Origin: Desulfatiglandales bacterium
GTDB taxonomy: Bacteria; Desulfobacterota; DSM-4660; Desulfatiglandales; Desulfatiglandaceae
Direction of reading: 5' to 3'
DNA: 64,000 bases
Assembly (NCBI GenBank): GCA_963662465.1
Contig: OY759599.1
Coordinates: 4,928,001-4,992,000 of the forward strand
Positions within the stretch are counted from its first letter, which is position 1. Every line of letters starts with the position of its first letter. The position numbers and the translations under genes are program-made. Below the pieces are notes generated by a model. The model had not been told where the DNA came from and did not search any database. It saw nothing but the letters and a program-made list of their open reading frames with translations. Shown in pieces: positions 1 through 64,000 of this stretch.

Positions 1-593
1 CCAAAATCCCACGGATTGACATTGGCGTGCCCTTGTATTTCGGCCCCGTCAGCATTTACCCAAGTTTTATGTATCAGCACAGGACCGTTGACGTTATCAA
101 CGAACAATTGTCCAGATATGACAATTCCCTTGATACCTACGTTGGCTCTCTCGGCTTCAAGGCAGGTTTCGGCCCCTTCGGCATCGCAGCGGAAGGTCAG
201 TATGGCAAAAACTGGGCCAACAGCCGATGTCTGATCGGTACCTCCGCTCCGGCAGGCCTCGCGGCTGCGGTAATTGATATCTCAGGCAGTGGAAAGGTCA
301 ATGATTCAACCTCTTACGCGTACTGGATTGATGCTTCTTACAAAATTGGACCGCTTACACCGCATGTGATGTTTGGTCAGATGCACAGCGAAGTAGATGT
401 GTACCATAGTGCGGAAGCTAGAGCTACTTCAAGCTTCTGGGGATTCAGCATTCCGATCGATCTGGCCAAGGGATTCAGGGTTCGCCCCGAACTCATGTGG
501 TATGATGACGGTGAGCTTCAGGTCCAGGGACAGGATGCAGTAGATTTCGGTAAATACGCCATGTACGGTGTGCAGTTCCAGATTACCTTCTAA
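1..593 (+). CDS. Outer-membrane beta-barrel/porin-like protein, C-terminal part (5' truncated by window edge)
   Basis: Frame open from base 3 (KIPRIDIGVPLYFG...); alternating hydrophobic beta-strand pattern; ends ...YGVQFQITF with terminal Phe typical of OMPs. Confidence 0.65.
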   Translation, partial: KIPRIDIGVPLYFGPVSIYPSFMYQHRTVDVINEQLSRYDNSLDTYVGSLGFKAGFGPFGIAAEGQYGKNWANSRCLIGTSAPAGLAAAVIDISGSGKVNDSTSYAYWIDASYKIGPLTPHVMFGQMHSEVDVYHSAEARATSSFWGFSIPIDLAKGFRVRPELMWYDDGELQVQGQDAVDFGKYAMYGVQFQITF

Positions 594-650
594 GACCCTT
601 TATCTGTTTTTTATGCCCTCAGTTCACACGAGTGCATAAGTTGTTTTTCC

Positions 651-689
651 AACCCCTTTCCCATAGTTTTTGGGGAAGGGGTTTTTTTT
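651..689 (+). terminator. Rho-independent terminator after the porin-like gene
   Basis: AACCCCTTTCCCA...TGGGGAAGGGGTT hairpin followed by a T-run. Confidence 0.75.
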
Positions 690-814
690 GCGGAACGGAC
701 GCCGTATAATCCTCCCATCCGTAGGTCAGGGTGCGACACGATGTCAAATTATTTGACACTGATTACACACCGTAATAAAGCGGTGTTGCCAAAAAGCCTT
801 GACAACAAAGTTGA

Positions 815-1162
815 ATGAGATATTTGAAGGTCAAAAAAGAGCTGTTTAAAGGACTGTGGATATACAAGGCGGATTATGCAAGGGAAAAACATTCGGTAGT
901 AAGGATAGATTTCAGCAAAGAAAAGGCGGAAAACAAGGTTGATAAGGATATCTATATCTTTGAGTTTAAATTTAACGGGGATGAGAATAATGCTTTAAAT
1001 CAGATTAAAGAAAGGAAATATTTTGAGAAGTATCAAGGGACGGAGGTCAGGCATCAGAGGCGAGATAAGGGAGTGACAAAGAAATTTATCTCTTCGGTGT
1101 TTGGCTTTACCGACCGGAACGTGGGGGAATGGGTCGTTGAGAAAATGTCAGCACGAAGCTAA
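815..1162 (+). pseudogene. Internally deleted remnant of AAA-ATPase-like/PD-(D/E)XK nuclease fusion protein
   Basis: KKELFKGLWIY...VVRIDFS (ATPase part) joined directly to DIYIFEFK...ALNQIKERKYFEKY (C-terminal nuclease part); such proteins are normally several hundred aa. Confidence 0.6.
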
Positions 1163-1179
1163 GGAAAAGGGCTGCGCCA

Positions 1180-1722
1180 TCAGAGGAGGGAAAAAGAACG
1201 AAGAACTTCCGCAACCTTCGGATTTGAAGAGGCAAGCTCCCGCATTGCTTCGATGAGCGATGTTATTTGTTTTTTGTTTCCCGCAATCTTTTCTTCGACT
1301 TTTGCCACCTTGTCCTCAAAAGGGCGGATCATGGTCCTTCGGTCCCAGAGGGCAAATGAAATGGCTACCGCGACAATTCCGCCAAAAGTAGCCAAAATGC
1401 CCACAATGAGTTGAAACATATCGCTGATCCTGTTTTCCACTTGCTCGAAATGTTTATCCACCTGCTCAAAACGTTTATCCAGTTGCTCGAACCGTTTATC
1501 CAGTTGCTCGAACCGTTTATTCATATCCGATCGAAACTCCACGAACCGTTTATCGATTTGCTCAAACCGTTGGTCTACTCTCTTTTCCAATTCCTGCATT
1601 TTTATATTCAGTTGTATGAGCATTTCCCGATCCTGCTGTGAAAAACCATTTTCAGCTCGGACAACACAAGGCAGAACGAAGACAAAACTGAAAAGATAGA
1701 TCAGAAAAGCCTTCTTATTCAT
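1180..1722 (-). CDS. Membrane-anchored coiled-coil protein with DKRFEQ(L/V) heptad repeats
   Basis: N-terminal signal-like segment, repeated DKRFEQx, one TM helix, second coiled coil. Confidence 0.75.
   Translation of the reverse strand: MNKKAFLIYLFSFVFVLPCVVRAENGFSQQDREMLIQLNIKMQELEKRVDQRFEQIDKRFVEFRSDMNKRFEQLDKRFEQLDKRFEQVDKHFEQVENRISDMFQLIVGILATFGGIVAVAISFALWDRRTMIRPFEDKVAKVEEKIAGNKKQITSLIEAMRELASSNPKVAEVLRSFSLL
1441..1578. repeat. 21-bp imperfect tandem repeat (coding heptads)
   Basis: Units such as TTGCTCGAACCGTTTATCCAG repeated about 6 times. Confidence 0.8.
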
Positions 1723-1760
1723 GAAAAAGACCTCCTTATTTAAAGGGTATGATTTCGTAT

Positions 1761-3353
1761 TTATTCCAGATCATACACCACAAGCCGGCTTTTGGGGAAT
1801 CCGAGAAAATAACTCTCGCTGGTCACATTGGCCACAATCAGTTCATTTTGGCCGTCGTTATCCACATCAGCCACCTGGTACCCCACAACCGTTCCGGAAA
1901 GTTTCTGGCTGGTCCATTGGGAAACCAGGCCTGCCTCATCCCAGTCCATAAAATGAACCCGCCCGCTGCCGAACCAACGGAAATCCGTAAATATTCTGCC
2001 GGCTTTGGAATCATTTTTGCAGATAAGCACTTCTTTTTTTCCGTCTTTGTTGACATCGTAGGAAAAGATAGGGGACGCAATAAAAAGCCTTTGGGCAGTA
2101 TCGGCCATGCGGTTCATATCCGGATTCATATATTCCATATAGCAAAGACTTCCGCCAAAAAAATCGTCACTTTTCCACATCCGTTCACCTGTCGGATTGT
2201 AAACCTGCAAATGCTCCCATGGACCCAGCAAAATGGTAAAAAGAGAACCTTTTCCGGTAAGATCACTCTGAACAAAATTGAACACGTTGGCAAAGCGGGG
2301 AAGGTTGAGCGACCCTGCTGAAACAAAGTCGCTGCCCTGGCGTTTCAGGAGATCAACTCCCCCAAAATAATTCCCTTCGGCGTTTCGTCTCTGACCCAAG
2401 ACCACCTTTCCCTTGCCGGGGAGATCTACTACGCGAATCAGCCACGTCTGACCATGAATAATTTCGTTGAATTTAGCCCCGTCCCATTCAAGCACAAAGG
2501 AGCCGGCATTGGTGGCGGTAAGATTACAGACGTAGATCTCAGCCTTGCCGTTTCCATCAATATCGGCCACATTCATTGAGATGTAGTTAGGGGACCAACT
2601 GCCCTCGATAGTTTTAAAAAGATAAGGGCCTTTCTTCTGCCACTTGTAAATGAAAACGTTCGTTTTATCAATCACAACCAGTTCGTTTTTTCCGTCTCCG
2701 TCCAGATCCCCCACGTCCAGTCCTCTGATTTCAACTTTGAGACGCTGAACGAAAGAGGGCTTTTTATGGGAACCTTCCGCGTCCTTGCCAATGTTAATCA
2801 GCGCACCGGCATCACCTTCCGTGTGTGCAAATTCACCGGGTCTGTGTTCCTGAACAGGGATATCTTTTCCCATGATTTTGGCGTTGATGTTCTCCGCAAA
2901 CTGGTTGACCGTGGGAATAACGCCGTCCATTCCCTTTGACTGGTCGTAGGCCGTGACCAGAACTTCCGATTTTTTGACATCCAGGATTTTGGCATCCAGA
3001 CTCAGACTTTCCCCAAATACGGTGAGACTGCCGAAAATAACATAGTCGGCCCCCAGCGCTTTGCCCATTTGCAGCGCTTTTTTTTCATTGATCGGCCCCG
3101 GTACGGCGGCTAATTCCTTTTTGATGATCCCCTTTTCGATAATTTCCAGTTTATCTTTCCAGGCAAGTCTGGAACTCAGCATGTCCATGATACCTTCCTG
3201 AAGGAAATTAAGGTCTCGGTCGGCGTTCATGGTGAAGGGGAGAATAGCAAGCTTTTGAGGTTCCTCGCAAAAAGTGGGTGCAATATTAAACAGAACCAGC
3301 ATAGACGAAACAAAAAGGGTTAAGGTGTAAACGATAATTTTGGTTTTCATCAT
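1761..3353 (-). CDS. Exported FG-GAP/VCBS-repeat protein with N-terminal TolB/CsgG-like domain
   Basis: Signal peptide; LAILPF...GADYVIFGSL; repeated D(L/I/V)xxDGxxE motifs. Confidence 0.8.
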   Translation of the reverse strand: MMKTKIIVYTLTLFVSSMLVLFNIAPTFCEEPQKLAILPFTMNADRDLNFLQEGIMDMLSSRLAWKDKLEIIEKGIIKKELAAVPGPINEKKALQMGKALGADYVIFGSLTVFGESLSLDAKILDVKKSEVLVTAYDQSKGMDGVIPTVNQFAENINAKIMGKDIPVQEHRPGEFAHTEGDAGALINIGKDAEGSHKKPSFVQRLKVEIRGLDVGDLDGDGKNELVVIDKTNVFIYKWQKKGPYLFKTIEGSWSPNYISMNVADIDGNGKAEIYVCNLTATNAGSFVLEWDGAKFNEIIHGQTWLIRVVDLPGKGKVVLGQRRNAEGNYFGGVDLLKRQGSDFVSAGSLNLPRFANVFNFVQSDLTGKGSLFTILLGPWEHLQVYNPTGERMWKSDDFFGGSLCYMEYMNPDMNRMADTAQRLFIASPIFSYDVNKDGKKEVLICKNDSKAGRIFTDFRWFGSGRVHFMDWDEAGLVSQWTSQKLSGTVVGYQVADVDNDGQNELIVANVTSESYFLGFPKSRLVVYDLE

Positions 3354-3563
3354 CTTCCTTTCCAAATTAAGTGGTCATTGTTGATAAGGCCATTGAACCA
3401 TTGCTTTTTTATCCTGCTCCCTGACAACTGTCCCCTGCCCCCTATGATATGAACGATTACAATATTTCTTTCAATTCAGTGCAGTGAAGGATATAATAAT
3501 GATCTCGAAGCTCAAAGGCAAGGTCTTATTCAGTTTGGAAGAATCCTGTAGGAGGGAAACAAC

Positions 3564-3968
3564 ATGAGAATCAAAAACATCGATCACATCGGCATTGCCG
3601 TCAAAAGCATTGAACAGGCGGGTAAATTTTATACGGACATTCTGGGGCTTCATATCGAAGAGATTGAAACGGTGGTGGAACAGAAAGTTAATGTGGCTTT
3701 CATTCCCATTACCGACAGCGAGGTTGAATTGCTGGAATCGGTGGAACCCGATGGTCCAGTGGCAAAGTATATCGAAAGTCGGGGCGAGGGGATACAGCAT
3801 ATCGCCTTTCGCGTGGACGATATCAAAGCATGCCTTCAGGAACTCAAGGAAAAGGGCGTTCGACTCATCGATCAGGCGCCGCGCCACGGTGCCGGGGGCG
3901 CAAAAATCGCATTCATCCATCCCAAAGAAACCAACGGCGTTTTGGTGGAAATCTGTGAACGGGATTGA
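3564..3968 (+). CDS. mce: Methylmalonyl-CoA epimerase
   Basis: IDHIGIAV, ELLE, GEGIQHIAFRVDDI, IAFIHPKETNGVLVE; RBS GGAGG. Confidence 0.93.
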   Translation: MRIKNIDHIGIAVKSIEQAGKFYTDILGLHIEEIETVVEQKVNVAFIPITDSEVELLESVEPDGPVAKYIESRGEGIQHIAFRVDDIKACLQELKEKGVRLIDQAPRHGAGGAKIAFIHPKETNGVLVEICERD

Positions 3969-3986
3969 TGCCGGCAGGGGTGTCGC

Positions 3987-4202
3987 CTAAAAGCGGTAGG
4001 TAATCAAACCATGGGTGGTATCATAAGGAGATACACTGACCTGAATACGGTCGCCGACCATCACCTTGATCCGGTGCTTTTTCATTCTACCTGAAAGAAC
4101 GCCTCTTACCGTGATGTCATTTTTACAATGAATTTCCATGGAACCACCGCCAAGAACCTTGGCAACGACGCCTTCCAGCTGAATCAAATCATTTCGACTC
4201 AA
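3987..4202 (-). CDS. infA: Translation initiation factor IF-1 (TTG start)
   Basis: LSGRMKKHRIKVMVGDRIQVSVSPYDTTHGLITYR; AAGGAG RBS 4 nt before TTG at 4202. Confidence 0.92.
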   Translation of the reverse strand: MSRNDLIQLEGVVAKVLGGGSMEIHCKNDITVRGVLSGRMKKHRIKVMVGDRIQVSVSPYDTTHGLITYRF

Positions 4203-4347
4203 AATGCTCCTTTCCCGGCAGTAACGCCTGAGTTGGATATTATGCGCGTGCCAGGTCCCTTTAAGAGAATGCTCGCACGGCTTGACAAAACATCTAACCA
4301 TATCATTTTGTGGGCGGATGTCAATAAAAATTGCTGAAGGAAGATAT

Positions 4348-4953
4348 ATGGACGACGGGATTATAAATGGCGTATCAGGGGTTATCCTTGCGGGGGGAAA
4401 GAGCCGTCGTTATGGGAAAAACAAAGCCCTGGTTGATATTGACGGCATTCCCCTGATTCAAAGGGTGTTGGGGGTTATGAAAAGCCTGTTTCCCTCTGTT
4501 ATTCTCATCACCAATACCCCTGAAACCTATGCCTTCCTTGATATTCCCATGTATGAGGATAAGATTAAAGGATTAGGTCCTCTGGGGGGTATTTTTACGG
4601 CTTTAGGCGTTATTCCTGAAAATGCGGGATTTTTTGTGGCTTGCGATATGCCCTTTCTCAACCGCGATTTGATTCGATATCTGGTGGCGGTTCGACAGGA
4701 TTTTGATGTGGTGGTGCCTAACCTGTCAGGAATGTTTGAATCACTTCATGCGCTCTATACCATAAAATGCCTGCCGGAAATTGAAAAATTGATCCATGCC
4801 GGCATGTACCAGACCATTCAGTTATTCCAAAAGGTTTCCGTTCGCTATGTGGATGGCAGTGAGATTCGAAAGTTTGACCCCGAACTCAGATCCTTTTCCA
4901 ATATCAACAGGCCGGAAGAATTAGTAAAAATAAGGACCCATTTTCTTAAATAA
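4348..4953 (+). CDS. mobA: Molybdenum cofactor guanylyltransferase
   Basis: GVILAGGKSRRYGKNKA, GPLGGI, VACDMPF, FSNINRPEE. Confidence 0.9.
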   Translation: MDDGIINGVSGVILAGGKSRRYGKNKALVDIDGIPLIQRVLGVMKSLFPSVILITNTPETYAFLDIPMYEDKIKGLGPLGGIFTALGVIPENAGFFVACDMPFLNRDLIRYLVAVRQDFDVVVPNLSGMFESLHALYTIKCLPEIEKLIHAGMYQTIQLFQKVSVRYVDGSEIRKFDPELRSFSNINRPEELVKIRTHFLK

Positions 4954-4966
4954 TTGAGGAGAACCC

Positions 4967-5998
4967 GTGTTACAATTGATCCTTGCCGTTGGTTTTGCCA
5001 TTTTGATATCCGCCGTATGCTCTCTTTTTGAGGCCGTCCTTTACTCCGTTCCCTTGCGCCAGGTAGAGGCCATGATCCAAGGGAAAAAGTTCGGGGGCAG
5101 AACCTTTAAGCGCCTTCGCCGAAACATAGAGCGGCCCATCGCCGCCATTTTATCCCTCAATACCATTGCCAATACAGCGGGGGCGGCCTTTGCCGGCGCC
5201 GCGGCCACGGCGGTTTTCGGTCAGGAATGGTTGGGGTATTTTTCAGCTGCGTTTACCCTGGCCATTTTGATTCTTTCGGAAATTCTTCCCAAAACAGCAG
5301 GGGTTGTGTATGCCAGGTCCCTGGTGGGACCGGTGGCCTATGCCCTCAAAGGACTGGTATGGATCATGGCGCCGGTCATATGGCTGAGTGGCCGCATCAC
5401 ACGCCTGATCGGTCGGGGAAACAAAAATGAGACTGTAACGGCTGAAGAAATTCAGGTAATGGCCCGGTTGAGTCGACAGAGCGGCGGTATCAAGATCTTT
5501 CAGGAACAGGCCATTGAACGGGTGCTGACCTTGCAGGAAAAAGCGGCCAAGGATGTCATGACCCCGAGGACCGTCATCTTTTCCCTGAACCGGCATCTTA
5601 AAATATCGGATGCCGTCAAGGCGGCCGGCAAGTGGGAACACAGCCGCATCCCCTTGTTTAACAAAAGTCCGGAGGATGTGGTGGGGATTGTTCACACTCG
5701 GGATATCCTGATCTCCCTTGCTAAGGGACACACGGAGGACCCGCTGGAAAATCTCATGCGTCCCATCCATTTTGTGGCTGAAACCGCCAGGCTGAATATG
5801 GTTTTGGGGGAGTTCCTCGATCTGAAACAACATCTTTTTGCGGTCATTGACGAGTATGGAGGACTGGCCGGATTGATCTCTCTTGAAGATATTCTCGAAG
5901 AAATTCTGGGCCGGGAAATCGTGGACGAGTCGGACCAGGTAGCGGACAAACAGGAACTGGCGCGAAAACGCCGATCAACGAGCTTCGTATCTAACTGA
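4967..5998 (+). CDS. CNNM/DUF21 + CBS-domain membrane protein (hemolysin-family/Mg transporter-like)
   Basis: EILPKT, VMTPR, HSRIP, VIDEYGGLAGLISLEDILEEILGREIVDE. Confidence 0.9.
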   Translation: MLQLILAVGFAILISAVCSLFEAVLYSVPLRQVEAMIQGKKFGGRTFKRLRRNIERPIAAILSLNTIANTAGAAFAGAAATAVFGQEWLGYFSAAFTLAILILSEILPKTAGVVYARSLVGPVAYALKGLVWIMAPVIWLSGRITRLIGRGNKNETVTAEEIQVMARLSRQSGGIKIFQEQAIERVLTLQEKAAKDVMTPRTVIFSLNRHLKISDAVKAAGKWEHSRIPLFNKSPEDVVGIVHTRDILISLAKGHTEDPLENLMRPIHFVAETARLNMVLGEFLDLKQHLFAVIDEYGGLAGLISLEDILEEILGREIVDESDQVADKQELARKRRSTSFVSN

Positions 5999-7814
5999 TG
6001 GTGAGTTTCATTTCTCGAACATCCACTTCAGCGCCGAGACTTTCCAGCAAGCGCTTAATTTCTTTCTTTTTATCTGAACTCCCCTCCCTGAAGGAAATAA
6101 TGATTTCCTTGACGGGACATCCTTTAAGAATTTTCTCCAGATCTTTGAACCCTCCCAGCACCGGATAACCGCGGATTCTTTTTCGAACCATATCTTGATT
6201 ATCATCCATGAACCCTTTGATGGTCATGCAAAGGGTCTTGTTGGTTTCAATTTCTCTAAGGAGCATCTGCCCCCCGATTCCGGCCCCGTAAACAAGGACA
6301 GGTTTGCCCTTTCGATTCCCTTGTCGGACACCCTCTTCCAGCAAACGAAAAGAAAGCCGGGTAAGGCTTATAAGCAGCAACATGAGACCCCAGTAAATCA
6401 CAAAAACGGCCCGTGAGAAGCTGTAGAATCGATATAGGAACAAAAGGAGCAAAATCGGCGCAATGGTCCCGGCGGTAATGGCTTTTCCATAGGAAATCAG
6501 GTCCCGGATGCTGGTGTCTTCCCATATGCCGCGGTAAACGCCGAAAAGAAAAAAGAACAGGATCTGGCAGGCAATGACCATTGGGAGTGATTTGAGGAAA
6601 AAACCAAAATTCGGACCGGGAATTCCCTCGAAACGGAGAAGATAGGCCGTATAATAGGCAACGGTAATCAGAACCACGTCGAGAAGTACCTCAAGAAGCC
6701 TTCTTCGGTAGGTAATTTCAATGAGCAACGGCGTCATCTTGCCGGAGTGTTCGGAGACAATGGATTTTTCCGAGTAAACTTTAACCTTTGCCAGATAAAT
6801 CCAGAAGAAAAGGATGAACAGCAAATACATAACGATCAAAACCACGCCGGCGCCAATGTTCAGATGGTTTATGGCAAGGGCCAGCAAACCGGAGGCCACG
6901 GAAAAGGCATAGAGTACCAGGACCGCTTTTCTCTCAGAAAAACCGATGGCAACCAGGCGGTGGGAAGAATGATCGCGTCCTCCTTGAGAAATGGGCCGGC
7001 GAAAAAGTTTGCGCATCAAGCTTACGAACCCCGTATCCAGTATGGGAATAAAGAGGATCAGTACCGGTATTACAATCACCGAGAGCAGATGAAAAAAGCC
7101 CGCTTCTCCACTTGATGTTGAGGCATTCCCGGTCATGGTCAGGCAGGCCAGAACAAAACCGATGAAAAGACTGCCCGCATCTCCCATGAAAATGGAGGCG
7201 GGGTTAAAATTGTACACCAGAAAACCGAGGATAGCTCCCAGATAGGTGCAAAGAATCAAAAGGCCGGGGCCGGCAAGGTGGTCCGGGGCCGGATTCAGAT
7301 AGTGATAAAGGAAAAGAAAAGACCCCGCAATAAAGGCTGTGCCGCATGAGAGTCCGTCCATGTTGTCCAAAAGATTGAAGGCATTGGTGATGCCCACAAT
7401 CCATAGCATGGACAAACATAAGTCGAGGGTTTTGGAATCGCTCCAACCCAAACGAAAACCGAAGAACAAAAAGATCGCCGTAATGATGACCTGACCAGCC
7501 AACTTGTGTTGGGGGTCCATGTTGAAAATATCATCGATAAGTCCCAGTGCAAAGATGCCCGAAGCGCAAAGCATCATGGGTAGATAAAGCTGACCGGAAG
7601 TCGTCCAACCCGCGTAAAGTGCCCCTGAAATCCATGTTATCAGCATGGCTGAAAAAATGCCGACACCGCCCAGAAGGGCTGTTTCCTTTCTGTGCCATCG
7701 GTTGTCCCTGGGTACTGCGACCTGTCCTGACTTCAAGGCCAGTTTTTTGACCAACGGCGTGAATATGAGCGCAAACGCAAAACTTATGCCAAAAAAAGAT
7801 AGATAAAGCGACAT
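5991..7814 (-). CDS. MraY/WecA-family polyprenyl-phosphate sugar-1-P transferase fused to a C-terminal Rossmann (CoA-binding-like) domain
   Basis: LGLIDD, NAFNLLDNMDGL, NFNPASIFMGDAGS, DHSSHRL; C-terminal VLVYGAGIGG. Confidence 0.85.
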   Translation of the reverse strand: MSLYLSFFGISFAFALIFTPLVKKLALKSGQVAVPRDNRWHRKETALLGGVGIFSAMLITWISGALYAGWTTSGQLYLPMMLCASGIFALGLIDDIFNMDPQHKLAGQVIITAIFLFFGFRLGWSDSKTLDLCLSMLWIVGITNAFNLLDNMDGLSCGTAFIAGSFLFLYHYLNPAPDHLAGPGLLILCTYLGAILGFLVYNFNPASIFMGDAGSLFIGFVLACLTMTGNASTSSGEAGFFHLLSVIVIPVLILFIPILDTGFVSLMRKLFRRPISQGGRDHSSHRLVAIGFSERKAVLVLYAFSVASGLLALAINHLNIGAGVVLIVMYLLFILFFWIYLAKVKVYSEKSIVSEHSGKMTPLLIEITYRRRLLEVLLDVVLITVAYYTAYLLRFEGIPGPNFGFFLKSLPMVIACQILFFFLFGVYRGIWEDTSIRDLISYGKAITAGTIAPILLLLFLYRFYSFSRAVFVIYWGLMLLLISLTRLSFRLLEEGVRQGNRKGKPVLVYGAGIGGQMLLREIETNKTLCMTIKGFMDDNQDMVRKRIRGYPVLGGFKDLEKILKGCPVKEIIISFREGSSDKKKEIKRLLESLGAEVDVREMKLTIS

Positions 7815-7832
7815 GGTTCATCCTTTTGGATA

Positions 7833-8984
7833 TTACAATCCGGTCTTCTTCCGTAAAAATGAAAGCCGGGGCAGAAGATGGATCGGACGTTCATCCGAGG
7901 CGCGACGCAGAAGATAAATAACGGCAAAAATGAGAAAAATATCCGGAATCCATACACCGATCATCGGAGAAAGAACCCCTGTTGAACAGACGCTTCGAAT
8001 GATCATCAAAAATAGGTAAAACACGGCAAACACCATGAGACTGACCCCGATTCCGGCGGAACGTCCGCGACCCCGTATTTGGGCCCCAAGGGGAACGCCG
8101 ATGATTCCCATCAGCAATACGGCCAAAGGAATGGAAACTTTCTCCAAAAGTTCCCGCATAATCCGGTTATATACCGCTTCGGTTTCAGGCGTTTCTTTCA
8201 ATTGGGCGATCAATTGCCCGGGGGAGAGTTCATGAGGCGCTTTTCTTCTGGATGCCAGGTCGGCCAGAACATCTTTGAGGCCGATATTCAACGCATAGGT
8301 GTTGAATTTGATGGTTCGGGAAGCGCTCAGATTTTTTTCCACCAGAAAAATGGTGCCCCGCAAAAAGAGCAACGTGATGGTTCTTTCGGCCGGTCTCATG
8401 ATAACCTGCGCTTCGTCCGAAACAATGGTGTTGGTCATTTCCCGGTCTCGCCGGTCCACCACAAAAACGTCTTTCAATAGCCGCTTTTCCCGGGAAAAAC
8501 TGTTGACATAGAAAACCAGATTTCCAAAAGGCTCACAGAATACCCGTTCCTTGATTCCGAGATCCGCTTTGGTCTCCGCGATTTTAAACAATAGGTCTTT
8601 GAACGACCGGTTTCCCCAGGGAGCGGCAACCGTGCTGATAGCCAGACACGCAAAAAAACCCGCCAGGGAAAAGATGATCACCGGCGGCAACATCTGGTAG
8701 AGACTGATGCCGGAAGATTTCATGGCGATGATCTCGCTGTCCGCGGAAAGGCGCAGAAAGGCTACAACCACGCTCATAAGAGTAACCGCCGGAAGAGCAA
8801 AAGTCAGGATATCGGGAAGCAGAAAAAGCACCATCCCAGCTACCTGTGATGCACGAACGCCCCTTGTTACGATCAATTCAGTGATGGAAAGCATTCGAGC
8901 CGCCATCATGATGAAGATAAAAACAAAGAGGCTCGCCAAAAAGGTGGGCCATATTTCCCTGAGAATATATCTGTATAGCGTCAT
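7833..8984 (-). CDS. lptF: LPS export ABC transporter permease LptF (LptF/LptG family)
   Basis: MTLYRYILREI..., RLSADSEIIAMKSSGISL, periplasmic domain, C-terminal TMs. Confidence 0.8.
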   Translation of the reverse strand: MTLYRYILREIWPTFLASLFVFIFIMMAARMLSITELIVTRGVRASQVAGMVLFLLPDILTFALPAVTLMSVVVAFLRLSADSEIIAMKSSGISLYQMLPPVIIFSLAGFFACLAISTVAAPWGNRSFKDLLFKIAETKADLGIKERVFCEPFGNLVFYVNSFSREKRLLKDVFVVDRRDREMTNTIVSDEAQVIMRPAERTITLLFLRGTIFLVEKNLSASRTIKFNTYALNIGLKDVLADLASRRKAPHELSPGQLIAQLKETPETEAVYNRIMRELLEKVSIPLAVLLMGIIGVPLGAQIRGRGRSAGIGVSLMVFAVFYLFLMIIRSVCSTGVLSPMIGVWIPDIFLIFAVIYLLRRASDERPIHLLPRLSFLRKKTGL

Positions 8985-8986
8985 TT

Positions 8987-9020
8987 GGATTTCGGATTTC
9001 GGATTTCGGAATGCGGATTT
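8987..9020. repeat. Heptamer tandem repeat (GGATTTC)n
   Basis: GGATTTC x3, GGAATGC, GGATTT immediately upstream of lptF start. Confidence 0.85.
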
Positions 9021-9085
9021 GTACCACGGCATTAAGGAATAACTCAAGCTGATTGAAGTGTTCTATCGCCGGAAAGATTAACCGC

Positions 9086-9775
9086 CTATTTAAAAATCCC
9101 ATATTTAACAATGGTGTAAACAGCTTTGAACCCATCCTTCCAGCCGATTTTTTTCCCCTCGTCGTAGCTCCTGCCGTAATAGGAAATGCCAACCTCATAG
9201 ATGCGGCATTTTTTTCGGGCTATTTTAGCGGTCAACTCGGGTTCTATCCCGAAGCGGTTCTGCTCAAGGGTGATGTCTTTGATGATTTCGGTCCTGAATG
9301 CCTTGTAGCAGGTTTCCATGTCGGTCAAATTCAAATTTGTGAACATATTTGAAAAAAGCGTGAGCATTCTGTTCCCCACATAATGCCAGAACAAATGGAC
9401 CCTGTGGGGACCGGCGCCCATGAATCGGGAGCCGTAAACCACATCGGCCTTTCCGTCCATAATGGGCTCCAGCAGTTTGGGATACTCCATAGGGTCATAT
9501 TCCAGATCGGCATCCTGAATCACCACCACCTCGCCGGTGACATAAGCAAGCCCCGATCTGATGGCGGCGCCCTTGCCCATATTCCGGGTATGATAAATGG
9601 TTTTGGCAACCGTTTTTTCCAGGGTTTCCCGGATAAGTTCCGCTGTGCCGTCGCTGGAACCGTCATCCACCAAAACAATTTCCTTGTCCTCGATCGGCGC
9701 TTCCATGACCCGTTGAAGCAGCGTGAGAATATGTGTTTTTTCATTATAGCAGGGAATGATAATGGATAGTTTCAT
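9086..9775 (-). CDS. Glycosyltransferase family 2 (DPM1-like)
   Basis: LSIIIPCYNE, VDDGSSDGT, NMGKGAA, QDADLEYDP, LTDMETCYK. Confidence 0.92.
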   Translation of the reverse strand: MKLSIIIPCYNEKTHILTLLQRVMEAPIEDKEIVLVDDGSSDGTAELIRETLEKTVAKTIYHTRNMGKGAAIRSGLAYVTGEVVVIQDADLEYDPMEYPKLLEPIMDGKADVVYGSRFMGAGPHRVHLFWHYVGNRMLTLFSNMFTNLNLTDMETCYKAFRTEIIKDITLEQNRFGIEPELTAKIARKKCRIYEVGISYYGRSYDEGKKIGWKDGFKAVYTIVKYGIFK

Positions 9776-9827
9776 AACAGGTTTTCTCCGAGTGTTCGTT
9801 TCAATTTAGAATCCTAAGCGTATTTGT

Positions 9828-10418
9828 TCAGTTTCCCCTGATTTGGACCCATCCCCAATGGCCAAGTCCCACAACCGATACCATTACCAGGACCGGATCT
9901 ACCAGATAATCCCAGAGGTTGCCCGATTCCAACAGATGAAGATCATAGGCCAGAATGGTGGCCAGAAGGAGCAGTGCGAATCGGTTTTGCAACATCAGCA
10001 ACAGCAAGGTTATGATGAAGAAGCCAATAAACAGCCAGGAGAAATGCCAGCCGGCGCCATAAGGATCAAATGGACCGAGCCCCAAGGCCATTGGGTAAAG
10101 GGCTATTCCGGCCAACAGGGAAACTCCCTGGCATGTTCTGACCGCCGTTTTGTTTAAAAGATAATATTGAAATGCATTTTTCAGGACCCAGGTCAAAAGA
10201 AGGGCTGTTAGTGGAATGCTGGGATTGGCGTAAAGACTGATCAACCAGCGCCCAACAGGCAACCCCCCGACGGGGAGGATAACGATCAGCGCCGCCGCTG
10301 AAGCAATCATCAGCGTCGGGACCCACCCCCGGTGCGGCTTTCCCCATAACAGCAGTCCCCCCTGGCAGAGGGCCATGATGAGAAGAAAGGGGAACATAAA
10401 AGAGAATATCGTTATCAT
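9828..10418 (-). CDS. Hypothetical integral membrane protein
   Basis: Multiple TM segments, FDPY..GW and ESGNLWDYLVDP motifs; overlaps upstream gene stop. Confidence 0.7.
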   Translation of the reverse strand: MITIFSFMFPFLLIMALCQGGLLLWGKPHRGWVPTLMIASAAALIVILPVGGLPVGRWLISLYANPSIPLTALLLTWVLKNAFQYYLLNKTAVRTCQGVSLLAGIALYPMALGLGPFDPYGAGWHFSWLFIGFFIITLLLLMLQNRFALLLLATILAYDLHLLESGNLWDYLVDPVLVMVSVVGLGHWGWVQIRGN

Positions 10419-11602
10419 TTTCCGGATGCCTGCTTCAATTGATGGTCAACCCAGGCCTCGTTAAAGGACACGTGCTTAATTCGTTTTCTTTTCCATGTAT
10501 AGACCAGATGGATTAACCCGTTTTGTCCCCTTATCATGTAAGGGTAAGAGAATTCCTGATCCGGGCTGTTTTCAAGGGGATGGATACGGATCCAATTAAG
10601 ACCTCGATCGCTGGAAACCGCCAGGCGAAGCGTTTCTCTGGTTTGCCGGCTGTCGTTAAAGGCCAGGAGTATGCGTCCACCGGACAAGGGCAGCGCGTCC
10701 ACCGCCGAATCCGGGTTGGGCAAATCGAGAAGGCGTGGTGAAGACCAGGTCCTACCGCCGTTTTGGGTCCGGGCCATGGCGATTTGTCTGTCCCGGGAAA
10801 GGCATCGGTAAAAGGCCAGTGCCTGTTGGGCGCCCCCCAGTGCAATGGAAGGCTGTATGAAGGATGCTCCCCCGGCCATGCGGCTTTTCCAATAGTTGAT
10901 GTCATAATTTTCTGGGGAAAAGGACATCCACAGAATCTCGGGAAAATCGCCCAGGCATTCGTGATAGATGGGAACGGCAAAGCCGTTTCTACCCCCATCC
11001 GCCATATTGACCGGCAACGGCCTGCCTTTCACCAGTTCACTGATATTGAAAAAAGGGCTGAGGGTGAGTCTTTGGCTGTCGGACCAGGTATGCCCTGCAT
11101 CCCGGGAAATCTTGACATTGAGGGAACTGCCGGACCAGCCACCCATGGTGATGGTCACATAAATCAGATAGAGTTCATCCCCCGGCCCTTTAAAAAGAAC
11201 GGGATTGCCCACTTTGCGAATATACCGGTTGAGTTCCCGGCCCGCAGACATTCGATTCACCAGGACCCTGGGACTTGACCAGGGAGCGTCAAAGCCCTGG
11301 GGCTTTTCCGTAAAGAAAATCGCCACATCCTTGGCCCCTTCCCGGGTACCTCCGTACCAGGTTGCCGCAAGCCCACCGTCGGGCATTTCACAAATGGAGC
11401 CCACATGGACGACGCCTGATGGGGAACCCGGACTGATAAATTCCTGGGACATAAAAGGGATTTGATTTCCAGAAAGATCAGCACCGGGAAGAAGAGAAAA
11501 TGATGTGTTCACCGAAGGAGCGGTGGCAAACCAGGTCCACGCCGGCCATCCATAGGCCAAAAGCGTCAAAATGCTCAAGATGGTGATGAGGCGTTTGCTC
11601 AT
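10415..11602 (-). CDS. BNR/Asp-box repeat sialidase-family protein
   Basis: Asp-boxes SRDAGHTW, TQNGGRTW, SSDRGLNW; WYGGTREG; EFSYP; N-terminal TM. Confidence 0.82.
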   Translation of the reverse strand: MSKRLITILSILTLLAYGWPAWTWFATAPSVNTSFSLLPGADLSGNQIPFMSQEFISPGSPSGVVHVGSICEMPDGGLAATWYGGTREGAKDVAIFFTEKPQGFDAPWSSPRVLVNRMSAGRELNRYIRKVGNPVLFKGPGDELYLIYVTITMGGWSGSSLNVKISRDAGHTWSDSQRLTLSPFFNISELVKGRPLPVNMADGGRNGFAVPIYHECLGDFPEILWMSFSPENYDINYWKSRMAGGASFIQPSIALGGAQQALAFYRCLSRDRQIAMARTQNGGRTWSSPRLLDLPNPDSAVDALPLSGGRILLAFNDSRQTRETLRLAVSSDRGLNWIRIHPLENSPDQEFSYPYMIRGQNGLIHLVYTWKRKRIKHVSFNEAWVDHQLKQASGK

Positions 11603-11606
11603 GGGG

Positions 11607-12617
11607 TTAACAAATTCTGGGGAGCTGCTCACCGGTTAGCATGGCAAGGATACGGTTGCCGCCGATCTTTGTTTTCAGCAGCACCCTTCCGGCATTATCG
11701 GCGGTGACTTTTCCAATGATGCGGGTTTTTTCTCCGTAGGGGTCCTGTTTCATGGCTGAAAGAATCATTTGGGCATCTTCCGGGGCGGCGATGATCAGAC
11801 ATTTTCCTTCATTGGCCAGGTAAAGGGAATCCAGGCCCAGAATTTCCGAGGCCGCCAGGACCGGCTTTGAAATGGGAAGATCTGCTTCAAAAATCTGGAT
11901 GCCCACACCCGATTGGCCGGCAATCTCATTTAGGGCCGTGGCCACCCCCCCCCTTGTGGGATCCCGCAACACATGAACGCGTTTGCTGATTTTCAGGATC
12001 GAAGCCACCAGGGTATTGAGCGAGGCGCTGTCGCTCTTAATCTGCGTTTTAAACGAAAGGCCTTCACGGCTGGTCAGGATGGCGATGCCGTGATCACCAA
12101 TATCGCCGTTAATCATCACCAGATCTCCGGGTTGGGCATTCCGGCTGCTCACATCGACACCGTCGGGAATCATGCCAATGCCAGCGGTATTGATAAAGAT
12201 TTTGTCCGCGTTTCCCTTTGGCACCACCTTGGTATCGCCGGCCACGATTTTTATGCCCGCCTCAACGGATGCCCGTGCCGCGGCATCAATAATTCTTTCA
12301 AGGTCTTTGACCGGGAAACCTTCTTCAAGAATAAGCCCAAGGGTTAGATAGAGGGGTTGGGCCCCCTGCATGGACAAGTCGTTGACAGTACCGTGAATGG
12401 ACAGGCTGCCGATGTTGCCGCCGGGGAAAAAAATGGGATCCACCACATAAGAGTCGGTGGTCATGGCCAGGTTTCGGCCGCACAACCGGATGACGGCACT
12501 GTCGTCCATCCGATCCAGGATATCATTTTGAAACCGCGGCATAAAAACGGTCTCGACCAGTTCTCGGGAGGCTTCCCCGCCGCTGCCATGATCAAGGGTG
12601 ATTTGTTTAAGGCTCAT
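11607..12617 (-). CDS. hypE: Hydrogenase maturation carbamoyl dehydratase HypE
   Basis: HGSGG, TTDSYVVDPIFFPGGNIG, GDTKVV, RDPTRGG, C-terminal PRIC. Confidence 0.95.
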   Translation of the reverse strand: MSLKQITLDHGSGGEASRELVETVFMPRFQNDILDRMDDSAVIRLCGRNLAMTTDSYVVDPIFFPGGNIGSLSIHGTVNDLSMQGAQPLYLTLGLILEEGFPVKDLERIIDAAARASVEAGIKIVAGDTKVVPKGNADKIFINTAGIGMIPDGVDVSSRNAQPGDLVMINGDIGDHGIAILTSREGLSFKTQIKSDSASLNTLVASILKISKRVHVLRDPTRGGVATALNEIAGQSGVGIQIFEADLPISKPVLAASEILGLDSLYLANEGKCLIIAAPEDAQMILSAMKQDPYGEKTRIIGKVTADNAGRVLLKTKIGGNRILAMLTGEQLPRIC

Positions 12618-12649
12618 GCTTGAAGTTTCTCCGAAATTGGGAGAGCTCT

Positions 12650-13729
12650 CTAAGGCCCATCCATGTGGGGTTCAATAATCACTTTGATGCAGTCATGCTC
12701 GGTGGGGGCGCAAACATTCCGGAACCCTGAAGGGCCCTCCGCCAGAGACAACCGGTGCGTGACCGTCTTAAGAACCGGGACGGCCTTTTCCTTAATGAGC
12801 GATAGGGCGGTTTTGCAGTCAGCGGGCGCCCCGGCATAGGTGCTGGTGAGAGTAATTTCCTTTCGCCAGAAAAGGTCGTTAAGGGCCGCGGGAAGGGTCG
12901 CGCCCTCGGGAGCGCCGGCGAAAAACAGGACAGTCCCCCCCTTTTCCACGGCTTTCATGGCCAGCGGGATAAATCCATCGAAGCAGATGATCACCAGATC
13001 CGCCAGACGGCCTTCGTTGGCCTGGCGAAGGGCGGTCAAAATGTCGTCGTTCCCATGAAGGGCAAGATCCGCCCCCATTTCCCCGGCCTTCAGCAGTCGG
13101 TAGGGAATGGTGTCAACGGCCGCAACCAGGCCCGCCCCGAGGGCGCGGGCAAGAGCCACATGAAGCAGTCCGGATATGCCGCTTCCCAGTACCAGGACCG
13201 TTTGCCCCGGCTTTAACCGAGCATTCTTTTGCCCGCGCAATACGCAGGCCAGGGGTTCCATGAATGAGGCTTCGTTATAGGTCACCTCATCGGGGATCGG
13301 AAAGGTCCCGCGGTCCACATTGATGCCGGGAACCCTCAAGTATTCGGCAAAGCCTCCCGGGTCAAAATGGGTACCGCTGAGCAAGGTGTCGCAAACCGTA
13401 TGGTGTCCCGAAAGACAGTAATGGCAGGTGTTGCAGGGAACATGATGGGTGACAGCCACCCGATCGCCGGGCTTGAATTTCTCGACCTGGGCGCCGGTTG
13501 ACACCACAATGCCAGCCACCTCATGACCCAGCACGAGGGGTACCTTGTCGCGCCGGTACCATTCCATCACATCGCTGCCGCAGATACCGCCGGCGATGAC
13601 TTTCAAAAGCAGTTCATCCGGGCCGATTTCAGGTATGGGCATTGTTTCAAGGCGGACATCTTGATTGGCGTAATACATCAATACGCGCATGGTTTCCGGA
13701 GTCATGGCGTTATTTAATAGGGTATTCAC
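12650..13729 (-). CDS. Zinc-dependent medium-chain (sugar-alcohol type) dehydrogenase
   Basis: GICGSD, GHE, CNTCHYC...C structural Zn, EPLAC, GSGISG. Confidence 0.9.
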   Translation of the reverse strand: MNTLLNNAMTPETMRVLMYYANQDVRLETMPIPEIGPDELLLKVIAGGICGSDVMEWYRRDKVPLVLGHEVAGIVVSTGAQVEKFKPGDRVAVTHHVPCNTCHYCLSGHHTVCDTLLSGTHFDPGGFAEYLRVPGINVDRGTFPIPDEVTYNEASFMEPLACVLRGQKNARLKPGQTVLVLGSGISGLLHVALARALGAGLVAAVDTIPYRLLKAGEMGADLALHGNDDILTALRQANEGRLADLVIICFDGFIPLAMKAVEKGGTVLFFAGAPEGATLPAALNDLFWRKEITLTSTYAGAPADCKTALSLIKEKAVPVLKTVTHRLSLAEGPSGFRNVCAPTEHDCIKVIIEPHMDGP

Positions 13730-14628
13730 GATTTTTCCCGCCGGGTGGTTTCAAAAAGATCAAGGGCCTGTTCCGGTGTGGCGCCGGCGTGAATGACAGC
13801 ATTCAACGCTTTCATGACGGCCAGAGGATGGGGATGTTGCCACACGTTCCTTCCCAGGTTAACCCCAATGGCCCCTTTTTGCAGTCCGTCATAAACAAAT
13901 TCAAACACTTCCAGGGCTGATTCGCATTTGGGTCCACCGGCGATGACCACCGGAACAGGACATCCCATGGCGACCTTTTCAAAGCCGTCACCGCAATAAT
14001 AGGTTTTGACGATTTTTGCGCCCAGCTCCGCTGCAATCCGGCATGAGAGCGCCAGATACCGGGCTGTCCGTTTTTCCATCTCCTTGCCCACGGCGGTGAC
14101 TGCCATAACGGGAATGCCGAAGTTTTCGCATTCATTGACGAGTTCCGCCAGATTTTCCAGGGTTTCCCGTTCGTACTCGCTTCCAACAAAAATAGAAACG
14201 CCCACGGCCGAGACATTCAGCCGCACCATCTCTTCAATAGAAGTGGTAATCACCTCGTTGGCCAAATCTTCCCCGATGACGCTGGTGCCGCCGGAGACGC
14301 GCAGGATAATGGGCGTATCGATGTCAAAATCGATTGCGGCCCTCAGAACGCCACGGGTGACAAAGAGGCCATCCGCATAGGGAGAAAGCGCTTGGATGGT
14401 TTCAGCCGGTTTTTCCAAACATCGCGTGGGCCCTTGGAAATAGCCGTGATCAATGGGAAGAAACTGGCAGTGTCCGTCCGTTCCAATCAGGCGGGAGAGC
14501 CTGTTCTTCATTCCCCAATCCAGGTTGTCAGCCCCTTTTAACCATTCCTTGCGGGCCTCTTTTTTTTCCGGCGGCATCTCATTAATTTCCCTGGCCTCCA
14601 GAATTCCTTCCGCATCCGGCATATCCAT
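13726..14628 (-). CDS. lsrF: LsrF-like thiolase/DhnA-type class I aldolase family protein
   Basis: LDWGMKNRLSR, DHGYFQGPT, AVTAVGK, RIAAELGAKIVKTYYC, VPVVIAGGPK, GRNVWQ. Confidence 0.85.
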   Translation of the reverse strand: MDMPDAEGILEAREINEMPPEKKEARKEWLKGADNLDWGMKNRLSRLIGTDGHCQFLPIDHGYFQGPTRCLEKPAETIQALSPYADGLFVTRGVLRAAIDFDIDTPIILRVSGGTSVIGEDLANEVITTSIEEMVRLNVSAVGVSIFVGSEYERETLENLAELVNECENFGIPVMAVTAVGKEMEKRTARYLALSCRIAAELGAKIVKTYYCGDGFEKVAMGCPVPVVIAGGPKCESALEVFEFVYDGLQKGAIGVNLGRNVWQHPHPLAVMKALNAVIHAGATPEQALDLFETTRREKS

Positions 14629-14781
14629 GTCCTCCCGAAAGAAGTTAAGTTTGCATTACGATTCCAATTCAAAAAAGTGGATTCTACATGGTTAAGCCAT
14701 GGGATGCAACCGGATATTCTCTTGACGCCGTCACGACAGGCGATGTATAGGCTCATAAACATCGTTAAAGAGGAATATGAT

Positions 14782-15297
14782 ATGTCGATAAACAATGGTA
14801 TTCCACCCTGTCTGATACACATTGACAAGGAGGGACAATGGTTTCACAAAGGGGTAGAGATGGTTCGACGCAAATTTGTTCGGTCGTTTTACCAGCAAAT
14901 GGAGATGGACGCCGCGGGTCGATACCTTATTCGTCAGAATGCTGATCTCTGCTATGTGGATGTGGAAGATACCGCGTTTGTGGTCAGGCGCGTATCAGCT
15001 ATCTGTGAAGGAAGCGGCAAAAGCGCCGGATTCATGCTGACCCTGAGTGATGACGCCAAAGAAGAACTGATGCCGGACACCCTGTATCTAGGAGAAGAAA
15101 ATGTCCTCTATTGCAGGGTGAAAGACCGAACTTTCCCGGCGCGCTTCAATCGCGCGGCCTATTACCAATTGGCCGCGCATATTGAAGCGGAGGGAGACGA
15201 CTATGTTTTGCCCGTCAATGGCAAAAGATTCAATATTGCCTTTGTCCCCACAAAGGGGGGGATGCCTTTAACCGGTATTCTCCCTCTACTACTTTGA
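14782..15297 (+). CDS. DUF1285-like protein
   Basis: IHIDKEGQWFHKG, VDVEDTAF, ARFNRAAYYQL. Confidence 0.75.
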   Translation: MSINNGIPPCLIHIDKEGQWFHKGVEMVRRKFVRSFYQQMEMDAAGRYLIRQNADLCYVDVEDTAFVVRRVSAICEGSGKSAGFMLTLSDDAKEELMPDTLYLGEENVLYCRVKDRTFPARFNRAAYYQLAAHIEAEGDDYVLPVNGKRFNIAFVPTKGGMPLTGILPLLL

Positions 15298-15375
15298 AAA
15301 TAAACTGAACCATTTTGTTGTCTTAATTTGAATTTATGATTCATTCGCCGTATATTTTTTTGTTTCCATTTCTAT

Positions 15376-16908
15376 TTATGCCGCCCGTTTCATGCCACCT
15401 CTTAGCTTGAAGCGTTGAATTTTGCCGGTTGCCGTTTTCGGCAGCTCGTCTGTAAAGAGAACCTGCCATGGACATTTGAATTTCGGAAGTCTGTCGGCGG
15501 CGTATTCAAGAATGGCTTTGCTTAACCCGATTCTCTCTTTTTCCGTGGCGGCATAGGCTTTTTCCGGCGACACATAAGCAAACGGTTTGACGAGTCCTTC
15601 GATTTCATGACCCACAACCGCGCATTCATTGACTGCCTCATGGGCCATCAGGACGTTTTCGATCTCCACGGGGGAAACCCAGATTCCGCCCACCTTGAGC
15701 ATGTCGTCGCCTCGTCCCTGGTAGGTAAAATACCCCTCTGATCGGTTGTACATGTCTCCGGTCCTGAACCAGCCGTCGGCGGCCATTTTGGAGAGATTTT
15801 CTTCCGGCCTGTTCCAGTAACCCGGGGTCAGGCTTTGCCCCCTGATCAGAAGCTGTCCTGTTTCACCGTCCGGCACGGGATTTCCCGCATTGTCGACAAT
15901 CTTGGCTTCAAAGCCTGGAACCAGTTTTCCCGAGCATCCTTCTTTTACATCATCCTGACGGTTTGAGATGAAAATATGAAGTGCTTCGGTGGAACCGATG
16001 CCGTCCAGAATGTTAAGGCCGGTTTTTTCCTTCCATCTCTGGAATACCTCGGGGGGGAGCGCTTCTCCCGCGGAAGCGCATGCGCGAATGGAAGGAAAGC
16101 GCGTTCCGTTCATTTTTTTCAACAGTGAATTATATTGCGTGGGCACCCCGAAAAACAAGGTGGGCTGATAGTTTGAGATGATATTCATGATCCTTTCAGG
16201 AGATGGCGGCTCGGAAAGCAGCACCGAGGAAGCGCCATGGCTGAAGGGCAGGGAAAGGCTGTTTCCAAGTCCGTAGGCAAAGAAAAGTTTGCTCACGGAG
16301 AAAACCGTGTCATTCTCGGTAATCTTGGCGATATGTTGTCCATAGGCTTTTGCAGTGAAGAACATGTCAATATGTTTGTGGGGGGTGCCCTTCGGTTTTC
16401 CGGTGCTTCCGGAACTGTAAAGCCAGAAAGCGATGTCGTCCTCATGGGCGGGATGGGTGTCCGCTTGTTCCGAGGATCGCGCAAGCCAGTCATCGAACCC
16501 ATCATCAGAAAAAATCCGGTAACAGAGGTGGCGGGTTTTGGCCTGAGCTGCTTTGCTTTTTTTCTCCGTAACCAGAACTCTGGCTTCACTGTCGTCTAAG
16601 AGGTATTCGTAGTCCCCTTTTCCCAGCATGGTGTTGATGGGAACCGGCCATGCGCCATACTTGATGCTGCCTAAGAATGCATAAACGAATGCCGGGGAAT
16701 CCGGGAGATGAATCATGACCCGATCCGTCGGCTTTACATTTAGTTCAGCCAATATATTGGCAAATCTGTTCACATTTTCAAGCACCGCGGCATAGGTGAT
16801 TTTCTCGCTGCCGCAATGCAGAGCGACCTTGTCCCCGCGCTGGTCGGCATTGTGATGGAGTAGCTCAGCAGCAATGTTAAATGTGTCTTTCGTGGCAGAT
16901 TGGTTCAT
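15376..16908 (-). CDS. Benzoate-CoA ligase family protein
   Basis: FWLYSSGSTGKPKG, LFFAYGLGNS, DGIGSTEALHIF, GRGDDMLKVGG, LPKTATGKIQR. Confidence 0.9.
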   Translation of the reverse strand: MNQSATKDTFNIAAELLHHNADQRGDKVALHCGSEKITYAAVLENVNRFANILAELNVKPTDRVMIHLPDSPAFVYAFLGSIKYGAWPVPINTMLGKGDYEYLLDDSEARVLVTEKKSKAAQAKTRHLCYRIFSDDGFDDWLARSSEQADTHPAHEDDIAFWLYSSGSTGKPKGTPHKHIDMFFTAKAYGQHIAKITENDTVFSVSKLFFAYGLGNSLSLPFSHGASSVLLSEPPSPERIMNIISNYQPTLFFGVPTQYNSLLKKMNGTRFPSIRACASAGEALPPEVFQRWKEKTGLNILDGIGSTEALHIFISNRQDDVKEGCSGKLVPGFEAKIVDNAGNPVPDGETGQLLIRGQSLTPGYWNRPEENLSKMAADGWFRTGDMYNRSEGYFTYQGRGDDMLKVGGIWVSPVEIENVLMAHEAVNECAVVGHEIEGLVKPFAYVSPEKAYAATEKERIGLSKAILEYAADRLPKFKCPWQVLFTDELPKTATGKIQRFKLRGGMKRAA

Positions 16909-16952
16909 GATATTAACCCCCTTGTAATTGAACATTATTTGGAAAGGGTAAG

Positions 16953-16968
16953 GGCAAAAAACGTGCCA
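16953..16968 (-). promoter_or_regulatory. sigma54 (-24/-12) promoter for the CoA-ligase gene
   Basis: Minus strand TGGCACGTTTTTTGCC = GG-N10-GC consensus, 45 nt upstream of ATG; adjacent NtrC-family activator. Confidence 0.85.
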
Positions 16969-17098
16969 CTGAGCGCAGTTAGGATGAAGCCATTGTGATA
17001 TCAGCCTGTTATAATATTCATTGGGATAAAACCCGGAGAAAGGGACTTTCAATGATGAAAAGCTTTTTAAAAAGGGGTTTTAAAAATTGAAAGGGGGG

Positions 17099-18484
17099 TT
17101 ACGGGGTGTGCAGGCGGCGTTTACTGGGGATCTTGTAGTTTTTCATCTTTTTGGTCAAGGTGGGGCGTGAAATACCCAGGCGCTCACAGGCTCGACCGTA
17201 ATGCCAGTGAACTTCGTTTAAAACCCGGAAAATGAGATCTTTCTCCGTCTGGGGCACTTCAGATCGGTCCGCTTCCGATTCCCATCCGGTCTTTCCATCC
17301 GCTCCGGGTAAAAGAGAAGCGACCTCATCTTCTGCAATGATGTCGCCTTTGGTCTTAAGGGCCGCTTTGGTGAGGATGTTTTCCAGTTCACGGACGTTCC
17401 CCGGCCACGGGTAATCGGTCATCCTCCGAACCGCCCCGACATCCACCCCCGCAATCCGGTTATGAAGCTCGGCATTGATCTTGGCCACAAGATATTCAAT
17501 GATCAGGGGAATATCACTTTTTCGTTCCCTGAGGGGTGGGATATGGATCGTGGCCACGCTCAGGCGGTAAAAGAGATCCTCCCTAAACCGCCCCTCCCGG
17601 ACCATGGAAAGAAGCTCCCGGTTTGTGGCGGCGATCACCCTTGCCTTCAATGGCAAGATCTTTTCTCCACCGACCCGCTGAAACTCCCGTTCCTGTAAGA
17701 CCCTTAACAGCTTCGCCTGGAGTTCCATCGGCATTTCCCCCACCTCGTCGAGGAATACGGTCCCCTGTTCGGCATTCTCAAACAGCCCTTTTTTTGAGGA
17801 AACGGCGCCGGTAAAAGCGCCTTTTTCGTGGCCGAAGAGTTCGCTTTCCAGAAGATTTTCGACGATGGCCGAACAGTTGATGGCCACAAAGGGTTGATCT
17901 TTGTGTGAACCGTGAAAATGAATGGCCTTTGCCACCAGTTCCTTGCCGGTTCCGGTTTCTCCCTGAATCAGAACCGTTACCCGGTTCTGGGAAAGAACGC
18001 CCATGGTTTTGAAGATTTCATTCATTTCCCTGGTCTTACCGATAATTTCGCCTTTTTGAAAATTTTTGGCGGGGCGTCTTGCCTTAGGATGATGGGTTTG
18101 TTGCATTTTTGAGAGTTCCAGTGCCCGGGTAATGGCTCCTTCCAGCTCATCCACGTCAATGGGTTTGGGGATGTATTCGAAGGCGCCCGCCCGGATGGCC
18201 TTGATGGTGGTGCCCATGTCGTGAAAAGCGGTCACGATGATCACATGGGGGGAATTTTCGCCGTTCCTCAGTTCTTCCAGGATTTCAATTCCGTTTCCGT
18301 CCGGCAGCCGGACGTCAAGGATTACCAGATGAGGCGCAAAGGAAGAGACCTTTTCGATGCACTCCTTTCCGTTGACGGCGCAGGCAATGTCAAACCCCTT
18401 GTCCCGCAGATAGACCTCCAGCAACTCCAGAGAGGAAGGTTCGTCATCCACAATGAGAATTTTCGCTTTTTCGGGCTCCGGCAT
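17099..18484 (-). CDS. sigma54-dependent response regulator (NtrC family)
   Basis: REC domain (VDDE, LDVRLP), GETGTGKE, ESELFGHEKGAFTGA, WPGNVREL, Fis-type HTH. Confidence 0.95.
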   Translation of the reverse strand: MPEPEKAKILIVDDEPSSLELLEVYLRDKGFDIACAVNGKECIEKVSSFAPHLVILDVRLPDGNGIEILEELRNGENSPHVIIVTAFHDMGTTIKAIRAGAFEYIPKPIDVDELEGAITRALELSKMQQTHHPKARRPAKNFQKGEIIGKTREMNEIFKTMGVLSQNRVTVLIQGETGTGKELVAKAIHFHGSHKDQPFVAINCSAIVENLLESELFGHEKGAFTGAVSSKKGLFENAEQGTVFLDEVGEMPMELQAKLLRVLQEREFQRVGGEKILPLKARVIAATNRELLSMVREGRFREDLFYRLSVATIHIPPLRERKSDIPLIIEYLVAKINAELHNRIAGVDVGAVRRMTDYPWPGNVRELENILTKAALKTKGDIIAEDEVASLLPGADGKTGWESEADRSEVPQTEKDLIFRVLNEVHWHYGRACERLGISRPTLTKKMKNYKIPSKRRLHTP

Positions 18485-18487
18485 GAC

Positions 18488-20026
18488 TTATGGGCTCCCA
18501 TTTGCGGTCCGGTCCGGATCCGACGGCAAAGGCAAGCGCATGGTGAAGCGCATGCCCCCGTCTGTATCGTAAGACGCCTGTATCATACCCCTGTGAGCTT
18601 CGATGATCCGGCGGGCGTTGGCGAGTCCCAGGCCCGTGCCTTTGGCCTTCTTGCTGAAAAAAGGGTCGAAAATGGAGGGTAGATCCTCAGGACTCACACC
18701 GCGCCCATCGTCTGTGATGGCAACCTCCACCGCTTTCATCTTCCGCCTGTATCGGGCGGAGATGTGGATGTTGCCTTCTTTTTCCACCGCCTCAATGGCG
18801 TTTTGGAGAAGGTTTATCACCGCCTGTTCCATTTTCTCCCGGTCCATGGATATGGATGGGAGATTTTTTGAAAACAATCGCGTCACATGGATCCCCTTTT
18901 GATAAATCTTCGCATCCAGAACCTCCAAACAATCGTCAATGACGCTGGTGACGACGCCGGGCATAAACACGAACTGGATGGGCCTCGCCAGGTCCAGCAT
19001 TTCGGTTACAATCCTCTCCAGGCGGGAAATCTGCTGAGACAAAATTTCCAGTCGACGTCTGTCCGTACCTTCATAAACGGCATTTTTGAGGATCATCTGG
19101 ATGCTCATCTTGGCGGAAGAAAGAGGATTTCGGATTTCGTGGGCAAGGGATGTGGTCACGCGACCGATGCGGGCGAGACTCTCAGCTTCCCGAACCCGCT
19201 TTTCTATGGTCATACGCTCCGTAATATCACGGCATATCCCGATGAAGGCCGTCTTTCCCTGGTAGGATGCGAGGGTCGCGGTGTTTTCCGTGGGAAGCGC
19301 CATTCCGTCTCTGTGCAGCCGGAAATAAACATACTGGTCTTTCAAAACCCTTTCTTCGGTTCCCCCTTCACAGATCCGGCGAACTTCCTGTCTCGACTCA
19401 GGGGCAATAAAATCCATAAACGCTTTGCCGATCACCTCTTTTTTTGTGTACCCGTGCATAACACAAAATGCTTGGTTGGCAAAGAGAATCCTTCCCTGCT
19501 GATTCACAAAGTAGCCGTCTCTAATCTTTTCCACCAGGGTTCGATATTTTGACTCTGATTCGGCCAGTTGTTGGGTGCGCATTGCCACCTTAACCTCGAG
19601 CGCCTGGGAATACGCTCTGATCTCCGCCTCGTGCAACGCCTGAAAATAATCGCTGAATTGATAAAGGGTGTAACAGAGACACGAATTAATCTGCTCCATG
19701 GCGGGTATAAGGCTTTGTGCATCCAGCTCACGGCCAAGGATCGGCAGCAGGATGGTTCTGTAGAGTTCAAAGGCTTTTTGGACTTCGGACAGGGAAAACC
19801 CTTCTTTTGAACGGATCCGGCTGATCCACTCGATGACCGCATCTATTTTGGAATAATCATGGTAGGCAATCACCGCAAAATTGGCGTCGGCAGCGGCCGA
19901 ACAGGTCCGGTAAAGCACCTCGGGGGACTGGGCCGAATAGGTGGGACTAACATCTTTGTGAAGCTTCTCCACCCACTGGCCGATGATTTGGTCCCTGTTG
20001 TGAATCAGAATTCCTGGAATGTTCAT
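18488..20026 (-). CDS. PAS-domain sensor histidine kinase with N-terminal RsbRD/globin-like helical domain
   Basis: PAS, LAHEIRNPL H-box, NLLQNAIEA, DDGRG, GTGLGL; no TM segments seen. Confidence 0.9.
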   Translation of the reverse strand: MNIPGILIHNRDQIIGQWVEKLHKDVSPTYSAQSPEVLYRTCSAAADANFAVIAYHDYSKIDAVIEWISRIRSKEGFSLSEVQKAFELYRTILLPILGRELDAQSLIPAMEQINSCLCYTLYQFSDYFQALHEAEIRAYSQALEVKVAMRTQQLAESESKYRTLVEKIRDGYFVNQQGRILFANQAFCVMHGYTKKEVIGKAFMDFIAPESRQEVRRICEGGTEERVLKDQYVYFRLHRDGMALPTENTATLASYQGKTAFIGICRDITERMTIEKRVREAESLARIGRVTTSLAHEIRNPLSSAKMSIQMILKNAVYEGTDRRRLEILSQQISRLERIVTEMLDLARPIQFVFMPGVVTSVIDDCLEVLDAKIYQKGIHVTRLFSKNLPSISMDREKMEQAVINLLQNAIEAVEKEGNIHISARYRRKMKAVEVAITDDGRGVSPEDLPSIFDPFFSKKAKGTGLGLANARRIIEAHRGMIQASYDTDGGMRFTMRLPLPSDPDRTANGSP

Positions 20027-20420
20027 GTATGGCTCCAATCCGGTACAACGCTCGCAGCTCTTTTTGGGTCGGGTGCAATACAAAAAAATGAAAGCATAAA
20101 AAAGAGTCATCAAACCTGAGAATTTCAGGAATTATGCTGAAACGGACATTTTCTGGCTTGTTTTCTTTTTGGAACCGCTGCCTGGAAAATTAAGATTCGC
20201 GATCGGTGGATAGGCTGGGTGACGGATGTTCGCAAACGAAACCTTGGTTTGCAACAACACACGTTTTTTGATTTCAAATTCTTCGCTAACAGAACAAAAG
20301 GGGCAAAGCCGCCAAGATCGCGACAATAAACTCAAGATTTCAATTAAAGACATTTTTTGAAGTAGCTGCCAATGCTTGGGTGCAACACAAAAAAGTTGTG
20401 CGGGCGAACCCAAGCATAAT

Positions 20421-20445
20421 GGCGGACACACAGGTCCGCCCTTAC
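20421..20445 (-). repeat. REP-like palindrome (GTAG/GTAA family)
   Basis: GGCGGACACACAGGTCCGCCCTTAC, a compensatory variant of the copies at 24367 and 28127. Confidence 0.7.
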
Positions 20446-20554
20446 CAGCATATTGCGAACCAAAAGATGGGGGTGGGTAGGAGCCAAAAACCGAGCAACG
20501 AATTTGAGCGTTTTTGACCCTTTTTAGACACCCTACCTTTAATCGTCTGATCCA

Positions 20555-22459
20555 TCAGGAATTTCCGTCTACGGGGGTCACGATTTCTATTTCCGCTTTC
20601 TTGCGAAGATATTTGATCCAGCCGTCAAAAATGCGTTGGTGTTTCGTCTGGGTCAGCGAAGTGCGATAATTACTTTTCTCTTCCTGAAATTTCTTTTCGT
20701 CGATTCCCTCATTTGCCTCCCATCGAATAACGAAAGCGCCCTTATTGTTCACAAAGGGCTTATCGGCATATGGGTTATCTTTGCCCAATTTAAAAGCCAT
20801 TTCATTTAACGCCGGCGCATTGCCGATGTCGGGTATGGGGTCGCGTCGGGTGAAAAATTCGGTTTCCTGAATCTTCAGGTCTTTTTCCTTTGCGAGAGCT
20901 TGCCAGTTTTTCCCTTCCTTAAGTGCCTTCAGATAACCTTCCGCGGCCGATTTAGCCGCGGCTTCGGCCTCATGAGCAATAAAGTTTTTTTCTACCGCCG
21001 CTTTGACCTCTTTTAGTTCGGGAAGATAGCTGGCTTTGCTTTCAGCGATTTGGAAGATATAAAACTTGCCACCCAGCTCCATAAGACCACTGGTTTCGTT
21101 CTCTTCCAGGGCAAAGAGCGAAGGCCCTAATTTTTCGCTGCCCGCAATGGCGGGTATCGGCTCATTCTTGGCAAAGTGTTCGGATTTTTTTGCCGTAATG
21201 CCGTGCTGATTCCCATAAGCAGGCAAATCCGCATCATAGGGCATCTGATCCAGCAGGGTTAATCCCTTTTCATGGGCCAGTTCCGTAGCGACATTTCCGG
21301 TTAACGTGGCCGCAATCTCCTCTCTGACTTTTTCCAGAGGGGTTGACCCCGCCTCTTTGATGTCCTCCACCAGAATGATGTGATATCCAAACCGGGTTTG
21401 GACCAGGTCGCTGATCTCACCTTTTTTTAGTGCAAAAGCCGCTTCTTCAAAAGGCGTCTCCATCTGTCCCACGCCAAAATAACCCAGATCCCCACCCTGT
21501 GATTTTGAAGGGCCTTCGGAATATTCTTTTGCAAGGCCGGCAAAGTCTTCGCCCTTGCGCGCCTTTTCCAATACACTTAACGCCCGCTTTTTGGCGTCAT
21601 CTTTGACTTCATCAGAATCACCTTGATCAAACTTGAACAGGATGTGTCTTGCCTTAACCTGTTTTGGCTGAGTGTATTCATCGGCGTTGTATTCGTAAAA
21701 GGATTGAATTTCCTTTTCAGTGATTTCAATGCCACCCTCAAAACGCTTGGGATCGATCTCAAGATAGGCCACGCTTATTTTTTCAGGCACCCGGTATTGT
21801 TCTTTGTTTTTCTCAAAGTATTTTTTCAGTTCGGCATCATTGATCTTTACGGATTGCTTAAAACTTCCCGGATCGAATTCAACAAACCCAATTTTGACCT
21901 TTTCGTTGGCAAAGGTGTAATACTCCAGAACTTCCCGGTCGGTGACGTTCAAAAAGGCAAACAAAAACTGCTTGAGTTTTTTATCCAGCAATTCCGATGT
22001 GAAGCCTGTTTCAAAATCTTCCGGCTTCATGTGGTTGTTGCTGAGAAGGGCCTGGTATCGTCTCATGTCAAACTGACCGTTGATCTGAAATGCGGGATAA
22101 GCCATGATCGCTTTCTGAACTTCCGCTTCCGTTACATCAAGCCCCAATTCCTTAGCGGCCTGACTCATGAGCCGTTGGGTGATCAGCGATTCCAACGCCC
22201 TGTTTTTGAGATTAAACATTTTGATCATGTTGTCGTTCCACATGCTCTTATATCTTGATTGAAGCGCCGCCAGCATATCCCGGTAAGCTTTTTCGTACTC
22301 CGGGCCATTGATCAACTCTCCGTTTACATAGGCAATTTTAAGGGCCTGGTCGGATGTAAAGGAATATCCAAAATAGAAAACGAAAACGACGGCAATAATC
22401 GCAATCAAGGCTTTGATCAACCAGGATTTGGCATGTTTTCTCATGAGGCTCAATAACAT
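20555..22459 (-). CDS. ppiD: PpiD/SurA-like periplasmic peptidyl-prolyl isomerase
   Basis: N-terminal TM anchor, SurA_N, parvulin motif ARHIL...[10 protein letters not shown]...GGDLG...TRFGYHII. Confidence 0.88.
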
Positions 22460-22741
22460 TCAGCACTTCCTCCCATTGTCATTTCCCATAATTGTGCCAT
22501 CAAGCACAATGGTCCATTTCTACAGAATCCGCGAAACTAGCACGATTTTTAAAAGAAGTCTATGACAATCTTCAGGAACTAGAGACCTCACCCGCAGGAT
22601 CGCCATGTTTATCGAAATCGCCTTGTCAAAGGCATTTTCGTGTGGTAATAGTTCGGAAAAGAGCGGTGTTGCATAGATGGTTGAAATTCGGCGTCTTACT
22701 CCCTTCCAGGCGCTTACCTCGAATGTCAGGGTGTTTTTATT

Positions 22742-23062
22742 ATGATGACAAAAGAATACTGGAGCATCACGGAGGTGGTGGAGTTTCTTCAGGTTGACGA
22801 GGCGTTCCTGCGCAATCTGGAAGAAGAAGATATTGTGTGCCCTTCTTGTAGCGAAGGGCTTTCGGACAAATTGTTTTCCGCCGATGAGTTGGAAAATGTG
22901 CGGTTCGCAAAAATCCTGATAAAGGAAATGGATGTCAATCTGGCCGGTGTTGAGGTGGCGTTGCAAATGCGCAAAAGCATGATCGCCATGCGAAAACAGT
23001 TCGACGCCATTCTGGAAGACCTGGCCCGGGAAGTGGAAGAAAAGCTGAAACGCCTTTCCTGA
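22742..23062 (+). CDS. Chaperone modulator CbpM / MerR-like HTH protein
   Basis: FSADELENVRFAKILIKEMDVNLAGVEVALQMR; adjacent to DnaJ. Confidence 0.75.
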   Translation: MMTKEYWSITEVVEFLQVDEAFLRNLEEEDIVCPSCSEGLSDKLFSADELENVRFAKILIKEMDVNLAGVEVALQMRKSMIAMRKQFDAILEDLAREVEEKLKRLS

Positions 23063-23071
23063 TTGACAACA

Positions 23072-24205
23072 TCATATCCTGATGGCGCTTCTAACGTCTT
23101 CCCCGTACATTCCATCCATTTTTTGGACTGCCGCAAGGATTTCCGGGTCATCCGTCTGAGGGACTTTAACCACCAGTTTGACCATGAGATTGCCTCTTGT
23201 TTTGGTCTTAAGGTTGGTAGCCCCCTTACCCTTCAATCGGAGAACTTTTCCGGTCTGGCTGCCGGCGGGCACCTTCATTTTGATTGGTCCGTCCACTGTC
23301 GGAACGTCGATGGCGCCGCCCGCCATGGCTTCTCTTACGGTGATGGGAATATCCATATGGAGGTCATCGCCCGTTCTCGTTAAAAAAGGATGGGGTTTCA
23401 GGTGAATGATCAGGTAAAGATCACCAGGTCCGCCCCCATTGGAACCGGGTTCGCCTTTTCCCGCAATGCGCACCTTGGAGCCCTCCTTGACGCCCTTGGG
23501 GACGACAATCCGTATTTTTTCAGTTCCCAGAACCTGGCCGGAGCCGCCGCATGCGGCGCAGGGTTTTCCGATTTGGCCATGGCCCTGGCAATGAGGGCAG
23601 GGCTTGGTAAAATGCATGGGACCCTCCGCCACATCCAATCTGCCGGAGCCGCCGCAATAGGAACAGGTACTCAGGGTGGAATGGGGATCCTTCCCAGACC
23701 CGCCACAGATATCGCAGGTCTTGGCTTTCTGCATGCTCAGCTCCGTTTCAAAACCTCTCAGCGCCGAGATAAGGTCAATGGTCATGTCATGCTGAAGATC
23801 CCGCCCGCGCATCGGCGCCTGGGTTCGGAAACCGCCTGATCCCATGCCGGCGCCGAAAATATCTCCGAAAATATCTTCATAGCTCTGGTATCGGCCAAAC
23901 CCTTCGCTGCCCGCACGCTGCCGGCCCTCCTGGAATCCGCCCCACTGTGAATGTTGCCTGGCTTTTTCGGCGTCAAATCCGGATTGAAGGCCATCCCTTC
24001 CAAATTCATCGTAAAGCGCTCTTTTCTCTTTATTGCCGAGACAGTCGTAAGCCTGGGATATTTCCTTGAATTTTTTTTCCGCTTCAGTATTGCCCGGATT
24101 GATGTCAGGATGCCATTTTCGGGCCAGTTTACGATAAGCCTTCTTGATTTTTTCCTGGGAATCATCCTTGGAAGCCCCAAGGATCTTATAGAAATCTGTT
24201 TCCAT
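23072..24205 (-). CDS. dnaJ: DnaJ-family chaperone
   Basis: J domain with HPD, G/F-rich region, four CxxCxGxG motifs, GDLY C-terminal domain. Confidence 0.9.
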   Translation of the reverse strand: METDFYKILGASKDDSQEKIKKAYRKLARKWHPDINPGNTEAEKKFKEISQAYDCLGNKEKRALYDEFGRDGLQSGFDAEKARQHSQWGGFQEGRQRAGSEGFGRYQSYEDIFGDIFGAGMGSGGFRTQAPMRGRDLQHDMTIDLISALRGFETELSMQKAKTCDICGGSGKDPHSTLSTCSYCGGSGRLDVAEGPMHFTKPCPHCQGHGQIGKPCAACGGSGQVLGTEKIRIVVPKGVKEGSKVRIAGKGEPGSNGGGPGDLYLIIHLKPHPFLTRTGDDLHMDIPITVREAMAGGAIDVPTVDGPIKMKVPAGSQTGKVLRLKGKGATNLKTKTRGNLMVKLVVKVPQTDDPEILAAVQKMDGMYGEDVRSAIRI

Positions 24206-24332
24206 GGCACGGTCCCGCTCAGAATTAAAAATTGAAGATTATTGTGTATGAAAAAATATTTTGGTACTGTATATACTGAAATTTCGCCGTAATTGCCACT
24301 GATTTTTCATGCAGCCATATTTTAGGGTTTAA

Positions 24333-24392
24333 GTAAAGGGCGAACCTGTGTATTCGCCCTTTACCTGGGCAGACACACAGGTCTGCCCCTAC
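24333..24392. repeat. Doublet of REP-like palindromes (REPIN-like)
   Basis: GTAAAGGGCGAACCTGTGTATTCGCCCTTTAC then GGGCAGACACACAGGTCTGCCCCTAC, the exact reverse complement of 28127-28152. Confidence 0.8.
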
Positions 24393-24427
24393 TGGATAAA
24401 TGCTTGCCATAAAGGGAATGCAATTTG

Positions 24428-25315
24428 ATGCCGCCAAAATCATTACAAAAGTTTTCCGGCGAGATCGTTACGGAAAATCAATTTAAGGAAATCATAGAAA
24501 TTATAGAGACATTTCCAAACCTTAGTCGAACTGAACTGGCGAATACCTTTTGCGAACTGTTCTCCTGGAAAAGGCCCACCGGAAAGCTGAAGGGCATTGA
24601 GTGCCGTCAATTCCTCGAACGTCTGGAGGCGAAAGGCGTTATCCGTCTTCCCGCATACCAGGCGCCGTCCGGTAAAAAGAATAAAACAAAGATTCCCCGA
24701 AGCAGCGAAACCGATTCACAGGCCGTTATTTCAACAAAGCTGCGGGACCTGAGGCCCATCGTGTTGACAAGGGTTAAAACACTGGCGCAACGGCAGCTTT
24801 GGTACCAATATGTGGACCGGTACCATTATCGGGGATATCAGTTGCCCTTTGGCGCCCAACTTCGGTATTTCATTAAATCCGGAGCAACGGATACGTTGCT
24901 GGGATGTTTTCAGTTTTCCAGCCCTGCCTGGCGGATGATGCCGAGAGACCAGTGGATTTCCTGGAACGACGAGCAGCGCCAACGCAACCTGCAAAAGATT
25001 GTGAACAACAGCCGGTTTCTGATATTTCCCTGGGTCCAGGTGAAAAACCTTGCCAGCGCAACCCTGACCCTGGCCGCGCGAACCGTTCCCGATGACTGGG
25101 AGGATTGCTATGGTCTCCGGCCGGTCTTAATGGAAACACTGGTGGATGAAAAACGGTTCACGGGCGCTTGCTATAAAGCCGCCAATTGGTCCTATGTAGG
25201 CAAAACAACCGGCCGCGGGCGGATGGACGAGGGGATTATTCGTGATGGCATGGCCATCAAGTCGATCTATCTATACCCCCTTTCAGACGGTTTTCGGGAC
25301 GAACTGGTTAAATAA
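24428..25315 (+). CDS. DUF4338 (DruA-like) domain protein
   Basis: YVDRYHYRGY, FSSPAW, RDQWISW, NNSRFLIFPWVQVKNLAS, ETLVD, GACYKAANW..GKTTGRG. Confidence 0.8.
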   Translation: MPPKSLQKFSGEIVTENQFKEIIEIIETFPNLSRTELANTFCELFSWKRPTGKLKGIECRQFLERLEAKGVIRLPAYQAPSGKKNKTKIPRSSETDSQAVISTKLRDLRPIVLTRVKTLAQRQLWYQYVDRYHYRGYQLPFGAQLRYFIKSGATDTLLGCFQFSSPAWRMMPRDQWISWNDEQRQRNLQKIVNNSRFLIFPWVQVKNLASATLTLAARTVPDDWEDCYGLRPVLMETLVDEKRFTGACYKAANWSYVGKTTGRGRMDEGIIRDGMAIKSIYLYPLSDGFRDELVK

Positions 25316-25373
25316 ATGACTTGACTCAGTGATGAACCGTACTAATATTGGGCCTGCTTTGCCATGAAAAGAC

Positions 25374-25403
25374 AGCTGTTAGCTGTTAGCCGTTAGCTGT
25401 TAG
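25374..25403. repeat. Heptamer tandem repeat (AGCTGTT)n in arn leader
   Basis: AGCTGTT AGCTGTT AGCCGTT AGCTGTT AG. Confidence 0.85.
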
Positions 25404-25508
25404 TTTGATAGCGGTAGATGTCGTTTTCATGTTGGGGATGGAATGCCCGCGTGATTCATGAGCGTTTACCCTCAGACCTAATCGTCAATTTTACCGGGAG
25501 ATTTTCCC

Positions 25509-25880
25509 ATGACCCGCTATCTCCCCCTGATACTGCTGGGGGTGCTGTTAAATGCCACAGCCCAACTATGCCTGAAACAGGGGATGCGCCAGGTGGGCCA
25601 TTTCGCTTTTTCCCTGGAAAACATCCTGCCCATCGGCTTCAAGGTGGCGCTCAACCCATTTGTATTTACGGGGCTGATGTGTTATGTGATCAGCGTGCTG
25701 GTATGGCTGATGGCCCTTTCCAGAGTGGAGGTCAGTTTTGCCTATCCTCTTTTGAGCGTGGGTTATATCGTCACCGCTTTTGCGGGGCAGTTTTTTTTCG
25801 GCGAGGCCCTGGGACCCATGCGTTGGGCCGGGATACTCGTTATTTGCCTCGGTGTTTACCTCATTACCCGGAGTGCCTGA
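25509..25880 (+). CDS. EamA/SMR-type undecaprenyl-P-L-Ara4N flippase subunit (ArnE/ArnF-like)
   Basis: 4 TM, WLMALSRVEVSFAYPLLS; stop overlaps arnB start (TGATG). Confidence 0.8.
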   Translation: MTRYLPLILLGVLLNATAQLCLKQGMRQVGHFAFSLENILPIGFKVALNPFVFTGLMCYVISVLVWLMALSRVEVSFAYPLLSVGYIVTAFAGQFFFGEALGPMRWAGILVICLGVYLITRSA

Positions 25881-27031
25881 TGCGAAAGGATTTTTTGCCG
25901 TTTTCACGACCGTCCATCACGGAAGAAGATATTTTGGCCGTGGGAGAAGTCCTCCGTTCTGGATGGATCACAACCGGTCCCAATGCCGCCGCCTTTGAGC
26001 GTGACTTTTGTGAATATGTGGGGTGCTCCCATGGGGTGGCCCTGGCATCGGCCACCGCCGGCATGCATCTTCTCCTGAAGGCCATGGACATCGGGCCGGG
26101 GGATGAAGTGATTACCCCGTCCATGACATGGGTCTCCACCGTGAATCTGATTGTTCTGGCCGGCGCCGTCCCTGTATTTGCCGACGTTGACCGGGACACC
26201 CTGATGGTTACCCCCGATACGGTAGCCCCCTGTTTTTCATCGAAAACCAGGGCGGTCATTCCCGTGCATTTTGCCGGTGCGGCGGCGGATATACAGGCGT
26301 TACGAAACCAGGCGGCTGAAAAGGGCGTGCCCTTGGTGGAAGATGCGGCCCATGCGCTGGGCACACACCATCAGGGACGTCATGTGGGGGCAACGGGGAC
26401 ATCCATATTCTCTTTTCACCCCATTAAAAACATCACCACCGGCGAGGGAGGCATGTTCTGCACCGACGACAAAACCCTGGCGGAACAAATCAGCCGACTG
26501 AAGTTTCATGGACTCGGCGTGGATGCTTACGACCGGCAAACCCAGGGCCGCTCACCCCAGGCCCAGGTGCTGGAACCGGGATACAAATACAATATGACCG
26601 ACATAGCCGCAGTGCTGGGACTGAGACAGCTTCATCGGGTAAATCAGTTCAACCGCAAAAGAAGCCAGCTGGCCGCCAGATACCATGAATGGCTGGCAGG
26701 CATTGACGAACTCCTGCCCCTCTCCATTCCGCGAGATACCACGCGGCATGCCTGGCACCTGTTTATTGTACGCCTTGACACGAACCGGGCCGGCATGAAC
26801 CGGGATGAATTCATGGAACGGCTGAAGGCCAAAAACATCGGCACAGGCCTCCATTTCCGTGCTGCGCACTTGCAGAAATACTACCGGGAATCCATGGGAA
26901 TGGCAAGTGGCGCGCTTCCCAATACCGAATGGAATTCCGACCGGATCTGTTCGCTTCCCCTTTTTCCCGATATGACCTTTGAAGATGTGGACTCCGTGGT
27001 GGAAGCCATCAAGGAACTCCTAACCCATTGA
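25880..27031 (+). CDS. arnB: UDP-4-amino-4-deoxy-L-arabinose aminotransferase
   Basis: [54 protein letters not shown]. Confidence 0.93.
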
Positions 27032-27074
27032 TTCAGTAAGGACCGGCCCCCGTGCCTGCCCATTAGAAACCATT

Positions 27075-28130
27075 ATGGAAAATCAACAATCAACAATCAA
27101 CAATCAACAATCAAAGGTTTCCATTGTCATTCCCGTGTTCAACGAATCGGCAAACCTGAGCGAACTTCTCGTCCGTTGTCTTACGACCTGCAACCGGATG
27201 GACAGGGCCTTTGAAATTATTCTGGTGGATGACGGCAGTACGGATGGAAGCCGGGAAATGATTGAAGCGGCTGCAAACCAAACCCCCGGCATTATTATCG
27301 GGCTCCTTCTGAACCGGAATTACGGTCAACATTCCGCCATTATGGCCGGATTTGCACAGGCCGGGGGGGACATCATCGTTACCCTGGATGCGGATCTTCA
27401 GAACCCGCCCGAAGAAATCGTCAAACTGGTGCAAAAGGCCGAAGAAGGGTTCGATGTGGTGGGAAGCGTTCGCGTTCCCCGGCGGGACACTTTCTTCAGA
27501 AGGGCGGCGTCCCATATGGTCAACAAGGTGGTTCAGATGTCCACCGGCGTTCATATGCACGATTACGGGTGTATGCTGAGGGCCTATCGCCGTCATATTG
27601 TGTCAGCCATGCTTCAGTGCGGAGAGCGGAGCACCTTTATTCCCGTGCTGGCCAACAGCTTTGCCGGGCATACGGCCGAAGTGGATGTTCAGCATGCCGA
27701 GCGTTCCGCCGGGGATTCCAAATATAGTCTCTGGAAGCTCATCAACCTCCAGTTTGACCTGTTGACCGGCATGACCACCTTTCCCCTTCGCCTGCTGAAT
27801 GTTCTGGGCGTCGTTATTTCCGCCTTTGGCGTGGGATTCGGCCTCTTTTTGTTTCTGATGCGACTGATTTATGGCGCCGAATGGGCCGCGGCAGGGGTAT
27901 TTACCCTCTTTGCCATCCTGTTTATTTTTATCGGCGCCCAATTTCTGGCCATGGGCCTGCTGGGGGAATATATCGGGCGGATCTACAGCGATGTGCGGGC
28001 CCGTCCGCGGTATTTTATCGAGCGGGTCGTGGGAACCAACCCCCATGTCACTGAGGACAGAGGTCTGAAGACAGAGGTCAGAGGTCTGAGGTCAGAAATC
28101 GGAAATCGGGGATCGGAAATCGGAACGTAG
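27075..28130 (+). CDS. arnC: Undecaprenyl-phosphate 4-deoxy-4-formamido-L-arabinose transferase
   Basis: [49 protein letters not shown]. Confidence 0.92.
27081..27114. repeat. Perfect heptamer SSR (AATCAAC)x4+ just after the arnC start codon
   Basis: AATCAAC x4 + AATCAA, translated as [12 protein letters not shown]. Confidence 0.9.
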
Positions 28131-28153
28131 GGGCAGACCTGTGTGTCTGCCCT
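28053..28153. repeat. Heptamer array at arnC 3' end followed by a GTAG REP palindrome
   Basis: GAGGTCA/GAGGTCT/GAAATCG units (~10) then GTAGGGGCAGACCTGTGTGTCTGCCC. Confidence 0.85.
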
Positions 28154-28190
28154 TTGGCCCTGTACCCGCTTATTATATAAGGACATATTT

Positions 28191-30215
28191 ATGAAAACAA
28201 TAGTTCTGGCCTATCACAATATCGGCTGTACCGGCATCAAGGCGCTTTTGCGGAACGGTTTTGACATTGCAGCCGTGTTTACCCACAAGGATGATCCAAA
28301 GGAGGATATCTGGTTTGAGTCCGTGGCCGAACTGGCGGCACGGGAAAATATTCCGGTGTATGCCCCGGAAGATATCAACCATCCCCTCTGGGTTCAAAAG
28401 ATTCGTGATCTCGCCCCCCGGATGATATTTTCATTTTATTATCGGAACCTGGTGCGTACCCCCATTCTGGATATCCCCAGCCAGGGATGTCTGAACCTTC
28501 ATGGAAGCCTGCTGCCAAAATATCGGGGGAAATGCCCCATCAACTGGGTGCTGGTCAACGGTGAAAAGGAGACGGGGGTTACCCTTCATCACATGACCAC
28601 CCGGCCCGATGACGGCGATATCGTAGGGCAAATCAAAATCGAAATCGATGAAGATGATACGGCCCACTCTCTTCACAGCAAAGCGGCAACGGCGGCGGCG
28701 GAAATGCTGGATGAGATTCTTCCTGAATTGCGGACCGGCAAGGCCCCGAGAATTCCCCAGGAGCAGTCCCTAGCATCCTACTTCGGTGGACGCACCCCCG
28801 CTGACGGGGAGATTGACTGGGACATGCCCGCGTTCAAAGTCAGGAACCTGGTGCGAGCCGTGACACGCCCTTTTCCGGGGGCCTTCAGCCATATGGGTGA
28901 TCGAAAATGCTTTTTCTGGGCTGTAACGGAGGTCTCACGGGAAGAAGAGGCCAAACCGGGTACGGTACTTTCGCTGGATCCCCTGGTGGTTGCCTGCGGA
29001 AAAGGCGCTCTTAAACTTGAGGCCGGCCAGCGGGATGGAGACGTGTTCATGGGTGGCGCCCAACTGGCAGCCGATATGGGTCTTGTAGAAGGCATGAGTT
29101 TTGGAAAACGGGCCGGCGACCGAATCAGGTCTTCCAGAAAGAAACGGGTGCTGATTCTAGGGGTGGACGGCTTCATCGGGAATGCTCTGAGCGAGCGTCT
29201 GCTGGAAAGCGGGCGGTATGAAGTGCATGGAATGGATCTGCATTCCAAGTACATTCAGCGCCTTTTGGGCAGCCCCGGTTTTTATTTCGATGAGGGGGAC
29301 ATTTCCATCCACAGAGAGTGGATCGAATACCATATTCGAAAGTGCGACATCGTTCTTCCCCTGGTGGCCATTGCCACCCCCATCGAATATACGCGGAACC
29401 CGCTTCGTGTGTTTGAGCTGGATTTTGAAGAAAACCTGCGGGTGGTACGGTACTGCGTCAAATATGACAAACGGGTTATTTTTCCCTCCACCTCCGAAGT
29501 CTACGGCATGTGCGACGACATGGATTTTGACGAGGATAACTCCAGGTTGATCCTGGGGCCCATTCGCATGCAGCGATGGATCTATTCCTGCTGCAAGCAG
29601 TTGCTGGACCGGGTCATCTGGGCCTATGGTCAGCAGAAAGGGCTGAAATTCACTCTTTTCAGACCCTTCAACTGGATCGGTCCCCGGCTGGACAGTCTCA
29701 TGTCCGCCCGCATCGGTAGTTCCAGAGCCATTACCCAGCTGATTTTAAATCTGGTTGAGGGGACCCCCATACAACTGGTGGATGGCGGAAACCAGAAAAG
29801 ATGTTTTACGGACGTCACGGACGGGGTGGAATGCCTGTACCGGATTATCGAAAACAAGGGAAACTTTTGCGATGGTCGGATCATCAACATCGGAAACCCC
29901 GACAATGAGGCCAGCATTCGCGCTTTGGCGGAACTCCTGGTGTCCAAATTCAACCAGCACCCGCTGAAAGGACGATTCCCGCCCTTTGCCGGATTGCGGG
30001 AGGTGGAGAGCCGCGCCTATTACGGCGAGGGATACCAGGATATGGAACACCGAAAGCCCAGCATCCGCAATGCCAAACGCTTGTTGGACTGGGAACCTTC
30101 CGTACCCCTCGAGGCATCCGTTGCAGAAACTCTGGATTATTTTCTACGGGAGGCGATCCGTTCCGGGGATTTTGATATCATTGGGGATAATAATAACAGC
30201 AATCAGGATCTGTAG
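28191..30215 (+). CDS. arnA: Bifunctional UDP-GlcA decarboxylase / UDP-L-Ara4N formyltransferase
   Basis: [12 protein letters not shown] formyltransferase; [46 protein letters not shown]. Confidence 0.95.
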
Positions 30216-30236
30216 GGTTTAGATCGGTTGGGTTCA

Positions 30237-31136
30237 ATGGAAATCGGCCTGCGTATTGACGTGGATACTTTGAGAGGAACACGCTTTGGGGTTCCCGCCC
30301 TGTGCAGCCTTCTGTTGAAACACGGCGTTTTCGCGTCATTTTTCTTTTCCGTGGGACCGGATAACATGGGCCGTCACCTGTGGCGGTTGATGCGGCCGGG
30401 TTTTTTGTGGAAAATGCTGAGAACCAAGGCCCCCGGACTCTACGGGTGGGATATCCTTTTGCGGGGGACCGCCTGGCCGGGACCGGTAATCGGTCGAAAG
30501 CTGCCCCACCTGATTGCCGCAACCGCCCGTGCCGGTCATGAAGTAGGGCTTCACGCGTGGGATCATCATGCCTGGCAGGCAAAGATCGACATGATGACGG
30601 TCGGGGATATTTCACATTCCCTGAACCGGGGGGTTGACGCCCTGACCCGAATCCTGGGGAAAATGCCGCTCTGTTCCGCCGTTCCCGGATGGAAATGCCG
30701 GGACCGGGTCCTCCTTAAAAAGGCCGATTTCCCTTTTGCCTACAATAGCGACTGCCGGGGGCGGAGTATCTTCTATCCGGTGGTGACGGGAAAAACCCTT
30801 TCTCAGCCCCAGATTCCCGTGACCCTGCCCACCTATGATGAGGCGGTTGGCCGGGGGGGGATCGACGATGGCAATTTCAATGAGTATATACTGTCGCTTA
30901 TCAACGACGCCCGACTGAATGTCCTGACCATCCATGCCGAGGTGGAGGGGATTAAATATCTGGATATGTTCGACCGTTTTCTAAAATCCGCCCGATCCAT
31001 GGGCGCAGACCTGGTTCCTTTAGGGTCATTGCTGAACAGCACCCACCCCATTGAAACAGCCGCCATCAAGCCCCGGGAGATTTCCGGCCGCGAGGGTTGG
31101 GTTGCCTGCCAGGAATCTTGGGATGGCGCCTGCTAA
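30237..31136 (+). CDS. arnD: 4-deoxy-4-formamido-L-arabinose-phosphoundecaprenol deformylase
   Basis: GLRIDVDT.RGTR, FFSVGPDNMGRHLWR, HAWDHH, YNSDCRG, TIHAEVEG. Confidence 0.93.
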   Translation: MEIGLRIDVDTLRGTRFGVPALCSLLLKHGVFASFFFSVGPDNMGRHLWRLMRPGFLWKMLRTKAPGLYGWDILLRGTAWPGPVIGRKLPHLIAATARAGHEVGLHAWDHHAWQAKIDMMTVGDISHSLNRGVDALTRILGKMPLCSAVPGWKCRDRVLLKKADFPFAYNSDCRGRSIFYPVVTGKTLSQPQIPVTLPTYDEAVGRGGIDDGNFNEYILSLINDARLNVLTIHAEVEGIKYLDMFDRFLKSARSMGADLVPLGSLLNSTHPIETAAIKPREISGREGWVACQESWDGAC

Positions 31137-31151
31137 CCCATGAAAATGGCA

Positions 31152-31598
31152 TTAATCCCATCCAACAGGTTCATATCCCTTTTCGCTTAAGCATTTGTTG
31201 ACGAAAATTTTATAGGCAGCGCTGGGTTCCGAGGCCCTGAAAAGTCCGTAAAACAAACCCACTGCCGCGCCGCTGGCCGCACCCGTTGCAACACCGCCTC
31301 CCACATTGCCGGAAATAGCGCCCCCAACCACGCCGCCGACCGCGCCCGCCGCTGCTCCGCCCGCTGTACTTTTGACAACCTTATCGCCCTGTTGGGGGGT
31401 TACACCGTATTCTTCAGCCATTTCCATGCATTTCCGGATATCGGCATCGGCCTGTTCCCTGCCCACATTTACCAAATAACCATTGGGATAAAGTACCGGT
31501 TTTTGAGAACACCCCGGCAAAAGGCCGAAAAGGGCGACCATCAGCAACGCGGCTTTCAACATGAATTTATTAAATGATAATGGATTCGAATGCATCAT
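31152..31598 (-). CDS. Glycine-zipper lipoprotein
   Basis: Lipobox LPGC, GAAAGAVGGVVGGA repeats, CLSEKGY. Confidence 0.8.
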   Translation of the reverse strand: MMHSNPLSFNKFMLKAALLMVALFGLLPGCSQKPVLYPNGYLVNVGREQADADIRKCMEMAEEYGVTPQQGDKVVKSTAGGAAAGAVGGVVGGAISGNVGGGVATGAASGAAVGLFYGLFRASEPSAAYKIFVNKCLSEKGYEPVGWD

Positions 31599-31660
31599 TT
31601 TTTCGTACTCCTTTCTATCACCTGGAAAATGTCTCAGACCGCTCTCTTGGTGTCAAGTGT

Positions 31661-31698
31661 CACAAAAAAGGGGTTGCAATTGCAACCCCTTTTTTGTG
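31661..31698. terminator. Perfect palindrome, likely terminator of the thiolase operon
   Basis: CACAAAAAAGGGGTTGCAATTGCAACCCCTTTTTTGTG. Confidence 0.8.
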
Positions 31699-31719
31699 CT
31701 GTAAATTTAAAATGAACGG

Positions 31720-32313
31720 TTACCCGTAGGTGAACCCTTCAGGCAAATCTTCCGCGGGAACGCCTTCCTTCACCCAGGACAAATCCGTGATGGTGTAGGT
31801 AGGGTTCACGGTCCTGAAAATGGGAACGACCTTCATGCCGATTTTTGGCTCTCCAATGGACAGATAACTCATCAGAATGGTGCTGACGCCGTCAAATTCC
31901 ACATTGATGAACTTGATGGGTTTGTCCAGGGTATTGAACGCGCCCGACCGTTCACAAACCATGAAGGTATGGATTTTTGCGGTGTTCTTGCAAACATCGG
32001 TGAAGTCTACGATGGTATTTCGGGTCAGACAGTCCGGACAGTGGATGCGAAAGGGGATATAGGTGGTTCCTTTGAATTCACAGTCCGGATCATCGCACCG
32101 GGTGCCCAGTAGTTTCCCCTGGGAAAGGTTTTCAAAAAACGGCGCTTCCCCACCGTAGCTGTGGATGTAAATCATTTCCCTGGGATTGGTGACACCCATG
32201 AGTTTCCACCCGTCCTCTTCGTTTCGAATGGGCGTGTTGGGGGTGATGTGGTGGAAGTCCCCTTTAATTTTATATTGTCCGTTTTTGACCTTTACGGTTC
32301 CAAATATGCTCAT
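31720..32313 (-). CDS. DUF35-type Zn-ribbon/OB-fold protein (thiolase partner)
   Basis: FFENLSQGKLLGTRCDDPDC...CPDC then OB-fold; directly downstream of thiolase. Confidence 0.85.
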   Translation of the reverse strand: MSIFGTVKVKNGQYKIKGDFHHITPNTPIRNEEDGWKLMGVTNPREMIYIHSYGGEAPFFENLSQGKLLGTRCDDPDCEFKGTTYIPFRIHCPDCLTRNTIVDFTDVCKNTAKIHTFMVCERSGAFNTLDKPIKFINVEFDGVSTILMSYLSIGEPKIGMKVVPIFRTVNPTYTITDLSWVKEGVPAEDLPEGFTYG

Positions 32314-32325
32314 TTTGTCCTCCCT

Positions 32326-33762
32326 CTAGGCGTCTTCTTTCAACAGATGGTCGGGGTCCATTAAAATGGTGGCTGTTACATGGCTTCCCACACCAGCGTG
32401 GCTAATGGCCAGTGCCCGTTTGGCGTCTTTCACCTGCAGGTCGGTCCAGTCGTCGGGTTTTTCTCGTCCGAATTCTTCCCATATTTTCACATCCCCATGG
32501 ATCTCCCCCCACCGGTTCCATAAATGGGAAGCAACTTCAAATACTTGCATGATGCCCGTGGCGCCCACGGCATGCATGCACCCGATGAGTCCACCCGAAA
32601 GGTTGCTCGGCAGTTTGCCGGGTTTCCCCGTGTGAGGGTTGGTATGGTAGCAGTCGCCTGATTCCACGTAGTCGCGGCCATATCCGTAAGGCCGGAGTCC
32701 CACATCTTCATAGGACTGCACATCACTGATGGTAAAAGCGTCATGAAGTTCGATAACGTCTAAATCTTCCATGGGGTCCACGATGCCGGTCATGCGATAC
32801 CCGTAATAGGCACTCATCCTCGCGCCCAGGAACCCGGTGAAACCGGGATAACGATCTCCGCCGGGGAATCTTTCTCCCAAATCGGCGTACTGATCCGCCG
32901 TCTCATTCGGCAGCAGGGGAATATCCATGTCGCGGCGACAGGCCGGCCTGAGGGTATGGCTTCCTGCCGTTACCCAGATTCTGAGGGGCTTGTTCTTTGT
33001 GTTTTTCGTCAATTCCATGGCGGTGTCTTCATCGCAGATGATGGCGCAGGCAGCGCCGACACTCATGAGACAACAATCCAAAGCACGCAGGGGATATGCG
33101 ACAACGGGCGAGTTGAGGACATCATCCACGGTAATCTTCATAGGTGCCTGGGCATAGGGATTGAAGCGGGCATAACCGTGGTGTTTAACGGCAATTTCAG
33201 CCAAGGTTCGGCGGAAAGATTCTTCTTCCTTGCCGAATACCTGCCAGTATTTCTGTGCCATGACCGCATAATAGCCGGTGTAAATGTGGCCCAGGGGTGT
33301 TTCCCAGTCCTTGTCCGCCGCGCATGAAATCAGGTGATTGCCTTCATCGGTGGGGACTTCATCCATGCGTTCCCAGCCCATGGCCAGGGTGCAATCCGAG
33401 TAGCCGGAGGCCACCGCCTTGGCTGCTTCCCAGAGGGTAGACCCACCCGTGGCGCCGCCGGTTTTCACCCCGATATTGCCCAAGGGGTCCAGACCCAGAC
33501 GATCATGAATCACGGCCTCTCCCAGAAGCTGGTCTCCGAAATGATCCGCAAAATGTCCATAGTAGCAGGAGTGAATATAGCTTTTAAGCTCTGCGGGGCT
33601 TTTGTCAATGAGCCGTGCCGCCATGGCCAGGGCATCAATGCAGAGTTCCTCCGTCCTTTTATCCGGCATGGCGCGGTCAAATTTTGACTGACCTGCCGTT
33701 ACCAGATAAACCGGACGCATGAGTTTGGGGGTTTTAAGTTGTCGATCACTAAATTTAATCAT
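32326..33762 (-). CDS. SCP2-type thiolase-family protein lacking the canonical nucleophilic Cys
   Basis: KTGGATGG at the usual xxCxSG position, NPYAQ, IELHDAF, NLSGGLIGCMHAVGATG. Confidence 0.85.
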   Translation of the reverse strand: MIKFSDRQLKTPKLMRPVYLVTAGQSKFDRAMPDKRTEELCIDALAMAARLIDKSPAELKSYIHSCYYGHFADHFGDQLLGEAVIHDRLGLDPLGNIGVKTGGATGGSTLWEAAKAVASGYSDCTLAMGWERMDEVPTDEGNHLISCAADKDWETPLGHIYTGYYAVMAQKYWQVFGKEEESFRRTLAEIAVKHHGYARFNPYAQAPMKITVDDVLNSPVVAYPLRALDCCLMSVGAACAIICDEDTAMELTKNTKNKPLRIWVTAGSHTLRPACRRDMDIPLLPNETADQYADLGERFPGGDRYPGFTGFLGARMSAYYGYRMTGIVDPMEDLDVIELHDAFTISDVQSYEDVGLRPYGYGRDYVESGDCYHTNPHTGKPGKLPSNLSGGLIGCMHAVGATGIMQVFEVASHLWNRWGEIHGDVKIWEEFGREKPDDWTDLQVKDAKRALAISHAGVGSHVTATILMDPDHLLKEDA

Positions 33763-33832
33763 GCCCTACCCTCCCTTTTTACAGGTTGTCAGTTTGGCCT
33801 CGCATTTTCGAAGCCTGTATTCATGGCCTGGA

Positions 33833-34375
33833 TCAGAGCGTTCCGATCCAAAGCGCAATGGCTTGTTTTTTATTGCGGTTCACGATTTTTTGTTTTTCCT
33901 TGTCCGACCAGTAATGGATGATGTCTCCCTCAAACAACGTAACCGTTTCATCGCTGCGCACCAGCTCCAATGATCCTTTGAGAATACAGAGCAGCTCCTG
34001 ACCGTTATTGATCTCTTCTCTGACCGGAATGGATTTGTTGGGCATCAAAACGAGGATGGCGCTATCGATGACAGTTCTGTTTTCGGGTGGAAAAAATCGT
34101 CGGGTGATAAATCCGGTATGGGGCAGATCCACATCGTCCCATTCCTGCTTTCGGATAACAGCCAGGCGTTCCTGTTCTTTCATCTGATTCAAAATATCCC
34201 CGGCATTGACCCCAATGGCATTGCAGATTTTCATGAGGGTGTCCACGGAGGGGGATTTGACATTGTTTTCCACCTGGCTCATAAATCCTTCGGAAATGCC
34301 CGATTTTTCCGCTATGGCCTTCAGGGTTAGCTTTCTGTCTTTTCGGTGTCTTCGAATCAGGGGGCCGAGATTCAT
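33833..34375 (-). CDS. XRE-family HTH regulator with cupin domain
   Basis: LTLKAIAEKSGISEGFMSQVENNVKSPS; cupin GQELLCILKG. Confidence 0.88.
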   Translation of the reverse strand: MNLGPLIRRHRKDRKLTLKAIAEKSGISEGFMSQVENNVKSPSVDTLMKICNAIGVNAGDILNQMKEQERLAVIRKQEWDDVDLPHTGFITRRFFPPENRTVIDSAILVLMPNKSIPVREEINNGQELLCILKGSLELVRSDETVTLFEGDIIHYWSDKEKQKIVNRNKKQAIALWIGTL

Positions 34376-34616
34376 GATGAAAGCGCCTTCAATAAGAGTT
34401 GAAGAATTTCGCGTACAACATTTGCTATAGGTTAATTTTTCTTATAGATTAACATTTACCTTACTGTCAATATCTTTTTGCGTTTTCAAGTAATCTTTTT
34501 TTTCACTAAACGTAATCTGTTAGCATTTAAAGTAAAAAAGCATCTTCGCCACTTCATGGGATGACTCGAAAGTTGACCTGTGCTAAAACATTACCTATAA
34601 GATGAATCCTTTTTTG

Positions 34617-34646
34617 TTGACAGGTTTTGGCTCCTGTCTGTACATT
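34617..34646 (+). promoter_or_regulatory. Candidate sigma70 promoter for acyl-CoA dehydrogenase
   Basis: TTGACA-N18-TACATT. Confidence 0.5.
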
Positions 34647-34779
34647 GAAGAGCGATATCGTTAGCGGGAAGGAGTCCCTAACTATTACGATTCAGACTGA
34701 AGAGCAGTGTAAGGTGGAACATTTTGTCTCTGTTTTCTCATGAAACGGCGTTAAGCCAAAAGAAGATGAAGGAGAACAA

Positions 34780-35931
34780 ATGGATTTTAGTCTTTCGATG
34801 GAACAAGAGATTTTACGTAATTCGGTACGCGATTTTGCCGAAAATGAGATTAAACCTGTTGCCGGAGAATTAGATGAAAAAGAGACGTTTTCCTATGAAA
34901 CCATGAAGAAAATGGCGGAACTGGGACTTTTTGGGATGTTCGTCTCGGAAAAGTACGGTGGCCAGGGAATGGATTATGTCTCCTACATTATCGCCACCGA
35001 AGAGATCGCACGCATCGATGGTTCCCATGCCGCCACCGTAGCCGCCGGCAATTCCCTGGGAATCGGCCCCCTTTACTATTTTGGAAATGAAGAACAGAAA
35101 CATCGGTATCTTCCCAAACTGTGCAGTGGCGAGGCCCTTTGGGGGTTTGGCCTGACAGAACCGGATGCCGGATCGGATGCCGCCAATTCCAAAACAACCG
35201 CTGTTTTGGATGGAGACGAATGGGTCATTAACGGCAGCAAAATCTTTATCACCAATGCCTCCACCGATATTACATCAGGCGTCACCGCCCTCTGCCGAAC
35301 GGGCACGCGTAAAGATGGCCGGCCCGAGCTTAGCTGCATTCTCATTGAAGCAGGCGCCCCCGGGTTTGAAGCACGGGAAATGCATGGCAAACTCATGTGG
35401 CGCGCCTCCAACACCAGCGAGCTCTATTTTGACGACTGCCGGGTGCCCAAAGAGAACATGCTGGGTCCCAGGGGCGACGGTTTCCATCAAATGATGCAGA
35501 CCCTGGACGGCGGTCGGTTGTCCATCGGCGCCATGGGACTGGGTGGGGCACAGGGGTGCTTCGACCTGGCCCTGAAATACAGTAAGGAGCGGTCCCAGTT
35601 TGGAAAACCCATCTCCAATTTTCAGGTAAATGCGTTTAAATTGGCGGATATGGCACTGGAAATTGAATGCGCTCGGCTAATTCTCTATAAGGCCTGCTGG
35701 CTCAGGGACCAACAAAAATCTTTTTCCAAGGAAGCGGCCATGGCCAAGCTTCACTGTTCCGAAGTGATGTACCGATGCGCCAACCATGCCGTCCAGCTCC
35801 ATGGGGGATACGGGCTCATGAAGGAATACGACGTGGAGCGCTTCTACCGGGACCAGAAGCTTCTGGAGATCGGAGAAGGCACTTCGGAAGTGCAACGGAT
35901 TGTCATTTCAAGACTCATAGGCGCACTTTAA
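34780..35931 (+). CDS. Acyl-CoA dehydrogenase
   Basis: FGLTEPDAGSD, NGSKIFITN, GGYGLMKEYDVERFYRD, EIGEGTSEVQR. Confidence 0.95.
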   Translation: MDFSLSMEQEILRNSVRDFAENEIKPVAGELDEKETFSYETMKKMAELGLFGMFVSEKYGGQGMDYVSYIIATEEIARIDGSHAATVAAGNSLGIGPLYYFGNEEQKHRYLPKLCSGEALWGFGLTEPDAGSDAANSKTTAVLDGDEWVINGSKIFITNASTDITSGVTALCRTGTRKDGRPELSCILIEAGAPGFEAREMHGKLMWRASNTSELYFDDCRVPKENMLGPRGDGFHQMMQTLDGGRLSIGAMGLGGAQGCFDLALKYSKERSQFGKPISNFQVNAFKLADMALEIECARLILYKACWLRDQQKSFSKEAAMAKLHCSEVMYRCANHAVQLHGGYGLMKEYDVERFYRDQKLLEIGEGTSEVQRIVISRLIGAL

Positions 35932-35968
35932 ACCCTTAAACCAAGAAAGACGAACGAAACACAACCTC

Positions 35969-37789
35969 ATGTTAGATTATATTCTGGGCAAAGAGATTGC
36001 CGCCTATGTAAAACGCCACCGGGGCATGGTCGTCTGTGCTCTGGCGCTTATGATCGTAGCCTCCCTTTTTCAGGTGGTACCGGTTTATCTGCTTCAGCCT
36101 TTTGTGGACGAAGGAATGAAAACAGGGGCAGCCCCCGTGGCCTGGAAGATCCCATGGTTTGCCTTTGACGGCGATTCATTGTTTTCCATCACGCGAACTG
36201 ATGTGACAGTGGTCAAAGACATCTCACCCAACCGGCTTCTGGTCCTGTTGACCCTGGTGGCGTTTATATCGATTTTCATCAAATCCATTGCCACGTACCT
36301 GGCCGGCCTGGCAGCAGCCTCTTTTTCCAATAAGGCCGTAAAATCCGTGAGAATCGACCTGTTTGACAAATTTATTGCCCTTCCCCAAGGATTCCATCAC
36401 AAAACAAAAGCAGGTGAACTCATTGCCCGGTCCACGGCGGATTTGTCCGTATTGCAGAGCCTGATTTCAGAAATTCTTCTGGGACTTATCGAATATCCCC
36501 TGACCGCGCTGGTTTTTCTGATGTACCTGTTTGTCATGAACCTCAAGATGACCCTGCTGGTGTTTTTTATGGTTCCCTTAATCGCCCTTCTGATCCGGTT
36601 GTTCGGCCGAAAGGTGAAGAAAAACTCTACGCTGGTTCAAACCGCCACCGCCGATGTGACCTCCACCTACCATGAAACCCTTCTCTGCCTTAAATTGGTA
36701 CAGGGATTTTTCATGGGAAAACGGGAGTCTGAGCGTTTCAGCGGCCTGGCGGAAAACCTCTATCAAAAAATTATGCGGTGGAACCGATGGCACCTGGGGC
36801 TGGGGCCTTTGATGGATACGGTGGTCTTTCTGGTGATGCCCGCGATTCTAATCGTTGGAAAGGTCTATTTTCATCATACCCTGGGGGAACTGCTGGCCAT
36901 GGCCTATGCCTTTTCCCGGGTATACCGGCCCATCAAGCGACTGGCCCTGGTCAACAACCACATCAAGACCCTTCAGGGCGCCACGGACCGGGTTTTCCAA
37001 ATCATGGAAACCGTCCCGGATATCCGGGACAAGGCAAACGCAAAGGCGCTTTCCCGGAAAAAGGGCACCATTGAATTTGATCACGTAAATTTCGCCTACG
37101 CCCCCACCGAACCGGTACTCAGGGATGTTTCCTTTAAACTGAAGGAAGGAGAGATGGCGGCATTTGTGGGGTCCACCGGGGCGGGAAAAAGCACCCTGCT
37201 GGATCTGATCCCCCGGTTCTACGATGTCACGGGCGGCGCGATTTTGATTGATGGAAACGATGTGCGTGACGTGACGTTGAAATCCCTTCGGAGACGCATC
37301 GGGATTGTGAACCAGGATATTTTGCTTTTTAATGAAACCATTTCCTATAACATCAGCTACGGAGATCCAGGGAAAAGCGCCCAGGAGATCGAGGCCGCAG
37401 CAAAAGCGGCTTACGCCCATGACTTCATCATGGCCCAACCCAAGGGCTATGATACCACCGTGGGGGATATGGGGAGCCTGTTGTCCGGAGGGCAGCGGCA
37501 ACGCATTGCCATTGCCAGGGCCATTCTGGTGGAGCCCGCCATTCTGATGCTGGACGAGGCGGCATCGGCCCTGGATGCCGAGAGTGAGGGGCACGTTCAA
37601 CGCGCCATTGAAGGGCTCAAGGGGTCGCGAACCATCCTAACTGTGGCCCACAGGCTCAGCACCATTCGAAAAGCAGACTGTATCTTTGTGCTGGAAGCGG
37701 GCCGGATCGTAGAATCCGGAACCCTTTCGGAGCTGTTACAGCTGAACGGACGATTCAAACAGCTCCATGATATGCAATTCAAGGTGTAG
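35969..37789 (+). CDS. MsbA-like ABC exporter (TMD + NBD)
   Basis: GSTGAGKST, LSGGQRQR, ILMLDEA, AHRLST. Confidence 0.9.
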   Translation: MLDYILGKEIAAYVKRHRGMVVCALALMIVASLFQVVPVYLLQPFVDEGMKTGAAPVAWKIPWFAFDGDSLFSITRTDVTVVKDISPNRLLVLLTLVAFISIFIKSIATYLAGLAAASFSNKAVKSVRIDLFDKFIALPQGFHHKTKAGELIARSTADLSVLQSLISEILLGLIEYPLTALVFLMYLFVMNLKMTLLVFFMVPLIALLIRLFGRKVKKNSTLVQTATADVTSTYHETLLCLKLVQGFFMGKRESERFSGLAENLYQKIMRWNRWHLGLGPLMDTVVFLVMPAILIVGKVYFHHTLGELLAMAYAFSRVYRPIKRLALVNNHIKTLQGATDRVFQIMETVPDIRDKANAKALSRKKGTIEFDHVNFAYAPTEPVLRDVSFKLKEGEMAAFVGSTGAGKSTLLDLIPRFYDVTGGAILIDGNDVRDVTLKSLRRRIGIVNQDILLFNETISYNISYGDPGKSAQEIEAAAKAAYAHDFIMAQPKGYDTTVGDMGSLLSGGQRQRIAIARAILVEPAILMLDEAASALDAESEGHVQRAIEGLKGSRTILTVAHRLSTIRKADCIFVLEAGRIVESGTLSELLQLNGRFKQLHDMQFKV

Positions 37790-37874
37790 AAAAAAACGCC
37801 CGACCTGCAGTCACGCCATTTCGGCGTCATATCCTACCTAAACTGAACCACTACCCAACCGGGTACTTTTTCGC

Positions 37875-38129
37875 TTACAATTTCCCCCTGACATATTCAG
37901 CAATCCGGTTAATGGTGGTGAGCTTCGTGTAATCGTCTTCATCGATCCTGATGCCGTATTCATCCTGCAACACGAGTGCCACCGTGGCCAAGTCCATGCT
38001 GTCAATGCCCACCTCATCCACCAGATCAATTTCAGGATCAAATGTTTCGGGGGTCACATCCTCAAGTTTCAGTTCTTCGATCATAATTTTCGCAATATGG
38101 ACGGCGATGTCCTTTAAACCATTTTTCAC
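37875..38129 (-). CDS. Acyl carrier protein
   Basis: GIDSMD phosphopantetheine motif, acidic 84 aa. Confidence 0.9.
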   Translation of the reverse strand: MKNGLKDIAVHIAKIMIEELKLEDVTPETFDPEIDLVDEVGIDSMDLATVALVLQDEYGIRIDEDDYTKLTTINRIAEYVRGKL

Positions 38130-38154
38130 CTTATTCTTCCTCCTTCACGGGGTC

Positions 38155-38517
38155 TCAGCCCAAATCTTTCACCAAAAGCACGCCATTGCATGCCAGTTCA
38201 TCTTCAACCAGGATCCGAAAGGCGTAAGCCCCTTCCTTCGATTTCCGGGATGTCGCAATGATTTGCAACTTTTGTTTGGGTCTTATTATTTTTTTAAACC
38301 GCACCTTCTTGAATCCTGCAACCGTAAGATTTTGTTTGCCGCACATTTTGATTACATCAAAGGCCATTTCCAGTTGTGCGATCGCAGGGAGTATGGGATC
38401 TTCGGGAAAATGGCCGTCAAACCAGGGGGAATCTGGCAATACCTCAGCATTCAAGATCATTTGATCTGAACCGGAACATGCCAGGTCCAAGATGGAATAC
38501 CATTTCATTGCGCTCAC
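38155..38517 (-). CDS. Hot-dog fold dehydratase (FabZ/ApeI-like)
   Basis: SPWFDGHFPEDPILPAIAQ, KVRFKKIIRP. Confidence 0.85.
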   Translation of the reverse strand: MSAMKWYSILDLACSGSDQMILNAEVLPDSPWFDGHFPEDPILPAIAQLEMAFDVIKMCGKQNLTVAGFKKVRFKKIIRPKQKLQIIATSRKSKEGAYAFRILVEDELACNGVLLVKDLG

Positions 38518-38533
38518 CCTTATCAGCCCCTCG

Positions 38534-39883
38534 TTAACGAATTAAATGCTCCCACAGGGGACCCGAGTGTCCCCTCTCATACAGCCGGGCCACAATGCCT
38601 GCCGTGTTGTCGCCGCCGGAACCCACCACCCAATTGGGGCGTTTCCGGGCGTGCGCCTCAAACCGCTGAAGGATTTCTTCCCGGCGAATCTTTTTGGACG
38701 CGTAGAAGCAGGGCTCAAGAAGATTTTGGGAGGCGGATATTTGTTCTTCCGCTACAGCCATGTCATAAAGATCCGTATGCGGATAAATCCGCAAGGCGGG
38801 GAAAAAAAAGAAAACACCGCGGGTTAATTTTTCAATATTGTTAAGGGTTTCATCCACGGAATCCCCATCTTCACCCGGGCCTCCCAGCAGAAAAAAATGT
38901 GAAACGTATAATCCGCTGGCAATGGCAGCCTTGTGCGCACGAAAAACATGCGCTGTCCGAAACGGTTTTTCGTAGGATTTGAGCATGGGATCACATAAGG
39001 ACTCCGTGCCGAATTCCGCATGGGTTAAACCTGCTCGCGCCATGAGTTCAAAGTATCCGCCAGGCGGATTCACAGGCGCAAAAAAAGCACCCCAGGGAAT
39101 CTTGACGCCGGCGTCAATAAATGCTTCCGCCACCGCCATACTGTGGGCCGTATGGGAATTGAATACGGAATCCGTTACAAAAAAGTATTTCGCCCCGGCC
39201 CTCTGGAGGCGCAAGGCGTCTTCCGCCGCCGCTTCAGGGGGGAGCAACCGCAGCCTTCTTCCCTCAATATGGGGATAGGTGCAGTAGATGCACCTGAAGG
39301 GACACCCTCGCTTGGTCTGAAGGTTCAGCATCCCCCCGTTTTTGAGATAATATTGCAGGTGCAGGCTGTCGGGCAGATGGTTTCTGCCCCATGAACCAGC
39401 TAACGGCGGGGGGATGGTTTTTGGTCCGGTTTGGGTCACAACGCCGGGGATGTCGTTTATTGGCTCATTTTTTTCCATGGCTCCCAGCAAATCGGCCAGT
39501 CGCTCTCCTTCGCCCACAATACCATATTCCGCCCCGAGAGCCGCCATCATCTCTTCCGGAAAGAGGGTAAAACCACTGCCCCCCAAAACCAGGGGGCCTT
39601 GGGTGTGTGTTCGGATGGCATTTGCAACGCTTCGGTATTCCGCCACAAAACTGCGTTGATCCGTTTGATCCGTGTTATCGATGTTTCTTAAAGACATGCC
39701 CATGATATCCGGGACAAAGGAATCGATCATCCGGATCAATGAATCAATACCCCCCAGCGCATTCACATCCGCAATCCGCACCTCATGATGGGACGAAATG
39801 GCATCCGCCACATGGTCGAGGCCCAAAGGGTATACCGGATAGGGTGTGGTCAGCGTATTGGCTGAAATCAGCAGGACCTTCAT
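38534..39883 (-). CDS. Lipid-biosynthesis-type B12-binding radical SAM protein
   Basis: PYPVYPLGL, SLRNIDN, TKRGCPFRCIYCTYP; embedded in FAS-II cluster. Confidence 0.85.
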   Translation of the reverse strand: MKVLLISANTLTTPYPVYPLGLDHVADAISSHHEVRIADVNALGGIDSLIRMIDSFVPDIMGMSLRNIDNTDQTDQRSFVAEYRSVANAIRTHTQGPLVLGGSGFTLFPEEMMAALGAEYGIVGEGERLADLLGAMEKNEPINDIPGVVTQTGPKTIPPPLAGSWGRNHLPDSLHLQYYLKNGGMLNLQTKRGCPFRCIYCTYPHIEGRRLRLLPPEAAAEDALRLQRAGAKYFFVTDSVFNSHTAHSMAVAEAFIDAGVKIPWGAFFAPVNPPGGYFELMARAGLTHAEFGTESLCDPMLKSYEKPFRTAHVFRAHKAAIASGLYVSHFFLLGGPGEDGDSVDETLNNIEKLTRGVFFFFPALRIYPHTDLYDMAVAEEQISASQNLLEPCFYASKKIRREEILQRFEAHARKRPNWVVGSGGDNTAGIVARLYERGHSGPLWEHLIR

Positions 39884-42057
39884 GGTGACTCTTCCGGGGG
39901 ATAAACACCAACAGCAGTGACAAAGGAACCCAGACCCAACAAAAGAATCCCTTTCCCATTCAGGTGTATCGGGATCTCACCTGTTTTCACCAATGCCACC
40001 GCAAGGACCGCCGCCACGGCCGAGGCCGAAGCGAATTGGCCTACCAATCGTCTGTAATCAATGGTGGGTCCGTTAAAACCGGTCTCCTGGATAAACAAGT
40101 GAAGCTGTTTGAGGCTTTCCAAATAAATTCCGGCGGGCAAACCCGCCAAAACAGCTCCGAAGTTTTGCTTTATGGTTTCAGGTCCTCCCAAACGCTCAAT
40201 CAGCAATGCCATGACATTCGGATTTCCGTTTGTATTTTCATAGAACAGCGGCGCCAACTTCGGACCTGAACATGTTCTTCCGCACTGCAGAAGCAAGGCG
40301 CCACCCCCATCGGAAGGGACCTCCGTCCGTGCCGCAAAAGGATCAAACAGCCGGGACAATACCGGATGGAATTCATCGGCCCCCATCACCAGAAACGGTT
40401 TATCCCCCTCCTTTGCCAAAAGATTCGCTGCCATTAATGCCTGTTCGAAAGAATAGTCTCCCCCGGTGGTGGTTATATTCGCCCCCCTGGCATTAAACCT
40501 TACGGCAATTTGACCAGCGGTGGCATTATGTACGGAACCGATAAAATCAGTGGGGCTGGAAAACCGTTCGCCCGTTTCATACAAATGACTCAAAAAATCG
40601 TGGGTTTCCGAAAGGGCGCCCCATCCCGTACCCAAAAAAACAGCCCCCGGTTTTGGGTCCGCGCAAGCATCCTCACAAGCGGCCACGGCCAGGGAAAGGC
40701 CCATTCGGGAAAGCCGTTTGAGACGCCGGACGGTTTTGGAAGAAAGGGAGCGGACCATCTCCTTTTCAGGAAGCAGTCCCTCACAGCTCAGGCCCTTCGA
40801 AAAATCCGTCAGCGTTTGGTTTTTATTCCCCGCCCCCGTTAAACAGGCGCTTCCCATTACCGCCAGGTGCAAGGGTAATTCCCGGGAGGGCGAACGTTGT
40901 GCCACCCTCGATCTTCCGATAATAATGCTTGCATTGCTGCCGCCAAAGCCGAAGGAGTTGGAGAGTACGGTTTTGATGGGCGTCTTTATTGATTTCCTCA
41001 CCGGGTTCACCCCTAATCGGGGGTCGGGCCTGTGGCACCCCACACCGGCGGGCGCAACGCCTTCTTCAATGCACTTGACGGCAATCACCGCCTCAACAGC
41101 CCCCGCCGCCGAGAGACTGTGGCCAAAGGTTCCCTTCACCGACGAAACAAGGGGCCCCTGTTGATCAAAGAGACGATTGAAGGCCTTGGCTTCCGACAGA
41201 TCATTGTCGATGGTGCCGGTGCCATGAAAGTTGACATAATCAATGTCCGATGGGGTCATTCCCGCGTCGGCCAGCGCCCCTTTCATGGCGCTCAGGGCAC
41301 CCCGGCCCTCGGGGTCCGGAGAGGCGGGATGATAGGCGTCGCACGTAAGACCCGCGCCCAAAACCTCAATGGCGTCGGGATCAATGATGTGATCTTCTCC
41401 CCAGATGTCCCATCCTTCGAGGAGCAGCATCCCGGCGCCCTCCGAAACGGTGAGTCCCCGCCGGTCCCGGTCCAGGGGGCGGGCCCCCTGGGGATCAATC
41501 AATTGCAGAGAATGAAAACCGAAATAGGTGAGGCGGCACAACGATTCAGCCCCCCCCGCAAGCACCCTTTTGACCCGGCCGCTTTTCAACAGGGCTGCGG
41601 CGATGGCGATGGCCGCGGCGCCCGATGAACAGGCCGTTGAAACCGTGATCACAGGCCCTTTGCAGTTCAGTTTCAGGGCGAGATACTCGGCGACTGACCC
41701 GGCGCCATGGTATGAAAACAGCAATGGATCCGACTGCTTCCCTTTCAACAATTTTTCGGTTCGACTCATCCCGCCCGTTGTGGTACCCATGACAATGGCG
41801 TCGGGCGGGCCATTACAACCGGCCATGGCTTCATTTGCCGCCATAAGCGCCACCCGGTGTGTTCTGGGAGGTCCCTCCGGGGAACCTAATCCACTGACTT
41901 CCCCTACGGGAAAAGAGAGATCCACTGCCGTGGGAAAGAGAGTGAACGTTCCAATACCGGTTTCATTCCTCTTCAATGCAGCCCAGTTTTGGGCCACACC
42001 GATGGCCACGGGCGTGATCAGCCCCATGCCGGCAACGATTACACGAATGTCTGTCAC
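39880..42057 (-). CDS. Beta-ketoacyl synthase fused to a non-catalytic KS/chain-length-factor-like domain
   Basis: TACSS, HGTGT, KGTFGHSL, SNSFGFGG; second half RRLKRLSR, SPTDFIGSVHN without catalytic motifs. Confidence 0.88.
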   Translation of the reverse strand: MTDIRVIVAGMGLITPVAIGVAQNWAALKRNETGIGTFTLFPTAVDLSFPVGEVSGLGSPEGPPRTHRVALMAANEAMAGCNGPPDAIVMGTTTGGMSRTEKLLKGKQSDPLLFSYHGAGSVAEYLALKLNCKGPVITVSTACSSGAAAIAIAAALLKSGRVKRVLAGGAESLCRLTYFGFHSLQLIDPQGARPLDRDRRGLTVSEGAGMLLLEGWDIWGEDHIIDPDAIEVLGAGLTCDAYHPASPDPEGRGALSAMKGALADAGMTPSDIDYVNFHGTGTIDNDLSEAKAFNRLFDQQGPLVSSVKGTFGHSLSAAGAVEAVIAVKCIEEGVAPAGVGCHRPDPRLGVNPVRKSIKTPIKTVLSNSFGFGGSNASIIIGRSRVAQRSPSRELPLHLAVMGSACLTGAGNKNQTLTDFSKGLSCEGLLPEKEMVRSLSSKTVRRLKRLSRMGLSLAVAACEDACADPKPGAVFLGTGWGALSETHDFLSHLYETGERFSSPTDFIGSVHNATAGQIAVRFNARGANITTTGGDYSFEQALMAANLLAKEGDKPFLVMGADEFHPVLSRLFDPFAARTEVPSDGGGALLLQCGRTCSGPKLAPLFYENTNGNPNVMALLIERLGGPETIKQNFGAVLAGLPAGIYLESLKQLHLFIQETGFNGPTIDYRRLVGQFASASAVAAVLAVALVKTGEIPIHLNGKGILLLGLGSFVTAVGVYPPEESP

Positions 42058-42320
42058 AAGGTTCCCGCCGGCGTATTTTCTCGAATATAGGCGGCAAGGG
42101 CTTTCAGGTTGGCGAAAACACGGGCCCCCAACTCTTTATTGTCTATTTTCAGGCCGTAATCCTTTTCAATCATGATGACCAGTTCCAACACATCGATGGA
42201 GTCCAACCCCAGATCTCCGCCCACCAGTTGGTCTTCTTCGCCGATATCTTCCGGCGACACTTCTTCGAGTCTCAGGGTGTCAATTATTTTAATCCGCAGT
42301 TCATCGATCAAGTTACGCAT
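42054..42320 (-). CDS. Acyl carrier protein
   Basis: LGLDSIDVLEL. Confidence 0.9.
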   Translation of the reverse strand: MRNLIDELRIKIIDTLRLEEVSPEDIGEEDQLVGGDLGLDSIDVLELVIMIEKDYGLKIDNKELGARVFANLKALAAYIRENTPAGTL

Positions 42321-42500
42321 AAATTTTTCCCGTAAAAGGTTCGCTTTTCAGCCCGAAATTTCAAAATCTGGGATTGCCACTTTACAGAAGCGGCAAAGTA
42401 TCGTAAAAAACTCTTTAAAATATCATGATCCCTTGTTTCGGTCAATGTCAATTTCGAAAACATGATCCTGGATGATTTTAATATGTTCGGAGGGTAACCC

Positions 42501-42929
42501 ATGCTGATTGATGATGTGGAGCGTCTAATTCCCCACCGAAACCGCATGAAGCTCATTGATGAAATTATTTCCGTGAATGAAAGCTTGGCTGTTACAGCGT
42601 CTACCATAACCGAAACCTGGCCCATGATTGAAAATGGCTTCGTCAACCCCCTTGTTCTGGTGGAACTGGTGGCGCAGACCGCGGGGGTATGCATCGGATG
42701 GACGGAACGTCAAAAAAAGGGAAATGATCGGGACGGAACCGGGTGGATTGTGGGGATCAAGGAATCGGTTTTGCACTGCGATCATCTCCCGGTAAATGGC
42801 CGCATCATAACGGAAGCCAGAAAAGTGTTCCAGGTTGAACATTACAGCGAAATTACGGGAACAACGCGCATGGGAAACGAAATCGTCGCGGAAATAAAGT
42901 TGCAGGTGCTACAATCGGAGACCGAATAA
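42501..42929 (+). CDS. Hot-dog fold thioester dehydratase (ApeP/FabZ-like)
   Basis: LIPHRNRMKLID, VELVAQT, GWIVGIK. Confidence 0.8.
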   Translation: MLIDDVERLIPHRNRMKLIDEIISVNESLAVTASTITETWPMIENGFVNPLVLVELVAQTAGVCIGWTERQKKGNDRDGTGWIVGIKESVLHCDHLPVNGRIITEARKVFQVEHYSEITGTTRMGNEIVAEIKLQVLQSETE

Positions 42930-42996
42930 CTGCGGTTTTGAGTTTTGAGTTTTTCTACCAATGAATTCAAGTTTTTATGTTGAAGAGGTTTTGCTT

Positions 42997-43722
42997 ATGG
43001 ATAAAGGCGTGGCAGTGGTGACAGGGGGGAGCCGGGGTATCGGACGTGCCATATGCCTGGAACTGGCCGGCGAAAAATACTTTGTGGTGGTCAATTTTCA
43101 TTCCAATTCAAAAGCCGCGGAAGAAACCCTTGAGATGATCGAAGCCCGAGGGGGGAAAGGTGAAATCAGCCGATTTGACGTCTCCAACGCCAGGGAAACC
43201 CGGGAAGCCATTCAAGATATTATCCGTCGGCACGACCGCATTCAGGTACTGGTCAACAATGCGGGCATTACGGCGGATGGACTCTTTGTTTTTATGACGG
43301 AGGATGAATGGGACAGCGTCATCAACATCCACCTGAAAGGGTTTTACAATGTTACCCGGCCCGTTCTTGAAAATATGGTGGCCCACAAACAGGGAAGCAT
43401 CGTGAGTATATCCTCCGTGTCGGGAATCGTGGGGCACCGGGGGCAAGCCAATTATTCGGCGGCCAAGGCCGGGCTCATCGGCGCCGGCCGCGCCATCGCC
43501 GCCGAAGTGGCACGCCTGGGCATCAGGGTCAATGTGGTGGCGCCGGGGTTGATTCAAACGGAAATGATCGAAGATATTCCAAAGGGACAGATTAAAGGGC
43601 TGATTCCCATGGCCCGGGTGGGTCGGCCCGAAGAGGTGGCTACCGTGGTGCGGTTCCTCTGTTCCGAAAATGCGTCCTATGTGACGGGCCAGGTGATTTC
43701 CGTCAATGGGGGGATGGTTTGA
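42997..43722 (+). CDS. fabG: 3-oxoacyl-ACP reductase
   Basis: TGGSRGIG, NNAG, YSAAK, NVVAPG. Confidence 0.9.
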   Translation: MDKGVAVVTGGSRGIGRAICLELAGEKYFVVVNFHSNSKAAEETLEMIEARGGKGEISRFDVSNARETREAIQDIIRRHDRIQVLVNNAGITADGLFVFMTEDEWDSVINIHLKGFYNVTRPVLENMVAHKQGSIVSISSVSGIVGHRGQANYSAAKAGLIGAGRAIAAEVARLGIRVNVVAPGLIQTEMIEDIPKGQIKGLIPMARVGRPEEVATVVRFLCSENASYVTGQVISVNGGMV

Positions 43723-43723
43723 T

Positions 43724-44338
43724 ATGGAAAGGAATATAAAATGGCTGATAATACTGGCCGTCTCTTTTTTCATGGCCGTCCCCGGGGCCCAGGCCGGGGA
43801 TTGGGATCAGATCCGGGAGGAAGCAGGCAATATTCAAACCATCAGCGCTCATTTTGTTCAGGAAAAACACCTTGAAATTTTGATAAGGCCATTGATATCC
43901 AAAGGCGCCTTTTATTTTTCGGCGCCCGGATCACTCAGATGGGAGTACTTTTCTCCCATCAAGAGCATTCTGTTGATGCATAACGGAAAAATCCGCCGGT
44001 TCATTGGAAACGAAAACGGGTTCAAGGAAAACGCTAGCCCCGGACTTCAAGCCATGGAAATGGTGCTTGAAGAAATTGCCCTGTGGCTGAAGGGAGAATT
44101 TTCCCATAACCCCGATTATATCGCAACGCTTACGGGGGATAATAAAATTGTGATGACGCCGAAAAACAAGGCTTTTTCAAAAATCATTCAAAAAATTGAA
44201 ATCCTGCTTTCAGACCAGCCAGGCGTCATTGAATCCGTAACCATTTATGAGGAAAAGACCTCTTTCACCAGGATTCTGTTCCAGGATGTCAAAATCAATC
44301 AGGGGCTGGCGGACATTCTTTTTGAATCCATCCCATAG
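43724..44338 (+). CDS. LolA-like outer-membrane lipoprotein carrier
   Basis: Signal peptide, AHFVQEK, SKGAFYFSAPGSLRWEY. Confidence 0.8.
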   Translation: MERNIKWLIILAVSFFMAVPGAQAGDWDQIREEAGNIQTISAHFVQEKHLEILIRPLISKGAFYFSAPGSLRWEYFSPIKSILLMHNGKIRRFIGNENGFKENASPGLQAMEMVLEEIALWLKGEFSHNPDYIATLTGDNKIVMTPKNKAFSKIIQKIEILLSDQPGVIESVTIYEEKTSFTRILFQDVKINQGLADILFESIP

Positions 44339-44347
44339 GAAAGCCTG

Positions 44348-45049
44348 ATGAAAACCCTAACCACTCGGAAAAACGTTCAAATTCTGATTTTGCGCCTTTC
44401 AGGAATGCTGCTTCTGACAACCTGCGCCGGCATGCCTGACATCAAGACCATGGACGTGTCCCGGGTTCCGGAAACGCTGATGCGTTGCGAAAACGTATTT
44501 CCCAGGGGGAAATGGCAATTCGCCCATGCCATCGAGGCCGATCTGGGGGGCGGGCAGGAGGCGCGGTTGATCGGCGTCACCGAACTGTCGTCCAATCCGG
44601 AACGGATTCATGCCGTCATGATGACCATCGAGGGCCTGGTTCTTTTTGACGCTCTTCATGACGGCCAATTAACCATCAACCGGGGCATTGCCCCCTTTGA
44701 CTCCCGGGAATTTGCTCAGGGGTTAATGGACGATATTCGGTTGATATTTTTTAAACCCCATGGCGACCCCATTGGCGTGGGTGTTATCGACCGGGGATGT
44801 GACGTGTGCCGATGCCAGTCAGGCAATGCGATGGTTGATGTGATGGTTTGTCCGGATTACCTGTTTGAAATCCGTCAATACGAAAATGAACAATTGACCC
44901 GTACGGTTTCAGCCCCTTTGAAACCCACGGGCAGTCGGAAAACAGCAAACGCTTTCCCGGAACAAATAACACTGACGGCACAGGGCCCCGCTCACTATCG
45001 CCTGACCCTGCGGCTGATCAGTGCGGAACAGATCAGTACGGGCAGATGA
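44348..45049 (+). CDS. Putative lipoprotein (DUF3261/LolB-like)
   Basis: LLLTTC lipobox-like, EGLVLFD, DDIRLIFF; follows LolA as in aryl-polyene-type clusters. Confidence 0.6.
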   Translation: MKTLTTRKNVQILILRLSGMLLLTTCAGMPDIKTMDVSRVPETLMRCENVFPRGKWQFAHAIEADLGGGQEARLIGVTELSSNPERIHAVMMTIEGLVLFDALHDGQLTINRGIAPFDSREFAQGLMDDIRLIFFKPHGDPIGVGVIDRGCDVCRCQSGNAMVDVMVCPDYLFEIRQYENEQLTRTVSAPLKPTGSRKTANAFPEQITLTAQGPAHYRLTLRLISAEQISTGR

Positions 45050-45075
45050 TGATCCGCCCTTGACAGGATATCCTA

Positions 45076-46338
45076 ATGAAATTTAGATTGATTTACCCTA
45101 AATGGGCAAAGCTTGACAGCCAAACCGAATTCCATTTGCCGCCCCATGGACCCGTTGTTTTCGCTGCTGCCCTTCCCGACCATGTGGCAGTGGAATTTAT
45201 CGATGAAAACCTTGAAGAGATTCCCTTTGACGACCCGGTGGACTTTGTGGGTATCTCCATGATGCTGACCATTCAGGTAAAAAGGGGATGGGAAATTGCC
45301 GATACCTACCGTAAAAAAGGTATTAAGGTGATATTCGGTGGTATCGCTACCATGCTGCATGCCGAAGAAACCCAGGCCCACGGGGACGCGGTGTTCCTGG
45401 GAGAAGCTGAAGGCCGCATGGAAAAGGTTTTTTCGGACTTTGAAAGGAACCGGCTACAGCCGGTCTATGACTATCTTGATGACCGTCCCCCCATCGATAC
45501 GGTGGGAATTGCCCGGCGGGATCTCCTGAAACGGGATCTCTACAATTACAGGGGCGTTCAAATGGTGGATCTGGTACACGCATCGAGAGGGTGTCGCTTC
45601 CATTGTTACCCCTGCGCCGTGGCCTATCTGGGGGGGCGGGTGTTCAGACCCCGTCCCATTGACAAAGCCATCGCCGAAATGGAAAGCATCGACAACAATC
45701 GCTTGTTCATTGTGGATAATTCACTGGCCCAGAACACCCAATGGGAGATGGACCTTTTCCGGGAAATGATCCCCCTCAAAAAAAAATGGTGCAGCCACCC
45801 CATCGAGGATAAACCTGAAGTTTTGGATCTGGCAGCGCAAGCCGGCGCCTGGTACGTGTATCAGGCGGTTTTTGACACTTCCGACTACATCAGGGACCGC
45901 ATCAGGCGGTACCACGATCATGGCATTTTGGTGGAAGGCACCATCCTTCTGGGGCTGGATCACCACACAGAGGAGTATATCCGGGAATTGATCGACTTCC
46001 TCCTCGAAATTGACCTGGACCTGGCGGAATTTACAGTGCTGACCCCTTTTCCCCATACCCGGGCGTTTAATGATCTGAAAAAGCAAAACCGAATTTTTTC
46101 TGATAACTGGAACGATTATTCAGCGGATAAGGTAGTCTATCACCCGAAGCACATGTCGGCTGAGAGACTGCAGGAACTGTTCCATTATGCCTGGGATGCT
46201 TTTTACCGGGACGAATCCCAACAGATGAAAATGTTCAAACTGCTTCAAACAGTGGTTGAAAGGGAAAAGCAAGATAACACTTTCAGACCCAGAAAGCGGG
46301 AGTTGGCGAAACGGGCCTTTGGCAGAAAGTCGCATTAG
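45076..46338 (+). CDS. B12-binding radical SAM protein
   Basis: IDEN, GEAEG, SRGCRFHCYPC, LTPFPHT. Confidence 0.88.
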   Translation: MKFRLIYPKWAKLDSQTEFHLPPHGPVVFAAALPDHVAVEFIDENLEEIPFDDPVDFVGISMMLTIQVKRGWEIADTYRKKGIKVIFGGIATMLHAEETQAHGDAVFLGEAEGRMEKVFSDFERNRLQPVYDYLDDRPPIDTVGIARRDLLKRDLYNYRGVQMVDLVHASRGCRFHCYPCAVAYLGGRVFRPRPIDKAIAEMESIDNNRLFIVDNSLAQNTQWEMDLFREMIPLKKKWCSHPIEDKPEVLDLAAQAGAWYVYQAVFDTSDYIRDRIRRYHDHGILVEGTILLGLDHHTEEYIRELIDFLLEIDLDLAEFTVLTPFPHTRAFNDLKKQNRIFSDNWNDYSADKVVYHPKHMSAERLQELFHYAWDAFYRDESQQMKMFKLLQTVVEREKQDNTFRPRKRELAKRAFGRKSH

Positions 46339-46370
46339 GAAAACAGCCTTTTTCCTTGCCGGAAAGCCGG

Positions 46371-46595
46371 TTATTTCTTGGGGGTAGATGGTTTTCGGAA
46401 AAAGTTCGCTTTGACCCAGTTCCAGTTCAGGATCACGTGCAGCACCGCCACGATGGCAAAAACGATACCGCCTCCTTCGTGCATGACTTCGAATACCCTG
46501 TGGGGCAACATATGGTGCAAAAGTCCCACAAGGACCTGGTTGATCAGCAGAGCCCCGAGTAAGAGGTTGATAATCTTCAGAATGAATTTCTTCAT
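46371..46595 (-). CDS. Small membrane protein (DUF4405-like, His-bearing TMs)
   Basis: MHEGGG..., LHVILNWNWV; AAGGAG RBS. Confidence 0.65.
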   Translation of the reverse strand: MKKFILKIINLLLGALLINQVLVGLLHHMLPHRVFEVMHEGGGIVFAIVAVLHVILNWNWVKANFFRKPSTPKK

Positions 46596-46719
46596 AAATT
46601 TCTCCTTCTCATGCTTCATTGATTGAACATCACAAACATGACCCATTACTATCATGCTCTGTTATGGATGTGAAGTTCCAATGGGGATGTCAAACAAAAC
46701 ATTTTCTTCAAAAAAACAG

Positions 46720-46767
46720 TTGACAAGAAAATTTTCATCTGATAAAAGCCAATCAAACGTTTGTTGG
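46720..46767 (+). promoter_or_regulatory. Candidate sigma70 promoter with downstream palindromic operator
   Basis: TTGACA-N17-TAAAAG then CAAACGTTTG palindrome (46754-46763) just before the TetR start. Confidence 0.6.
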
Positions 46768-46779
46768 AATTTTATAGAA

Positions 46780-47355
46780 ATGACCAAAAAAGCTGATAAG
46801 ATTAAAGAAATTCATAGCGTCGTCACCCGGCTGTTTGCCCAAAAGGGGTATCATAATACCTCCATGCGGGAAATCGCACGGGGACTCGGCATGAACCAGT
46901 CCTCCCTCTACCATTATTTTGCCGGCAAGGAGGATATTCTGTTCACCCTGATCAACGATGCCATGGACGACGCCCTGAGCACCCTGGAAGAGATTTGCAA
47001 AACCGATTTGTCGCCCCACGGCAAACTCAACCAGGTTCTCAGTTTTTACGCCCACTACTATACGGGAGATCTGGACCGTCTCGTGTTGCTGGTGAATGAA
47101 CAGGGCAACCTGGGGAAGGATTACCGTGGGATGCTTATCAAAAAGGAACGGCGTTATGTGCATCTTATTCAGTCCATTTTGAAGGCGTTGGCCGATGAGG
47201 GCCGAATGAAGCCCATTCCCCCGGCGGTGGCCGCCTTTGCCTTTTTCGGCATGGTCCACTATACCATCAAGTGGTATGACAAGGATGGTCCGATAAAATC
47301 CGGAGAACTGGCGGATTATTTTCTGGAAATCTTTACAAAAGGGATTTTTTTATAA
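46780..47355 (+). CDS. TetR/AcrR family regulator (KstR2-like)
   Basis: LFAQKGYHNTSMREIA...SSLYHYFAGKEDIL. Confidence 0.9.
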   Translation: MTKKADKIKEIHSVVTRLFAQKGYHNTSMREIARGLGMNQSSLYHYFAGKEDILFTLINDAMDDALSTLEEICKTDLSPHGKLNQVLSFYAHYYTGDLDRLVLLVNEQGNLGKDYRGMLIKKERRYVHLIQSILKALADEGRMKPIPPAVAAFAFFGMVHYTIKWYDKDGPIKSGELADYFLEIFTKGIFL

Positions 47356-47397
47356 GTCTGATGATGGTTGATTATCTTTTTTAAAGGAGTAAACATA

Positions 47398-49425
47398 ATG
47401 GTATCTTTTCCTTCACTTGCCGTCCAGGGAGACTTCGGAATTCCCGGTTATGTCTTCGCATGGATCATCGCCATTGCGGCCCTTACGGTCTTCGCTTTCA
47501 TTATTCGAACCCGCATCCACCTTCTTCTGGTCAGCCAGAAAGACCCTCGCTTTTCAAACTGGAAAGAGCGCTTCCTGGGCCTGATCGATTACGGGTTCAT
47601 TCAAAAACGCCAACCCCGATACCTGTGGGCGGGCATCATTCACATCATGATATTCTGGGGGTTTATGGTGCTGGGGTTAAGGTCCCTGGACCTGGTAACC
47701 GAAGGTTTGGGAATCCCCATTTTTCGCCCCTTCATGCACAGCCCGTTTGGCGCATTTTACAACTCCATGAAGGACATTTTTGAGTTAATCGTTCTCGTCG
47801 CCTGCATATGGGCCATTCTCAGGCGGGCCATTGTCAAACCCAAGCGATACGAAGGAAGTCACCTCGTTGAAGCTTATCTGGTGCTGGGGCTCATCAGTTT
47901 CCTCATGATCACGGATATGTTCTTTGAAGGAAGCGGGATTCTGCTCACCGGCGGGGCGCGGGGGTGGCTCCCGGCGGCATGGCTCGCGACGCTTTTTCTG
48001 CCGACCAGCCACCCCGGCGCCCTATCCGTGATCCTTTACGTCACCTACTGGCTTCATATCCTGGCCTTCTTTCTTTTCTTGAACCTGCTCCCCCTGTCCA
48101 AACACTTTCACATCATCACAGCCCTTCCCAATGTTTTCTTCAGAAAACTCAAGAAAGGCGAGATCAAGCCCGCCAAATATGGCGTGGATGATATCTTTGA
48201 ACTGGAAAGTCTGGGGGTTGAAAAAATCGAGGATTTTACCTGGAAACATGTTCTCGATCTCTATACCTGTACGGAATGCGGTCGTTGTACGGACAACTGT
48301 CCGGCCAACGCCATTGGAAGGCCCCTTTCCCCCAAATTGCTCACCATCAAGCTCAGGGACCATGCCTATGAAAAATACCCCATTCTGCCCTTCCTTGGGC
48401 AGAGCAAACAGGAAGAGGCCGAAGTTCCCATGGTGGGGGGCGTCATCGGACTGGATGAACTATGGTCCTGCACCACCTGCGGCGCCTGTGAGGAAGAGTG
48501 TCCCGTATTTATCGAATACATCAACAAAATCATCGATATGCGGCGGCATGTGCTGGAGACCTCCCAGAACCCCAGCACGTTCAACCAGATCCTCATGTAT
48601 GTGGAGAAAACGGGCAACCCCTTCGGCAAACCGGCCGTCAAACGGGCCGACTGGGTAAAGGAACAGGAAGTCCCCGATGTAAAAATCCTGAAGGCGGGGG
48701 ACAGCGTGGATATCCTGTACTATGTGGACGGGTACGCGTCCTTCGATCCCCAATCCCAGAAAATCGCCGCCGCCATTTGCAGGGGATTCAATCTTGCGGG
48801 CATGGACTTCGGCATTCTCGGAAAACTGGAAAAGGACACGGGTCACCAGGTGCGGCGCATGGGCGAAGAAGGATTGTTTCAGATGCTGGTGGAGGAAAAC
48901 ACGGAGACCCTTTCAAGCATCGATTTCAAGTGGATTGTTACCACGGACCCGCATGCTTACAACGCGCTTAAAAAAGATTATCCCACAGACTATAAGGTTT
49001 TCCATTATGCACAGTTCTTTTTGTCCCTGGTGGAAACGGGTCATTTACGGCCCAATAAGGGGGTCGATCCCAAGGACCTTTATACCTACCACGATCCTTG
49101 CTACCTGGGCAGACACAGCGGCATTTACGACGAACCCCGGCGACTGCTCACATCCATCCCGGATCTTCGGCTGGTGGAAATGGAACGCAGCCGGGACCGC
49201 AGTTTCTGTTGCGGCGGCGGCGACGTGACGCTGTGGCACGAAGTTGCAGAGGAACAGCGCATGGCGGAAAAAAGGATCCACATGGCCCTTGAAACGGGGG
49301 CCAATGTGATGGTTACAGCCTGCCCGTTCTGTCTCATCCATTTTGAAGACGCCATCAAAACTGCGGGTCTTGAAGATAAAATCAGAGTGGTGGACTTGAT
49401 GGAGCTTTTTATGTCGGCGTTTTAA
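47398..49425 (+). CDS. Membrane-bound FeS oxidoreductase (NarI-like TM + 2x[4Fe-4S] + CCG; putative ETF:menaquinone oxidoreductase)
   Basis: TM His residues, CTECGRCTDNCP, CTTCGACEEECP, HDPCYLGR, CCGGG, TACPFC; upstream of etfBA. Confidence 0.85.
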   Translation: MVSFPSLAVQGDFGIPGYVFAWIIAIAALTVFAFIIRTRIHLLLVSQKDPRFSNWKERFLGLIDYGFIQKRQPRYLWAGIIHIMIFWGFMVLGLRSLDLVTEGLGIPIFRPFMHSPFGAFYNSMKDIFELIVLVACIWAILRRAIVKPKRYEGSHLVEAYLVLGLISFLMITDMFFEGSGILLTGGARGWLPAAWLATLFLPTSHPGALSVILYVTYWLHILAFFLFLNLLPLSKHFHIITALPNVFFRKLKKGEIKPAKYGVDDIFELESLGVEKIEDFTWKHVLDLYTCTECGRCTDNCPANAIGRPLSPKLLTIKLRDHAYEKYPILPFLGQSKQEEAEVPMVGGVIGLDELWSCTTCGACEEECPVFIEYINKIIDMRRHVLETSQNPSTFNQILMYVEKTGNPFGKPAVKRADWVKEQEVPDVKILKAGDSVDILYYVDGYASFDPQSQKIAAAICRGFNLAGMDFGILGKLEKDTGHQVRRMGEEGLFQMLVEENTETLSSIDFKWIVTTDPHAYNALKKDYPTDYKVFHYAQFFLSLVETGHLRPNKGVDPKDLYTYHDPCYLGRHSGIYDEPRRLLTSIPDLRLVEMERSRDRSFCCGGGDVTLWHEVAEEQRMAEKRIHMALETGANVMVTACPFCLIHFEDAIKTAGLEDKIRVVDLMELFMSAF

Positions 49426-49468
49426 CCTTATCATTCATTCCGGCTTGTCCGGGCTAGGAGGTAAACAC

Positions 49469-50248
49469 ATGAACATTATTGTTTGCGTTAAACGGGTTCC
49501 CCTTACCCAAGAGGTGGATCTGGAAATTGACAGTACCCGAAAAGGGATTAAAAAAGACGCACTGGCCTACGTCATCAACGATTGGGACAACTATGCCATT
49601 GAAGCGGCGGTGCAGCTTCAGGAAGCCCTGGGCGGAGAAGTGACCGCCGTTGCCATCGGAGACGAAGAGGATGAAGAGGTGCTGCGAAGGGCACTGGCCA
49701 TGGGGGCGGACCGGGCCATTAGAATTGACCCGGGGGACCTTATCCCGGATGGTGATCTCAACGCGAAAATTCTGGCCAAAGCCATTTCCGACCTGGACTA
49801 CGACCTGATTTTTACCCGGGTTCAGTCGGAAGACGACAACACGGGGATGGTGGGGATCATGCTGGCGGAGCAGTTGGGCCTGGCCCATGCGGCCATTGCC
49901 AACGGCATTGAACCGGAAGACGGAACCGTCAAGGTTCGGGTGGAGCTGGAAGGGGGCATCGATGAAGTTTCCCGGATCCAGTTGCCGGCCCTCTTAACCG
50001 TTCAGACCGGCATCAACGAACCCCGGTATGTGTCCATCATGGGCATTCGAAAGGCCAAAAAGAAAGAATTGAAGGTGGTTTCCTTAAACGATCTGGGTTT
50101 TTCAACCGATGACTTGACACCGCAAACCCTCATCGAAGAGGTTTTTCTGCCCCCTGAAACCGAGGGCGCTGAAATGCTCGAAGGGGATTCCGCCACGGTG
50201 GCTGAAGCCATTATCCGCATTATGGGAGAAAAGGGGGTGACGATCTAA
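49469..50248 (+). CDS. etfB: Electron transfer flavoprotein beta subunit
   Basis: IVCVKRVP, NDWDNYAIEAA, ALAMGADRA, INEPRY. Confidence 0.93.
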   Translation: MNIIVCVKRVPLTQEVDLEIDSTRKGIKKDALAYVINDWDNYAIEAAVQLQEALGGEVTAVAIGDEEDEEVLRRALAMGADRAIRIDPGDLIPDGDLNAKILAKAISDLDYDLIFTRVQSEDDNTGMVGIMLAEQLGLAHAAIANGIEPEDGTVKVRVELEGGIDEVSRIQLPALLTVQTGINEPRYVSIMGIRKAKKKELKVVSLNDLGFSTDDLTPQTLIEEVFLPPETEGAEMLEGDSATVAEAIIRIMGEKGVTI

Positions 50249-51220
50249 ATGGGCGATATATTCGTGATTGCAGAACACCGAAACGGGGAACTCCGGGACA
50301 TTACCTTTGAAATGCTGAAAAAAGCGGATGCGCTGGCCCAGGCCATGTCCTGCAACGTAACGGCTGTATTATTGGGGGGACCGAGCGAGGCCTTTGCGGA
50401 TGATCTGGCAAAATGGGCCGACCGGGTACTGGTCTTTGAAGATGAAAGACTGAAAACCTACAATTCAGACCTCTACGTCGGTATTTTGGCGGCAACGGTG
50501 CAGACGCAGCAACCCTTTCTTACCCTCATGGGACACACCTCCTGGGGCATGGATTATGCCCCTGCTCTGGCGGTGAAGACCGGTTATCCTCTGAGTACGG
50601 ATGCCTCCGACATTCTTTTGGAAGAAGGACGTCCCCAGGTGATTCGCCAGATGTACAGCGGTAAATTGTTTTCGAGGATTTCCTTTAAACCATCCCCGGG
50701 TTATCTGGTAACCGTAAGACCGGGGGCCTTCAAGGCGGAACCCGCGGGCGACAAAGAGGGCGAAGTGGTTCGGGAGGCCCTTCCGGAGGGTCTTCCAAGT
50801 CCTCGCCGGGAATTTCTGGAGTTTGAAGACACGGCTGCCGGCGATGTGGACATTACCCAGGCTGACCTGCTGGTATCGGTGGGTCGGGGGGTCGGTGAAG
50901 CGGATAACATCGCTGCGGTGCAGGAACTGGCCGACATCCTGGGCGGGACCCTTTCCTGTTCCAGACCGGTGGTGGACAAAAACTGGCTTCCCAAGTTTCA
51001 CCAGGTGGGCACTTCCGGCAAAAGCGTTAAACCCAAAGTCTATCTGGCCCTGGGGATCAGCGGCGCTTTTCAACACGTGGCGGGCATCACGGGCGCCGAC
51101 TGTGTGATCGCCGTCAACAAGGACAAAAAGGCCCCCATCTTCAGGGTAGCGGATTACGGCATTGCCGATGATCTGTTTAATGTGGTGAACGCTCTGAAAG
51201 AAAAAGCCAAGAGCGCATAA
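50249..51220 (+). CDS. etfA: Electron transfer flavoprotein alpha subunit
   Basis: SRPVVD, QVGTSGK, GISGAFQH, NKDKKAPIF. Confidence 0.95.
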   Translation: MGDIFVIAEHRNGELRDITFEMLKKADALAQAMSCNVTAVLLGGPSEAFADDLAKWADRVLVFEDERLKTYNSDLYVGILAATVQTQQPFLTLMGHTSWGMDYAPALAVKTGYPLSTDASDILLEEGRPQVIRQMYSGKLFSRISFKPSPGYLVTVRPGAFKAEPAGDKEGEVVREALPEGLPSPRREFLEFEDTAAGDVDITQADLLVSVGRGVGEADNIAAVQELADILGGTLSCSRPVVDKNWLPKFHQVGTSGKSVKPKVYLALGISGAFQHVAGITGADCVIAVNKDKKAPIFRVADYGIADDLFNVVNALKEKAKSA

Positions 51221-51399
51221 GCAAGCCGTAGTTTTAAGTTTTTCTCTCAATGAATTCCTTGTTTTTTGTGACTGGTTTTTGGGAAACAAGGCATTAAAAC
51301 ATCAACCGTCGCCTGGAACGGATATGTGGTGCGAATCCGTTTCAGGCGCGAATATTATATTATTCCATCCCCGATGAAATCGGTTTCAGGAGGAGACCC

Positions 51400-52542
51400 A
51401 TGGATTTTGGTTTAAATAAAGAACAACAGGATATTGTGGCCGCTGCAAAGGAGTTTGCACGGGGGGAATTTCCGGATCGGGCACAGGAATTCGACCGGAA
51501 CGAAACATTTGACCAGGATCTGTGGCGCAAAGCATGCGAATTGGGTTTTGTGGGCGTCTTCATTCCCGAAGAATACGAAGGGGCCGGTTACGGGTTTCTG
51601 GAACATTGCCTGATTACCGAAGAATTCTGGGCGGCGGATCCGGGCATCGGGCAGGCCGTTCTGTCATGCACCTTCGGCGCCGAACTGCTGATACTGTTTG
51701 GAACCGAGGCCCAAAAACAGGAGGTGCTGCCGAAACTGGTGGCGGGAGAGGCGGTGCTGGCCACAGCCATCACCGAACCCGATGCGGGCAGTGATCCGAC
51801 CGGCGCTGTAACCTCGGCGGTCAAGGATGGCGACAACTGGGTCATTAACGGCAACAAGATGTTTGCCACCAACGGTGATCTGGCTGACTATATGATGACC
51901 TTCTGCCTGACGGATCCCGAAAACCCTTCCCGGCACCGTCGGCACAGTTTTATCCTTATTCCCACCCAAACCAAGGGGTATGAATCCAACAAGCTGCACG
52001 GTAAAATGGGTATCCGGGCCTCCGATACGGCGGAATTGAGCCTGAGCGACCTTCGGGTTCCTCTTGAAAACCTGGTGGGAAAAGAAGGGGAAGGGTTCCA
52101 TGAACTCATGGCCTTTTTTAACCGAACCCGGCTTCACATCTGCGCGCAGGGGGTAGGCCTGGCCAGGGCCGCTCTTGAAGAAGCCGTTCGTCATACCAAG
52201 GAAAGGCGCCAGTTCGGTGCGCCCCTGGCCTCCTTTCAAAATACCCAGTTCAAGCTGGCTGAGATGGCCACCTGGACCAAAGCCGCCAGGAACCTCTATT
52301 ATGAAGCCGCCTGGCAGATGGACCACGGAAAAATAGACCATGCGCTCATCGCCATGGCCAAATGGTATTCCGCTGAAAATGCCGTCCGTTGCGCGGACAT
52401 GGCCCTTCAGATGTATGGGGGGTACGGCTATATTGACGAATACAAAGTTCAGCGGCTTTATCGGGATGCCAAAATCCTGGAGATTTACGAAGGAACCAAA
52501 GAGATGGAAAAAACCATTATTGCCGGGACCCTGGTGGGGTAA
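51400..52542 (+). CDS. Acyl-CoA dehydrogenase
   Basis: AITEPDAGSD, KMGIRASDT, GGYGYIDEY, EIYEGTKE. Confidence 0.95.
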   Translation: MDFGLNKEQQDIVAAAKEFARGEFPDRAQEFDRNETFDQDLWRKACELGFVGVFIPEEYEGAGYGFLEHCLITEEFWAADPGIGQAVLSCTFGAELLILFGTEAQKQEVLPKLVAGEAVLATAITEPDAGSDPTGAVTSAVKDGDNWVINGNKMFATNGDLADYMMTFCLTDPENPSRHRRHSFILIPTQTKGYESNKLHGKMGIRASDTAELSLSDLRVPLENLVGKEGEGFHELMAFFNRTRLHICAQGVGLARAALEEAVRHTKERRQFGAPLASFQNTQFKLAEMATWTKAARNLYYEAAWQMDHGKIDHALIAMAKWYSAENAVRCADMALQMYGGYGYIDEYKVQRLYRDAKILEIYEGTKEMEKTIIAGTLVG

Positions 52543-52913
52543 GGGGCAACTCTTTTTGGAGCCTTACCCCCGCAGCCGTTCACAGAGTGCAGGGGCTACG
52601 ATCGCAAGCCGGGACAAAATGTTTGAACACGATTTGAAAGATTAAATGATGACCAGAATTGCCATTGGCCGATGAAACGCAAACAAAAGGATGTAAAGGG
52701 GTTTGAAGGAACTTGTCCTGACGTCGGATTCTAATCCAGTTCATCGCAACCGTCAACCGGGCAGCGGGCCTGCAAAGCTCTCGACGTAAAACTCACGGCT
52801 GAAGCCGTACATGGGTAGGGTTTTTGCTTGACGGCGGGGTGTTTGTACGGGGATTTTGGCCGGTACATTCTCATCAAACACAAAAGCAGGTTGTACAAAC
52901 GCACGCAGCTGCT

Positions 52914-52939
52914 GTAGAGACAAGGCATGCCTTGTCTCT
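52914..52939. repeat. GTAG-type REP-like palindrome
   Basis: GT + perfect 24-bp palindrome AGAGACAAGGCATGCCTTGTCTCT. Confidence 0.7.
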
Positions 52940-53267
52940 GGGGGGAGTTTCATGCTTGGAAACGAAATACATGGGAACAAAAGTGTAAACTCGAAAATGA
53001 TGAAATCCATTCACAGTGATCTCTGGGCCTTGAAAATATATGCTATAAGTTCAGGTAGTTATATTTACGCCCCCAAATTCGTTATAATCAGAAATTATTC
53101 AAGTTTTTTAATAGCTTAACTACCTAAAAAGCCATCAAGGCGTCGTTTTTGAGTAAATAGCAAAAAGGACAAAGATTTTTATTAAGCAGTTTTTTTGGCG
53201 CACAATAAACATAAAACTGTACAAATTAAACCCAGTACACAAAACAGCTTTGGAAAGATAGCAAAAA

Positions 53268-54806
53268 TCAGGAGTTTTCCGGATCAAAATCGAGCGGGCT
53301 TCTAATCTCTTTTGCCGGCATGCTTTTGATGACATGCGTATAGATCATCGTTGTCCGAACATCGCTATGCCCCAAGAGGTCTTGGATCGTTCGGATGTCG
53401 TAGTTGGCCTGCAACAGATGGGTCGCAAAACTGTGGCGAAAAGTATGCGCGGTAACGCGTTTATACAGTTTTGCCTTTCGTACGGCATCCCTGATGGCGC
53501 GTTGCACATGACTTTCATGGATATGATATCTTTTTTTTTCTCCCGTGTCCCTAACGGTGGTAAGGGAAAGGCCGGGGAAAACCCATTGCCAAGCCAATTC
53601 TTTGGCCGCATTTTTATATTTTTTATCCAACCGCCCCTTTAAGAAGGCGCCGGCGTACCCGACATTCAAATCCTTTTCATGCAAATCGGCGGCCACATCG
53701 AATTGCATACGGATTTCCGGTATGACCGTTTCCGGCAAAGGGACGGAGCGGTCTTTTTTTCCTTTACCGTCATGTACGGTCAGCATACAACCCTCGAGGT
53801 CGAAATCAGCAAGGCGAAGGTTGAGACATTCAAACAATCGTAATCCACAACCGTAGAGCAATTTCACGATGAGGTCATACGGATGGGAAAGATGCGTCAA
53901 AACCAGATCAATTTCCCGCCTCGACAACACCACCGGCCTATACGGTTTCTGCTTTGCTCTGACAACGTTCTTTATGTCGCCAGGTTCCCGTTTCATAACA
54001 TGACGGAAAAAAAACAACAAGGCATTGAATGCTTGATTCTGAGTTGAAGCGGAGACCTTTCTTTTCACAGCCAGAAATGTCAAAAAGGCTTTGTAATCTT
54101 CGTCGGTGACCGCTGCCAACGTTTTGGATTTGGTGAAGACCTGAAACTTGCGGAGCCACATTGAATAGCTCTTCAATGTCTTGGGAGAGTACTGCAGAAC
54201 CATGATTTCATCACGGAGGCCATCAAAGGCGAATTTCCAGCTTGTGCCGATTTCAACCGGTTGATCTGATGTTTGCCGTTTATTGCAAATAGTTTTGTCA
54301 AAAAACCCAGAAGGTTTTCGATCCGCCTCTTGACAGGTAGTTTTCGATATCTCCTCTGCGAATTTTTGGTCCCCGAAACCCTGACAACCCGTCCGGGAGG
54401 GCGGGACGTCCACAGGCCCGGCTTGAACGGCATTTGAACGTTTCGCGGCGGACGCGGCAAAAACAGTTGTATCGTTATCTGGAAAGATCTCGGCCTTTTT
54501 GACGGACGTATTCTTTCGAATTGTCACATATTCGGCAACCGAGGGCCTTTCTTTGACGGTTTCATAATACAAAGAAACGGCATCCGAGGCTTGTCTGATT
54601 TGATAATCTTTCTGTTTTTTCTGATGGCGTTTTTCGATAAAATGACTGAGGCTTTCATGTTTTGAGACCGGATGATAATATTTTTGGCAAAAATCCCAGT
54701 AAAATCGAAGCCATTTTTTGTAATATGCCTGAAATCGCTTTTAAACGGGTTTCCTATCCAGAAAATGCTGAAAACGCGCTATGATGTCTGGCGGAACTGG
54801 AATCAT
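53268..54806 (-). pseudogene. intI: Integron integrase with N-terminal extension, interrupted by in-frame TAA at codon 22
   Basis: SASTQNQA, LYGCGLR, DGKGKKDR, integron-specific insert (KYKNAAKELAWQWVFP), HTFRHSFATHLL, LGHSDVRTTMIYTH; AGGAGG RBS and ATG at 54806, TAA at 54743-54741, frame continues KRFQAYYKKWLRFYWDFC... Confidence 0.88.
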
Positions 54807-54950
54807 GATATGCCCTCCTATTGGATGTTCAATATTACAAATACGCACAATATACGGAACGCATACGCCATGCCATTTATCTTTGTCAATAATAATTTCA
54901 TGCCGGCTTTTAACCGGCAAATCATAATGAGCCTCAGAGAAAAAGCCGGA

Positions 54951-55172
54951 AATTAGCAATTCTCATTTTGGAATTACGATCTCCTCATCCTGCTTTACAC
55001 GCCCTATGTTGGAACCCGCTTCTGGACGATCTGCGTCCTAAATCATGAATATCCCCAATTTAAACAAGTGTTTTTCGAGTTTGCCGCAGGACGCGGAGCG
55101 TCCCAAAACTATTCCCACATTAGAACGTATGAACGAGAGCGAAAGCCACATCTCTAATGAGAATTGCTAATT
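54951..55172. mobile_element. MITE/REPIN-like element with 17-bp perfect terminal inverted repeats
   Basis: AATTAGCAATTCTCATT ... AATGAGAATTGCTAATT; internal GGACG-N-CGTCC hairpins. Confidence 0.6.
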
Positions 55173-55262
55173 AAATATTTTACAGAGAATAAAAACATTG
55201 CCCTTGCATTTTTCCATCGAATAATTTACAGAATATAGATTCCAGGGGGAGATTGGTTCGAT

Positions 55263-55326
55263 TTTGTCGGATAACATGCAGAAACGGATATTTGATGACA
55301 AAAAAAACCGTATAATCACTGGTTCG
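55263..55326 (+). other. Putative attI site (interrupted by intron 1)
   Basis: Upstream of and divergent to intI; CGGATAA...CCGTATAATCACTG-GTT, with the GTT core directly abutting the intron 5' end. Confidence 0.5.
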
Positions 55327-55943
55327 TTGCGACACGAAGTCGCTTTAAATATATGTTTTCACAGAAGAATCGTGGAAACCCGGTGTTCCGCCACCGGCAT
55401 CCTAGGGAGGCATGCTGCCGTTGCGCTGATGACGGGGTGTGAAGCCCTCCCGACAATGTACCGAGGACCTTTGAAGTTGGAAAGTCGGGACAGAAAGCGT
55501 GAGTGGACTGTTCCTCTGGAAGCCTCATCCGGATTAGGGCTGGGATTGACTGATATGGTCAGTATATTCAAACACCTGCAGTATCGTAAACAGCAACAAG
55601 CCAAAGAGGCCGATAGGCTTGGACCAAACGGTGTGCGGCCAGGTCGGGAGTCTCGAACGTACGCCCGGCGCGGATGTTGTGCCGCCGGTATAGGGGGTGG
55701 ACCTAAGTCAGTTAACAGTATTTATTGCGGAACGTGGTAAGCTCGTAACATCGCCATAAAGTTTTGTGGCAAGCCAACCGTGAGGCAGGCCGTTGGTGTT
55801 GCGGGTGCAAGACGCCTTACCAAGCCAATGCCCTCCTGTAATGGGTGGAATACCGAGTTATCTCCGGCCCGAAAGGGAGCTGAATTTTGGCGGGTGCTCA
55901 TGCGTGAGATAATTTGAAGAACCTTCTGATGGGAGAATAGCAA

Positions 55944-56061
55944 ATGACGGTCTTCGTGACTGGTGCACTTCCACAACAAGCTCCAAACTGGCAACTCATT
56001 AATTGGGATGTCGTCAAGAGTAACGTGAAAAAGGCTTCAAATGCGTATTGCGCAGGCGGTT
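55944..56061 (+). pseudogene. Remnant N-terminus of intron-encoded RT
   Basis: MTVFVTGALPQQAPNWQLINWDVVKSNVK, frameshift, RLQMRIAQAV; the rest is absent before DV. Confidence 0.7.
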
Positions 56062-56178
56062 AACAACCGCCGGACTCTTCTGATGAGAAAGGGTCTTACT
56101 GAGGGCTTGAGCCGTATGCTGGGAAACTCGCGTCTACGGTTCTGAGGGTAATAGCGGCATAATACACACCTCCGTACG

Positions 56179-58266
56179 TTATTGAAAATTAAAGACTTGT
56201 TGTTTTGAGTTTCTTGAAAGCGGGCTCTTTGGAAGCCCGGAATGAGCTGCCTTTTTTATCACTTCAGATTCAAGGTCCTTTTTTGAAATGATCCATGGAG
56301 CACCGGAACATACTCGCTTGGCGGGTAGAATCTCATGTTGTATAAGTCTCCAAACTTTGGTGCTGCCAATACCCAGCCTTTCGCTTGCTTCAGCTACCGT
56401 ATATTCTTCTCGTCGCTGCCTCTCTCCTTCATGATATACAGGGATATTATGCCTATTTCGAAATGAACGCAACCTTACCGGATTCCAGGTATATCCCTTT
56501 GTAGTCTTTGTACCCACACGGTTGAGAAAGGCCACGATGTGTTTATCAGGCATAATTCTAGCCAAATCGGATATTATCTTTTTTGTATCAACATCGGTTT
56601 TCAATGGGTAACTGGAAGACTTATTCTTCAATACCTCCAATTCCGTATGCTCACCCCCTTCCCAGTGAATGATTAATTTGATCTTTTGATCTTCCAAATA
56701 AACAACGATCTCTTTGATAACCGTCCGGATTATACGCTTCTTTAAATCCAAAGAGCAAAACGGATCATTCCATACACGAGGTAAATCTTTTGATAGATCT
56801 CTGATCTCAGTCTCCTCCTCAGGGGAAAGCGAAGGGGTGTTCGATCCCATGGCGTCAACCTCATTCTCCAATCTTGCTACCTTAACAAGAGCGTCATTCC
56901 AATCCTTCTCCAATGTAGATGCTACCAAACGATTATCAGGGTCTACTGCATTGTATTGACGTTTTGCCCGTAAAGCTTCATAACGCGCTTGTTCCAACTC
57001 CAGTTCCCGTTGCCGTTTCACTGAATCCGATTCATGGTTGATTTTCTTTATCGCCTCTAAAGAAGCTTCTAATCCTATCGGTGATAATACTTTCAAAAGA
57101 AAATCCGTAACAGCCCGGTCAACACGAAATCCACCAAATGATATACACGCCTTTCCTGTCTCGGTACCTCGTTTGCGGCTACACTCATAACGTTTATGAG
57201 TTCCATTACGGCCTTGGTATCGTACAATTAACTTTCTGCCGCAATGACCGCATCTTAACAAACCTCCAAGCAATGCCTTTCCTCCGCGAACAGATCCTCT
57301 CACCACCGGCCTTTTCTTATTTGTATTTTGAGTTAGTATCTCCATGTTATACTGGTACTCTTCCCATGTGATGTAACCTTCATGGTGATCCAATATTAAA
57401 ACGTCCCAATCCTTTTGTTCCTTACGAATACCCTTCCTCAGTCGCTTGCGCCCATTTTCAAAAGTTACCTCTGTTTTAGTCCGGCCATAGACGTAGGCGC
57501 CGGCGTAAATTGGGTTGTTCACTATATGCGACAAGGTATGAGCAGACGGTAGTTTCCACTCTATCCTACGTTCCCCTTTACCGCTGGAAACAACAGCAAT
57601 CTCAATCTGTTCATCTAAAAACCAATGATACACCCGACGAAGAGTACCATATTCCTTGAATTTCGTGAATACCAAATCAATGACTTCTTGAATTCGTTTG
57701 TCAGGATTCTTTTTCAGCTTATTATCCCTAGTCTTTATATAGGCTGCCGGTACAGTAAGATATAATTCTCCCCGCTTCGCTTTTTGTTGTATTGCCGCCT
57801 GAGAACGCTCCTTTAATAGGCTCAATTCCATTGCACTCATTTCTCCCTTTAAGCCCAGGAGCAAACGATCATTTGACACGTTTAGGTCATAAACAGCTCC
57901 TTGATCTACAAGAACCGTTTTTTTAAGTGCACAGATCTCAAGCAACGTATGCCACTCTCGACCGTTGCGGGCCAACCTCGATGATTCAATCGAGAAAATA
58001 CCCCCTATTCTTCCTTCACACACAGATGAAAGAAGATTCTGGAATCCTTTTCTGTCAACGCATCCCGATGCAGTTATTCCCAAATCACTATCTATCATCC
58101 ATATGTTTTTCTCGTTCCATCCTAATTCTTTTGCCCTTTCTACCAAGCCATATTGTAAAAGTTGGCTTTCACGATGCTGTAGAACTTGGCCCGGTGTTGA
58201 CTGACGGATATATATACATGCTTCCCGACTAATATGTTCAGCATTGATTTTATTGCTCATGCTCAT
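56179..58266 (-). CDS. Large serine recombinase (resolvase + recombinase + Zn ribbon + C-terminal HTH)
   Basis: YIRQST catalytic Ser, DLGITASG, SRLARN, NPIYAGAYVYG, LLRCGHCG, YTVAEASERLGI HTH. Confidence 0.93.
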   Translation of the reverse strand: MSMSNKINAEHISREACIYIRQSTPGQVLQHRESQLLQYGLVERAKELGWNEKNIWMIDSDLGITASGCVDRKGFQNLLSSVCEGRIGGIFSIESSRLARNGREWHTLLEICALKKTVLVDQGAVYDLNVSNDRLLLGLKGEMSAMELSLLKERSQAAIQQKAKRGELYLTVPAAYIKTRDNKLKKNPDKRIQEVIDLVFTKFKEYGTLRRVYHWFLDEQIEIAVVSSGKGERRIEWKLPSAHTLSHIVNNPIYAGAYVYGRTKTEVTFENGRKRLRKGIRKEQKDWDVLILDHHEGYITWEEYQYNMEILTQNTNKKRPVVRGSVRGGKALLGGLLRCGHCGRKLIVRYQGRNGTHKRYECSRKRGTETGKACISFGGFRVDRAVTDFLLKVLSPIGLEASLEAIKKINHESDSVKRQRELELEQARYEALRAKRQYNAVDPDNRLVASTLEKDWNDALVKVARLENEVDAMGSNTPSLSPEEETEIRDLSKDLPRVWNDPFCSLDLKKRIIRTVIKEIVVYLEDQKIKLIIHWEGGEHTELEVLKNKSSSYPLKTDVDTKKIISDLARIMPDKHIVAFLNRVGTKTTKGYTWNPVRLRSFRNRHNIPVYHEGERQRREEYTVAEASERLGIGSTKVWRLIQHEILPAKRVCSGAPWIISKKDLESEVIKKAAHSGLPKSPLSRNSKQQVFNFQ

Positions 58267-58283
58267 TTCCACCTTTCTTTTCT

Positions 58284-58841
58284 CGAAATGTCAACCGAAA
58301 ATTGACCTCTTGCGACAACCGAATTTTGACCCCCATATGAGTAATTGTAAGCTGCGACGAGGTCATAGAAGGCTCCGGTGGCTCCTGCCGAAATATCCAT
58401 TAAAAGAGCGACCATAACCGCACCTTAGTCAGCTTCCGACCAGATAATCATCTGGTAAGTCGAGAAAACCCTTTTTCGTCGCTAATTCGAGTTCAATCAA
58501 ATACCCTATCTCGCCTTTCATTTTGATCTGTGAAACCATCCACTTCCGTAACCGAATCGTGACGGGGATACGCCTCAGATGTTCAGGACTCCTTTTTCGA
58601 CCAGCGCCTTTTCGACTCCCACCTCTCATTTTCATCGCTCCTTTTCACCTTCAAATTCGTCCAATATTTTTGAATACCGTGTACGTTTTTCAGTTAAACA
58701 CCTATTTCTATCGGAAAATAAGCTATTTATGATTTATCGTTACGATTTTTCTGAGTCGGATTAAGCTGCTTGCTTCAACAACTCCAGTCTCTTGACTGCT
58801 TCCAATATCAGACCGCGATTTTACGTTAGTGAAACTACTTC
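58284..58841. mobile_element. Secondary insertion with an IS21-like terminus, flanked by 8-bp direct repeat
   Basis: TGTCAACCGAAAATTGACC...CAACCGAATTTTGACC tandem end motifs; TCTTTTCT at 58276-58283 and 58842-58849. Confidence 0.5.
58429..58635 (-). CDS. Small basic putative DNA-binding protein
   Basis: RGGSRKGAGRK motif then IPVTIRL (RHH-like strand); AAGGAG RBS. Confidence 0.55.
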   Translation of the reverse strand: MKMRGGSRKGAGRKRSPEHLRRIPVTIRLRKWMVSQIKMKGEIGYLIELELATKKGFLDLPDDYLVGS

Positions 58842-58996
58842 TCTTTTCTATTTCTGTTACCCTCAGAATTTTGCCAGAAACCTGACAGAAGCTCTGCAAG
58901 GAAATCAATCAATCTATTTCGTGTTTCTATTGGAATTTCGATCGGTGATGGTAAATAATCCCAAAGCCGAAGTTGATGATATTTTTGTTTCGTCAT
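58835..58996 (-). CDS. Small hypothetical accessory protein of the recombinase element
   Basis: AAGGAGG RBS; MTKQKYHQLRLW...RLIDFLAELL; lies between the Y4bD-like gene and the recombinase. Confidence 0.6.
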   Translation of the reverse strand: MTKQKYHQLRLWDYLPSPIEIPIETRNRLIDFLAELLSGFWQNSEGNRNRKEK

Positions 58997-59315
58997 CTTT
59001 CCTCCTTGTTTTCGAATTGACTTCATCAGGAGGAAACGGTATTTTTCTATTCACTATTAAGCAATATAAATTCTTAAGCGCCCTGATTTCGATAGCGGGT
59101 TTTGAGCCGAGGGATATCTTTTCATACTTTGGATTGGTCATCCACGCAGGTATCAATTCATGGCGACCATCAGGTTTCTTTGTTACAAAACAAGTTTCTC
59201 CACGATGGTTTCTGGTACCTACCACATAAATTTCTTCACCGGTTCTTGGGTGAAAGGGGTAATATACCCGAGTTATAAACTGGTTTTGATGGGCATTATA
59301 TAGTGGTTCTGAGGG
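58914..59315 (-). CDS. Y4bD/Y4pK (DUF5372)-like protein body; start codon supplied only in the excised circle
   Basis: VYYPFHPRTGEEI...DGRHELIPAWMT; frame runs through the attachment core; no ATG between the core and the conserved YPFHP motif. Confidence 0.7.
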   Translation of the reverse strand, partial: PSEPLYNAHQNQFITRVYYPFHPRTGEEIYVVGTRNHRGETCFVTKKPDGRHELIPAWMTNPKYEKISLGSKPAIEIRALKNLYCLIVNRKIPFPPDEVNSKTRRKDDETKISSTSALGLFTITDRNSNRNTK

Positions 59316-59370
59316 GGCTTGGGGATGGCAACATCCCCTGGCTACCCGGCTTTTCTCAATCAAAAACGGC

Positions 59371-59400
59371 TTGTCTCAAAGCCACCGTCTCAGGTATAAT
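59371..59400 (+). promoter_or_regulatory. Cassette-borne sigma70 promoter for the TA operon
   Basis: TTGTCT-N18-TATAAT. Confidence 0.6.
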
Positions 59401-59441
59401 GAGGGGGTGTTCTTTTACAAATAACTTTGGATGATTAATCG

Positions 59442-59732
59442 ATGAGTATTCAATTTGAATGGGACAAAAATAAAGCGAAAACGAATCTCAAGAAACACAA
59501 AGTTAGTTTTGATGAAGCAAGTACTGTTTTCAGTGACCCATTAGCTTTGATATTTGATGATGAAGAACACTCTACGTCAGAAGAGTTACGTGAAATCATC
59601 ATCGGAAATTCTGAGAAAAGACGACTGTTATTGACCAGTTTCACAGAACGACTAGAAGATATTGTGCGGATAATTAGCTCACGTTTAGCGACAAACCATG
59701 AACGAAAGGATTATGAAGAAAATGCCTACTAA
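59442..59732 (+). CDS. brnT: BrnT family toxin (ribonuclease)
   Basis: FEWDKNKAKTNLKKHKVSFDEASTVFSDP, RIISSRLATNHERKDYE. Confidence 0.92.
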   Translation: MSIQFEWDKNKAKTNLKKHKVSFDEASTVFSDPLALIFDDEEHSTSEELREIIIGNSEKRRLLLTSFTERLEDIVRIISSRLATNHERKDYEENAY

Positions 59733-59985
59733 TTCAGCAATTGACGATTTAAAACCAGAATATAAGTTTGATTATAGTAAAGCACGTCCGAATCGTTTTG
59801 CTAAACGAGTCACTGAGGATAGTGTTATTGTGGTGCTTGACCCTGATGTAGCACAGGTTTTTACTTCTGCGGAGGCAGTCAATGCTGTTTTACGAGCGCT
59901 CATTCAAAACATGCCTAATGTTACTATTCCAGCACAAGTTACAGAGGTTCTCACGGCAAACAAACATCATGGTTCAATCCGCTAA
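59713..59985 (+). CDS. BrnA-like antitoxin
   Basis: LKPEYKFDYSKARPNRFA, VVLDPDVAQVF...VNAVLRAL; overlaps the toxin stop; its TAA lies in the attC R'' box. Confidence 0.85.
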   Translation: MKKMPTNSAIDDLKPEYKFDYSKARPNRFAKRVTEDSVIVVLDPDVAQVFTSAEAVNAVLRALIQNMPNVTIPAQVTEVLTANKHHGSIR

Positions 59986-60673
59986 CCAAGCGCTCCTCGC
60001 GCCGAGGTAAGCCCGAAACCTTGGGAACCCGCGTAAATCGGGATGAAATTGGTTATTGTTATCCAGTGGGTGATCGCGGAAAGCGAAAGTCCCACCCGAG
60101 CAGAGGTTAGCCACCAGCTCGGTAGTGAAGTCCACGTGCAAACCGGGTAACCGGCGTACGGAGCTGGACGGAACGAGAATCCAGGCTGCGTATTGAGCCC
60201 CGAAAAATGTATAGTTGTGGTCATTGGATAACCCTGTGAAATCAGGGGAACGCCGACGCTTTGGAGCAAGCGGAAGACAGCAGACCTTGATGCGCCATGG
60301 CGAGTGTTGAGGTTGCCACCGGGGTCTTAGACCAGGGCATGGATTCAAATGGATAGCTCGGGAACTCGGGAGAACCAAAAGTTTCCTTGTTTAGAGACCC
60401 GGAAGATGAGGGGCGCCGGGAGATTAAGAGCCCTGGCGTTTGCGGGCTGCTTTCACCTGCAAATGAGTCGCAAGAAACACAAAGAAAGAAAGCAGGCAGG
60501 GTATCAGGTGTGGACAGCGAAAAGCGAACGTGCCTGAGAGGGACTTTTGGTAGTCTTAGCGGAACATAGTACCGATGGCGCCGAGGATGGTGCTGGGAAG
60601 GTGGGGAAGTGGCGCCCAAGCGACCCACTGTAGGGAAGGTGAAGCAGGGTATAACGTTTTTCTGATAGGAACT

Positions 60674-62374
60674 ATGGAAGACACTCAGAGGTCACAACCC
60701 ATATCAATGGAAAATCAGGAAATTGCGGAGCAGGTTGCCCAGAAGTCCGAAGAACCGAGTACACATGGTCTCCCCGTACTGGTCAGTGAATCAAGTCTTG
60801 CCCGGGTAGCAATACGGGGGATGGCCGATTCGCAAACGGTGTTCTCATCACTTGCGCATTGGACCGACTTTGATTTATTGAAAAAGTCATTCAAGGCATT
60901 GAGTAAGAATGAGTCAACCGGAGTTGATAGGATAACGGCGAAGGACTATGCTGTCGATCTTAATGAAAACCTCTATAAACTGTACGAACGGCTGCAAAGA
61001 GGGCAGTACGTTGCATCTCCGGTCAAGCGCATATGGGTGGACAAGGAAGGCGGTAAAAAGAGACCGATAGGGATTCCGGCGTTGGAGGACAAGATTGTCC
61101 AGAAAGCGGTGGCGACTTTGCTGGGGCTGGCTTACGAACCCTTGTTTTATGAAGTTTCCCATGGATTTCGGGAAGGTCACAGTCAACACCTGGCGCTGAA
61201 AGAACTTCGTGAAAAGTGTGCCGGTTTGAACATAAACTGGATTTTGAGCGCGGATATTACGGGACTATTTGACAATATAGATCACTCATTATTACGAGAA
61301 ATACTGCGTAAAAGGGTGAATGATGGCGGCATCCTGCGGCTAATCGGCAAGTGGTTGAACGCCGGGGTCGTGGAGGGTGACGAAACCATATACCCTGAGA
61401 AAGGAACGCCTCAAGGCGGGTTATGCAAAGCTTTGCATAACCCGCCTTATGCCAAGTTGCCGATTATGCAAAGTAAACCGCTAAAGCTACCAGATTTCCA
61501 ACACCTTCACTGAGTTTACTTTGCATAATATCACGGGTATCTCAAACTTGAAATCCAATTAAACGATGCAGCATCCTTGGTTTATTTTGGATAAAATGAT
61601 CTGGTTTTTTTCCGACAAATGATTTTGTGAGCTTTTCGCTCAGTCATCATTAGCAAAGATTATGCTAAGTAAATCAAAAAGAAACCCTTGAATTCCAATG
61701 CGTTTTATGGCTTACTTTGCATAATTACTTTCTTTGCATAAGGCGGCGTCATTTCACCGGTGCTGAGTAATATATTTTTGCACGAGGTGCTGGACGGCTG
61801 GTTTGTCAAAGAAGTTGAACCGAGGCTGAAGGGGAAGTGTTTTTTGGTCCGCTTTGCGGATGATTTCATAATCGGGTTTCAATTGAAGTCTGATGCTGAA
61901 CGGTTGATGGCAGTTTTGCCCAAGCGTTTTGAGAAATACAAGCTAAGCCTTCACCCGGGAAAGACCAGATTGATAGCCTTTGGAAGGCCAATGGCCGGTG
62001 CAAAGCGTGAGACCTTTGATTTCTTAGGTTTTACCTACTACTGGGGCAGGTCCTTAAAGGGGCGGTGGGTGATTAAGAAGAAGACGGCTGGTAAGCGTTT
62101 AAGGCGTTTTCTGAGTATGACGTGGAGTTGGTGTAAGGAGAGCCGCCATGATCCCATGAAGGAGCAGCATGAGATTTTATGCAGCAAACTTCGGGGGTTC
62201 TATCAATATTTTGGTGTACGCTCGAACTACAAAGCACTTGAAGTGGCGTATGAATACGCGATGAAGGCCTGGCGTTACTGGCTAAGCCGGAGGAGTTCCG
62301 ACGGCCTGGTGTTGTTTGCAGACCTGCAAAGGAGCCACCCACTGCCAATTCCGAAAATAGTCCACGGATTCTGA
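60674..62374 (+). pseudogene. ltrA: Intron-encoded reverse transcriptase/maturase, interrupted at GTPQGG
   Basis: RPIGIPALEDKIVQ, ADITGLFDNIDH, GTPQGG | VISPVLSNIFLH, RFADD, FDFLGF; no endonuclease domain. Confidence 0.9.
61420..61746. mobile_element. 327-bp non-autonomous element with multiple TTATGCAAAG sites (RIT-like ends)
   Basis: AAGGCGG direct repeat (61413-61419, 61740-61746); 36-bp perfect palindrome 61413-61448; terminal IR CCGCCTTATGC(C/A)AAG. Confidence 0.8.
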
Positions 62375-62687
62375 AACCACTGGGGCAGCAAAGTTATTCG
62401 CCGGTCGGGGTGTCGCCTGGCTGGTTGATGGTCTGGTAAAAAGGACCTGAACCGAGAAACCGGATGAGGGAAATCTTCACGTCCGAATCTGCGGGGGGAG
62501 CGCCGGGCAACCGGTGCTTCTACCCGGAACCAGACGCCTGATACTTGGGCGGTCCTAGCGAGGGGGGCCGGAGGAGGCGCTGGTGAGCTTGTCGTTCCTA
62601 TAATGCACATCCTTTCGCTTGACTCCTTTGGAGATTTTTTCTAATCTCATGCTACAATCTACGCTTTTGCAAGGGGGGAATCGGATC

Positions 62688-64000
62688 ATGGCCGAAGAGA
62701 AAAGGATGAATTTCGGAAACCAACTGGCCCAGGAAAAAAGTCCCTACCTTCTACAGCATGCCGACAACCCGGTTCACTGGCTTCCCTGGGGAAGCAACGC
62801 CTTTGAAAAAGCAAAAGCCGAAGACAAGCCCATTTTCCTGTCCATTGGTTACGCCACCTGTCACTGGTGCCACGTGATGGCCCATGAATCCTTTGAAGAT
62901 GATGAAGTAGCTGCAATCCTGAATAAATATTATGTTTCCATCAAGGTTGACCGTGAAGAACGTCCCGATGTGGACAAAATCTACATGTCCGTATGTCAGG
63001 CCCTGACCGGTCGCGGCGGCTGGCCCCTCACCGTTCTCATGACCCCTGACAGCAAGCCTTTTTTTGCGGGGTCCTATTTTCCCAAAACCAGCCGAATGGG
63101 CATGCCGGGGCTGATGGACATCCTCAACCAGTTGGCCGCCATGTGGCAAAATGATCGAAACCGGATACTAATCTCAGGCGATAAAATTGTGGAGGCCATT
63201 CAACCCGGAGCGAACAGTGGTCCATCGACCTCACTGCCCGATAAAGAAATCTTGAAAACCGCCTACAATCAGTTGGCGCAAAGTTTTGACGCCCGGTGGG
63301 GCGGTTTCAACAAAGCCCCGAAATTCCCTACTCCCCACAACCTGACCTTCCTATTGAGACAACATCAACGGGACCCTGGCTCAAAAGCGCTTGAAATGGT
63401 GGAAAAGACACTGGATGCCATGAGAAACGGCGGCATCTTTGACCAGGTGGGCTTTGGGTTTCACCGGTACTCCGTGGATGACCAATGGCTGGCGCCCCAC
63501 TTTGAGAAAATGCTTTATGATCAGGCCCTGCTGGCCATGGCTTACATGGAGACCTATCAGGTCACGGGAAAAGACCGTTTTGCTCAGGTTGCCCTAGATA
63601 TTTTCACCTATGTATTAAGGGATATGACCGACCCCGGAGGGGGATTTTATTCCGCCGAAGACGCCGACAGTGAGGGAGAAGAGGGTCTTTTTTACGTGTG
63701 GACCCCGGCGCAGGTTAAAAAATGTCTCGGGGAGGAGCAAGGCGATCTCTTCTGCCGGTTTTACGACATTAGGGTCAATGGGAATTTTGAAGGGGGAAAA
63801 AGTATTCCCCACATAACACTTTCTCCGAAAGCATTTGCGGAGAAAGAAGGGATCGACCTGCAACACCTTTTAGCGCGCCTCGAAAACGCGAGAGAGAAAC
63901 TCTTTGATAACCGTAAAAATCGCATTCATCCCCTGAAAGACGATAAAATTATTACCTCCTGGAACGGATTGATGATTGCCGCCCTGGCAAAAGGGGCACA
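62688..64000 (+). CDS. Thioredoxin-domain protein YyaL/SPATA20 family (3' truncated by window edge)
   Basis: [65 protein letters not shown]. Confidence 0.92.

Follow-up and report, generated by a model that had tools for sequence, protein, structure and literature searches.

A 3.2-kb mobile element in a Desulfatiglandales bacterium, moved by a large serine recombinase, probably carries its attP site within a DUF5372-like gene, such that only the excised circle would rebuild a translatable gene, whose product is predicted to bind the recombinase. The element lies on the minus strand at about 56145-59315 of the window, the 64,000-nucleotide stretch of contig OY759599.1 that we analysed, and is one of seven copies in its own genome.

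We propose that this multicopy mini-transposon would be driven by its large serine recombinase to insert into other mobile elements at a conserved sequence, in this case the junction of domains 5 and 6 (D5/D6) of group II introns. The attP crossover site would fall within the first six codons of the DUF5372-like gene, and integration would therefore separate the start signals (Shine-Dalgarno sequence, ATG and some five codons), which stay at the right end of the element, from the remainder of the gene, at its left end. A translatable gene would be restored only where the two ends meet as attP on the excised circle; there it would directly follow the recombinase gene and probably be translationally coupled to it; the protein would then report “I am a circle” to the recombinase.

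An element at the D5/D6 junction of group II introns

The insertion site of the element lies between D5 and D6 of group II introns. The ends are fixed by the seven genome copies, at 97-100% identity, with their flanks, and by three unoccupied sites in the same genome, where intron domains 6 and 5 flank the same core; each of these sites is covered by the Rfam D5-D6 model RF00029. We found a common 10-11-bp core in attL, attR and the three empty sites, as expected of precise insertion with no target duplication. The features are as follows, with the basis of each in brackets.

56145..59315, minus strand: mobile element of about 3.17 kb, containing the DUF5372-like gene, two small genes and the large serine recombinase (the copy at genome 6823234-6826406 has exactly the same span and a different flank)
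59305..59315, minus strand: attL core, left junction, 11 bp common with attR (sequence, copy flanks, empty sites)
56138..56148, minus strand: attR core, right junction; on the plus strand, the final 5 nt of intron domain 5 and the linker (sequence, copy flanks, empty sites under RF00029)
56169..56173, minus strand: Shine-Dalgarno GGAGG, with an 8-nt spacer to the ATG (sequence)
56158..56160, minus strand: ATG of the split gene, 18 nt past the recombinase stop (sequence)
56134..56160, minus strand: integrated-state 8-codon frame from that ATG, closed by an intron-derived TAG at 56136-56134 (sequence)
58914..59315, minus strand: DUF5372-like gene body, 133 codons and a stop codon, lacking its own start (Pfam PF17342, motif alignment)
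58835..58996, minus strand: small gene 2, 53 aa, ATG at 58996 with AAGGAGG upstream (ORF list, Pfam search)
58429..58635, minus strand: small gene 3, 68 aa (ORF list)
56179..58272, minus strand: large serine recombinase, 697 aa as listed (ORF list, Pfam domains)
55327..56142, plus strand: 5' part, through domain 5, of the ORF-less host group II intron, its 5' limit approximate (RF02012 at 55379-55540)
56109-56142, plus strand: intron domain 5 (read by eye from the sequence)
59316..59350, plus strand: domain 6 of the same intron, separated from domain 5 by the element (sequence, copy flanks)

Homology of the host intron to other intron copies begins near 55327, and in the empty sites under RF00029 the domain 6 sequence is contiguous with domain 5. 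Within the element, small gene 2 overlaps the 3' end of the DUF5372-like gene, has no Pfam match and is present in 27 of 30 related loci; small gene 3 lies in a stretch of about 650 bp missing from most relatives and, among the same 30 loci, is found in L023 alone. The recombinase combines a resolvase domain (PF00239, E 7.3e-19, residues 19-169), a recombinase domain (PF07508, E 4.8e-13) followed by a zinc ribbon (PF13408, E 7e-08), and a C-terminal HTH_17 domain; residues 410-478 read as a heptad-like stretch, a possible coiled coil, between two zinc-ribbon segments.

When attL/attR pairs of the window family were compared by eye, no single position for the crossover dinucleotide fitted every pair. 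ATG+13/14 and ATG+16/17 each fail for some pairs, and the copy at 6823234 fits neither. None of the 27 occurrences of the 10-mer core in the finished genome joins the right arm to the left arm as attP would. The circle joint was likewise not seen among assembled public contigs over 55950-59500, which are uninformative either way because contigs drop rare forms; loose contig ends over the element correspond to attL, attR and empty intron sites only. Contigs from RNA libraries cover the element and bridge attL, which by itself does not establish transcription.

The DUF5372/recombinase family appears specialised for insertion into conserved sequences of other mobile elements, its targets being intron D5/D6, the GIPT codons of reverse transcriptases and the KG(K/R)VE region of DDE transposases. 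These elements appear to be parasites of parasites.

Start signals and gene body at opposite ends

The initial annotation had described start signals at one end of the element and a gene body at the other, and this observation is correct. On the minus strand the recombinase stop (TAA, 56181-56179) is followed by GGAGG (56173-56169) and an ATG (56160-56158), from which the integrated sequence reads seven further codons before the TAG. At the far end the motif-bearing frame is entered through the same 11-bp core (59315-59305, matching 56148-56138), with no in-frame ATG, GTG or TTG between core and motif. Joining the two ends by script yielded the in-frame open frame of 137 codons that had been predicted; in the window element it is open at every junction tested from ATG+12 to ATG+18, and the shared core makes up its codons 5-9, placing the crossover inside an ORF of the element. 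A promoter consensus scan returned six promoter-like sites where 6.7 were expected; a match at 9 of 12 positions overlaps the Shine-Dalgarno-ATG segment.

These signals recur in the window family. Ribosome-binding site, ATG and frame across the rebuilt attP are present in 13/13 elements, as the split-gene reading had anticipated, and in all 14 related loci where the recombinase 3' end is complete, the stop is followed by 18 nt including GGAGG or AGAGG and then by the ATG. Across 15 right ends, GGAGG or AGAGG is always present and the ATG is invariant. An open frame of at least 100 codons results at junctions ATG+12 to +16 in every one of the 13 elements with both ends, and at ATG+17/+18 in 12 of them. 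Mean identity over 11 distinct sequences was 0.93 for the 18-nt stop-ATG spacer and 1.00 for the ATG, as against a mean of 0.78 for third positions in the last 30 recombinase codons; conservation of the ribosome-binding site and ATG is therefore more than chance. The Shine-Dalgarno sequence and ATG lie about 30 bp or less from the crossover, where the recombinase must bind, and part of their conservation may serve attP function. Codons 2-5 are weakly conserved as peptide.

Rebuilding attP in silico beyond the window family extended the layout to six further DUF5372/recombinase lineages in three phyla-level groups, scored by start signals (Shine-Dalgarno sequence and ATG) that adjoin or overlap the recombinase stop and read into the DUF5372 frame. 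It is present in G181/L063, where restoration of the reverse-transcriptase frame at GIPT/LEDKIVQ fixes the junction; in G045/L062 (7-nt core) and G211/L066 (6-nt core); in five elements with five flanks on Burkholderiales plasmids, one with a 12-nt core and one sharing only GG (2 bp); on the Alloyangia plasmid L069 (5-nt core); and at y4bD of pNGR234a. The exception is G083/L064, a decayed copy with a frameshifted recombinase, which is out of frame at the homology-expected junction and comes into frame only if the junction is placed farther downstream, at a 7-nt word. Short shared words in single-copy elements permit several junctions, in and out of frame, and for these we took the ends from several flanks or from restoration of the host frame, not from automatic short-word matching.

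The distance from ATG to motif is 20, 21, 23 or 26 codons depending on lineage, so indels kept the frame. The ATG overlaps the recombinase stop as ATGA in L062, L063, L066 and L069 and as TGATG in pNGR234a; such stop/start overlap is the usual mark of coupled neighbouring genes. In the Burkholderiales attP, GTGCAxT and ACCGTC are common to both half-sites, but the Shine-Dalgarno sequence and ATG are not, and because they are unmirrored in the other half-site they are not merely a binding site. The gene order, with a DUF5372-like gene first and a serine recombinase of about 690 aa last, is also found in L062, L063, L064 and plasmid records annotated DUF5372 or Y4bD/Y4pK; the middle gene differs, being DUF6788 or an HTH protein in these and the unrelated 53-aa gene in the window.

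The DUF5372-like protein and its predicted site on the recombinase

We judge the first gene, from its sequence motifs, to be a divergent DUF5372. The window protein matches PF17342 at E 5.7e-4 and 20.3 bits, below the cut-off of 25, over positions 2-45 of the 78 in the profile, and a genome-wide search for the DUF5372 family returned no match over cut-off in the bacterium's own genome. In an alignment with three true DUF5372 members over cut-off, however, the HPxHPxxG and P..W(T/M) columns are invariant. The AF2 model of the protein has a mean pLDDT of 68.4, with residues 11-60 above 89. When the PDB was searched with this model, nothing matched at E <= 0.001; Tudor/SH3-like barrels came closest, as a local similarity over 47 columns with E about 0.1, and we drew no functional conclusion from it. 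The product is predicted to be a small SH3/Tudor-like barrel plus a helix, and a putative recombinase binder.

Complex prediction for the protein with the recombinase scored 0.66, against 0.00 for the best of three controls; 116 of 157 solved complexes reach this score, as do 2 of 215 mismatched pairs. Runs had at least 72% contact agreement with a partner pLDDT of at least 59, on our own shallow input alignments of 12 and 16 rows. On the recombinase the predicted interface comprises residues 335-345, 393-406, 480-498 and 508-542, which cover the zinc ribbon, the two strands at the base of the coiled coil and the DBD2 strands that follow; on the partner it comprises the HPxHP motif and helix 67-90, including the family-invariant residues H22, P23, L83 and L86. 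Recombination directionality factors (RDFs) bind their recombinases at DBD2 and the coiled-coil base, as described in one report (PMC11722253). The protein is accordingly modelled as gripping the zinc-ribbon domain and coiled-coil base at the known RDF site, a binding-site prediction that is new here. The initial annotation had imagined a directionality or a replication switch; the first idea gains support from this modelled site, and the second is without support.

The likeness to RDFs of serine integrases, such as gp3 of phiC31 (PMC5814800) and SprB of SPbeta (PMC11722253; see also PMC11795197), consists in a small accessory protein encoded beside the recombinase and predicted to sit on DBD2 and the coiled-coil base. 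No fold relation to a known RDF appeared in the fold search, and no sequence relation was found. Unlike RDFs, which are available in the integrated state, where they are needed, the protein has a gene layout that argues for its absence there, the integrated gene having no start codon. Integration removes the start codon, an impossible arrangement for a cofactor required in excision, and we therefore infer that the protein most likely favours integration or blocks immediate re-excision, unlike the classical factors that promote excision. This direction of action would run against what is known of RDFs. Tentatively, DUF5372 proteins beside large serine recombinases might sense topology and serve as directionality cofactors whose logic is reversed: made from the attP circle alone and in concert with recombinase synthesis, bound at the RDF site, and turning default excision towards integration or delaying re-excision for some time after landing.

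The predicted interface coincides with the RDF site, which would also suit a classical, excision-promoting RDF made from a first rare circle and acting in trans on integrated copies, of which this genome offers seven, to give a positive-feedback burst of excision. We think this unlikely: the first excision would have to happen in the factor's absence, the circle would then go on producing a protein that, under RDF logic (PMC11722253), blocks its own integration, and single-copy plasmid elements show the same layout.

Expression, known systems and significance

From the arrangement of starts and stops, the protein is apparently made only from the excised circle. We consider it improbable that the ribosome-binding site and ATG are kept only as an attP arm or relic while the protein comes from the integrated element by an internal, near-cognate or flank start. 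The Shine-Dalgarno sequence and ATG do lie inside the likely recombinase footprint, and some proteobacterial lineages have weak GTG/TTG start candidates without a Shine-Dalgarno sequence; in Burkholderiales, Alloyangia and pNGR234a, NCBI annotation uses an in-frame GTG/TTG 2 to 16 codons before the motif as the start, and internal initiation is possible in those elements. In the window family, however, no in-frame ATG, GTG or TTG stands between the element end and the invariant HPxHP, the internal start that would have overturned the circle-only reading. Flank starts occur by chance in three of the seven own copies, among them TTG 59363, which had been raised as a possible start and is host sequence absent from the other copies, and they are absent from 4/7 own copies and 10/22 related loci. 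The absence of the signals from the opposite half-site, a frame that survives 3- and 6-codon length changes between lineages, and the ATGA stop overlap in four lineages also count against expression from the integrated form.

For many cluster members gene callers give truncated products of 71 and 85 aa; two members, P0040 (133 aa) and P0038 (131 aa), are candidate circle-form proteins by the approximate length of their N-termini, and they also resemble another insertion flank (L039).

Fusion by read-through of the recombinase stop on the circle, extending the recombinase into the DUF5372 frame, is very improbable: in the window family stop and ATG share a frame, 21 nt apart with no stop between, but in L062, L063, L066, L069 and pNGR234a stop and ATG overlap in different frames (ATGA/TGATG), relatives vary between TAA and TGA as the stop, and a good Shine-Dalgarno sequence precedes the ATG. 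That the gene is a decaying remnant, functionless in either state, would fit a start missing from every integrated copy and a Pfam score below cut-off, but has a negligible chance given a frame open in all 13 family elements at 51-65% identity to the window, motifs invariant among true DUF5372 members in other phyla, and invariant residues within the confidently predicted interface.

A gene rebuilt only on the circle, the reading we favour, is reminiscent of Tn4451 and Tn4453 of Clostridium, moved by TnpX, whose circle reportedly, in work attributed to Lyras and Rood in 2000, forms a promoter driving the recombinase itself. There too a large serine recombinase moves the element and the circular form creates an expression signal across joined ends; here, by contrast, a translation start (Shine-Dalgarno sequence, ATG and five codons) is joined to the body of an accessory gene. 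Pcirc of ICEclc and P3'end of ICEKp1 (PMC13023037) similarly act from one end on a gene at the other only after excision, but are transcriptional signals in elements with tyrosine integrases and drive the integrase, whereas ours is translational, with a serine recombinase and an accessory gene. The SSV-type “suicidal” integrases of archaeal viruses and plasmids, which integration splits and excision restores according to PMC7253208, likewise have the attachment site inside an ORF; there the tyrosine integrase itself is cut mid-gene, whereas here the accessory protein of a serine recombinase is cut within its first six codons. In mycobacteriophage BPs and relatives, with integration-dependent immunity and attP within a regulatory gene (PMC4557955), the gene product also differs between integrated and free states. 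In our element it is the 5' start signals that integration takes away, which should leave the gene silent. In BPs, unlike this, integration is said to remove the 3' end of the repressor, yielding a stable, active form.

Of 72,556 plasmid records, 136 carry the DUF5372 family, as do 6 of the 401 Desulfobacterota genomes sampled; viral contigs held no relative of the element, and phage records no DUF5372 match. Across a spread of 45 plasmid records, 21 have no annotated feature under the match and 7 have no annotation at all; the start missing from the integrated gene accounts for the way automated annotation overlooks or shortens these genes. Literature searches for DUF5372, Y4bD, y4pK and DUF6788 found no papers, and the titles and abstract openings returned for serine recombinase circular intermediates, promoters or excision, or for group II intron insertion, did not contain this layout.

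DUF5372 is thus a widespread accessory family without a described function, whose predicted site lies on the directionality switch of the recombinase. Genome engineering makes wide use of serine integrases, whose directionality is governed by cofactors that are difficult to find. The gene layout ties protein synthesis to element topology; if confirmed, it would provide a natural switch of compact design and perhaps a cofactor for the integration side. Should the reversed-logic reading prove true, the DUF5372-like protein would be the first integration-specific serine-integrase cofactor and a natural one-gene “free versus inserted” sensor.

A gene divided between the ends of an integrated element

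The integrated element (window ~56145-59315, minus strand) places a ribosome-binding site and start codon directly behind its recombinase gene, at the end opposite to the gene body they would serve. The features involved are as follows.

Features of the split gene and its host intron
56181-56179, minus: TAA stop of the recombinase gene
56173-56169, minus: Shine-Dalgarno (SD) sequence GGAGG, 3' of the recombinase stop, 8-nt spacer before the ATG
56160, minus: ATG of the split gene
56136-56134, minus: TAG closing the short integrated-state frame, eight codons from the ATG at 56160
59315-59305 and 56148-56138, minus: 11-bp core, identical at both junctions
55379-55540: 5' part of the host intron, RF02012 match

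All coordinates that the initial annotation gave for the recombinase stop, SD, ATG and TAG were correct on re-reading. At the left end, the frame with the DUF5372-like motif enters through the same 11-bp core as at the right end; the initial annotation had found no ATG between core and motif in this frame, and GTG and TTG are absent as well. Its claim that joining the ends through the core gives an in-frame ORF was reproduced by script, which gave 137 open codons. We confirm the observation, and the in-silico evidence supports its interpretation as a split start.

The element has four genes: a large serine recombinase (697 aa; resolvase, recombinase, zinc-ribbon and C-terminal HTH_17 domains); the DUF5372-like body of 133 codons, with a weak DUF5372 match (E 5.7e-4, 20.3 bits; cut-off 25); a 53-aa gene overlapping the 3' end of this body; and a 68-aa gene whose product has many basic residues. 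The last lies in a ~650-bp stretch between the 53-aa gene and the recombinase (including window 58635-58835 and 58272-58429) that is absent from 29 of 30 related loci and could house a promoter or regulator.

Seven copies of the element, 97-100% identical, occur in the source genome, a single contig of 8.16 Mb; one (genome 3315895-3318746) is split within the recombinase gene by ~2.85 kb of other DNA. Six have like flanks, with an antisense group II intron domain 6 (D6) upstream and an antisense domain 5 (D5), of at least two intron types, downstream. The seventh (genome 6823234-6826406) matches the window over 59317-56145 only, which delimits the element. A 10-mer of the core occurs 27 times genome-wide, as six left junctions (attL), six right junctions (attR), three unoccupied D6-core-D5 sites and 12 occurrences elsewhere; all three empty sites fall under the Rfam D5-D6 model RF00029 (52.6-67.5 bits). 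These flanks, the empty sites and the RF02012 match place the element in antisense orientation inside an ORF-less group II intron, at the boundary of D5 and D6, and the TAG is intron sequence, as initially proposed. In none of the 27 core occurrences in the finished genome do the right and left arms meet, nor was a circle junction found in the assembled contigs of four runs, which drop rare forms.

On the left, the seventh copy is flanked by D6-like sequence from another intron class; on the right, no D5 is recognisable, and attL and attR have no dinucleotide in common at any one position. An aberrant insertion or a subsequent rearrangement may account for this. A relative of the window element (L039:1700-1751) lies outside introns, in a target whose reverse strand resembles the GroES motif ...VKEGDTVLFGK...; this is seemingly an off-target insertion or a secondary site. 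Nearby in the window, a second group II intron (RF02005, 60086-60334) has its reverse-transcriptase gene broken near the PQGG motif by a short insert with inverted-repeat-like ends (61480-61800, plus strand, flanked by ORFs 60575-61513 and 61760-62374). A toxin gene of the BrnT type (PF04365, E 1.2e-24) overlapping a 95-aa ORF, probably its antitoxin (59442-59985, plus strand), directly adjoins the 3' end of the element's host intron. A tyrosine recombinase of 434 aa (PF00589; SAM-like N-terminal domain, PF13495; 53268-54572, minus strand) may be an integron-type integrase.

The split start in relatives and in other lineages

We sampled the window family by protein search (19 relatives) and DNA searches (3 genome and 27 metagenome loci). 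The N-termini of the 19 protein relatives part ways at precisely the point at which the flank of the window element starts. We could place the conserved motif in 26 of 30 loci, and upstream flanks were nearly all intron D6-like, of several types. In every locus with a complete recombinase 3' end (14/14) the stop is followed 18 nt later by the ATG, with GGAGG or AGAGG between the two. Among 11 distinct sequences, mean identity was 0.93 in the stop-ATG spacer and 1.00 in the ATG, with 0.78 at recombinase third codon positions and 0.82 in codons 2-6. In all 13 two-ended elements, joining the ends at ATG+12 to +16 leaves at least 100 codons open, with ribosome-binding site, ATG and frame conserved across the rebuilt circle junction (attP), as an excision-gated gene would require. 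At ATG+17/+18 this falls to 12 of 13, the exception being L032, a relative in which target-side bases supply a stop.

The same end-joining test was run on unrelated DUF5372/recombinase units. In G181 (L063) the element lies within a group II intron reverse-transcriptase gene, and its junction is fixed because the flanks restore the ...RPLGIPT/LEDKIVQ... reading frame; GGAGG stands 6 nt ahead of an ATG that overlaps the stop (ATGA), from which the frame leads through 23 codons to the motif. G045 (L062), antisense in an IS21-type transposase gene, has a 7-nt core, ATGA and 26 codons, and G211 (L066) a 6-nt core, ATGA and 23 codons. Five Burkholderiales plasmid elements have five different flanks, which define both arms; in the three flanks read through, the elements sit antisense in reverse-transcriptase genes at LGIPT codons. 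One has a 12-nt core and another shares GG only, and all five are in frame at 23 codons. An Alloyangia plasmid element (L069), whose ends lack independent definition, has ATGA, a 5-nt core and an in-frame junction, and y4bD of pNGR234a, antisense in a DDE transposase gene, has its ATG overlapping the stop as TGATG, in frame at 21 codons. The in-frame SD-ATG at the recombinase stop, initially described from one element, recurs in the rebuilt attP of six further lineages. The exception is G083 (L064), with a frameshifted recombinase, whose homology-expected junction is out of frame; a 7-nt shared word further on gives an in-frame junction. ATG-to-motif distances of 20, 21, 23 and 26 codons show that length varied while frame was kept. 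ATGA overlaps are the pattern of coupled neighbouring genes; at the extreme end of an integrated element such overlaps have a rationale only when another gene comes next.

These elements (L062, L063, L067-L074) lie repeatedly within conserved coding motifs of other mobile elements: the GIPT codons of group II intron reverse transcriptases, where both orientations occur, and, in transposases, the region of KGKVE (IS21 type) and that of AKGRVER (DDE type, pNGR234a). A Streptomyces plasmid copy adjoins an IS21 istB gene.

Other accounts of the start signals

Both SD and ATG are no more than ~30 bp from the crossover and may be kept by an asymmetric requirement. Symmetry of the binding site does not explain them, since the Burkholderiales attP half-sites mirror GTGCAxT and ACCGTC and leave SD and ATG unmirrored.

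Translation from the integrated form would need a start in the flank or within the body. Four of the seven own copies have no in-frame ATG, GTG or TTG from the nearest upstream stop to the element end, and 10 of 22 related loci have none in the flank; the remainder have chance starts at varying distances, mostly lacking an SD. The TTG at 59363, which the initial annotation named as a possible integrated-state start, is one of these. Gene callers often default to internal methionines, giving 71- or 85-aa products. Across a spread sample of 45 plasmid records, the match falls on no annotated feature in 21, and 7 carry no annotation whatever. For some proteobacterial lineages the NCBI start is a GTG or TTG that lacks an SD and precedes the motif by 5 to 10 codons, and internal initiation may occur there.

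The predicted product and its role

HPxHPxxG and P..W columns are invariant in an alignment of the DUF5372-like protein with three true DUF5372 members (Pfam-model matches in other genomes of the phylum), and we read the split-gene product as a divergent DUF5372 member with a basic C-terminal tail. AF2 gave a confident small beta-barrel (residues 11-60), a helix (74-90) and a disordered tail; no significant PDB neighbour was found for this model, the nearest shapes being Tudor/SH3-like. A complex prediction with the recombinase (single pairing) scored 0.66 (best control 0.00). Of 157 solved complexes 116 score this high, as do 2 of 215 mismatched pairs, counts that are approximate here because our own custom alignments were the input; contact agreement between runs was at least 72% and partner pLDDT at least 59. 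On the recombinase, predicted contacts fall in the zinc ribbon (335-345), in the segments on either side of the coiled coil (393-406 entering it, 480-498 leaving it) and in the next strands (508-542); on its partner they fall in the HPxHP motif and the helix, including four family-invariant residues. On this model the protein would sit on the recombinase's directionality switch.

Tn4451 reportedly has a junction promoter; the window element differs in involving the translation start of a predicted serine-recombinase cofactor. ICEclc Pcirc and ICEKp1 P3'end are related in idea (PMC13023037), SSV-type integrases have their own gene split (PMC7253208) and phage BPs has integration-dependent immunity (PMC4557955); none of these is reported to involve such a start. 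We found no paper in the literature on DUF5372, Y4bD, y4pK or DUF6788.

On the circle the DUF5372-like gene would stand directly behind the recombinase gene, so that both proteins would be made together, and the integrated element would make recombinase alone. A consensus promoter scan gave 6 promoter-like sites against 6.7 expected, one of them a 9-of-12 match over the SD-ATG, and did not single out a promoter for the operon. A classical recombination directionality factor of usual polarity, made from the first circle and triggering sibling copies, would fit the same data and is the less likely reading. A factor required for excision is incompatible with this layout, and we therefore favour a protein that would direct or permit integration, or delay re-excision after landing.

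Follow-up and report, generated by a model that had tools for sequence, protein, structure and literature searches.

The closest described systems are the clostridial elements Tn4451/Tn4453 and Tn5397, which are moved by large serine recombinases (LSRs), TnpX and TndX, respectively. TnpX alone carries out both excision and integration, and the joint of the Tn4451 circle is said, after work by Lyras and Rood in 2000, to form the tnpX promoter. Serine integrases are known to insert into host genes or at sites that are only loosely defined. The sequence analysed here (the window, 64,000 nt of a Desulfatiglandales bacterium contig) very probably contains an integrated copy of a 3.17-kb mobile element, which possesses an LSR as its only recombinase and is site-specific for group II introns. 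Like Tn4451/Tn4453 and Tn5397, it is small, multi-copy and apparently moved by a single LSR, and it shares with Tn4451 and Tn5397 short-core targets that resemble the joined ends, as well as something that would be expressed only from the circle. Unlike these elements, it inserts into the ribozyme core of a different mobile element and brings no resistance cargo; unlike in Tn4451, what the circle would assemble is not a recombinase promoter but the beginning of the reading frame of an accessory DUF5372-like gene. TnpX and TndX are probably only distantly related to the LSR from the window, as judged by the absence of a specific family match.

The combination of resolvase, recombinase and zinc ribbon domains is common to this LSR and to those of phiC31, Bxb1, A118, SCCmec (Ccr) and the fdxN element (XisF), and the short common core and the presumably conservative integration are those of phage and island serine integrases. 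However, the element carries no phage or island cargo, is present in seven copies in one genome, would use as attB part of a selfish ribozyme instead of a host gene, and has an excisionase-type helix-turn-helix fused to the LSR, with no separate directionality factor recognised. As in twintrons, IStrons and group II introns fragmented by insertion sequences (IS), one mobile element resides inside another, but those represent retrohoming into introns, cooperative chimeras and chance hits, while here a dedicated attachment site at the boundary of intron domains V and VI (DV and DVI) appears to be used. IStrons are described as a group I intron joined with an IS (PMC4227781), and the inactivation of RmInt1 by fragmentation is reported from Sinorhizobium meliloti (PMC4496777). 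The titles and abstract openings of the literature on serine recombinases with group II introns contain no description of an intron-targeting LSR element, and DUF5372 yielded no literature match. One further article, PMC4853749, is in its excerpted part unrelated to intron-targeting recombinases.

The insert and its host intron

The sequence GGTTCTGAGGG occurs twice in the 64-kb window, both times on the plus strand, compared to about 0.03 occurrences expected by chance for an exact 11-mer on both strands (simple arithmetic); with one mismatch allowed, 4 occurrences were found vs 1.17 expected. The sequence-only reading, which had described an exact 11-bp repeat bounding an insert between DV and DVI, was correct on this point: the repeats are located at 56138–56148 and 59305–59315, and the 3,156 bp between them part DV (56109–56142) from DVI (~59313–59349). 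The left core (attL, plus strand) begins with GGTTC, the 3'-terminal 5 nt of DV, and continues with TGA, which is the J5/6 linker, and GGG; this junction recurs in 5 other copies from the same genome. The right core (attR, plus strand) is its exact repeat, delineated by junction comparison, and leads into DVI and the 3' end of the intron (59313–59350, plus strand), with the same sequence type found behind other copies. The right flank of the type GGGGCT[C/T]GGGG...GGCTACCCGG is present behind the other five standard copies, beyond which all flanks diverge, and intact DVs at other places in the genome lead into a DVI of the window's kind.

The host intron (55327–56142 from the 5' end to DV, plus strand) is an ORF-less derivative, identified by the Rfam matches to RF02012 (group II D1-D4, 55379–55540, 93.8 bits) and to RF00029 (56107–56177, 37.1 bits vs the 40-bit cut-off). 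The latter score falls below the cut-off because the DVI half is missing: the window DV matches positions 1–40 of RF00029 with all base pairs kept, and a sibling intron copy without the insert (L002) scores 52.6 bits. From TGCGACACG onward the host intron is 98–99% alike to two sibling copies. About 35 N-terminal codons of a reverse transcriptase can be recognised by eye near 55945–56060, and the Pfam search of 55264–56109 revealed no RVT_1 domain. The 5' end reads T-TGCGAC, with T in place of the G of the canonical GUGYG; thus, this ORF-less intron may not splice in any case. Since a sibling intron that is 99% alike up to DV has a quite different DVI, removal of the element would leave a DV-DVI that looks plausible but may combine parts of two introns, which qualifies the earlier statement that the deletion restores a normal intron 3' end.

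The recombinase gene (56179–58272, minus strand) encodes a 697-aa protein with four Pfam domains, all above their cut-offs: Resolvase (PF00239, residues 19–169, E 7.3e-19), Recombinase (PF07508, 195–315), Zn_ribbon_recom (PF13408, 334–377) and HTH_17 (PF12728). Hence it has all three defining domains of an LSR, and its size is far above that of small resolvases. Residues 21–26 form the motif Y-I-R-Q-S-T, in which we take Ser25 to be the nucleophile, and an excisionase-type helix-turn-helix is located near the C-terminus (residues 624–668). The protein matches the phrog_95 integrase (E 3.8e-55) and shows likeness, below the NCBIfam cut-offs, to XisF (112.8 bits vs 375), CcrA/B/C and TIGR01764 'excise'; its sole PDB match is the catalytic domain of a conjugative-transposon recombinase (E 3.2e-4). 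Across all ORFs of 56149–59304, the Pfam, phrog and NCBIfam searches detected no second domain of recombinase or transposase type. The region 56000–59500 exhibits no excess of predicted promoters or terminators over shuffled sequences. Contigs of the metatranscriptome run X10 extend over 56145–59348; such contigs show no strand and could originate from DNA.

Copies in the genome and relatives elsewhere

The blastn search identified 7 genome copies of a 3,178-bp unit, with 98.8–99.8% pairwise identity, differing by 6–36 substitutions per 3.2 kb. In five other copies the ends coincide exactly with the core; one copy has altered cores, and an insertion interrupts one. Six of the LSR genes are intact, full-length frames (98–100% protein identity). 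DV is found on the left of 6 of the 7 copies, in introns of two families, and DVI-type sequence on the right of all 7. The DV of the window copy is unlike that of the other five DV-flanked copies, and the remaining copy (F) has its left end inside an IS91 transposase gene, while its right flank matches the DVI of a third intron family. This distribution agrees with the proposal that the element is an LSR hyperparasite of group II introns. The 3' exons differ among all copies. The family-1 host introns (n = 5) are 93.6–97.6% alike over ~800 nt, compared to 98.8–99.8% for their elements, and the closest element to that of the window, copy D (99.81%), resides in the other intron family. The approximately 5-fold greater divergence of the introns indicates separate insertions and not one copied intron-plus-cargo unit; thus, one and the same junction has been used repeatedly and independently.

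A regular-expression search counted at least 37 DVs in the genome. Among them 8 read GGTTCTGAGGG, 6 of which are occupied and 2 empty, the empty ones being followed by a different DVI. Occupied introns are only those reading GGTTC-TGAG-GGGGCT, and all members of two other families that differ in the linker or in DVI (13 + 11 = 24 introns) are empty. The site is thus not a universal one.

The search for relatives yielded 38 loci with an LSR 70–84% identical to that of the window, and 35 of these 38 were scanned with Rfam. A DV-type match (RF00029, RF04357 or RF04356) starts within ~40 nt in 19 of the 24 metagenome and MAG loci with at least 80 nt past the LSR stop codon, invariably on the strand opposite to the LSR gene (19/19), just as had been anticipated for the homologue flanks and for the antisense placement. 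Eight of the 19 matches are at or above the RF00029 cut-off, and these DVs come from different intron classes (D1D4-2, -6 and -7 matches). At the other end, a DVI-like hairpin with one unpaired A is present in 19 of the 22 loci with at least 40 nt of flank. Among the five relatives without a DV match, L038, L040 and L041 share one common junction inside an intron, L051 retains only the 3' part of DV, and L061 has no DV; the three right ends that are not DVI-like belong to L034, L046 (an inverted DV) and L052 (groES-like, by eye). A few junctions are non-intronic (the IS91 gene at copy F and the groES-like sequence). More distant LSR homologues (33–37% identity) fall outside the intron-targeting clade; no DV follows the LSR gene in the four inspected (L031, L069–L071), and the profile search detected no DUF5372-like ORF in six of them (the same four, L019 and L020).

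Crossover, excision and competing explanations

Alignment at a fixed offset (the longest-common-substring method mis-picked the core in several loci) revealed that the shared core varies in sequence and length, from 11 nt in the window to 5–10 nt in six relatives compared by hand (L034, L035, L036, L042, L047 and L054), as expected of an attachment site and not of a fixed target-site duplication. The attL/attR pairs cannot all be reconciled with one crossover position: an exchange at the first TGAG dinucleotide does not suit L051–L053, L058, F and L040/41, and one at the second does not suit L048, L049, L055, F and L040/41, bearing in mind that metagenome contigs running through a multi-copy repeat may be chimeric.

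We propose that the element excises as a circle and reintegrates by conservative site-specific recombination between its own attachment site and a ~40-bp target, composed of the 3' strand of DV, the 3-nt J5/6 linker and the 5' strand of DVI, whereupon it would always lie antisense to the intron. Comparison of the junctions and one empty-site contig suggest a 2-bp-crossover attP x attB reaction, with the strand exchange most likely inside the common TGAG and not in DV, probably at the last linker base and the first DVI base (AG here); other variants would have TG or CG in place of AG, each carrying the dinucleotide that matches its intron class. The earlier designation of DV as attB seems to be only partly accurate, as the end of DV is used but the predicted site also includes the linker and one strand of DVI. 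By analogy with TnpX, the LSR alone may catalyse both reactions. Integration splits the ribozyme core in two, which may affect splicing, possibly by blocking it until excision, as first suggested.

In run X1, which bears the same organism label, one contig of depth 2.9 joins 56137 to 59305, compared to the depth of 42.9 for the unique right flank and 245 for the element, i.e. the empty joint amounts to ~7% of the local depth. The contig is 50 nt long, with 21 nt on the shorter side; the joined word of 21+11+21 nt is missing from the assembly, where each half is unique. This minority empty allele, together with the empty sites in the genome, answers the suggestion to look for empty introns, and it points to precise excision of the element at the window locus, or it could derive from a co-existing strain that never carried the element there. 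The latter possibility forms part of an explanation that we consider unlikely, according to which the element, although formerly intron-targeting, would today survive in this genome only as passively persisting, immobile relics, and a second strain in the culture would be the source of the empty contig. Such a scenario would account for the lack of a circle junction (attP) in the assembly, in the joints of four runs and in 46 related loci, with no contig overlapping at its own ends either, as well as for the low depth and the 21-nt side of the empty joint, the copy broken by an insertion and the copy with non-matching ends. On the other hand, relics would hardly be expected to retain six intact recombinase genes and conserved accessory genes, to be separated by so few substitutions, or to be accompanied by an empty junction that is exact to the base.

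Still less probable, in our opinion, is a composite retroelement, in which the LSR cassette is cargo of the intron and the whole unit is copied by retrohoming. Retrohoming could place five copies in one ORF-less intron family at five sites, and in the pair C-G both the elements (99.78%) and the introns (96.99%) are close. However, it would not explain the excess divergence of the introns or the incongruent distances (B-D elements 99.43% vs introns 93.63%), the up to 99.81% identical element in a different family (the window) and the third family's DVI behind copy F, the existence of empty introns with the same DV, or the relatives inhabiting introns of several classes; moreover, an antisense insertion of 3.2 kb into the J5/6 linker, which measures 3 nt, is expected to impair the branching of a group II intron. 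Finally, transposases also leave direct repeats around their inserts, and the 11-bp repeat might be a target-site duplication, with the recombinase as a mere resolvase or passenger. This interpretation is scarcely credible, as the element encodes no transposase domain and has no terminal inverted repeats beyond chance level, the core is variable and always equals a sequence already present once in the empty target, beside element ends that match, as in att sites, and the protein carries every domain of the integrase-type LSR set. Site-specific integration by the LSR is therefore retained as the preferred interpretation.

The DUF5372-like gene and smaller components

The left end of the element (56149–56178, minus strand) contains GGAGG (56173–56169), followed after 8 nt by ATG (56160–56158) and 3 more codons that run into the core; this stretch of ~34 nt is the best conserved non-coding part among the relatives. 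The body of a DUF5372-like gene (58914–59304, minus strand, 129 codons and a stop) is located at the opposite end and has no start codon of its own within the element. When the ends were joined in silico, the ATG at 56160 came into frame with the body. Among 26 cases joined in this way (7 copies and 19 loci), 25 have GGAGG-8 nt-ATG followed by an open frame of 114–137 codons; the single exception has TT at linker positions that, under the proposed crossover, would be contributed by the opposite arm. Judging from these sequences, the gene would be complete only on the excised circle: integration would part the ribosome-binding site, the ATG and the 3 codons from the body, so that a DUF5372-like protein with its own start could be made only from the circle, where it may play a role of its own.

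The similarity of this protein to PF17342 is below the cut-off (20.7 bits vs 25 bits), and 7 of the 19 family members match PF17342 with E values up to 0.01, without any of them reaching the cut-off; all 30 of 30 protein Atlas feature matches are DUF5372 clusters. The gene is kept in 18 further loci (42–64% identity, 25 invariant columns). The predicted structure of residues 6–57 is a small SH3/KOW-like barrel (pLDDT ~90), for which the fold search returned generic SH3/KOW/Tudor barrels alone (Z up to 5.1, Foldseek E at least 0.046), with no function readable from them. All three canonical DUF5372 loci with downstream sequence (L083–L085) have the same neighbourhood, i.e. DUF5372, then a small HTH or DUF6788 gene, then a Resolvase-domain gene, on the same strand.

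Perhaps, then, the DUF5372-plus-LSR elements form a wide unrecognised class of hyperparasites with att sites in other mobile elements? We regard this as a tentative and rather doubtful generalisation; its targets may be the cores of group II introns in the present case and, in relatives, the genes of IS91, IS21 and intron reverse transcriptases. If it were true, a gene would contain attP in its 5' end, the state of the circle would be read out as protein, and the crossover dinucleotide and arms would co-evolve with intron classes. Recombination between copies would swap DVI together with the 3' exons, as the hybrid flanks of the window suggest, thereby shuffling introns and the integron-type cassette arrays around them. 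The element could likewise serve as a reversible off-switch for intron mobility. An LSR family dedicated to the most conserved joint of a retroelement would represent one selfish element policing or exploiting another, and may shape the intron load of intron-rich genomes such as this one. The relatives also offer natural matched attP/attB/attL/attR sets for many related recombinases, among them variants with different presumed crossover dinucleotides, and genome engineering looks for orthogonal sets of this kind; the circle-only gene would be a testable model of a minimal element sensing its own excision.

Between the recombinase gene and the DUF5372-like body there is a lineage-specific segment of ~0.56 kb (58290–58830, minus strand), which is missing from the relatives L028 and L034 and in this genome is confined to the 7 copies of the element. 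Within it lies a basic ORF of 68 aa (58429–58635), for which neither the 46 related loci provided a homologue nor Pfam or NCBIfam a match; kinship with the DUF5372-like protein was considered and rejected, as the ORF shows no relation to the DUF5372-like profile. An internal inverted half-site at 58854–58868, a copy of the core and left arm (14/15 nt complementary), was discounted as chance or lineage-specific because 22 relatives gave 3–5 mismatches at scattered places. A second small ORF (58835–59026, minus strand, 63 aa as listed) lies between the DUF5372-like and recombinase genes; it matches no family in Pfam, phrog or NCBIfam, but tblastn found it conserved in 30 of the 46 related loci, at 41–61% identity.

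Anatomy of the insertion

The 3,156-bp element resides in a group II intron that starts at about 55327 on the plus strand and is represented there by an Rfam D1-D4 match (RF02012, 55379–55540, 93.8 bits) and by a domain V (DV) of textbook form (56109–56142, plus strand, Rfam). The intron breaks directly after the final five bases of DV plus the linker to domain VI (DVI). The 11-mer core GGTTCTGAGGG, found on the plus strand at 56138–56148 and 59305–59315, has no other occurrence in the 64 kb, and behind its second copy lies a DVI-type hairpin ending with GGCTACCCGG, which confirms the insert between DV and DVI, bounded by an exact repeat, described in the sequence-only reading. The Rfam model of intron DV/DVI (RF00029, cut-off 40 bits) scores the interrupted DV below the cut-off (37.1 bits) and an uninterrupted sibling intron at 52.6 bits. 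All coding sequences between the cores are on the minus strand: a large serine recombinase (LSR) of 697 aa (56179–58272) with Resolvase, Recombinase, zinc-ribbon and C-terminal excisionase-type HTH domains, a 68-aa basic ORF within a 0.56-kb segment exclusive to the element lineage of this genome, a conserved 63-aa ORF (58835–59026) and the body of a DUF5372-like gene (58914–59304). The left end of the element comprises 30 bp. The 63-aa ORF contains, at 58854–58868, an inverted 15-nt sequence that matches the core and the adjoining start of the left arm at 14 of 15 positions and that shows no conservation in the relatives.

The host intron is followed by a second group II intron (60086–62374; RF02005 at 60086–60334), whose reverse transcriptase (RT) gene is split by an interruption of ~250 nt into two ORFs (60575–61513 and 61760–62374, matching RVT_1 positions 2–123 and 129–204). 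Between the two introns, in the manner of a gene cassette, 59442–59985 is taken up by a BrnT toxin gene (PF04365, E-value 1.2e-24) overlapped by a 95-aa ORF that probably encodes its antitoxin. Within 53268–55170, a 434-aa tyrosine recombinase with SAM_4 and Phage_integrase domains is encoded on the minus strand, and just upstream of the host intron a pair of ~15-nt inverted repeats, ATTAGCAATTCTCAT and ATGAGAATTGCTAAT, was located by eye near 54955 and 55155.

Target sites in the genome and in relatives

Measured from core to core, the unit is 3,178 bp long and is present 7 times in the 8.16-Mb genome, with pairwise identities of 98.8–99.8%. The cores form the exact ends of five further copies and are altered in one (copy F). 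Six copies are flanked by DV on the left and DVI on the right; the hosts of five of these belong to one ORF-less intron family, whose DV is unlike that of the window at many positions, and the 3' exons are all different, so the insertion sites are different loci. The right flank of copy F is the DVI of a third intron family, and its left flank codes for an IS91-type transposase (Zn_Tnp_IS91, Y2_Tnp). Three copies lie in an array of many head-to-tail introns (~3.297–3.354 Mb), where the 5' end of one intron opens the 3' exon of the intron before it. The recombinase gene of one copy is split internally by a 2.85-kb, IS-like insertion (2,850 bp; G000:C1:3315893–3318742, i.e. 94–2943 of locus L073) that ends in imperfect inverted repeats of ~25 nt and is flanked by a target duplication of 8 bp, CAAATCGG; it contains two ORFs, of 620 and 230 aa, which match nothing in Pfam or NCBIfam and may represent an unclassified transposase. 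A second copy of this insertion is found at 2503316–2506165 and a third one is broken.

Related loci, 46 in all, come from sediment-type metagenomes, MAGs labelled Deltaproteobacteria or Thermodesulfobacteriota, an Olavius symbiont and one Dojkabacteria-labelled bin; in 38 of them the recombinase is 70–84% identical. Rfam was run on 35 of these 38, the remaining three being without the 3' end of the recombinase gene. Where at least 80 nt past the recombinase stop could be assessed (24 loci), 19 exhibited a DV-type match within ~40 nt, on the strand opposite to the recombinase gene; 8 of these 19 reach the cut-off of RF00029 itself. Of 22 loci with 40 nt or more past the opposite end, 19 form a DVI-like fold there, a hairpin whose 3' side has one unpaired A close to the base. 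Five loci gave no DV match: L038, L040 and L041 have a junction in common, which is still intron-internal (a D1D4-6 match follows ~240 nt on), L051 retains just the 3' part of DV, and in L061 DV is lacking altogether. No DVI-like fold was obtained for L034, L046 (an inverted DV) or L052 (groES-like coding sequence, by eye). Left junctions outside DV are intron-internal in L040/41, in unassigned DNA in L061 and in the IS91 transposase gene in copy F, and CAGGG(G) is present at the joint in L040/41, L061 and copy F, three of the four left-hand cases listed. The host introns of the relatives represent several classes (D1D4-2, -6 and -7 matches; DV ends GGTTC, GGATC or GGGTC), and the spacing of 330–550 nt between the D1-D4 match and DV, available where one contig holds both and hence biased by short contigs, suggests that they are also ORF-less. 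No DUF5372-like gene was found with the distant homologues (33–37% identity), and no DV in the four of them that were inspected.

A regex scan, which misses some DV types such as that of the second intron in the window, revealed at least 37 DVs in the genome. Eight read GGTTCTGAGGG, of which 6 are occupied and 2, with another DVI start, are empty; in two other intron families (13 and 11 copies) the linker or DVI differs and no copy is occupied. The target therefore extends across the linker into the start of DVI, and is more restricted than DV in general. The proposal that DV serves as a widespread attB holds insofar as the DV end of introns is used repeatedly, but the linker and the DVI start belong to the site too, and the 24 introns of the two other families are unoccupied. 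The hosts seen are ORF-less, and that in the window begins with T instead of G.

Movement, possible excision and putative position of the crossover

Had the elements travelled together with their introns, the two sets of distances should agree. The five host introns of family 1 are 93.6–97.6% identical over ~800 nt, while their elements are 98.8–99.8% identical; copies B and D are an example of the disagreement (elements 99.43%, introns just 93.63%), and the nearest relative of the window's element (99.81%) resides in the other intron family. Since the intron distances are larger than and discordant with those of the elements, and families are crossed, the elements are, on this comparison, younger than the host intron copies and have moved between intron families.

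Contigs of four public runs were placed on 55000–60000. In X1, a run with the same organism label, a contig of depth 2.9 joins 56137 to 59305, skipping 3,167 bases; the unique right flank has a depth of 42.9 and the element ~245, a ratio corresponding to the expected six- to seven-fold. The joint contig consists of 21 nt, ~9 shared nt and 21 nt, as expected from k=31 assembly of core-spanning words, and in the assembly both the left flank with core and the core with right flank are unique, the joined DV-DVI form of the locus being absent from it. Thus, ~7% of the sequenced DNA lacks the element at this locus, exactly to the base, owing either to excision in culture or to a variant strain. In the marine metagenome X3 some contigs run from DV straight into DVI and represent empty sites, and others carry the element. 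No circle junction was found in the assembly, the four runs or the 46 related loci.

For the position of the crossover, junctions were aligned by the conserved element ends, TGAG (the linker and the first DVI base) being core positions 6–9. One left arm of the element pairs with TGAG, TTAG, TGTG or TTTG according to the DV type; positions 6–7 of the right junction track the right arm (CT in three loci with TG or TT at the left junction), and position 8 tracks the intron at both junctions. This fits a putative crossover at positions 8–9 (AG in the window, TG or CG in other loci) and variants that correspond to intron classes. Dinucleotides that differ between the ends make L048, L049, L055, copy F and L040/41 misfits of this model, while a crossover at positions 6–7 is misfitted by L051–L053, L058, copy F and L040/41; contigs across a multi-copy repeat may be chimeric, and copies may recombine mutually. 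Such mixing is visible in the finished genome, where the window's intron and its sibling L002 (G000:C1:3307325–3307400) are 99% identical through GGTTCTGAGG and unrelated from the next base. The divergence sets in one base short of the core's end (56138–56148), and the DVI of L002 differs. Such an abrupt switch is expected from exchange between different occupied introns, and suggests that recombination at the att core may swap DVI and 3' exons between introns.

A split gene and comparison with known elements

Within the element, the DUF5372-like frame is without a start codon. At the opposite end, 13 nt past the recombinase stop, GGAGG is followed after 8 nt by ATG, and in silico joining of the ends across a single core places this ATG in frame with the DUF5372-like body. 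With fixed offsets the frame is maintained in 25 of 26 joints (from the 7 genome copies and 19 two-ended loci); the single exception has TT at left-junction positions 6–7, which would lie outside attP, the circle junction, because the model with crossover at 8–9 places them there. The protein is 42–64% identical to the window's version, with 25 invariant columns, and its first 57 residues are predicted to form a small SH3/KOW-like barrel (pLDDT ~90 at residues 11–60). The Pfam DUF5372 score of the window protein is slightly below the cut-off, and all 30 of 30 Atlas feature matches are DUF5372 clusters. A role of the predicted circle-only protein as a classical directionality factor seems unlikely, as such a factor would block integration; our guess is that it could help or commit the circle to integration, or report the excised state.

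In its mechanism the element probably belongs with Tn4451 and Tn5397, which are moved by a serine integrase: it has one LSR, a short core, multiple copies and a gene predicted to be expressed only from the circle; the circle joint of Tn4451 reportedly forms the tnpX promoter (Lyras and Rood 2000). What is new here is the target, the ribozyme core of group II introns, its family-wide conservation with matched core variants, and the split coding start. The literature searched (titles and abstract openings, with subscription journals outside the scope) contained no prior description of such an element.

Canonical DUF5372 genes were identified in 5 of the 301 other genomes of the phylum searched (L083–L087, in G266, G104, G237, G126 and G296). 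In all three loci with downstream sequence, the next gene is a small HTH or DUF6788 one and a serine recombinase gene comes after it, and 3 of the 5 DUF5372 genes adjoin, on the other strand, IS21-type (IstB, Mu-transposase C) or group II intron RT genes. DUF5372 thus seems to be regularly associated with a broader clade of recombinases, which have a tendency to reside in other mobile elements.

Follow-up and report, generated by a model that had tools for sequence, protein, structure and literature searches.

The 327-bp insert that splits a group II intron reverse transcriptase (RT) gene in the 64,000-nucleotide stretch of Desulfatiglandales bacterium DNA analyzed here (the window) is very likely a gene-less RIT (recombinases-in-trio) derivative, belonging to a RIT clade that targets the QG/G motif of RTs (the stroke marks the split) and probably moved by RitA, RitB, and RitC acting in trans from a full-length relative. 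Its broader identity as a non-autonomous RIT derivative can be assigned with high confidence, since the insert lacks the genes and the length of a RIT and has the ends and the kind of target that characterize these elements.

Structure of the insert and its host gene

The features of the host intron, the split gene, and the insert are as follows (positions are those of the window).

59997..62528, plus strand: host group II intron, limits approximate, inserted into an integron attC site (top strand)
60575..61420, plus strand: 5′ half of the RT gene, ending ...GTPQGG (longest ORF in the ORF list, true start codon uncertain; Pfam RVT_1 2-123)
61415..61420, plus strand: spacer S1, GGCGGG, the left crossover hexamer, probably imported with the element
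61421..61440, no strand: 20-bp palindrome TTATGCAAAGCTTTGCATAA, formed by two recombinase arms set back to back and placed toward the RT 5′ end in every whole copy, with the 8+4+8 design of the IS66-targeting RIT of this genome
61441..61446, minus strand: spacer S2, GGCGGG on that strand, a second recombination site, intact, that separates the palindrome from the element end and runs opposite to S1 and S3
61447..61580, plus strand: ritC-side RIT end, with arms at 61447 and 61464 and an inverted arm at 61519 (match to loci L078 and L039)
61619..61741, plus strand: ritA-side RIT end, with an arm at 61660 and inverted arms at 61715 and 61732 (match to L078 and L039)
61742..61747, plus strand: spacer S3, GGCGGC, the right crossover hexamer, likely the RT's own two Gly codons
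61748..62374, plus strand: 3′ half of the RT gene, VISPVLSN...FADD..., same frame, no stops (Pfam RVT_1 124-204)

The host intron was recognized by an Rfam match (group-II-D1D4-6 at 60086-60334) and by a weak Intron_gpII domain V/VI match below the gathering score (62455-62529), and its limits were drawn from comparison with 15 uninterrupted attC sites. Judged against empty attC sites, the intron lies about 13 bases into the attC (59984-59996 and 62529-62596), beginning with TCGCG and ending with GGA; the usual group II intron ends are GTGCG and AY. Three related intron starts occur in the genome at the same attC position. The window also contains a gene for an integron-integrase-like tyrosine recombinase (53268-54572), a second group II intron fragment (55379-55540), a large serine recombinase gene (56179-58272), and a BrnT-type toxin-antitoxin cassette (59442-59985).

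An earlier reading, made from the sequence alone, had the RT breaking at GTPQGG and resuming in frame, and removal of the 327 bp from the sequence indeed yields one open frame (...GTPQGG-VISPVLSN...FADD...), with the two halves occupying adjoining positions of the Pfam RVT_1 profile (2-123 and 124-204). Read-through from the 5′ half stops within ~40 codons in either orientation of the insert, and either orientation is predicted to truncate the RT, with loss of its catalytic and maturase parts. With the maturase part removed, the intron would be unable to move by itself as long as the element stays in place.

The insert has a GC content of 37%, compared to 49.5% for the genome. Exact copies of TTATGCAAAG lie on the plus strand at 61421 and 61464 and on the minus strand at 61431, 61519, 61715, and 61732, and one-mismatch copies lie at 61447 and 61660; these are the eight sites previously listed, one of them misplaced by a base (61715 rather than 61716). 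Sites of the form TTATGC(A)AAG number 8 in 334 bp (61421-61741), whereas 2000 base shuffles of the insert gave 0.04 on average and never more than 1, and 13 sites of the TTATGCAAAG type occur in the whole window where 4.6 are expected. The terminal inverted repeat spans 38 bp at 79% identity (61442-61479/61709-61746), and the 16-bp inverted repeat at 61463-61478/61514-61529 is as described before. No ATG-started ORF of ≥25 aa is present in the insert, consistent with the earlier statement that it holds no credible gene, and a search for a small protein or RNA found no ORF common to all cores, no Rfam match, and no promoter-like site.

Read from the RT 5′ side, the order is a Gln codon, S1, the palindrome, S2, a 295-bp core (61447-61741), S3, and the rest of the RT. 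The core thus has three arms at each end, the palindrome has two, and the element has three 6-bp spacers; S2 stands between two facing arms, which we take to be the layout of an intact tyrosine-recombinase site. Two features of the sequence-only reading take on a different meaning in this layout. The 36-bp palindrome at 61413-61448 is perfect and correctly placed, but it is the 20-bp element palindrome between two equal spacers plus flanking AA/TT, and it is imperfect in four of the seven whole copies in the genome; it is an inherited part of the element beside a third spacer and not a product of fusing target and end. Likewise, AAGGCGG is present twice without being a target-site duplication, since the left AA belongs to the Gln codon, the right AA belongs to the element end, and the flanking hexamers, GGCGGG and GGCGGC, are unequal.

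Copies in the genome and relatives elsewhere

Eight copies of the mini-element (seven whole, one partial) were identified in this genome, all of them in group II RT genes at PQG/G, and the occupied genes fall in three RT families. Each of the seven whole copies has its palindrome toward the 5′ end of the RT; the partial copy has lost the palindrome, and part of its RT is missing too. The core is oriented as in the window in five copies and in the opposite direction in three, including the partial one. There are three types of core, 15-20% apart and colinear, with one common internal junction. The 295-bp core of the window shows no difference from that of a copy in an unrelated RT family, and one core is found unchanged in both orientations, which points to recent movement of the mini-element as a unit.

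These observations bear on the possibility that the copies are immobile scars, left either by full RITs that each lost their genes or by one insertion that was multiplied through gene conversion or carried along passively by the introns. Such an origin, quite unlikely overall, would suit one RT subfamily in which all six members are occupied, the five compared differing by 3-13 bases in 600 upstream, and it draws some support from mini interiors that mostly do not align across genomes, as expected of repeated deletion. The identical core in two unrelated RT families largely refutes it, however, and it is further opposed by the colinearity and shared junction of the three divergent core types, by near-identical introns that bear different cores, orientations, and spacers, and by mini-elements 74-82% similar in other genomes (L093, L009) and other samples (X3, X4, X9).

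Empty RT sites number 25 in the genome, including all 13 of one family, and are mostly near-identical young copies, which we infer to have spread after the helper was lost. A search for that helper found no cognate in the genome: its PF00589 matches number 58, with several trios among them, but the best identity to proteins of the RT-targeting clade was 25-42%, no cognate recombinase matched at E<=1e-90, and the three trios tested lie outside the RT-site RitC clade in a quick tree. Across 208 other genomes of the order, the palindrome pattern gave one match (G002), without the other arms, which looks like chance. When the RitC of L078 was compared to 40 relatives, most of them fragmented assemblies, two matched at 45% identity, outside the 57-100% range of the clade, and neither the palindrome nor paired ends were found at those two loci.

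The genome does house an IS66-targeting RIT in four copies (G000:C1:1582171-1585616, 2491142-2494586, 4393491-4401668, and 7140202-7143647), which has TTATGCCG arms and the same palindrome-plus-spacer end design as the mini-element. Its copies occur in both orientations, and one is interrupted by another element. Two more palindromes of this type lie at 5169960 and 4723182. Separately, trios nested inside other trios in opposite orientation were observed at G000:C1:280858-287139 and 7044335-7053384.

To survey relatives, GTDB genomes were scanned with a pattern of palindrome, 6 nt, and end arm that left the target unspecified. At least 115 loci were recovered, with 118 oriented matches among those listed. 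Among the matches listed, 56 of these 118 end in frame in QG[G/S/A], 49 have a tblastn RT match just upstream, and the 56 include 16 ritA-first and 17 ritC-first orientations. The 80 loci with record titles come from Proteobacteria, Desulfobacterota, Bacillota, Bacteroidota, Chloroflexota, Chlamydiota, and others. Another match lies in an IS91 transposase gene (L045), and further ones, read by eye, presumably lie in IS66 transposase genes on the opposite strand. A target-biased metagenome scan added 69 stretches.

At least 10 RT-site loci, from 8 genomes, carry genes for all three integrases (ritABC) flanked by these ends; one locus is degraded. These long forms measure 3311-3707 bp and encode only three PF00589 proteins, of 302-427 aa. 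The mini-element matches their ritC-side end at 82% over 164 nt (L078) and 84% over 138 nt (L039), and their ritA-side end at 80% over 128 nt (L078) and 87% over 130 nt (L039), so the resemblance to RIT ends proposed earlier holds on both sides. Set against the properties that define a RIT, three adjacent, overlapping tyrosine-recombinase genes and a length of ~3.5 kb are found only in the long relatives and not in the 327-bp insert, whereas the insert does have the terminal repeat with palindrome (38 bp at 79%, 20 bp, and ends at 80-87%) and near-identical copies in conserved mobile-element genes (8/8 in group II RT). The earlier proposal of a non-autonomous derivative aimed at RT codons is upheld by all eight copies and by ritABC partners at the same codons; the longer copies that it called for exist elsewhere, with the same ends at the same codons, and none was found in this genome. 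Short forms of 298-577 bp that are gene-less or almost so turn up repeatedly; because their interiors mostly do not align across genomes, miniatures evidently arose by deletion more than once.

The RitC proteins of 26 RT-site elements, at 57-100% identity, form one clade (SH-aLRT 95 in a quick tree from which seven duplicate or near-identical trios were left out). Identity to the nearest non-RT elements is 47-48% for RitC, compared to 29-31% for RitA and RitB, suggesting that RitC, the most conserved of the trio across target classes, may be the protein that binds the shared arms.

Several unusual arrangements were also encountered. L013:5001-5052 and L056:5001-5052 hold a 52-bp form with two palindromes and a spacer but no core, which could have arisen when the whole core was lost and the two terminal arms were joined; that of L013 splits an RT at QG/G. 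Metagenome contigs L139, L143, L146, L171, L193, and L202 have a palindrome at both element ends, and in L143, L146, L193, and L202 the RT 5′ halves face inward from both sides; these contigs represent either misassembly or recombination between opposite copies. L205 (NZ_CP039728.1, a Bacillus sp. S3 plasmid, FAY30_RS26930-26945) is a full RIT like those of the RT clade, flanked on each side by an RT 3′ half and lacking a palindrome, reflecting either a reciprocal rearrangement or a second integration through S2. L016 and L034 represent a RIT that is more distantly related but has a similar palindrome; it is inserted into another type of RT, on the opposite strand, at P-I-G-N, a motif located in the same RT region as PQGG.

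Another explanation to be weighed is a domesticated on/off switch, in which the host or the intron keeps the mini-element and its excision or inversion turns the RT on. Exact restoration of the frame by excision is compatible with this, as any RT-type spacer codes for G-G, G-S, or G-A, and the RT halves are free of stops both in the window and in five occupied copies belonging to another family. However, since the ORF ends within ~40 codons in both orientations, inversion switches nothing; the genome search gave no cognate recombinase; one copy is missing its palindrome along with some of the RT; and intact RT genes are plentiful, given the 25 empty sites. Private codon changes in the occupied copies comprise 20 that alter the amino acid and 18 that are silent, a ratio that differs from the 7:21 between the occupied consensus and the nearest empty subfamily (Fisher p 0.04) but not significantly from the 16:26 between empty copies (p 0.26). 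This raised share of amino acid changes lends mild support to decay over a kept switch, which is, on the evidence as a whole, very improbable.

Spacers, target motif, and a proposed route of insertion

Among the 31 elements with both ends, S1 equals S3 in 13 and differs from it in 18, and all three spacers differ in 9; S1 differs from S2 in 77 of 122 RT-site elements. (Rows L013-, L056-, L064-, and L092-, second readings or off-frame, were left out, as was L171+ from the pair count.) A MITE mobilized by a DDE transposase with a 7-bp target-site duplication, as the short, gene-less, multicopy form with terminal inverted repeats and an apparent AAGGCGG duplication might suggest, is refuted by the unequal hexamers in the window and in those 18 elements and by long forms with matching ends that encode three tyrosine recombinases and no DDE partner; we also know of no place in DDE transposition for the extra palindrome and third spacer.

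In four of four cases with unequal spacers and an empty allele at hand, S3 is native and S1 foreign. The cases are L010 and L084 (flanks identical at 120/120 positions to those of four empty sites), the copy at G000:C1:3338468 in this genome (by sister subfamilies), and the IS66 RIT at 1585616, also in this genome; two of the four come from one genome and one from another RIT clade, and not all are independent. Foreign S1 hexamers equal the S3 of other copies within one genome: GGCGGC, S3 in the window, recurs as the foreign S1 of G000:C1:3338468, a copy 98% identical; L010 and L084 have as S1 the hexamer that is S3 in L023; and L060 and L078 match reciprocally. L067, whose S1 matches a related empty site at a flank identity of only 93/120, may be a counter-case. 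For the copy at 3215908 the empty sites differ by 52/40 bases, and searches of G211 and G213 found no empty alleles for L009, L039, and L029. An uninterrupted allele of the window is present in contigs of two other studies (X3, X9), its joint having seven shared letters, and this empty joint suggests that S3 is native in the window as well; in contigs of run X1, the probable source sample, no empty joint was seen, which is evidence neither way. Whether the footprint is strictly one-sided is, on this record, an even call.

A need for homology at spacer positions 1-2 was considered, given 0 mismatches there in 77 unequal RT-type pairs, and was rejected: these positions are an invariant Gly codon, they are fixed by the pattern in the metagenome scan, and the IS66 RIT differs at position 1. 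The information in the flanks sits at positions that fix the amino acid, with the left 4-fold third positions carrying 0.02-0.10 bit. The derived motif occurs 26 times in the 8.2-Mb genome and 25 of these are the empty RT sites, a count that is circular in that the motif was built from RT sites; with that limit, the DNA sequence carries enough information to specify the target. The target is thus likely to be read as a codon-patterned DNA motif.

The following route would accommodate these features. RitA, RitB, and RitC tyrosine recombinases would be supplied in trans by a full-length relative, of which none was found in this genome. On leaving, the element would form a circle with the palindrome between two equivalent sites, each made of an end arm, a 6-bp spacer, and a palindrome arm. 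Recombination of either circle site with the target would produce both core orientations while always placing the palindrome 5′, and tolerance of spacer mismatches at the crossover would keep the gene's own hexamer on the right and deposit that of the earlier site on the left. The two-site circle is the simplest model and is somewhat favored, although inversion in place between S2 and S3 could equally give both orientations; neither a circle nor an excision or inversion event was observed in the contigs.

Comparison with known elements and implications

The mini-element has points in common with several classes of mobile DNA. MITEs are non-autonomous, ends-only IS derivatives that depend on a helper, and the gene-less ends and repeated internal deletion are alike; in contrast, here the helper would be a trio of tyrosine recombinases, and the target is not truly duplicated. 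Tn916 and CTnDOT, which are conjugative and loosely targeted, cross over across mismatched 6-bp overlaps and are expected to leave a foreign hexamer on either side. The mismatched overlaps are shared with their coupling sequences, whereas the foreign hexamer of the RITs examined here was on the left in four of four direct cases.

Closer parallels are found in SE elements and Tn554, in which a 6-bp spacer travels from the donor site to the new one and always ends up on the same side; SE elements have genes for IntA, Tfp, IntB, and Srap and one joint site (PMC10214605). Compared with that description, the RT-site elements share tyrosine recombinases and target specificity, may leave a similar one-sided 6-bp footprint (four of four direct cases fit, not all independent and one of them the IS66 RIT, while L067 may run the other way), and differ in long forms with three integrases only, a second intact site with a palindrome, and insertion in either orientation. 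The SE/Tn554 gene set (IntA, Tfp, IntB, Srap, or TnpA/B/C) is not the one carried by the long RT-site forms.

RITs themselves are known. They are ritA-ritB-ritC elements of ~3.5 kb with a terminal inverted repeat and a palindrome, present in several copies per genome (Van Houdt 2012, PMC3414803); the repeats measure ~28-34 bp with the palindrome adjoining (PMC3414803, PMC10214605), and insertions are described in radC, IS66 tnpA, and a Tn6049-like transposase gene (PMC3414803; Janssen 2010, PMC2864759; Nielsen 2017, PMC5737581; Smyshlyaev 2021, PMC8138268). The mini-element agrees with these accounts in its terminal inverted repeat with palindrome, its multiple copies, and its insertion into mobile-element genes, and it differs in being gene-less, 327 bp long, and directed to the RT QG/G motif. 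Van Houdt 2012 (PMC3414803) reports no convincing multi-site structure in RITs, whereas the mini-element has three arms at either end, two more in the palindrome, and three spacers. Why RITs need three recombinases is treated there as open (PMC3414803), and as of 2023 their transposition had not been reproduced in the laboratory, according to a later account (PMC10214605). No RT-targeting or gene-less RIT was found in the literature covered, within which the RT QG/G target and the gene-less form are new for RITs; the main survey (Ricker 2013) and supplements fall outside that scope, and such elements could be in print.

Thus, one genetic parasite breaks another, a RIT miniature splitting an intron RT, and this offers a route by which another mobile element holds group II introns in check. 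For annotation, it explains truncated RT fragments running PQGG-LCKALH. The mini-element would also define the sufficient DNA of a RIT, namely two ends, a palindrome, and three spacers, plus a precise target; its natural spacer variants give a testable crossover rule, and the system represents a site-specific integrase whose target is fixed by protein-coding constraint. More tentatively, the clade may be a dedicated, cross-phylum predator of group II introns, with a wobble-blind motif at the most conserved codons of the RT, a two-site circle that leaves a one-sided 6-bp record of previous hosts, and a requirement for three recombinases that would follow from a division of labor, with RitC on the arms and RitA and RitB each on one target half. 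If this reading is true, the 327-bp miniatures would be ready-made minimal substrates that can saturate an intron subfamily.
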